Source of the DNA: a virus
Lineage: Duplodnaviria; Caudoviricetes
Virus record (IMG/VR): IMGVR_UViG_3300030376_002890
Span: 1-25,082 of that record
Length of the DNA: 25,082 nt
Strand: one strand, 5' to 3'
The stretch's first letter is position 1. Every line of letters starts with the position of its first letter. The notes beneath the pieces are model-generated. The model was given only the letters and a program-made list of their open reading frames with translations. It ran no database searches and was not told the DNA's origin. This document shows, piece by piece, positions 1 through 25,082 of this stretch. Position numbers and translations under genes: made by a program.

Positions 1-28
1 TAATGAGTATTATTCTCAATAAAGAATT

Positions 29-57
29 AAAAAAAAGGAGCCTCCGAAGAGACTCCC
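29..57 (-). terminator. Intrinsic terminator after the major capsid gene (T-phi equivalent)
   Basis: Minus strand reads GGGAGTCTC-TTCG-GAGGCTCC followed by 8 T. UUCG tetraloop stem about 20 nt after the capsid stop. Confidence 0.93.
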
Positions 58-78
58 GTATGATATATATAAAAAAAA

Positions 79-1224
79 TTAGAAAGCAGCGTTACCAGAA
101 GAACCAACTGCAGCACCTGCAATAAGTTCAACAGCAGCGGCTGGATTCAGGTAGTCAGCACCCATAGCCAAACGGCCAAGGATTACATCACCCTGATAGA
201 TGACTGAAACGTCACCAGAAGTAACTTGAACTTGAGGAGCAATTGCTTCAACACAACCAGCAGCTTCGCGCTGGAAGATCAAACCACAACTGTTAGCAAA
301 TTCGGTTTCTTCACCGTACTCGTTGTTGATGCCTGAAACATCTGCAGCAGCATCTTCAATAGCTTCACCGACAAATGAACCAGTATTACCAGGACTGGTA
401 ACACCAGGATTAGTAGCAGAAGCAGAGCCATACTTAGTACCATAGGAACTAAAGAATGGAATGTTCATTGACTTGTAGATCTTGATACCAGCAATCTCAA
501 TGATGCCGTTACCAGACTGCAGTGCCGAACCCTGTACGTCACGATTTACAAGACCATTAGAACCAACAGCTTGAATCAATTCATAGTATTGTCTTGGGTT
601 TAAGACACCGACTCGACCGTCGCTACTTACACCTTTCTCGTCCATTGCAGCTGCAGCGTCATAGAAGGCGTTAATCAAAGAAGCAGGAACGTATGCATCA
701 GCTCCTGAGTTGTTAGTACCAACACGGATTTGTGTACCGCCGGGTTCAACATAGTTAGTTGCACTAACAGGAGAGGCAGCACGTGCACCACGTGCAATAG
801 CACGGAAGATCAAACGGTCATACTTTTCTGCGAGGGCATAACCGATTTTACGTGAGATCTCAGACCTCAAATCGTAATGAGAAAGTACCTCGTCTAATTC
901 ATAGACGAAAGCTGAGCTGATCAACAGGTCATCAACCGTGATCGTCTTCTCAGCTACAGGAGGAGCATTATTGCTATCACCCAAAATGCTATTTCCAGGT
1001 GTATGAAATTCCGATTTTGTACGACCTGTGTAGATGAACTGCATTGATTTGCCGTTCTTCAAGGTACGCTTCATAACCAAATCGCGAGCGATTGTGTTAT
1101 TTTGGAAACCTTTAAACATCTCGCCACTGAACAACTTAAGGTACAGTGCGCGTTTGTCTCCAGATAGGTTAGCCTGACCCAGCTGAGTAAGCTGAGCAGG
1201 GTTTACAGTAGATTGAAAAGCCAT
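79..1224 (-). CDS. Major capsid protein (T7 gp10-like)
   Basis: ALYLKLFSGE, KTITVDDLL, YDLRSEISRKIGYALAEKYDRLI and GRLAMGADYLNP motifs are typical of cyanopodovirus capsids. Followed by a terminator. Confidence 0.96.
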   Translation of the reverse strand: MAFQSTVNPAQLTQLGQANLSGDKRALYLKLFSGEMFKGFQNNTIARDLVMKRTLKNGKSMQFIYTGRTKSEFHTPGNSILGDSNNAPPVAEKTITVDDLLISSAFVYELDEVLSHYDLRSEISRKIGYALAEKYDRLIFRAIARGARAASPVSATNYVEPGGTQIRVGTNNSGADAYVPASLINAFYDAAAAMDEKGVSSDGRVGVLNPRQYYELIQAVGSNGLVNRDVQGSALQSGNGIIEIAGIKIYKSMNIPFFSSYGTKYGSASATNPGVTSPGNTGSFVGEAIEDAAADVSGINNEYGEETEFANSCGLIFQREAAGCVEAIAPQVQVTSGDVSVIYQGDVILGRLAMGADYLNPAAAVELIAGAAVGSSGNAAF

Positions 1225-1343
1225 TTTTTTAAAGAGAGTTATTTTCGACTCTCTGAACGTTCAGAGTTATTTAGTTGTATATGTGTGGTCTATTCCCACC
1301 GTCTAGACGGCAAAGGGTATCCTCGTAAGGGCCGATGCCTATT
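1225..1343 (-). promoter_or_regulatory. Highly structured capsid 5' leader
   Basis: Contains a GGCA...CCT-TACG-AGG...TGCC stem, perfect palindromes CCGTCTAGACGG (1299-1310) and CTCTGAACGTTCAGAG (1251-1266), and GTGG/CCAC and GAGAGT/ACTCTC stems. Confidence 0.5.
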
Positions 1344-1386
1344 GCTAAGGGAGGATTTGCACCCCCCAATGACAGAACTACTTAGC
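1344..1386 (-). ncRNA. tRNA-like mini-element (T-arm plus acceptor-like stem), copy upstream of capsid
   Basis: GCTAA-GTAGTTCTGTCATT-GGGGGG-TGCAAAT-CCTCCC-TTAGC. A closely similar element lies at 2690-2729. Confidence 0.55.
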
Positions 1387-1483
1387 GGCTTTTTAGGTAA
1401 GCCACACCGCGATAAACAAGCTTTTGTTCTTTACGAACTATATCTTGCTCACGTACACGCTGACGAACTTCAACGTTTGGCAT
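1382..1483 (-). CDS. DUF4278-type small peptide (33 aa) downstream of the glutamine riboswitch
   Basis: Hand translation gives MPNVEVRQRVREQDIVRKEQKLVYRGVAYLKSR, with the LxYRGVxY signature. Strong RBS AAGGAGG just upstream. Not in the supplied ORF track. Confidence 0.88.
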   Translation of the reverse strand: MPNVEVRQRVREQDIVRKEQKLVYRGVAYLKSR

Positions 1484-1503
1484 AGTATCCTCCTTAGAGA
1501 ATT

Positions 1504-1558
1504 GAGTGACCCCGTTCCATGTCACCTCATGTCATGCGTCCCAAAGGGATGAACGGAC
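1504..1558 (-). ncRNA. Glutamine-II riboswitch (Downstream-peptide RNA motif)
   Basis: Minus strand reads GTCCGTTCATCCCTTTGGGACGCATGACATGAGGTGACATGGAACGGGGTCACTC. P1 is CCGTTC/GAACGG, P2 is TCCC/GGGA, P3 is CATG/CATG, and loop GTGAC can pair with GTCAC 3' of P1 as a pseudoknot. Sits directly upstream of a YRGV peptide. Confidence 0.85.
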
Positions 1559-1565
1559 TTTTTAG

Positions 1566-2624
1566 TTAACCAATAGATGGTGCTTTATGTGTAGCTAGAT
1601 CAAGTGGGAAGTTATGAGCATTACGCTCATGCATTACTTCCATTCCTAGTCCCGCACGGTTAAGTATGTCAGCCCAAGTAGGGACAACGTGGTTCCCGTT
1701 ATCGACAATGGATTGATTAAAGTTGAATCCGTTAAGGTTGAAAGCCATAGTGCTAACACCCAAGCTAGTAAACCAAATACCAAGCACAGGCCATGCAGCC
1801 AAGAAAAAGTGGAGACTACGTGAGTTATTAAATGACGCATATTGAAAAATTAATCGTCCAAAATATCCGTGAGCAGCGACAATATTATATGTCTCTTCTT
1901 CCTGTCCAAATTTATACCCATAGTTCTGAGATACCGTTTCGGTAGTCTCCCTAACCAAGGAACTGGTGACAAGAGAACCATGCATAGCGCTGAACAAAGA
2001 CCCACCAAATACGCCGGCAACACCCAACATGTGAAAAGGATGCATAAGAATATTGTGTTCAGCCTGGAAGACAAGCATGTAGTTGAAGGTGCCGGATATG
2101 CCAAGAGGCATCGCATCTGAAAAAGAACCTTGTCCAAAGGGATATACCAAGAAGACAGCACTTGCCGCTGCGACAGGTGCTGAGTAAGCAACGAAAATCC
2201 ATGGACGCATACCTAGCCGGTAGCTAAGTTCCCATTCGCGTCCCATGTAAGAGTAGATACCGATAAGGAAATGGAAGACAACGAGTTGAAATGGTCCTCC
2301 GTTGTATAGCCATTCATCGAGACTTGCTGCTTCCCAGATGGGATAGAAGTGCAAGCCGATTGCATTTGAAGACGGGACAACTGCTCCCGATATAATGTTA
2401 TTTCCGTATAGGAGCGATCCAGCAACTGGTTCACGAATGCCATCAATATCTACAGGGGGTGCGCCAACGAAGGCAATAATGAAACAAGTGGTAGCTGCAA
2501 GCAGCGTGGGAATCATCAGGATTCCAAACCAACCAACATAAAGACGGTTGTTTGTAGAGGTAACCCAATTACAAAAGGCTTCCCAGTTATTTAATTTTTG
2601 TGGTTTTGAAAGTACAGCGGTCAT
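1566..2624 (-). CDS. psbA: Photosystem II D1 protein
   Basis: Unmistakable D1 sequence ([50 protein letters not shown]). Carries E130 and an 8-aa C-terminal extension. Confidence 0.99.
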
Positions 2625-2689
2625 TAAAGTAATAGTGCATTGTTTTTGTATCAGGTAAGTAAGACCAGTTTAAAGACTTGGCTGTCTAG

Positions 2690-2729
2690 AGCTATGGGAG
2701 GAATTGCACCTCCCTTATTCTATTTAGCT
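2690..2729 (-). ncRNA. tRNA-like mini-element, copy upstream of psbA
   Basis: AGCTA-AATAGAATAA-GGGAGG-TGCAATT-CCTCCC-A-TAGCT, followed by AGAC-AGCCAA-GTCT-TTAAA-CTGGTCT (possible pseudoknot). Confidence 0.55.
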
Positions 2730-2730
2730 G

Positions 2731-2877
2731 TTATGCTTTTTTAGTTTTAGCTGCTGCCATAAATTGTGCAGCGGTAGGAGCACCTTTGCTTCCAGTTTTC
2801 CTCATCCTCTCTCCACTACCAGCAGCAATACGTTTGCGCTTTGCGTGGATGTTTGCATAAAGACCAGGTTTAGCCAT
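2731..2877 (-). CDS. Small basic protein (48 aa)
   Basis: Hand translation gives MAKPGLYANIHAKRKRIAAGSGERMRKTGSKGAPTAAQFMAAAKTKKA. TGATG coupling with the upstream ORF. Resembles a recurrent phage small-protein family (from memory). Confidence 0.8.
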   Translation of the reverse strand: MAKPGLYANIHAKRKRIAAGSGERMRKTGSKGAPTAAQFMAAAKTKKA

Positions 2878-3020
2878 CATTTATACCTATCGGGATTTTT
2901 AGTTTCGACATAAAAGCCACCAGATTTTTTTGGATTTAGACCATAACCTTCGTCAAAACCTGCCAAAGCTTTCGCAATTTTTTCAGTAATGTGTGGCTTC
3001 TTTTTTTTATCTTTAGCCAT
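2877..3020 (-). CDS. Small Lys-rich hypothetical protein (47 aa)
   Basis: Hand translation gives MAKDKKKKPHITEKIAKALAGFDEGYGLNPKKSGGFYVETKNPDRYK. Fills the gap between its neighbours exactly. Confidence 0.7.
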   Translation of the reverse strand: MAKDKKKKPHITEKIAKALAGFDEGYGLNPKKSGGFYVETKNPDRYK

Positions 3021-3022
3021 GG

Positions 3023-3082
3023 CTATTTTTTTTTAGGTGGACGACCTTTCTTTGTACCGTATGTTCCTTTACCTTGTGGCAT
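3023..3082 (-). CDS. 19-aa basic micropeptide with an AT-hook-like GRP core
   Basis: MPQGKGTYGTKKGRPPKKK. TAATG coupling to the hli stop, and the next ATG is 2 nt after its own stop. Confidence 0.72.
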   Translation of the reverse strand: MPQGKGTYGTKKGRPPKKK

Positions 3083-3252
3083 TACCAGACTCCAGGGATA
3101 AGTTGACCAGTGATTGCGTAAGCACCAAGAGCCGCTAGAACGCCAAGCATAGCAAGACGACCGTTAAGCTTCTCAGCCTTTTCATTGTGAGTTTCAGTTA
3201 CATCCATGATTTGCATAGGTGTTTCGGTGGGCCAGATTTGTGTATCATTCAT
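3082..3252 (-). CDS. hli: High-light-inducible protein (HLIP, 56 aa)
   Basis: Hand translation gives MNDTQIWPTETPMQIMDVTETHNEKAEKLNGRLAMLGVLAALGAYAITGQLIPGVW, with the AExLNGRLAMLG chlorophyll-binding motif and TGQxIPG tail. Confidence 0.96.
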   Translation of the reverse strand: MNDTQIWPTETPMQIMDVTETHNEKAEKLNGRLAMLGVLAALGAYAITGQLIPGVW

Positions 3253-3458
3253 TTTTTTCTACCCCCAATAGCATCCCATTTTTCTTGTATCATATCTACT
3301 TTAGGTGGGTTTTTGTATGGTAAGGGTGGTCTTGATCTGTGTTCATCAATCTGTTCCTGTGTAGGAATAGTAATTCTGAACGGTGTTCCTTCTGCTTCAA
3401 ATTCCTCATTCATATCAATATATGTTTGAGGAGTTACCTTAATTTCTAGAACACCCAC
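3249..3458 (-). CDS. Hypothetical protein (69 aa)
   Basis: ORF tiles between the OMP-like gene and hli with an ATGA overlap. Start is uncertain. Confidence 0.65.
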   Translation of the reverse strand: MGVLEIKVTPQTYIDMNEEFEAEGTPFRITIPTQEQIDEHRSRPPLPYKNPPKVDMIQEKWDAIGGRKK

Positions 3459-3787
3459 TTAACACCAGCTTTAGTGCCGTAAGAATTATCTAGGTCTCCA
3501 GTTAGAAAAGAAACTTCTCCATACAAAGAAACGGACTCACTCAAAGGAGCGGCACCACCAATTTTTCCAGACCATTCAATCTCAGCATCACCACCATCAG
3601 GAACAAGTGCTGCAGGACCACCTTGGATATACCAGTTGTCACCTTCATAACCAATATGATTGTCGATTACAGTACCTCCATACTGTGATCCAAAAAATCC
3701 TGAGTTAGCTTCTACGTTTACATAAGGTCCAGCAAAACATGGAGCAGCAGCAAAAAATGTTGCAGGGAGGATAGCAAAAATTTTCAT
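3446..3787 (-). CDS. Secreted small outer-membrane beta-barrel-like protein
   Basis: Signal peptide (MKIFAILPATFFAAAPCFA), Gly/aromatic alternating strands and a C-terminal KWVF ending in Phe. Confidence 0.7.
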   Translation of the reverse strand: MKIFAILPATFFAAAPCFAGPYVNVEANSGFFGSQYGGTVIDNHIGYEGDNWYIQGGPAALVPDGGDAEIEWSGKIGGAAPLSESVSLYGEVSFLTGDLDNSYGTKAGVKWVF

Positions 3788-4236
3788 TTTAATTTATTAA
3801 GAAAAGAATAAGTATGTTGTGTACGATTACCATGAATACCCCACCCTAACCAGTGGTAAGCAGCATTCATATAGTAAGGGATTGTCTGATGGTTAGTCAG
3901 AAATGAGCTAAGGTCATCCCTAAATCTTAACTCATGTATCATGTAGGCTGTTTGACATTCTAAAGAACTAGGATCAGCCTTTTGTTTAGCACAGAAAGTA
4001 CCTAATCCATCATAGCGATTCTTAGATGTCCATTGGATTAAACCATAACCACCTTTTATACATCTGTCATATGGAATAATGGTACCACCTTCGCAGACGT
4101 TAGGTTTAAATGTTGACTCTTGATAAATGTTACCCAAAATAACAGCAAGTGCAGTTCGATCTGTTACACCTGCAGAAGTCTGTAGTTGTTCTAGAACGTA
4201 CTGCTCTTGTACAGTACATTGTGGACAGTCAATCAT
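3784..4236 (-). CDS. Phage tail-tip lysozyme-like muramidase
   Basis: ILGNIYQES and GYGLIQWT..R motifs of the Phage_lysozyme2 type. Confidence 0.78.
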   Translation of the reverse strand: MIDCPQCTVQEQYVLEQLQTSAGVTDRTALAVILGNIYQESTFKPNVCEGGTIIPYDRCIKGGYGLIQWTSKNRYDGLGTFCAKQKADPSSLECQTAYMIHELRFRDDLSSFLTNHQTIPYYMNAAYHWLGWGIHGNRTQHTYSFLNKLK

Positions 4237-4883
4237 TAGAAACCAAGGTCGGAATTTTCAAGTTTAGCCATAACGTCAGAGCGATATGCAGGATCGTTAT
4301 CATAACGTGGATCATTCATTGCTTGTACAAGCTCTGATTGACTACGGAAAACAGCTTTAGATTCTGTTGACCCACGACCTGTTAAAAGTTGACCTTCTGA
4401 ACCAACAGCATTAGAATATTTATTTGATAAAGCTTGGACAGCAAAATAAATAGAATTAGCATTACCATCAGCCATCACAGAATCATACATTTCAACTTCT
4501 TCTTTAGAAAGAGATTGACTTGCCCAATCAAGCATAGTTTGATAAGCTTTTTCACCACCAACCATTTTATATAATTGTTGTGCCTGTTCTTCAGTTAGTT
4601 TTCCTTCAGCTACTTCTGCCTCATCTGATTCTTCTGATTCTTCTGCCTCTTCTGATTCTTCTGTTGGCTCATTATCTGTCGACTCTTCTTCTTTAGGTTC
4701 ACCTAGTTTTTTTTGAAGTTCTAAATAAGCTTTTTCAAGAGATTGTGTGCTATCAAATTTACCTGCTAGTAGCTGTTGTTGTGAACCTTCATTAGCCTCA
4801 GCAATAGCTAAAGATTCTTGCTCATCAGAATTCAGTTCTGGCTGATCAGCCGGTGTTTCATTTAAAGTTAGTGTTTCACTCAT
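4236..4883 (-). CDS. Capsid assembly scaffolding protein (T7 gp9-like)
   Basis: Acidic protein with LAGKF..LEKAYLELQKKLG, VGGEKAYQTMLDWA and AMNDPRYDNDPAYR. Follows the portal gene. Confidence 0.93.
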   Translation of the reverse strand: MSETLTLNETPADQPELNSDEQESLAIAEANEGSQQQLLAGKFDSTQSLEKAYLELQKKLGEPKEEESTDNEPTEESEEAEESEESDEAEVAEGKLTEEQAQQLYKMVGGEKAYQTMLDWASQSLSKEEVEMYDSVMADGNANSIYFAVQALSNKYSNAVGSEGQLLTGRGSTESKAVFRSQSELVQAMNDPRYDNDPAYRSDVMAKLENSDLGF

Positions 4884-6463
4884 TAAATTTGTGGTGGTGG
4901 TTGTTGTTGTTGTTGTATCTCAGACTGCATTTCAGCTTGTTCACGTTTTTGATCAATAGCTGCCATTTGTGGTTCTTGTTGTATAGCAGTCATTGCTTGT
5001 TGTTGTTCCATACTTTGCTGCTGTTCAGCTTGGATTTCATCCATACTTTTTACAAGATTAAGTACGTCAATTCCAGATGAAGCAGCTAAACGTTTGACAA
5101 CTTCTTCTGAATTAATAAATTGTTGGATAGCTTCTGGACCCATTGTTTGTGCAATAACTTGTAAGAATTGACCAAGACTTTCACGGTCTTGACCCCTACC
5201 TAATGCATTAATACCAGCAACAATAGTTGGTTTAACAATACCACCTTTAGGTAACCGTGGTATTTCTCCAGTTTTTTGTGCAACGTTCAATTTACGATTC
5301 AAATAAGGTACTAAAAATTCAACAGTAAGTAGACTGAATAATCCACCAAGCTGTTGCTCTAGTTCCATCTGTGTCATCCTTACTTCTTCTGCTGTAGTCC
5401 TTTCAGACTGACGAACATTAAGAATAAGGAATGCTTCACTAAGACGTTGTGATAATGTACCCACCATTTGATAGGCAGTTTGAAAATCAGCTGTTTTTCC
5501 AACTTGAACAACACCAATATCATCAGGTCTTCCTTGAATGATAGCACCATTACCTGCATTAGCAAGTGTTGATGGTTTGGTAGTTGAGCTAGGATTGACA
5601 GTAAATATAATTTTAGCAGCAGCAGCACTACCTTCAACCAGTGCTTGTGACAGAGCTTCAAGTGATTTCAGGTCACCAATAAATTCTTCTACCCTACCAC
5701 GTCCGTAGACTTCACCATCTACGTGGTTAAATCTTAACACAAGCCATGGATTAGCGTCAAGAGGAGCTTTACTTACTGACTTAGGAAGGATTTGATCATC
5801 TACTTCCTGGTGCCACAACCAACGATTATTATCTAAAATAACATGTGTATAAATATCACATTCATCATCATGACGTGTTGTATTATCAGAAGGTGTGTTT
5901 GGTTGTGGTGGTTTATAATCTGGATTAAATTTTTTCAGTAATTTTTTCGAGATTGTTTCTTTTGTTACAATTTCTATAACATTACCGTTACCATCTCTGT
6001 CTATTGCATATCGGTTTAAAGGATAAAGTTTTAAACCATCCTTACCCATAAAGACAAGAGCATTTCCAGCTACTACAAGATGCTTTAGTGCTTGATGAAC
6101 AACAACACGATCACTAGAAGCCGCAATGGATTCCATGATAGTGCGTTCGATCTTAGCAAACGACAAGTCTAGTTCAGATCTAATTTCTGGTCCTAGTTCT
6201 TCTGGTAAGTTAACATCGTTTACCTGTAGTTTAAAGAAGCTAGTTTGTGGAGGTAACAATGCAAGCATTAGTTTACTTGCAAGTGTTACTACACCTTTGG
6301 CTCCTTGTGATTGCCACGGGGTTGTAAGTTTTACTGAACCTTTAGAGAAAACCTCATCATCACGGATGAGATAAGGAAGAGTTAGATCTGCTGCCTGTCT
6401 AGCAGTATTTAGAAACTGTGAACGATCTGAAGACAATCTGTCATATCGTGTTTTAGCTGTCAT
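4883..6463 (-). CDS. Portal / head-to-tail connector (T7 gp8-like)
   Basis: LASKLMLALLPP, YGRGRVEE and ERTTAEEVR motifs, 526 aa. Confidence 0.96.
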   Translation of the reverse strand: MTAKTRYDRLSSDRSQFLNTARQAADLTLPYLIRDDEVFSKGSVKLTTPWQSQGAKGVVTLASKLMLALLPPQTSFFKLQVNDVNLPEELGPEIRSELDLSFAKIERTIMESIAASSDRVVVHQALKHLVVAGNALVFMGKDGLKLYPLNRYAIDRDGNGNVIEIVTKETISKKLLKKFNPDYKPPQPNTPSDNTTRHDDECDIYTHVILDNNRWLWHQEVDDQILPKSVSKAPLDANPWLVLRFNHVDGEVYGRGRVEEFIGDLKSLEALSQALVEGSAAAAKIIFTVNPSSTTKPSTLANAGNGAIIQGRPDDIGVVQVGKTADFQTAYQMVGTLSQRLSEAFLILNVRQSERTTAEEVRMTQMELEQQLGGLFSLLTVEFLVPYLNRKLNVAQKTGEIPRLPKGGIVKPTIVAGINALGRGQDRESLGQFLQVIAQTMGPEAIQQFINSEEVVKRLAASSGIDVLNLVKSMDEIQAEQQQSMEQQQAMTAIQQEPQMAAIDQKREQAEMQSEIQQQQQPPPQI

Positions 6464-6469
6464 TAAATT

Positions 6470-7174
6470 TTACACATTTAGTGTTCTTTGCGTTGAGGGT
6501 GTAGTTGTATTAGTGTTCGAAAATCCTAACGAACCAATTCTTGGCATTGAGGTGCTACTACTTCGTCTAATAAAACCTGATGTACCACCTACAGTACCTT
6601 GCCTTACTGACTCTGCAGCCCCAAGCCTCACTTCAGCTCGCTGTCCAGATCTAGCTTGGTTAACACTTGTAGTACGTTGATTTATTGCAAGTTGTTCGGC
6701 TTGTTGTTGTCGTTCTCTAACAGCTGCTGCTTGTGCTGCCTGCTCTCGTCTAATTTGAGCTGCTTGTGCTGCTTGCTGCTGTGTACGCATTGCTGTAATT
6801 TGAGCTGTATAATCTCGACGGTTTTGATCAATCACACTTCTCAAACTAGTCATTCTAGAATCTTCTGCAGCACGCCTACTTGTTTCAAGTCTTGTTGCTG
6901 CTTGTCTATCTGCAATTCTTTCTCGTGCTATAGCTGCTATAGCTGCTGTTTGTCGATTACTAGCAATATTTTGAGCTCTCCGCTGAGCAGCTGTTGCTTG
7001 ATCTCTTGCTAATTGTTCCCTAGCAAGTCTTGCCCATGTTACCTCGTTTTGCCTTTTATTCGCGTCTCTTCTTCTTAGTTGAGCTTCACGGTCTCGACTT
7101 TGCTGAGCCTGTCTAGCCCATACAGCATCGCGTCTTGCTTCAAATTCTGGATCAAATGTAGTATAACTGGCCAT
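6470..7174 (-). CDS. Gln/Ala/Arg-rich coiled-coil protein in the pre-portal (gp6.7/7.3) slot
   Basis: Start likely at MASYTT (7174) by TAATG coupling. Low-complexity QAAQAA repeats. Function inferred from position only. Confidence 0.7.
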   Translation of the reverse strand: MASYTTFDPEFEARRDAVWARQAQQSRDREAQLRRRDANKRQNEVTWARLAREQLARDQATAAQRRAQNIASNRQTAAIAAIARERIADRQAATRLETSRRAAEDSRMTSLRSVIDQNRRDYTAQITAMRTQQQAAQAAQIRREQAAQAAAVRERQQQAEQLAINQRTTSVNQARSGQRAEVRLGAAESVRQGTVGGTSGFIRRSSSTSMPRIGSLGFSNTNTTTPSTQRTLNV

Positions 7175-7356
7175 TAATTTTCCTCCATGTAACGAATAAC
7201 CCACTCAACTACACTACGTTGACCAGATCTATACATAATTTTTTCCATTGTATCATCAGGTGTAGGATTAATAGGTGGAAAAATTTCTTCTAATTGATTT
7301 GTTAAACCACGGGCTTGCATACCCACGGTCTCAAGCATATTTGGGGAGATTGACAT
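7174..7356 (-). CDS. Conserved small T7-like phage protein
   Basis: FPPINP...IMYRSGQRSVVEW motif seen in T7-like marine phages. Coupled to its neighbours. Confidence 0.75.
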   Translation of the reverse strand: MSISPNMLETVGMQARGLTNQLEEIFPPINPTPDDTMEKIMYRSGQRSVVEWVIRYMEEN

Positions 7357-8053
7357 TACTATGTTCGAAGAAAGAGGGCATTCTTGCTGCTTTCGTAAAA
7401 GAAAGTTCAGGAGCCTTACCCTGATACATTAAGTTATCGCTAGATTGCAACCAAAATTTTTTATCTAAATTTTTATAGGTAGTATTAATACCTAGTGGTT
7501 GCATTACCCAGTTAATAGTTGCTTTTCTTAGCTTGTCTAGGCTTGGAGAAACCTCTAGACCTAGTTCTCTACATACAATTGAATTAGCACTGACATGGAT
7601 CTGTTCATCTCGACTGATATCGGCACTTACTGTTCGCATTCCAGCGTCACCATTAGCGCGAAAGAATGGTAAAAGAACGAAGAAAATTGCACGCTCGGCA
7701 ACCATCGCTTTGAGGATCGTATGATCCGGATGCGCTGTCCAAGCATCACGTAGCCGTAACGCTTCAGCCTCAGCTTGTGGATCAGTTCCGTAAGCATTGG
7801 CAATGTAACCAAGTGCCAGGTCGTGGTTCTGTTCGTCCTTGACGTTTGACTCCAGTAGTTCCCGCGATAACTCTGGTACGTCGGAAGCCAATCCATCACG
7901 AATAAAATCTCCCACAGGTAGTTCCATGTGCCGCAAAGCAAGTGCACGGAGCAGCGTTTCGTGTGCTCCTTCCTTGCATGTACCAGCAGTTGTCTGTACT
8001 GGTGTCCATTTTCTTTTTCTGTTTAGTAGTTTCTGATAAGGATTTAATCTCAT
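7331..8053 (-). CDS. nrdB: Ribonucleotide reductase class I beta subunit (ferritin-like, cyanopodovirus type)
   Basis: Dimetal ligands E(LPV), DEQNH, E(RAIFF) and DEQIH. ATGA overlap with the alpha stop suggests a start at 8053. Confidence 0.82.
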   Translation of the reverse strand: MRLNPYQKLLNRKRKWTPVQTTAGTCKEGAHETLLRALALRHMELPVGDFIRDGLASDVPELSRELLESNVKDEQNHDLALGYIANAYGTDPQAEAEALRLRDAWTAHPDHTILKAMVAERAIFFVLLPFFRANGDAGMRTVSADISRDEQIHVSANSIVCRELGLEVSPSLDKLRKATINWVMQPLGINTTYKNLDKKFWLQSSDNLMYQGKAPELSFTKAARMPSFFEHSNVNLPKYA

Positions 8054-9417
8054 TCTTGACAATCACATTGTGGTTCATTTAGTAAATTGTTCAGGTAATC
8101 ATCAACATCAACATCAGCTATAGCAGCATACGCATCGGTCTTATCCTGAACATCGCCCATTACTTGCAATGAATAATAAAGCGAGGTTTGTGGAGACCTT
8201 AGCCACTCTTCAATGAATTCCTCATCCATGATAGCCAAATCTGACCACCAATTATATGAGTATCCATGGAGAAGTCCACTGGTTTGGTAGAGAGTCATGA
8301 TGCCATTAGCAACACGTTTATAATTCTCCCATCCGCACTCTGATGCAATTTCTACATCACCATAATTATATGTTTGTACACCAAAAGTACCAGAATCGCG
8401 GTCTACAGTACGACCAATAGGTGGTGCGATTTCTGGAGTACAAGTAAAGCCATCAACATCCTTTGAGCGGTAGCTGCAAGATGCTGTAGGGGCGATAGCA
8501 AATGCTCGGTCCATATTATACTCATGTGCAATAAGGGATGCATCACGAATACCATTAGCAAGTTGTTGTACAAGAGAATATGCAGCAGTAGCTTCTACTT
8601 TGTTATTGTTATACTGTTCTAATGCACGACCAAACTGCTCATAACTTACACCATATCGTCGCAGTAAATTAGCTAGACCAAGTACACCAAGCCCAACCTG
8701 TCTATCTGTTTCTGATGGTAGATACTCACCGCTATCTCCTACACCAGTTTTACCATGTAGTTCACATAGTTCTTTCATACCTTCTGCAAATGCAATAGGA
8801 ATTTGATCAAAACTACATGCCCCCAAGTTCACGTGTTGTAAAAGACAAGTCCCACGACTAGGTAAATATACTTCCAGACAAACATTACCACGGATACGTT
8901 GTGTTCCTTGGTACTTAACTTTGTTCAACCAAATGTCACCAGCTTTTATACCTTGAATTAACAAGTCTCGTAGCTCTGTTGACATATTATCCCACCATTC
9001 TCGTGTGATGTTAACGCAACGTTTAACCCAAGGTAGTACATCACGTGGTGTTGTAATAAATTCCTCTAAGTCAGCATGTTCTGCGTCAATATGCAAAACT
9101 ATTGCACCATTTTTGTATTTTCCACCCCTCCTGAGAGTTTCGTTAAGAGCCGAATAGATTCGTCCAAATGATACAGGACCACTCGCAATGACGCCAGAGT
9201 CTCTCTCGAAGCCTCGTGGGTCAAGTTCTGATAGATGGATTGCAACTCCTGCGCCTCGGCGTAGAGCATGGCTAGAGAACCTCCAGCTGGCTTCAATTCC
9301 GTTTGGTCCTTCAAGTTCATTTTCAACATTCATAACGGTGCACGACACCGGGAGACGACCAGATGGATCATCAATCCATGCCTGAACACGTCCAGTTCTA
9401 GAAATTAATTCGCTCAT
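8050..9417 (-). CDS. nrdA: Ribonucleotide reductase alpha subunit (compact class I)
   Basis: NVCLE (NxCxE), APTASCS, the SLYY tyrosine pair and C-terminal CDC. No ATP cone. Confidence 0.9.
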   Translation of the reverse strand: MSELISRTGRVQAWIDDPSGRLPVSCTVMNVENELEGPNGIEASWRFSSHALRRGAGVAIHLSELDPRGFERDSGVIASGPVSFGRIYSALNETLRRGGKYKNGAIVLHIDAEHADLEEFITTPRDVLPWVKRCVNITREWWDNMSTELRDLLIQGIKAGDIWLNKVKYQGTQRIRGNVCLEVYLPSRGTCLLQHVNLGACSFDQIPIAFAEGMKELCELHGKTGVGDSGEYLPSETDRQVGLGVLGLANLLRRYGVSYEQFGRALEQYNNNKVEATAAYSLVQQLANGIRDASLIAHEYNMDRAFAIAPTASCSYRSKDVDGFTCTPEIAPPIGRTVDRDSGTFGVQTYNYGDVEIASECGWENYKRVANGIMTLYQTSGLLHGYSYNWWSDLAIMDEEFIEEWLRSPQTSLYYSLQVMGDVQDKTDAYAAIADVDVDDYLNNLLNEPQCDCQE

Positions 9418-9794
9418 TTAACTAAGTCTTGTAGATTAGGTGGTTGATAATTTGGTCCTTTCATAACCTTACCATCGGACCGTCGGATAGGTTTATTATC
9501 AAGACCAAGCTTGGATAAATTTGATTTATGAACACGGTCCAATGCTTCCTCTAGATCCCATTCCATGTTCTCTGCATATTGAAAGCAGACATACACAAGA
9601 TCTGCTAACTCTTTTAATTCATCTGCATAACCTTCTTCTGTTGCTGCATACATAAATTCTTTGAACTCTTCAACGATCAAATCCCGTTGCATAGTCCGGC
9701 TCCCCGTGGAGTTCTGTATTCCATATGCTGTCCGAAACTGAATTGCTTGGTCCGAAAGTGATTGTTTTTGTAGATGTTGTGTTGTTAAGTTCAT
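9414..9794 (-). CDS. MazG-like / all-alpha NTP pyrophosphohydrolase
   Basis: LIVEEFKE...LKELADLVYV, VHKSNLSK and DGKVMKGPNY motifs. Start is uncertain (9794 chosen). Confidence 0.85.
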   Translation of the reverse strand: MNLTTQHLQKQSLSDQAIQFRTAYGIQNSTGSRTMQRDLIVEEFKEFMYAATEEGYADELKELADLVYVCFQYAENMEWDLEEALDRVHKSNLSKLGLDNKPIRRSDGKVMKGPNYQPPNLQDLVK

Positions 9795-9972
9795 TTTCAA
9801 GATAGTGGATAGCCTTTTCAAGGTCAGACGCTTTCGTGTTAGCATCTTTGTAACCGGCTCGGCAAATATATTTAACTGCACAGCCAAGATGATAGTTTAA
9901 TTCCCAGTCTCTGATTGCGTCCCAGCATTCAATTGATCCTCGTGTGTAGTAGGCAGGGGAGAAATGCGCCAT
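9670..9972 (-). CDS. DUF3310 protein (T7 gp1.7 nucleotide-kinase-like)
   Basis: SPAYYTRGSIECWD...GCAVKYICRAGYK...DLEKAIHYL signature. Confidence 0.85.
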   Translation of the reverse strand: MAHFSPAYYTRGSIECWDAIRDWELNYHLGCAVKYICRAGYKDANTKASDLEKAIHYLENELNNTTSTKTITFGPSNSVSDSIWNTELHGEPDYATGFDR

Positions 9973-10130
9973 TGTGCTAATAATTGTCCTACGTTGTTGG
10001 TTAAAATAAAGTTAGTTTTTTGTAGTTGCAGAAACAACTCAATCATCTGATCAGGAGGACACCGCTTTAACAGCTCCTCCATTCTTTTTAGTTTAAACTC
10101 TTGTTCTAGAGTTATTTCAGTCATTGGCAT
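9897..10130 (-). CDS. nblA: NblA-like phycobilisome degradation adaptor
   Basis: ITLEQEFKL...DQMIELFLQLQ...VGQLLAQW fits the NblA pattern L(S/T)LEQxF...L..W. The frame is open back to 10172, so the start is uncertain. Confidence 0.78.
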   Translation of the reverse strand: MPMTEITLEQEFKLKRMEELLKRCPPDQMIELFLQLQKTNFILTNNVGQLLAQWRISPLPTTHEDQLNAGTQSETGN

Positions 10131-10845
10131 TGGTGGGAGTCCATAAGATGGGTCTGTTCTCTTTGAAGTCATAATCGTCAGCAGTTAGTATCTTAGCTAA
10201 TCGTGCATTGAGTAGTGCTTCGTTACTTGTAAGACCTTTAGACTCAAAAGCTTTTACAACGCTATCCCAAGTGTAGCCATGTTCAGAAAAAAATTTTACG
10301 CTAGTTTTTACACCGAATCCGGGGGCGCCTGAGTAACCATCTGTGCTGTCACCAGCAAGAGTTTGAATAATAAACCATTCCCAACCAGATTGTTTATCTA
10401 TTGTAAAGGTTTCATCTAGATTGTAGAGAGTACCAGGTATTTGTTTCATATCCTTGTCCGGCGAAACAATTACACATTCATCATTTGATGTTGCATAAAT
10501 ACCCATTGCATCATCTGCCTCTAGTTGTGGCATTCTTATAACACGATAGTGATCATGTAATTTATAAATTACTCGTCTGTATCCACATGGTTTCTTTCGA
10601 TTTCTGTGACCTTTGTAAGATTTTTCAACTGATTTACGAAAATTAACAGCATCACTAAAGAACAGGATAACATCTGGATCGAAGAAAACTGATTTAATTT
10701 TATTAAGTTCTCTAATAACATTAGTATATGCTTCACTAAATCTACTGCCGACCATGATTACATCATCACCCCAATCAATGTCATACTCAGCCGATGCACA
10801 TGCTTTGTAAACAATGTAATCAGCATCGATCAGTAGAGTAGTCAT
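10117..10845 (-). CDS. 5'-3' exonuclease (T7 gp6-like)
   Basis: LLIDADYIVY, YKGHR, LEADDAMG, SPDKDMKQIPG and GDSTDGYSG motifs. Confidence 0.95.
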   Translation of the reverse strand: MTTLLIDADYIVYKACASAEYDIDWGDDVIMVGSRFSEAYTNVIRELNKIKSVFFDPDVILFFSDAVNFRKSVEKSYKGHRNRKKPCGYRRVIYKLHDHYRVIRMPQLEADDAMGIYATSNDECVIVSPDKDMKQIPGTLYNLDETFTIDKQSGWEWFIIQTLAGDSTDGYSGAPGFGVKTSVKFFSEHGYTWDSVVKAFESKGLTSNEALLNARLAKILTADDYDFKENRPILWTPTNAND

Positions 10846-10964
10846 TTACCTTGACCTCTACTTAGCTTGCGATTACCTTTTGGTTTAGATAATTTACTTT
10901 GACCTTGGGTTGTTTTTTTCTTAGTAGATTTAATCTCCTGTTCGTTTTTCTTTGAGTAAAGCAT
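10842..10964 (-). CDS. Small basic protein (40 aa)
   Basis: Hand translation gives MLYSKKNEQEIKSTKKKTTQGQSKLSKPKGNRKLSRGQGK. TAATG and ATGA overlaps on the two ends. Confidence 0.75.
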   Translation of the reverse strand: MLYSKKNEQEIKSTKKKTTQGQSKLSKPKGNRKLSRGQGK

Positions 10965-12235
10965 TAGTGGGTTTGGCTCCAGTTGGTTCCTGTAGTTGCG
11001 TCGGCGTCAATTCGACACCTGATGTTGTAGTATTCACCAGCTTCTGTACTGCTAAGTACCAAGGATGAACATAAGTCTGTGGCGTGTTCGGGAGAACACT
11101 CGAATTGTAATTCGTCATGAACAAATGCTAGTTGTGAACAGCATAGTTTTAGTTGTTTAATATTATGTTGGTTAATAATCATCCAACGTTTAGCCAAGAT
11201 TGCAGAATTACCTTGCAAGCAATAATTCAACGCTTTATGCGGTGAATCCACGATAATTTTTCGGTCATCGATAGCTTTGAGGTATCCACGTTCTGAAGCT
11301 TTCTTAATTGCATCCAGGAGATCACCGAGTCCTTCAATTGCATCAACATATGCTTCTCTGATCTCTTGTCCTTTTTTCTTTGCTGCCGAGGATGAAAGAA
11401 GTTTGTCATAGCTGTGTCCAATTTTTTCATTGCCCGCCCCATATAGCATGGCGTAGGTTACCGTCTTTACTTGTTTTCGACTGATACCTATCTTATCAGC
11501 ATTGACTTGATGGATGTCACCATTTAGTAGGATGTCAGCATAACGTCCGTCATCATACCTGGCGAGGAAATGCGAAAGCATTCTGAGTTCGATCCCTGCC
11601 AAATCAGCCCCAACCATTACTAAACCAGGGCTGGCAGTAAATAGCTGCCTAAATCTAGAATCACTTGGAACTTGAGATAAGTTGGGGTTACGATGAGCTT
11701 GACGAAATGTTGCAGTAGCTACTGAACAATGGTGATGTATTCGACTAGCATTCGTAGATAGCTTGAGCCATGCGTTCGCGCCTTCGGAGATCATCCCAAG
11801 CATTTTCGTTACCGTCAAACATCTCGCAAACTGCATAGCAATCGGAGATCCAATCTCGGTCAGAATAACTTCGTCGATAACTGGTTTCCCAGTAGTTGTC
11901 TTCTGAGTTGGAATCCAACCACAGAATGTTTGCAATATCCATGAGATGTGATCGCGTGATGTTGGATTTAATTCTTTTAAGCGTGTGAATGGAGCGTCTT
12001 TGACATAGCCTTGGGTCCGATTATTTCTCTTAGGAGTAAATATTGATCCTGCAACGTAAGGGTGCCTGTCACGTAGTAATTGATAAGTTTGCTCAAGCTC
12101 TCGTCTGAGAGTAGATGCAAGTTCCCATGCAGAGCGTTCATCAAAATACCATCCATGTAGTTCCTGTTTTGTAAGGATTTCGGCAGACTCATGTTCTAAT
12201 TTAATCCATTCAGGTATGGTTGAAAATGTTTCCAA
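10964..12235 (-). CDS. DNA polymerase family A, polymerase domain (second part of split gene)
   Basis: Motif A DLAGIELR, motif B KTVTYAMLYG (Tyr at the E. coli 762 position) and motif C VHDE. The ORF begins at TTG. Confidence 0.93.
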   Translation of the reverse strand: METFSTIPEWIKLEHESAEILTKQELHGWYFDERSAWELASTLRRELEQTYQLLRDRHPYVAGSIFTPKRNNRTQGYVKDAPFTRLKELNPTSRDHISWILQTFCGWIPTQKTTTGKPVIDEVILTEIGSPIAMQFARCLTVTKMLGMISEGANAWLKLSTNASRIHHHCSVATATFRQAHRNPNLSQVPSDSRFRQLFTASPGLVMVGADLAGIELRMLSHFLARYDDGRYADILLNGDIHQVNADKIGISRKQVKTVTYAMLYGAGNEKIGHSYDKLLSSSAAKKKGQEIREAYVDAIEGLGDLLDAIKKASERGYLKAIDDRKIIVDSPHKALNYCLQGNSAILAKRWMIINQHNIKQLKLCCSQLAFVHDELQFECSPEHATDLCSSLVLSSTEAGEYYNIRCRIDADATTGTNWSQTH

Positions 12236-12735
12236 AGTTTGTTAGTAACAACAACGTCTTGTATCATGTAATCTTGCATTTCTTGTGACCATTCCTTCCA
12301 ATCTGTATCTTTTCCAAATGTACCTTTATTTTCATCTAGACGATAACCATAAGCTTCAAGTGAATGTCTACCATATAATTTTAAAGGCATATTTTTCCAG
12401 ACACGTTTTTTATCTATGTCTAGTAAGTTTGGATGATACAAACGACTGAGCAAAAGAGTATCCAAGCAATCACCAATACGTCTAAACCATGGGTATAATT
12501 TATTAATGATAGCAAGATCGTACCCAATAATGTTATGACCAACAATACACTCAGCGTCTTCCAGATACTGAATACCTCTAATAATCGGTTCAGCAGCTTG
12601 TTTATCTGTTGCATGTTTAAAAGCTTGATCATTATAAACCATTGTTTGATCAGTTTCTGTATCATAAATACAAAGACAGTGGATCTTGGTAACATCACAG
12701 AGTAATCCGTCAGTTTCTAAATCAAAGATGAGCAT
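12196..12735 (-). CDS. DNA polymerase 3'-5' exonuclease domain (first part of split gene)
   Basis: ExoI FDLETDG, ExoII GHNIIGYD, HSLEAYGYRL and ExoIII YMIQDV. Confidence 0.93.
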   Translation of the reverse strand: MLIFDLETDGLLCDVTKIHCLCIYDTETDQTMVYNDQAFKHATDKQAAEPIIRGIQYLEDAECIVGHNIIGYDLAIINKLYPWFRRIGDCLDTLLLSRLYHPNLLDIDKKRVWKNMPLKLYGRHSLEAYGYRLDENKGTFGKDTDWKEWSQEMQDYMIQDVVVTNKLWKHFQPYLNGLN

Positions 12736-12866
12736 TACCTACCGGACCATTTGTATGTCTTATCTACAAATTGTGCTCTAGCAATTGCTTGAGTTGTTGG
12801 TGGGTTAGGTCGTTTCAATTCAGAAGTCTGTTGAAGGGTTGAAGTCTGCTGTTTCTGTTGTTTCAT
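12735..12866 (-). CDS. Small hypothetical protein (43 aa)
   Basis: Hand translation gives MKQQKQQTSTLQQTSELKRPNPPTTQAIARAQFVDKTYKWSGR. TAATG coupling to the polymerase exo domain. Confidence 0.6.
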   Translation of the reverse strand: MKQQKQQTSTLQQTSELKRPNPPTTQAIARAQFVDKTYKWSGR

Positions 12867-14430
12867 TAAATTTACAGGTAGATAAGTCATAATTTAATCG
12901 ACAAGCAACGCCTGTTTCCCCAGAGTAGCGATTCTTGAGAATTCTAACAGTTGTATCAGAGTGTTTAGATCCACTCTGCTGATCTCTTTCGAGTCCAATA
13001 ACTGCATCGCTAAGTTGAGCGATTGCCGCACTTCCTCTAAGTTGTCCGAGTGTAACACGTGCACCTTCTTCATGATTTTGATCTGATGATGTGCGCTTAA
13101 GATGCGACACAAGAAATAAAGCAATGCCTGTTCGCTCAACTAATGAACGTAGGCGGGTCATTGTAGTGTCTATCATACGTCGCTCGTCTCCATCTAATCC
13201 ACTGAGGAGGATTGATAGGTGATCGAGAAAGATAACCTTGGTATCAAGACCTGCAGCAAGATATTCAATACGATTGTAGATGATATCAGGATCAAAAGAT
13301 CCAAACCCATCAAACAAAAATAAATCCCAATTGGCAAGCGTTCTTTCATAGGCTTTAGTCAACGTTGAACGATCGTGTTCACCCATATGTAGTGCTTTAC
13401 CAACAATAGGAGACATAAGCCCTAAAGCAGTACGTCGGTTTGACTCTTCAAGTGCCAAATAACCGACCCTTTCTCCCTTCGATAACAAGTGAGCAGCCAA
13501 GTCTCTACAGACGGACGACTTGCCTTGTCCAGATCCTGAAGTAATAGTGACAAGTTCTCCGTACCTGATCCCGTGAAGCTTTGCTTGTAATCCTTGAAAT
13601 GGGTAGTCATGATCTGATGGTGGTGATGGTGTAGTAACTAATTCAAGTAATGATTTACCATCTACAATACCATCAGGACGATATTCTCTACGTTTAAAGA
13701 ATGCATCATCGATAGCTTTGTAATCATTAGCTTGTAAAGCATCTGAAAGGTCTTTGTAAGCCTCTAGACGGGCTATAAAAGCTCTACCAGGTGGTAACAC
13801 ACTTGCAGCTTCTTCAGCAGCTTTCTGTCCTGGTTCATCAGAATCAAACCAAAGTACAATCTCTTTGTAACCTTGGAGAAATTCTAAATTCTTTTGTATT
13901 GATTTTTTAGCCCCAGCTGCACCGCTAGGTAGTGACACAACAGGCCAAGTAGGAAATAATTCTGCATATGAGACGCAGTCTAGCTCACCTTCTGTAATTA
14001 TAATACGTTTACCACTGTTACCCCATAAATATTGGGCAAAGAATGTACCAGGTGAGTCTCCTTCGTAAGTAAACTGTTTGTCTTTTGTTTTAACCTTAGC
14101 ACCTTTGACAATGCCAGATTGATCGTGATAGTAAAACCTTAACTTGTCTCCATCACGATATACTTTGTATTTTTCACAAGTTTGTTGAGAGATTTTTCGT
14201 TTCTGCAGCCGTTCAGCTGAGCCTTTAATCTGCACGCGATTTGTATGATGAATGTGTATTGGCTCTTCATCACCTGGAGTATAAGCATGACACACAAAAC
14301 AATAACCATGACCATCAGTATAGATACTATTACCATCTGATGAACCACAATTGTTACATGCCTCATGCCTAATAAACTCAGATGAGCCATTTAAGGGGGA
14401 TGTTTTTGAATGATGTCCAAAGGATGTCAT
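12820..14430 (-). CDS. DNA primase/helicase (T7 gp4-like)
   Basis: Zn finger CNNC...CFVC, TOPRIM ITEGELD and FDSDEPG, Walker A GSGQGKS, DHLS, LRGS and KNRYSG. Start at 14430 or 14451. Confidence 0.96.
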   Translation of the reverse strand: MTSFGHHSKTSPLNGSSEFIRHEACNNCGSSDGNSIYTDGHGYCFVCHAYTPGDEEPIHIHHTNRVQIKGSAERLQKRKISQQTCEKYKVYRDGDKLRFYYHDQSGIVKGAKVKTKDKQFTYEGDSPGTFFAQYLWGNSGKRIIITEGELDCVSYAELFPTWPVVSLPSGAAGAKKSIQKNLEFLQGYKEIVLWFDSDEPGQKAAEEAASVLPPGRAFIARLEAYKDLSDALQANDYKAIDDAFFKRREYRPDGIVDGKSLLELVTTPSPPSDHDYPFQGLQAKLHGIRYGELVTITSGSGQGKSSVCRDLAAHLLSKGERVGYLALEESNRRTALGLMSPIVGKALHMGEHDRSTLTKAYERTLANWDLFLFDGFGSFDPDIIYNRIEYLAAGLDTKVIFLDHLSILLSGLDGDERRMIDTTMTRLRSLVERTGIALFLVSHLKRTSSDQNHEEGARVTLGQLRGSAAIAQLSDAVIGLERDQQSGSKHSDTTVRILKNRYSGETGVACRLNYDLSTCKFNETTETADFNPSTDF

Positions 14431-14731
14431 GTCTGTCACACCACTTTGCATAAGTGGTTTTACTTTTCTTACTAATTTTATTAAATGGAGATTGAAAGAC
14501 CATACGTAGATCTAGATTAGGGTTTAGTAGTTTAACTGCCTTAATCTTCCTACGATCTTCAGCTTCCCAATAGCCTTTACATTCTAGATGTATGCCATTG
14601 GGTAAGATAAAGTCAGGGCAATACAAATGCTCAATTACATATGGAATCTTGACGGTTTCGTATTCATACTTAACTCCAAGCTCGACAAGTAAATCAGCAA
14701 CTTTCTCCTCAAGCCCAGAGCGGAATGCCAT
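14378..14731 (-). CDS. Endonuclease I / Holliday junction resolvase (T7 gp3-like)
   Basis: FRSGLEEKVA, YCPDF, ECKG and SKTTYAKWC motifs. Confidence 0.95.
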   Translation of the reverse strand: MAFRSGLEEKVADLLVELGVKYEYETVKIPYVIEHLYCPDFILPNGIHLECKGYWEAEDRRKIKAVKLLNPNLDLRMVFQSPFNKISKKSKTTYAKWCDRHDILWTSFKNIPLKWLI

Positions 14732-15300
14732 CAGAAATCGTCCTCTTCTTCCACGTCCTTGCTAGGTGTGATATTAGGTTCAGAAGCTTTAAAACCTTCA
14801 GTAGTACCAAACATAGCTACTACATCTTCTGTACTCATGTCACCTGTGTCTACACCAGCTCCGTTATTAAGAGACACCAGTTGTACACCAACCAGTTTAA
14901 GACTCGTGCCATAAGTGACTCCATCACGAAGGATATATGGTTTCTGATAGAATGCCAACTTGACACGACTACCAGCATACATAGGTGTAGCTTCATCTGT
15001 AATCTGTACGCCTTGCGTATCGACAACAGGTGGACGGTTCTCTTCGTTCCAACTGAACTTGACTTTGTATTGCCCATCAGCTACTTCTTCCCATGGTTCA
15101 GGCTTTAGTGTTGAACGCTTAGGGTTCTTTAGTTTACCTTCTGCCCACTTGAGTGACTCAACACGGTCATCTTCAAGGGTATCAGCCATTGACTGATCGA
15201 CAATAGCAGCTAGTGAATAACCAAACTTACTTGGTTTCAATACAGCTTGGTAGCCTTCCAGGACTACAGGCTGTTCGGTTTTGTGGATGTTGCGTGGCAT
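14731..15300 (-). CDS. Single-stranded DNA-binding protein (T7 gp2.5-like)
   Basis: GSRVKL...GTSLKLVGVQLV and an acidic tail ending EEEDDF. Syntenic position. Confidence 0.92.
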   Translation of the reverse strand: MPRNIHKTEQPVVLEGYQAVLKPSKFGYSLAAIVDQSMADTLEDDRVESLKWAEGKLKNPKRSTLKPEPWEEVADGQYKVKFSWNEENRPPVVDTQGVQITDEATPMYAGSRVKLAFYQKPYILRDGVTYGTSLKLVGVQLVSLNNGAGVDTGDMSTEDVVAMFGTTEGFKASEPNITPSKDVEEEDDF

Positions 15301-17645
15301 TAACAGAAAAAATAAGTGGATTCAATCACGGATTCTGGTTCCAGATCTCCAATGATCGGTGGATTAGTCTCTGCTTCTATTTGAGTAGCAAAGTCTTGTA
15401 AATAATTATGCTCTGCAAATAAATGCATGTATGTTTCTCGTACTACGGAACTTAATAATTCCATGTCTGTAGCACGACACAATACAGAGTCATGTATAAG
15501 AGCAATCGGTGCATAAAAAGCTAATGCACTAAAATGTAAAAGCGAGGCGTCAAGTGAATGAATAAGATTAGGTGCTGTTGCGTTCTTGTGGTGTTGTTTA
15601 TCTACCTTGTCACCATCTTCAGTAGCAACAGTAAGTTTACAACGACCAAGCAATTGTAGCTCAACCTGAATAGTTTTAGGTTTCATTAGACGTTGGTTAA
15701 CAACAAAACCAGATGGTGTTACCCATTTTAGTTCTGTTTTACCTTTATCAATAGCTTTAGATACTTCATTTTCAATCCATGACATAACAGCCATAGGACC
15801 AGGAACAACAGTATCCATTGCATCCCTAACAGCAACAACAGTTTTAGTTAGATCGTCTTTATCAATCTCAACACCTTTCTCTTTTAATGCATCTCTAATG
15901 TACCCACGGTTGCTGAAAGGTTTGGCATTGTAGGGTACCGTCATGACTACCCTTTTGACTACCTTTCTATCCATATGATTACGGATAGAATTAGGGCAGA
16001 AAGGAGCAGCAGTATTAGCAACGACAGCATAAGCATCTTGTGGTTTATCAGAAGGAATAACATTTACTAGACTAGCAGTAGATTTATCTCTAGCTAATCC
16101 AGCTAGTATTTGTAACCCACTACATGTAGCATCAGTAGCAACTATTCCACCTGTTGTTGTTCTATCTTTAATCAAGACACAATGATAATATTCATCACAT
16201 GCTGCTAAAAACTGCCAAGGTTCTGCAGCAGCTTCCCATTCGTGAATGTATTGAATTGGATCACATGCGACCATAGAAATAATATGAGTATTATTTATTA
16301 CCCAATTTAATCTATCTTCAATAGTATCCTTATCACGACCATAAGTAGTAGCAACTTGAAAGGCTAACCATTTCTCAGCATACTTATTCATCTTTGCTTC
16401 TTTAGCAAATCGAAGTAGACTTTTTCCAAAGTCAGTATCTTGTGGTGTTAAGTGTGATGGAATAGGATAAGCTCTCCCTCTATAATCAAAACTCCATGGT
16501 AAATAAAATTTATCTTTATCTTTAAATCTTGCTACTGCTTCCATTGTCATTCGAGTTCTACAAGACTTTCTAAACTCTTGAGCTTGTAAATCATGAACTA
16601 CTTTAGCTCTTCGTTTATAATCTTGTCTTGACTCTTTATTAACATCAATATCTATTGGTTTAGATGGTAGATCATGATGCATAATAGGGAGAAACTTACC
16701 GATTGCTCGTTCCATTCTATCTAGTTCTTCCGCTACCTTTACTGTAAAAGGATTTAAACGGTAAGCCACCTTCTGAATTTTGTTTAAAAATTCGATTGGT
16801 GTTTCTCCCTGTATAGATGTGGGGTTACCACGCCTTACTAAATTATGACCTGCCATGATCTCATTTAGGAAATAACCACCACATGATTCATTGCTCCAAT
16901 CTCTTGGAGGTATAAGCATAGGCCATGCAACAGGACTAAATAATTCAGCATTTTTCATAATCTCATCTTTTTTCTCCATAAATTCTGGAGTAGGGACAAT
17001 ATGTTGAATTTTCTTTCGTCCTTGCTGATGTATGTGTTTAGTAAACCAACCACTAGTCTCCATAATGCAGTCTAGTAACCAACCACCAAGTTGAACACGA
17101 TTTTTACTACCCCATGTCTGCCAAGGCGTAACATCATACCTGTTCATTAATGTTCTGATGTTAACTAGTTTCTGTTGTGTACCAGAAGAACTGTGCCAAT
17201 AACGTTCTTTTAGTTTATACAGTAACCCAGGTGCTGTCTTTTCATAATGCCTCATCTGGCACTCCTGTTCAACAGCTAGTCCAATAGCTTCACAAACGCC
17301 TACAGTGACGTTTGATTTGTCTTTATGACTAAATACCTTATCAAAGCATACCTTAAGTGCTATAGCAGCAGCAGCGAGTGGCTCAACATCAGCAAGATAC
17401 TGTTGTATCTCCTTAAATGATTTACCCGCTTGTCCTTTCTTTAATCTAGCGGTAGTATCTTCAATACGTGCCACCAACAAAGGAAGCAGGGTATCAATAG
17501 AAGCAGCTCCGTAAACACTAGCAGACGCATAAGATTTGTTTTCTAAATCTCGGGTGTTCTTATGTAGTTTTTTTAGACCATGTGCAATAGCATCACGTTC
17601 TAATTGAATTTGTTCGTCTAACTCTTGTTCAGTCGGAATCAGCAA
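15300..17645 (-). CDS. Single-subunit phage RNA polymerase (T7 gp1-like)
   Basis: DYRGRAY, DATCSGLQ, RKVVKRVVMTVPY, PNLIHSLDAS, IHDS and C-terminal YFFC. TTG start with AGGAG upstream. Confidence 0.97.
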   Translation of the reverse strand: MLIPTEQELDEQIQLERDAIAHGLKKLHKNTRDLENKSYASASVYGAASIDTLLPLLVARIEDTTARLKKGQAGKSFKEIQQYLADVEPLAAAAIALKVCFDKVFSHKDKSNVTVGVCEAIGLAVEQECQMRHYEKTAPGLLYKLKERYWHSSSGTQQKLVNIRTLMNRYDVTPWQTWGSKNRVQLGGWLLDCIMETSGWFTKHIHQQGRKKIQHIVPTPEFMEKKDEIMKNAELFSPVAWPMLIPPRDWSNESCGGYFLNEIMAGHNLVRRGNPTSIQGETPIEFLNKIQKVAYRLNPFTVKVAEELDRMERAIGKFLPIMHHDLPSKPIDIDVNKESRQDYKRRAKVVHDLQAQEFRKSCRTRMTMEAVARFKDKDKFYLPWSFDYRGRAYPIPSHLTPQDTDFGKSLLRFAKEAKMNKYAEKWLAFQVATTYGRDKDTIEDRLNWVINNTHIISMVACDPIQYIHEWEAAAEPWQFLAACDEYYHCVLIKDRTTTGGIVATDATCSGLQILAGLARDKSTASLVNVIPSDKPQDAYAVVANTAAPFCPNSIRNHMDRKVVKRVVMTVPYNAKPFSNRGYIRDALKEKGVEIDKDDLTKTVVAVRDAMDTVVPGPMAVMSWIENEVSKAIDKGKTELKWVTPSGFVVNQRLMKPKTIQVELQLLGRCKLTVATEDGDKVDKQHHKNATAPNLIHSLDASLLHFSALAFYAPIALIHDSVLCRATDMELLSSVVRETYMHLFAEHNYLQDFATQIEAETNPPIIGDLEPESVIESTYFFC

Positions 17646-17757
17646 TCAAGTCGTCTCCTGCGTCCTTGTTTGGTGTGTATGTGAAATCGTAACATTGTGC
17701 TAGCTCTGGGTAAGCTTCACTTAATTCTTCAAATTGATCAATCAAAATTAAACTCAT
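17629..17757 (-). CDS. Small acidic hypothetical protein (42 aa)
   Basis: Hand translation gives MSLILIDQFEELSEAYPELAQCYDFTYTPNKDAGDDLIADSD. Fills the gap before RNAP. Confidence 0.5.
   Translation of the reverse strand: MSLILIDQFEELSEAYPELAQCYDFTYTPNKDAGDDLIADSD
17658..17683 (-). repeat. CACATWCACACCA..CAAGGACGCAG leader motif, copy before RNAP
   Basis: Near-identical to 18335-18359. Both copies end 6-12 nt before a start codon. Confidence 0.7.
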
Positions 17758-18055
17758 TTGGGTTATGTGGTGTAATAAATTGTAATTCAGAATCTGTACA
17801 TACGACAAACTCAGACTTATCAGCCATCAACTGCTTAACTTTATTTTTAGCAGCATGTTGTTTCTGATACGTGTACTCTTTGATCTTACCTTTAGATGTA
17901 GTTTCTCTGATGATACAACAAACAGAGGAGGGTAGTTCCCAACCTCTGAGTTTCCAATCTACAAATTCTTCATAGGTTGGAGCATATAAAAACTCATCAG
18001 GTACTTCCTTCCATTGGCGCCAGTTGTTAGGTAGATACGGTTTCTTACCAGTCAT
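17738..18055 (-). CDS. Conserved cyanopodovirus early protein of unknown function
   Basis: PNNWRQWK...WELPSSVCCIIRE...KEYTYQ. Start likely at MTGKKPY (18055). Confidence 0.75.
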   Translation of the reverse strand: MTGKKPYLPNNWRQWKEVPDEFLYAPTYEEFVDWKLRGWELPSSVCCIIRETTSKGKIKEYTYQKQHAAKNKVKQLMADKSEFVVCTDSELQFITPHNPNEFNFD

Positions 18056-18209
18056 CGTCATCCAGATAAACATCTTTTAGTTTAGAAGAGCCACCGGACA
18101 ATTCAACAGCAGCGTGTAACGCGTGCTCCAAATCGGGTGCAAGTAACCACTGCACCTGCTCGTCTGTTGTGACATAGCGCCACGTCTTAAGGCGTTGTTT
18201 CTTTAGCAT
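18045..18209 (-). CDS. Small hypothetical protein (54 aa)
   Basis: Hand translation gives MLKKQRLKTWRYVTTDEQVQWLLAPDLEHALHAAVELSGGSSKLKDVYLDDDDW. TAATG coupling. Confidence 0.72.
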   Translation of the reverse strand: MLKKQRLKTWRYVTTDEQVQWLLAPDLEHALHAAVELSGGSSKLKDVYLDDDDW

Positions 18210-18328
18210 TATTTCTTTGAATAGTAACGTGATGTGATACGATTAGAACGCTGATAAATAACAGCAGTTGAGAACAATCCTACCATACCAATGATGGCAA
18301 GGATGATCGTTGATTCATCCCATTGCAT
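18209..18328 (-). CDS. Small single-pass membrane protein (39 aa)
   Basis: Hand translation gives MQWDESTIILAIIGMVGLFSTAVIYQRSNRITSRYYSKK, one hydrophobic helix plus a basic tail. Confidence 0.7.
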   Translation of the reverse strand: MQWDESTIILAIIGMVGLFSTAVIYQRSNRITSRYYSKK

Positions 18329-18334
18329 AAAAAA

Positions 18335-18359
18335 CTGCGTCCTTGCTGGTGTGAATGTG
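18335..18359 (-). repeat. CACATWCACACCA..CAAGGACGCAG leader motif, second copy
   Basis: Matches 17658-17683. Confidence 0.7.
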
Positions 18360-18369
18360 TTGAATGTGA

Positions 18370-18398
18370 TTGACAAAAATACCGCCGCTAAATATAAT
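18370..18398 (+). promoter_or_regulatory. Perfect consensus sigma70 promoter, antisense to the phage genes
   Basis: TTGACA (18370-75), a 17-nt spacer and TATAAT (18393-98). Confidence 0.7.
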
Positions 18399-18409
18399 AA
18401 TAGCGACGG
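18375..18409 (-). terminator. Terminator-like hairpin ending the first early transcription unit
   Basis: Minus-strand RNA CCGUCGCUA-(10-nt loop)-UAGCGGCGG-UAUUUUU. The G-U pair works only on the minus strand. Confidence 0.55.
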
Positions 18410-18419
18410 ATTGTGATTA

Positions 18420-18482
18420 GATTGTAATAAGAATTACAAATTAATTAAATTTGATTGTAATAAGAATTACAAATTAATTAAA
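18420..18482. repeat. Two exact 30-bp direct repeats, each holding a palindromic NtcA-like box (TGTA-N8-TACA)
   Basis: GATTGTAATAAGAATTACAAATTAATTAAA at 18420-18449 and 18453-18482. GTA-N8-TAC at 18424-37 and 18457-70. Confidence 0.85.
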
Positions 18483-18813
18483 AGTTTTGATTAAAGAAAT
18501 AATATTCAGAATCAAAATACACAGAAAAGAAATCGTATTTTAATGTTTGATGCCACACTAATTCCCAATCAATGGCATACTGTACCCAAGTAGGTAATGC
18601 ATCCATCTCAGAAGAATAGGTATCACTCATCAAATCTTCACAGAATGTTGCCTCGTCACGATAACAACCAGCATACGCATCTTCGAGTTGTTCGATGTCA
18701 GTGATACCGTACGATGTCAACTCCTCCATGAATTGCTCAATGTCAGTAACTGACTCAGAGTCAATAACTTTGGAGATGGCTTCTTCGTAGCGTGAAAGAG
18801 TTGGTGCAATCAT
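18478..18813 (-). CDS. ArdA-like acidic antirestriction (DNA-mimic) protein
   Basis: Very acidic. EDAYAGCYRDEATFCEDL...LPTWVQYAIDWE..W resembles the ArdA C-terminal domain. Early-region position. Start at 18813 or 18846. Confidence 0.65.
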   Translation of the reverse strand: MIAPTLSRYEEAISKVIDSESVTDIEQFMEELTSYGITDIEQLEDAYAGCYRDEATFCEDLMSDTYSSEMDALPTWVQYAIDWELVWHQTLKYDFFSVYFDSEYYFFNQNF

Positions 18814-18855
18814 AGTTGTGTGAATGTGTTGTTTGATGAGTGACAAGTTAGTTAA

Positions 18856-19095
18856 TCAAGCAAGAGTGAAAGAAGAAACATCGGTGTCATTGAGGCAGTA
18901 CTCGTTAACCCACTTACCGAATGATTTGACATTGCCAAAGATAACATCGAACATACCATCTTCGCTAACATTGCTGTATAGATACTGCCTGTTATTGTTG
19001 AACGTTACCAATGCTTGATTTGTTGCTTGGTTTACTTCAAGATTCTTGATTGCAGAAGACTTTATGCTGTTACGCGCAGAAGGTGTGAAGAACAT
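18856..19095 (-). CDS. KTSC-domain-like early protein
   Basis: SSAIKNL...LVTFNNNRQYLYSNVS...SFGKWVN follows the KTSC pattern. Confidence 0.65.
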   Translation of the reverse strand: MFFTPSARNSIKSSAIKNLEVNQATNQALVTFNNNRQYLYSNVSEDGMFDVIFGNVKSFGKWVNEYCLNDTDVSSFTLA

Positions 19096-19130
19096 AATAA
19101 AACAATAGAGTGAATAAGTAGGGTGTGAAA

Positions 19131-19163
19131 CCTACATCTAACCACCGAAGTGGCTAGAGGTAA
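19131..19163 (-). promoter_or_regulatory. Intergenic UUCG-capped long hairpin (possible RNase III or stability element)
   Basis: TTACC-TCTAGCCAC-TTCG-GTGGTTAGA-TGTAG with no U-tract, between two early genes. Confidence 0.55.
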
Positions 19164-19166
19164 GCA

Positions 19167-19385
19167 TCAACTATGGTTAGCGATGAACTCGTCGAGAGTG
19201 TAACCGTCGTCGGTGTCAGTGTCAGCAACTAGCTGATCATAAGACAATACATCTAACGAAGCACGATAGTCAGCAGGTGACATGTCAACGTCAGGATCGA
19301 AGTCGTCATGGCAAAGATAGTCATACTCATGACACAATGCGTCGATGAGTTGTACACGTGTGTATGTGATACTAGACATAATCAA
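19167..19385 (-). CDS. Small acidic early protein
   Basis: 72-aa Asp-rich ORF with an ATGA overlap with the upstream gene. Confidence 0.75.
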   Translation of the reverse strand: MIMSSITYTRVQLIDALCHEYDYLCHDDFDPDVDMSPADYRASLDVLSYDQLVADTDTDDGYTLDEFIANHS

Positions 19386-19672
19386 GCAGCAGATTGAAGA
19401 GTGAGAGGATTAGCATCGAAGTTGTCTGCACACTTACTATCATAAGCGAGACAATACTTGTTAACCCATGAACCGAGACTGATTGTATCTTCTAACAATA
19501 GTTTAAGGATAGCACGACGACTAACATTGTTGTAAGCATAACGCTTAACACTCTTGTTAGTGTTCTTGTAGTACACAGTACACCAACCACACCAAGGATT
19601 AACAATGATGTAATCAATGAAGGATGAAGAACGAATGATAACAAACGCTTTGTTGAGTGGATTAGAAAGCAT
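19382..19672 (-). CDS. KTSC-domain-like early protein (paralog of 18856-19095)
   Basis: SSSFIDYI...YAYNNVS...SLGSWVNKYCL. Start moved to MLSNPL, downstream of promoter P3. Confidence 0.62.
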   Translation of the reverse strand: MLSNPLNKAFVIIRSSSFIDYIIVNPWCGWCTVYYKNTNKSVKRYAYNNVSRRAILKLLLEDTISLGSWVNKYCLAYDSKCADNFDANPLTLQSAA

Positions 19673-19697
19673 AGTGTGATTGATTGAGTACTTAGTT

Positions 19698-19726
19698 AGT
19701 ATGGCAGAGAATGGAGTGAAAGTCAA
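19698..19726 (-). promoter_or_regulatory. Host sigma70 early promoter P3
   Basis: TTGACT-17 nt (ending TGC)-CATACT. Confidence 0.85.
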
Positions 19727-19896
19727 GCGGTAGTGGACAGTTCCTCACGTGTCATGTGGTATTGGTAGTTACCATTAGACATACGCGCACGTTGTAGCGC
19801 ACGCTCTGCATCATACTGTGCAGTGTAGTAATCGAAATCTTTGGATACACCGTTAGCGGTGCGAGTTAAGACGAAACGGAATGGTTGTTTGTTCAT
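19723..19896 (-). CDS. Early hypothetical protein (57 aa), probably leaderless
   Basis: MNKQPFRFVLTRTANG... The ATG begins at the 7th nt after the -10 box of P2. Confidence 0.7.
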   Translation of the reverse strand: MNKQPFRFVLTRTANGVSKDFDYYTAQYDAERALQRARMSNGNYQYHMTREELSTTA

Positions 19897-19902
19897 GCTT
19901 AC

Positions 19903-19931
19903 AGTATGGCATAGAATCGGTGGGAAGTCAA
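19903..19931 (-). promoter_or_regulatory. Host sigma70 early promoter P2
   Basis: TTGACT-17 nt (ending TGC)-CATACT. Confidence 0.85.
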
Positions 19932-19934
19932 TGG

Positions 19935-20090
19935 TTAGTGTGCACTTTGCCAACTGTCACACTCTCCAGTAATACCATCTAAGTAATCTGCAATCATATA
20001 AAACCACATGTCATTTTCATAGCAATCATTCATACCACTGTACCACATAACATCAACAGTTTCATCGATTTGTTGTTGCTTAGAGTTCAT
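19935..20090 (-). CDS. Small acidic early protein (51 aa)
   Basis: Hand translation gives MNSKQQQIDETVDVMWYSGMNDCYENDMWFYMIADYLDGITGECDSWQSAH. Ends just before P2. Confidence 0.62.
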   Translation of the reverse strand: MNSKQQQIDETVDVMWYSGMNDCYENDMWFYMIADYLDGITGECDSWQSAH

Positions 20091-20232
20091 GAAATACCTC
20101 GATTGTGTTAGTTACAATAATACCATTTAGTTTTGCTGGTTTGTTTCGTTTAGCACGCTTCTGTACATCACACCATAATAGTGTACGCATTGGTTTATCG
20201 TGAAGTGTGAATGTGGTTTCTTTTAATCTCAT
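20080..20232 (-). CDS. Small basic early protein (50 aa)
   Basis: MRLKETTFTLHDKPMRTLLW... The ATG is 1 nt after the upstream stop. Confidence 0.65.
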   Translation of the reverse strand: MRLKETTFTLHDKPMRTLLWCDVQKRAKRNKPAKLNGIIVTNTIEVFHEL

Positions 20233-20233
20233 T

Positions 20234-20554
20234 TTACTTGAACACATATCCTGACTCAAACTCAACAACCTCGTTGTTATCTTTGATAAACCATTGATAA
20301 TCTTTCTGAAATACACCATCAGTTAATGCATCACAGAATTCATTGATGATAACATTGAGACGAGATTTAGTCGTGTTAGTACGCCATCCACCATCAAATA
20401 CTCTGACGTTGTTATCAGTCACTGTCGCAATGTGATTGCCGTGAAGATACACAAGTGATGCATTGTTGTCGTTAGTGTATACCTCAGTATTTGCCTTATG
20501 CCAACACTTTCCCAACTTGATTGCACTGATCATGTCACGTTCAATCTGTCGCAT
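20234..20554 (-). CDS. First early gene, conserved phage hypothetical protein
   Basis: MRQIERDMISAI...VYLHGNHIA...DGGWRTNTTKSRLN...GVFQKDYQWF. GGAGAG RBS, downstream of P1. Confidence 0.8.
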   Translation of the reverse strand: MRQIERDMISAIKLGKCWHKANTEVYTNDNNASLVYLHGNHIATVTDNNVRVFDGGWRTNTTKSRLNVIINEFCDALTDGVFQKDYQWFIKDNNEVVEFESGYVFK

Positions 20555-20578
20555 TGTCTCTCCGTTTGGTATACATAT

Positions 20579-20607
20579 AGTATGGCACAGTGTACAACCA
20601 AAGTCAA
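20579..20607 (-). promoter_or_regulatory. Host sigma70 early promoter P1
   Basis: TTGACT-17 nt (ending TGC)-CATACT. Confidence 0.85.
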
Positions 20608-20639
20608 TGGGTAGTAGACAGTACGTTAACTGGCGCAAC

Positions 20640-20859
20640 AGATGTTGTGCGATATTTACACGTATCCGTGTACCACGTTAAATATTATTTAGCAGCGTCA
20701 TCGCTCGCGCTACGCGCTCGCTAATTGCGCCAAATGTTTGCACATAATGAACATTATTGCAGAAGCGAGCGAAGCGAGCGGCAACGATTAGTATATTTTA
20801 TACCCCTATGGGGGTTTTATAAGTAATACTTATATGATATATGGGTTCACAAATTTATG
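20640..20859. other. Probable genome terminus / terminal-repeat region (non-coding, palindrome-rich)
   Basis: Separates the last late genes from the first early promoter. Contains GCGAGCG repeats and several inverted repeats. Confidence 0.65.
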
Positions 20860-21045
20860 TCATTTTTTAAGGAGCCTTTGCTCGTTAGCGTAAGGTTCCG
20901 ACATAACAAAAGAGGTATAATCGTTAAAATACTGTGGAAAATAGGACCAAACAGGTAAGCACTGTTTAATATTATGATAATTTGAGGTACACATAGTAAT
21001 AAACAGTGCTAAGCAGTTAAGAGCTTGTTGAATTGAGACTATCAC
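20860..21045 (-). CDS. Hypothetical protein (61 aa)
   Basis: ORF overlapping the thyX end, GTG start, last gene before the terminal region. Confidence 0.5.
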   Translation of the reverse strand: MIVSIQQALNCLALFITMCTSNYHNIKQCLPVWSYFPQYFNDYTSFVMSEPYANEQRLLKK

Positions 21046-21667
21046 TGAACATTGCGTTATAAACGATAGGGAATTGCTGTTGTATAAGAGATTTAACGTT
21101 ATCAGCTATCAATTTGTGTTCATATTGTGTACCATTAGCACATCTAAGGTCAGTATAGTGCAACCAGGAGCGCAGGGTACCGTTCATATAGAGTTTAGTG
21201 GGTGTTGATAGGGGAAGGATGTCTCTTGCACACTCTTTAGCGACACCATGATCTAACATATCAGTATATAAGTCTAGGGATTGCTTATATAGATTTTGAG
21301 TACGCATTTCAAACTGTTGTGTAAGGAATGGATCTAGATCATCAATACTATTCTGTCTATTTTTAGTATCTTGTCTACGCAGGTTAGGCAGTTGTGGAGT
21401 ATTAACGACTTGAGCGTAACGTTGGGAGAATTCTTGAAAGGAGAAGGAGCGGTGACGAAGGATTTGACTAGCAACACTTCGGGTTGTGTCAATCTGTACA
21501 CACATATTAACCATTTCAAAGGGAGACCAATGCTTATGTTTAATTAGATATTTAATAAGACCTGTATAATTATCATTATTTTGATTAGATGGGTTAGATA
21601 CTCTAGCCATATAAGCTATTAATGATTCAGCATCGGGTGTTACGTGAACGAGTTCTACGTTATGCAT
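21017..21667 (-). CDS. thyX: Flavin-dependent thymidylate synthase
   Basis: HWSPFE, RHRSFSFQEFSQRY (RHRx7S) and AKECARDILP motifs. Confidence 0.96.
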   Translation of the reverse strand: MHNVELVHVTPDAESLIAYMARVSNPSNQNNDNYTGLIKYLIKHKHWSPFEMVNMCVQIDTTRSVASQILRHRSFSFQEFSQRYAQVVNTPQLPNLRRQDTKNRQNSIDDLDPFLTQQFEMRTQNLYKQSLDLYTDMLDHGVAKECARDILPLSTPTKLYMNGTLRSWLHYTDLRCANGTQYEHKLIADNVKSLIQQQFPIVYNAMFSDSLNSTSS

Positions 21668-21748
21668 ACAGTAGTATAAGTTGTGATGGGATTAATAAAG
21701 AGTGGTATTAGGAAGTATAATAAATACTCCAAGATTCAGTAATATTAG

Positions 21749-21782
21749 AGGAGGAATGAGAGCTTGTCTCGAATTCCTCCTT
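21749..21782. promoter_or_regulatory. Strong intergenic hairpin between terminase and thyX
   Basis: AGGAGGAAT-GAGA-GCTTG-TCTC-GA-ATTCCTCCT. Confidence 0.5.
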
Positions 21783-21832
21783 TTGAGCAGTCGGGTCCAC
21801 CCTTCCCTTCTGCCTATAGATGTGGGGTTAAG

Positions 21833-23557
21833 CTAAACCCAGGTAGGGATTGAGTTTCTAGAGTTACCTTTAGCTTGTTGTCTTTGTGTTAAATTCATAC
21901 CCAATACTAAATGATTAGCAGATGCTTGTGGGTCATCAATAAGCTCTTCTAACATAGCATTCCACTCTGTACGTTTACGATCTTTAATAGCTTCTAAGGC
22001 AGATATACCCATAGCATCTGTAAAGTATTTAATACCTTGAGAGAGAGCGTCTAATCTATCATCATGTCTAATTGCACCTTTTTCACGACACATCCTAGAC
22101 ATTTGATAGAATAACATATAGAGTAGTCGTTCTTCTGGTGCAGCATCTGGATTAGACTTAAAGTCTTTTTCAATTACGGAACGGTTAATAATGAGTCGAT
22201 GTTGATTGAGGATGGGTTCGATGGAATCAATGATTCGATCTTCTTTTCTAACATTTGCTCTGACTTCTTCAATATCAATTCCTTGTTTTGTTTGTTGAAG
22301 ATGTTTGCGGAACAACTCGCTAACAATCCCGTCACCAAAATTAGTTTCAATAAGTAACTTAGATACGCCATACTTTTTACAACCTTTTAAAATATCAAGT
22401 AATGTTTGGTCTGAGTATCCATCTCTGTAAGCACGCATTTCGTGCAAGTACAAGAAACCGTTCCGTTGGGAGATAAAAGCTGCTGCTGTTTCATCCGTTC
22501 CACGGCCCGATGGATCAACTGAGCATATTGTTTCTTGGTAAACATCCCATTCTCCTTGGAGCTGCATTGGAGAGTAGAAATAATCTCCAGGTAAACCAAC
22601 CGTTGGAAGGTCTTTGATGACGTTTTGGGGATCGGAGCACCATACAACGGATTCAGGTGCAGTAGTTGGGTTAACGCTAGTAACAATAAGATCAGCACAT
22701 TTAAGAGGGAATTTTTCTGCATCAGATAAACTTGTGTCTAACATAAATTGCAACATAAAGTTGCTACGACCCATTGATGCTTCACGTTCAATTAAATCAT
22801 CATTATCAAATCTATCATCTGTTATTTCCCATTTCTTAGCACCTTTATCAATGTCTTCGACAAGTTGTGGTGCTAGGAGACCTTCGTATTGACTAACTTT
22901 ACGAGGATATCTAGCAGGCCAAACAAATGGTTTGTAAGAACGTTCTGCTAGTTTACGATATACAGTAAATGTAGTCTGTGGTGTTCCGAGAAACATAATA
23001 CGGCTATCTGATTTAGGAGTGAGAATAGATTCAGCTTCAGTACAAAGTTGTAGAAGTTTCTCCCTCATAAATTCTGTCATTGAGTTGCCGGGAACCTCAA
23101 TGTCGTCAAGAATCATTAAGTCAGCGCGAGAACCTGTCAGTTGGCCAGTAATCCCTACAGACTTGACGGAAGGTGCTTGGTGGGGGGAACAGTTTACATC
23201 GAAACTGATTCGTGACCATCTTGAGTCGTCTGATCTGGGCTGTAAATGTTTTAACCATGAAGTTTCTATAATTAATTTTTGTAAGAAGATCGACATATTA
23301 TCTGCACGTTCTTTAGATGCAGAAATAATCATTATCTTTTTTTCGGAGTTATTAAAGAGAGTCCAAAGAACAAAAGCACCAGTAATCCAGCTCTTACCAA
23401 CTCCCCGAAATGCTTGGATCTGTAAACGCTTTGGACCGTGTTGAAGGTAATCAGCAATTGCATATTGGGCACGTGTAGGATTTGGTAGGTCGAGTTCATT
23501 CCATAATGCTTGAAGAAAAAGTTTAAAATCACTCTTTAATAGATCTAATGTATTCAT
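21833..23557 (-). CDS. terL: Terminase large subunit (T7 gp19-like)
   Basis: QAFRGVGKS Walker A, GQLTGSRADLMILDDIE, VDPSGRGTDET and HDDRLDAL. Start likely at MNTLDLL (23557). Confidence 0.96.
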   Translation of the reverse strand: MNTLDLLKSDFKLFLQALWNELDLPNPTRAQYAIADYLQHGPKRLQIQAFRGVGKSWITGAFVLWTLFNNSEKKIMIISASKERADNMSIFLQKLIIETSWLKHLQPRSDDSRWSRISFDVNCSPHQAPSVKSVGITGQLTGSRADLMILDDIEVPGNSMTEFMREKLLQLCTEAESILTPKSDSRIMFLGTPQTTFTVYRKLAERSYKPFVWPARYPRKVSQYEGLLAPQLVEDIDKGAKKWEITDDRFDNDDLIEREASMGRSNFMLQFMLDTSLSDAEKFPLKCADLIVTSVNPTTAPESVVWCSDPQNVIKDLPTVGLPGDYFYSPMQLQGEWDVYQETICSVDPSGRGTDETAAAFISQRNGFLYLHEMRAYRDGYSDQTLLDILKGCKKYGVSKLLIETNFGDGIVSELFRKHLQQTKQGIDIEEVRANVRKEDRIIDSIEPILNQHRLIINRSVIEKDFKSNPDAAPEERLLYMLFYQMSRMCREKGAIRHDDRLDALSQGIKYFTDAMGISALEAIKDRKRTEWNAMLEELIDDPQASANHLVLGMNLTQRQQAKGNSRNSIPTWV

Positions 23558-24035
23558 CGTTTCTCCAAGTTTTAGGTCCAAAGGGTTTATTAGGTAAATG
23601 TTGTTTAACTGTAAAATTTTGTCTGTCAGTTACAAACATAGGATCATAACTTAAAGATTCATAACGTATGTCAAACCAACGATTATTATCTAATTCTTTT
23701 TTTAAAAAATCAATATATCTGTAGCTATGTCCAACATAATTACGGTAAAAATTAGAATCACCTATGTAATCTTTGTACCATTCTATACGTTCCATACTTT
23801 TTACAATATCATCGACATTACGATACATAAAAGCAAATTGAGCAGTAGGAAACATATAAGATACTTCTAAAATAGCTTTAAGTATAAAAGGAGCTTGTAT
23901 AACACTGTTTATAGGTATGTCAGGGTTATACTTAAGCTCATCAATAAACTTTCTACCAGTTTGTCTGGCTATGATGTGGCTAGCAAGCCGTGAGCCTGCT
24001 CTCTGTGGGCCTGTAACAAAGATTGGGTGGGTCAT
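23529..24035 (-). CDS. Sulfotransferase-like P-loop protein
   Basis: IFVTGPQRAGS (5'-PSB-like), MYRNVDDIVKS (3'-PB-like RxxxDxxxS) and IRYESL. Confidence 0.62.
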   Translation of the reverse strand: MTHPIFVTGPQRAGSRLASHIIARQTGRKFIDELKYNPDIPINSVIQAPFILKAILEVSYMFPTAQFAFMYRNVDDIVKSMERIEWYKDYIGDSNFYRNYVGHSYRYIDFLKKELDNNRWFDIRYESLSYDPMFVTDRQNFTVKQHLPNKPFGPKTWRNDEYIRSIKE

Positions 24036-24092
24036 AGGTACAATCTAGCGTAGAGTAGGTGGAAGGGTGGTTAGAGGGGCTTACAGGAGGGT

Positions 24093-25082
24093 TTAGTTAA
24101 AAAGGGCTGGATTAGATTTAGCTTCACCCGTATATTTAGGACTAACACTTCCAATTAAATCATCCATTGGTTCCCAAAGTTCAGCAACAGCTGCATTATA
24201 AACTGCGTCACCTTCAATACCTGGTTCAAAAAGGTCAGCCCATCTATCTAGCAAATCATCAACGTTGTCCACATCTTTTAAAAGACGTTGATAATCAGAT
24301 TTACTAAGTTCAGCACCCATAGATCTTAATTCGGTATGCATACGGTTATGGGGTGTTTGTTTCATATTAAGTAAGTTAGCTTTAATATCTCCAGCACGTC
24401 TACCTTTAACTGAAGCAAATTCAGCCATAAGAATAAGGTCATCTTTTGTAGCTACACCTTTTGAAATTAATTCATCCATTTTACCAAAAAAAGCTGCACT
24501 CATACCTTTAGGAAACAAATGATGTTGTTCAAGATACCCTTTAATTTTCCTAGCAGTTTGTTCAGCTTTTTTTTCAGACAAACCAATAGTGCTTCTAAAA
24601 TAATTTACATTTTTAAAATCTTGAATACGTTCAGCTTCTTTAGTCGAAACAAATGGTAGTACATTAGATTCTGCTCTACTTAAACCTTCTTGAGCGTTCT
24701 TTTTATTATCAGTTAAACGATCAATAATTTTGTTAACGTTACCTTTTTCTGTTTCCCAATATTTTTGTAATTCAGGGGAAGAGTTATTAACAAATTCTTG
24801 TAAATTTTTAGGATCACCTTTTAATTCTCTAAGTGCATCTATTTCATTATTTTTAAGTGAAATTGTTTTACGATAATCATCAATATTTTTATCACGTCTA
24901 AGTAATTGTTTTCCTTGCATTCCAGATGCATCATACATTGAATCACCAGGTTTAACACCAACAGCTGTGTTTACCCTTTGATTTGTAGAAGTAACAGCTT
25001 TCATCACCTGTGGTCTCTTCAAAGAAATAGAACCATTAGATGCAGATGGTGCTAAACCCATTGGTGCTGATCCTGCTGTAGC
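24093..25082 (-). CDS. Partial protein with an HNH-like C-terminal region (5' end beyond the window)
   Basis: Frame is open to the window edge. EQHHLFP...NLLNM...HNRMH pattern. Confidence 0.6.
   Translation of the reverse strand, partial: ATAGSAPMGLAPSASNGSISLKRPQVMKAVTSTNQRVNTAVGVKPGDSMYDASGMQGKQLLRRDKNIDDYRKTISLKNNEIDALRELKGDPKNLQEFVNNSSPELQKYWETEKGNVNKIIDRLTDNKKNAQEGLSRAESNVLPFVSTKEAERIQDFKNVNYFRSTIGLSEKKAEQTARKIKGYLEQHHLFPKGMSAAFFGKMDELISKGVATKDDLILMAEFASVKGRRAGDIKANLLNMKQTPHNRMHTELRSMGAELSKSDYQRLLKDVDNVDDLLDRWADLFEPGIEGDAVYNAAVAELWEPMDDLIGSVSPKYTGEAKSNPALFN

Follow-up and report, generated by a model that had tools for sequence, protein, structure and literature searches.

A conserved hairpin, candidate leaky terminator, and an optional palindrome cassette ahead of the RNA polymerase module of a T7-like phage

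The question raised by the junction between the early genes and the RNA polymerase module of this phage is whether it works as a nitrogen-gated checkpoint, as the original prediction had it, or whether its hairpin and tandem repeats call for another explanation. The window, by which we mean the whole stretch of 25,082 nucleotides that was analysed, comes from a marine T7-like cyanophage with every gene on the minus strand, and the T7-like RNA polymerase gene is found at 15300-17645, so that the context on which the prediction was built, a polymerase gene downstream in a T7-like phage, is borne out. Upstream of the junction lies an early gene (18478-18846, minus strand; its true start is likely the ATG at 18813) that is weakly ArdA/anti-restriction-like, the Pfam ArdA match having an E value of 1.6e-4, which is below the cut-off, and the PHROG anti-restriction match one of 4.5e-7. 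The first gene past the hairpin (18209-18328, minus strand) encodes a small hydrophobic protein of 39 aa (phrog_29551), and ahead of its ATG at 18328 is a conserved C/A-rich leader (18335-18368, minus strand; CACATTCAA-CACATTCAC...CAAGGACGCAG) with a Shine-Dalgarno-like AAGGA, a second copy of which (17683-17658, minus strand; CACATACAC...AAGGACGCAG) precedes the RNA polymerase gene. Among relatives the gene past the hairpin differs while the hairpin and the leader persist, the leader being kept regardless of which gene comes next. The upstream promoters P1-P3 of the original prediction were also recovered, as three early sigma-70-type promoter-like sites on the minus strand (20607-20579, 19931-19903 and 19726-19698, spanning 19698-20607) that read TTGACT-17-CATACT with TG and score 9/12 against the sigma-70 consensus. 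In a promoter scan of 15000-22000, the stretch from the hairpin to the polymerase gene gave no sigma-70-like site of this kind on the sense strand, and between 18372 and 18329 there is no sense site of at least 9/12, the TTGTCA at 18376-18371 having no -10 partner at 16-18 nt. It follows that early transcripts must pass the hairpin.

The hairpin itself (18382-18409, minus strand) is GC-rich, with a 9-bp stem in which CCGTCGCTA (18409-18401) pairs with TAGCGGCGG (18390-18382) including one G.U pair, a 10-nt loop and a folding energy of -13.6 kcal/mol. Directly 3' of it comes the U-tract UAUUUUUGU (TATTTTTGT; 18373-18381, minus strand), U being present in 7 of the 10 bases just past the hairpin. 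The transcribed strand therefore carries what an intrinsic terminator calls for, a stable GC-rich stem-loop and then a U-tract, UAUUUUUGUC. It may be noted that a simple terminator scan misses this hairpin because its loop of 10 exceeds the limit of 8 set in that scan. The 165-nt intergenic RNA of the sense strand folds at -27.6 kcal/mol (z = -5.2), a value matched by 0 of 200 shuffles. On aligning 19 sequences, 99.4% of 170 cells were found to pair and double changes were seen in 5 of the 9 base pairs; none of 500 shuffles scored as high, and slid controls pair at 59% at most. Among the orthologous intergenic regions, 54 of which are distinct in sequence, all but one have a hairpin of -10 to -17 kcal/mol (53 of 54), and these hairpins belong to at least 4 stem families. 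Judged by this alignment, the conserved part of the element is the GC hairpin, which compensatory substitutions have maintained in almost every relative, and the terminator-like hairpin that had been predicted ahead of the polymerase module is thus real. A known RNA family was rejected, as the Rfam 15 covariance models gave 0 matches over 17500-21900 at E values up to 1.

The explanation that we favour, and to which as a whole we give an even chance of being right, is a leaky-terminator (attenuator) hairpin accompanied by an accessory palindrome cassette with a slippage duplication. The hairpin and its U-tract would act as a leaky intrinsic terminator for the host RNA polymerase where the anti-restriction-like early genes give way to the RNA polymerase module, splitting the host-transcribed early operon. 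Host polymerase coming from the three upstream sigma-70 promoters would partly stop at the hairpin, and the polymerase gene would be fed by read-through, which would set the polymerase dose. In T7 the early terminator TE lies past the polymerase and ligase genes. The present hairpin resembles TE and intrinsic terminators in its GC-rich stem, short loop, U-tract, sense-strand orientation and host-transcribed early region, but it precedes the polymerase module, and for that reason a terminator placed here would have to be leaky. Contigs from RNA libraries bridge the hairpin (17552-18549 in run X9 and 18226-18566 in run X8); as these data are contigs that carry no strand, end or level information, they are compatible with a leaky hairpin and prove nothing. 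A further likeness is to the PeSLs, composite terminator/promoter cassettes of T4-like phages (PMC4122927), which are also small conserved stem-loops with a flank, mosaic in distribution, at junctions where the neighbouring gene varies. The present cassette likewise sits at gene-swap junctions, but its stem-loop has no early sigma-70-like promoter following it on the sense strand, the leader with AAGGA taking that place, and the phage family is a different one.

The composition of the tail past the hairpin also bears on a second role, in which the hairpin would be a 3'-end barrier or processing signal for mRNA, an endonuclease cutting the A/U- and C/A-rich leader, the hairpin shielding the upstream early message, and the AU-rich stem-loops belonging to the same stability element. 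All sequences of the CCGTCGC type, which is the window's module, have 7-8 U of 10 in the tail, a textbook U-tract that speaks for termination. Yet several lineages have a U-poor tract past the hairpin (AAUUUCAC; 3-5 U of 10), and in several stem families with U-poor tails (AAUUUCACAU, CUUUCUGUCG) the stem is still conserved by covariation; in such lineages the hairpin may be a stabiliser rather than a terminator. Also, between two other early genes there is another stable hairpin (19155-19136), which has a UUCG loop and no U-tract, and RNA-library contigs of four runs end beside it at 19132-19135; contig ends are weak evidence, and all of these come from one study. RNase E is described as induced during cyanopodovirus infection (PMC3113571). 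We consider the barrier unlikely as the main role, and it may be noted that the barrier and terminator roles are not mutually exclusive.

Upstream of the hairpin lie the two 33-bp units from which the nitrogen reading arose. In the proximal unit (18416-18448, minus strand) the palindrome is at 18422-18439 and GTA-N8-TAC at 18424-18437, with the box centre at 18430.5; in the distal unit (18449-18481, minus strand), within which the stop codon of the upstream gene (18480-18478) falls, the palindrome is at 18455-18472 and GTA-N8-TAC at 18457-18470. Both palindromes read TTGTAATAAGAATTACAA with TGTA/TACA flanks. The two 33-nt units are 97% alike, and a check of the sequence agrees with the description first given of them, namely exact 30-bp copies (18420-18449 and 18453-18482) with a 33-bp period, each with TTGTAAT-N4-ATTACAA. 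Allowing up to 3 mismatches, the palindrome has 2 matches in the window against 0.05 expected, and 2 or more were obtained in 0 of 100 shuffles. For GTA-N8-TAC there are 12 sites in the window against 6.09 +/- 2.46 expected, and 12 was reached in 3 of 100 shuffles. As RNA, the units are predicted to fold into AU-rich stem-loops that are weak (-3.4 kcal/mol). In the attenuator explanation these upstream stem-loops would do no more than adjust termination or RNA stability. No sequence-specific protein would read them, and the GTA-N8-TAC match would simply come with the 7-4-7 palindrome.

The possibility that the duplication is an assembly artefact, raised along with the original prediction, can be set aside, as the two-copy form is also found in assembled contigs L004 and L049 and in RNA-library contigs of runs X8, X9 and X10. 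The one-copy form occurs in run X7. Over 800 nt, compared in bins of 40 nt, contig L005 differs from the window only by a 33-nt indel that leaves it one copy, so the duplication on which the prediction had leaned is polymorphic in copy number, and on this comparison it is likely a recent slippage-type polymorphism. Conservation of the box in relatives, which had been proposed as a check, did not hold up either: the palindrome is present in 6 of the 54 distinct orthologous sequences, plus contigs L049 and L084, and is absent from 14 of 15 further loci inspected, including relatives at 89-93% upstream-protein identity in which the hairpin begins 13 nt past the stop codon. At the same spot other lineages have unrelated short hairpins or palindromes, or nothing. 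These hairpins are of different tetraloop types, some in tandem (L009), and one lineage pair shows a compensatory change in the tetraloop-hairpin stem (GTGGCA/TGTCAC vs GCGGCA/TGTCGC). S-RIP1 (host Synechococcus WH8101), the only named isolate matching the module region, is without the box. The palindrome as seen in these relatives is an optional, lineage-specific accessory that belongs to a single mosaic module. Nevertheless, lineages whose ORFs are only 55-80% identical share the cassette, the hairpin and the final 40 nt of the upstream ORF at 97-98% identity, which could reflect selection on the exact sequence, as for a protein site, rather than recent recombination. Strain branching at the mosaic junction most likely accounts for a gap at 18239-18346 in RNA-library run X7 and for RNA-library contig ends at 18338 and 18347.

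The exact 18-mer was found at 14 loci in viral_contigs (L026 being in the same contig as L012); of the 8 inspected, all of them matches on the plus strand, 3 are the relatives' orthologous site and 5 lie in unrelated contexts, judged to be chance. Matches with up to 2 mismatches are no commoner in relatives than for a reversed control pattern. A multi-site operator was rejected, as the window has no further match to the 18-mer at up to 3 mismatches and the palindrome occurs once each in the complete relatives G001 and G002. A phage-polymerase promoter was rejected because neither the middle nor the late region has another copy of the palindrome, and a phage-encoded repressor as the binder because no HTH or repressor family, nor any DNA-binding family, was found among the early genes (Pfam scan of 20 ORFs, PHROGs scan of 12 ORFs).

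Can the two boxes then be read by the host nitrogen regulator NtcA? In that reading NtcA with 2-oxoglutarate would be a class II activator at the proximal box, with the distal box assisting, and transcription would start at about 18389-18390 in the 3' arm of the hairpin; the transcript from that arm would escape termination and polymerase expression would track the host C/N status. Canonical NtcA promoters have GTAN8TAC at about -40.5/-41.5 and TAN3T about 22 nt downstream (PMC9430850, PMC5714215 and PMC11850224). In the window there are two perfect TGTA-N8-TACA boxes with T/A flanks, and the box centre at 18430.5, counted as -41.5, puts the start at 18389. The TATTAT proposed as the -10 (18397-18402, minus strand) is where it had been said to be, at the hairpin's stem/loop junction and 21 nt past the proximal TAC, covering the last two stem bases and part of the loop. 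At the -35 position the sequence reads ACAATC (1/6), so there is no functional -35. Every class II sequence requirement (GTA-N8-TAC, T/A flanks, no -35, N21 to TAN3T, and a centre about 41.5 nt from the implied start) is therefore present, and the geometry of the GTA-N8-TAC is compatible with a predicted NtcA class II promoter. TATTAT is also retained in all 8 box-bearing contigs, over two loop versions, and 6 of the 7 distinct box-less sequences with the same stem read TATTAC or TATTAA. Predicted NtcA promoters have been reported in T4-like cyanophages, at 1-16 predicted intergenic sites per genome in the cyanomyoviruses (Sullivan et al. 2010; PMC3037559). The idea of a cyanophage borrowing the host nitrogen regulator through intergenic GTA-N8-TAC is the same, but here it concerns a podovirus lineage with a single locus, and a limited literature search found no description of NtcA sites in T7-like cyanophages.

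Unlike an NtcA class II promoter, however, the present site is a perfect 7-4-7 palindrome, is duplicated, belongs to an optional module and has its candidate -10 inside a terminator hairpin. The palindrome exceeds what NtcA needs and is without the G at +/-3 that contacts R191 (PMC11850224). Further, 48 of the 54 distinct orthologous sequences have no box, closer ORF relatives also being without it, and box copy number varies between identical genomes. Since the loop offers three overlapping TAN3T hexamers, the fit of the spacing comes cheap and is a weak test. L037-type relatives retain the TGTAA...TTACA complementarity at a spacing of N12, which suits a fold and not a fixed-spacing dimer site. 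The sole consensus-grade promoter at the locus is on the opposite strand. By an estimate assuming an AT-rich spacer of about 150 nt and about 3e-4 per site, 1-2 chance GTA-N8-TAC are expected among about 50 sequences, and two independent occurrences were seen among the orthologous sequences, one in the window's module and one in L101. As a chance match is expected in one lineage of many, NtcA gating is unsupported, and the consensus match is likely coincidental. If NtcA does bind, it could equally block elongation, a roadblock role being proposed in PMC5714215, and any regulation could for that reason have either sign. With the box optional, the duplication polymorphic, and other lineages carrying unrelated palindromes or nothing, the nitrogen gating of the original prediction was not supported, and we regard it as improbable.

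The promoter on the opposite strand is a predicted antisense sigma-70 consensus site, TTGACA-17-TATAAT (18370-18398, plus strand; -35 at 18370-18375, -10 at 18393-18398 in the loop), which matches at 12/12 positions, overlaps the hairpin and points into the palindromes and the upstream gene. By sequence match it makes a stronger case for a promoter than the -10 proposed in the loop. It could be part of a switch at the DNA level, in which transcription from the antisense promoter leaves the polymerase gene behind, crosses the palindromes and runs antisense to the anti-restriction-like gene. A dimer of NtcA, or of some other factor from host or phage, sitting on the palindromes with centres at about +25 and +58 would block this promoter, and RNA polymerase bound at the promoter would raise sense termination at the overlapping hairpin. 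It is the only 12/12 site among 22 promoter-like sites in 15000-22000, against the 9/12 of the phage early promoters, but shuffling the whole window 300 times gave a perfect sigma-70 site in 12 cases, a chance level of 4% that makes the match not compelling. The -35 is present in the window, L004, L005 and L049 only; L012, L083 and L084 share the box and hairpin but read GAGCAC or ATCACA there, L083 being also without TATAAT, and it is not conserved in L001 or L002 either. Protective antisense RNAs of host genes are documented in infection by the cyanopodovirus P-SSP7 (PMC3113571). On inspecting the plus strand downstream we noticed nothing resembling a terminator that could end a short antisense RNA. 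According to a report on promoter-coupled terminators (Fletcher et al. 2026; bioRxiv 10.64898/2026.08.19.745784), a promoter that overlaps a terminator modulates termination, and the palindrome of a terminator can also be a transcription-factor site. The present locus is alike in that terminator and promoter share DNA and the palindrome may be both RNA stem and protein site. In the systems described there, however, terminator and coupled promoter are read from one strand and the -10 comes immediately past the T-tract, and here the strong predicted promoter is on the opposite strand and the candidate -10 of the original prediction lies in the loop; a same-strand promoter-coupled terminator was rejected, as there is no -10 past the T-tract. 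We hold such a DNA-level switch to be doubtful. Doubtful to a slightly greater degree is a terminator with a nested bidirectional promoter, sigma-70 antisense and NtcA-dependent sense from the hairpin 3' arm, in which NtcA bound to the duplicated boxes would silence the antisense promoter and give the polymerase gene a route that avoids termination, so that lytic commitment would track host C/N.

The T7 primary origin consists of promoters and then an AT-rich stretch. A replication origin or DNA-unwinding element of this kind, primed from the adjacent promoter, is very improbable here, for although the AT content of the window peaks sharply at 18425-18504 (11.3% GC over 80 bp vs 21.2% in the next stretch and 39.6% overall), where the tandem repeats lie and into which a consensus promoter points, the cassette and its AT island are absent from many close relatives, with only 13 nt from stop codon to hairpin, the repeat number is variable, the promoter is host-type and not conserved, and an essential origin ought not to be optional.

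The NtcA idea, if true, would make infection depend on nutrient status. The principle is not novel, as it was put forward for cyanomyoviruses in 2010, and at this locus the case depends on one optional module. Since phages with 0, 1 or 2 copies occur in nature, the question is cleanly testable. If the attenuator explanation is true, the junction would be a site prone to recombination, where phages swap small hairpin cassettes and the genes downstream. Several genera of T7-like cyanophages would then put a conserved, probably leaky terminator before the RNA polymerase module, where T7 has its early one behind, and this would be a simple dose control on the host-to-phage transcription switch in abundant ocean viruses.

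Genes run on the minus strand throughout the 25-kb fragment, an IMG/VR virus record with an estimated completeness of 56%. Among them are genes for a T7-like RNA polymerase (15300-17645), primase-helicase, DNA polymerase, endonuclease I, a T7-type terminase and ThyX. The closest named relatives, Synechococcus phage S-RIP1 (Kajamvirus, host WH8101) and the uncultured Pekhitvirus MedDCM-OCT-S04-C24, are 66-72% identical to the fragment in nucleotides around the finding. Gene content and nearest relatives thus mark the phage as a marine T7-like cyanopodovirus, which is what the original prediction had assumed. Since the window spans the terminase-to-early-gene junction, it probably holds the physical genome ends or terminal repeat in its non-coding stretches at 20640-21017 and 21667-21833, which separate terminase/ThyX from the first early promoter and in which GC-rich imperfect inverted repeats lie (about 20700-20800).

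Read on the coding (minus) strand, an early gene that is weakly ArdA-like ends with its stop codon (18480-18478) in the distal of two 33-nt units (18416-18448 and 18449-18481) that are 97% alike and contain exact 30-bp copies, each holding TTGTAATAAGAATTACAA. The spacer CTAATCACAAT leads to a hairpin, CCGTCGCTA-loop10-TAGCGGCGG (18409-18382), which is followed by the tract UAUUUUUGU and a C/A-rich leader (CACATTCAA CACATTCAC ... CAAGGACGCAG) ahead of ATG 18328, the start of a 39-aa hydrophobic protein; two more small ORFs and then the polymerase gene come next. The candidate -10 TATTAT (18402-18397, minus strand) starts 21 nt past the proximal TAC, with no -35-like hexamer ahead of it. Predicted folding of the intergenic RNA (-27.6 kcal/mol, z = -5.2) gives three consecutive hairpins: two UUGUAAU-UCUU-AUUACAA stems, then the GC hairpin. 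The duplicated palindrome ahead of the polymerase operon, reported in the original prediction, was confirmed: with up to 3 mismatches the 18-mer matched only at the two unit positions in the window, against 0.05 expected, and two matches occurred in none of 100 shuffles. For the ArdA-like ORF, listed from TTG 18846, the more likely start is ATG 18813 (M12 of the alignment), which immediately follows a CACATTCACAC motif.

Orthologous regions were gathered by the upstream protein in viral contigs, by the hairpin arms and by protein alignment in metagenome contigs. A script search of 114 sources gave 70 with both anchors and 54 distinct intergenic sequences; the 44 sources failing the anchors comprised 15 read by eye, 6 unrelated GC-rich matches to the hairpin pattern and 23 distant loci that were left out. 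A GC-rich hairpin (-10 to -17 kcal/mol) lies just upstream of the conserved leader in 53 of the 54, in stem families CCGTCGCTA/TAGCGGCGG, CCCTCAGTATT/AATACTGGGGG, CCGTCAGTATT/AATGCTGACGG, ATAGTGGCA/TGTCACTAT and AGGCGGCA/TGTCGCCT. The one hairpin-less sequence (L122) has the CAAGGACGCAG leader almost directly after the stop codon, so the hairpin can be lost. In a covariation alignment of 19 of the 30 alignable sequences (first three families), pairing was kept in 99.4% of 170 cells with two-sided changes at 5 of 9 pairs; none of 500 column shuffles matched these values and slid controls paired at 59% or less. This presence and the compensatory changes support the terminator-like hairpin originally proposed. 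With 7-8 U in 10 nt, the window's family has a strong U-tract; in some other families the tract is weak, at 3-5 U in 10. Judged by its sequence, the hairpin belongs to the ordinary intrinsic terminators. Several assemblies break just downstream of it (the L013/G002 contig start; RNA-library contig ends at 18338-18347), as would fit branching between strains at a mosaic junction.

The leader motif CACATTCAC recurs just before early-gene starts (18351-18368, 18820-18828, 20207-20215 and 17658-17683, all minus strand), with the variant CACATACAC before the polymerase gene, and AAGGACGCAG occurs exactly twice, ahead of the 39-aa gene and of the polymerase gene. Kept across distant relatives whichever gene comes next, the leader may serve as a signal for translation or for processing. 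Between two other early genes lies a stable UUCG-loop hairpin, CTAGCCAC-TTCG-GTGGTTAG (about 19155-19136); in four runs of a single study, RNA-library contigs end at 19132-19135 and the next ones restart at 19157 or beyond.

The palindrome was found in only 6 of the 54 distinct sequences (the window, L004, L005, L012, L013 and L083) and in two further contigs (L049, L084); L101 has an incidental GTA-N8-TAC within its hairpin loop. The closest loci by upstream protein outside the 99% group (L006, L050-L054; 89-93% identity) are without the cassette, their hairpin beginning 13 nt past the stop. Conversely, the cassette is nearly base-for-base alike in lineages of just 70-72% identity (L012, L083, L084): between L012 and the window, 40-nt bins over 18528-18409 are 39/40 and 39/40 identical against 22-36 of 40 in ORF bins, which makes the module mosaic. 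Over 800 nt, L005 matches the window exactly in each 40-nt bin, apart from having one unit in place of two. Two units are present in L004 and L049 (their proximal unit differing by one base in the spacer, TTTT for TCTT) and in RNA-library contigs of runs X8, X9 and X10, one unit in X7 of the same study, and complete relatives carry the palindrome once per genome. These data show a genuine duplication that is recent and still polymorphic, and it cannot be the essential feature on which the nitrogen-control hypothesis relies. Compared across these relatives, the palindrome is an accessory that is both optional and mobile.

Box-less relatives with the same hairpin (L001, L042, L046) have only a partial palindrome, TAAT-TCTA-ATTACAA, and the L037 group has TGTAA-N10-TTACA (GTA-N12-TAC), in which complementarity is retained and the NtcA spacing lost. 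Other lineages carry unrelated stems of 6-12 bp with loops of mostly 4 nt, such as GUGGCA-UAUG-UGUCAC (tandem twice in L009; GCGGCA/UGUCGC, a compensatory pair, in L014), GUUAGU-UAUU-ACUAAC, UAGUUA-UUAU-UAACUA and AUUGUAGA...UCUACAAU followed by U6; in many orthologous sequences no significant structure was found upstream of the GC hairpin. Unrelated hairpin units are also duplicated in tandem at this junction in L009 and L124, and L111, L113 and L127 have a multi-hairpin cassette of about 150 nt including a 12-bp AU-rich stem, then U6. Because different sequences give the same kind of fold in variable number, an RNA-level role or structural neutrality accounts for the cassettes more easily than binding by a single regulator.

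A less likely alternative is a switch of antisense or bidirectional type. It would centre on a plus-strand sigma-70 consensus promoter, TTGACA (18370-18375), 17 nt, TATAAT (18393-18398), the sole 12-of-12 site in 15000-22000, which is antisense to all genes, overlaps the hairpin with its -10 in the loop, and is aimed into the palindromes, where 18425-18504 is the AT-richest 80 bp of the window (11.3% GC against 21.2% in the next lowest stretch and 39.6% overall). Of 300 dinucleotide shuffles made from the whole window, 12 produced a perfect site. Outside the window's closest group the promoter's -35 is missing, so the promoter may be young or accidental. The three sense early promoters (TTGACT-17-CATACT with TG; 20607, 19931 and 19726, minus strand) score 9 of 12.

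The checkpoint originally proposed, in which box-bound NtcA gates transcription toward the polymerase, is an improbable candidate that the comparative evidence does not support. The geometry fits the canonical promoter (box at about -41.5, TAN3T 21-24 nt downstream) as given in the available portions of PMC11850224, PMC9430850 and PMC5714215, and TATTAT is retained in all box-bearing contigs, even in L083 with its different loop; TATTAC or TATTAA at that place in 6 of 7 distinct box-less same-stem sequences, few and related, is only a hint. NtcA, if bound, could activate or block elongation just upstream of the terminator, the latter proposed for some Synechocystis genes in PMC5714215. Against this stand the rarity of the palindrome, its absence from relatives so close by upstream protein and its variable copy number. 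Moreover, as the per-site chance of GTA-N8-TAC at this composition is by our own estimate about 3e-4, 1-2 chance sites are expected among some 50 spacers of 30-150 nt, and 2 were seen. Two matches near early promoters (20611-20624 and 19759-19772), one 3 nt upstream of the first promoter's -35 and the other about 75 nt upstream of the third promoter's implied start, are probably chance, since both promoters have good -35 boxes. NtcA promoters were proposed in 2010 for T4-like cyanomyoviruses (PMC3037559, as excerpted); our literature search, limited in reach, found no description of NtcA sites in T7-like cyanophages. An origin-like element, suggested by the low GC and the promoter pointing into the palindromes, is a weaker candidate, since relatives may lack the AT-rich island.

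In T7 the early terminator is positioned after genes 1 to 1.3, whereas the window's hairpin precedes the polymerase gene. As in the PeSL cassettes of T4-like phages, described in the accessible text of PMC4122927, a conserved hairpin and leader sit beside variable neighbours, but unlike in those the stem has no promoter after it. Terminator and promoter signals overlap as in the promoter-coupled terminators outlined in the available text of 10.64898/2026.08.19.745784, though the arrangement differs. The most likely reading, to which we give about an even chance, is a conserved leaky terminator before the polymerase module together with an accessory AT-rich stem-loop cassette: the hairpin would let part of transcription through toward the polymerase, and the cassette would be an accessory to this terminator that was duplicated recently.
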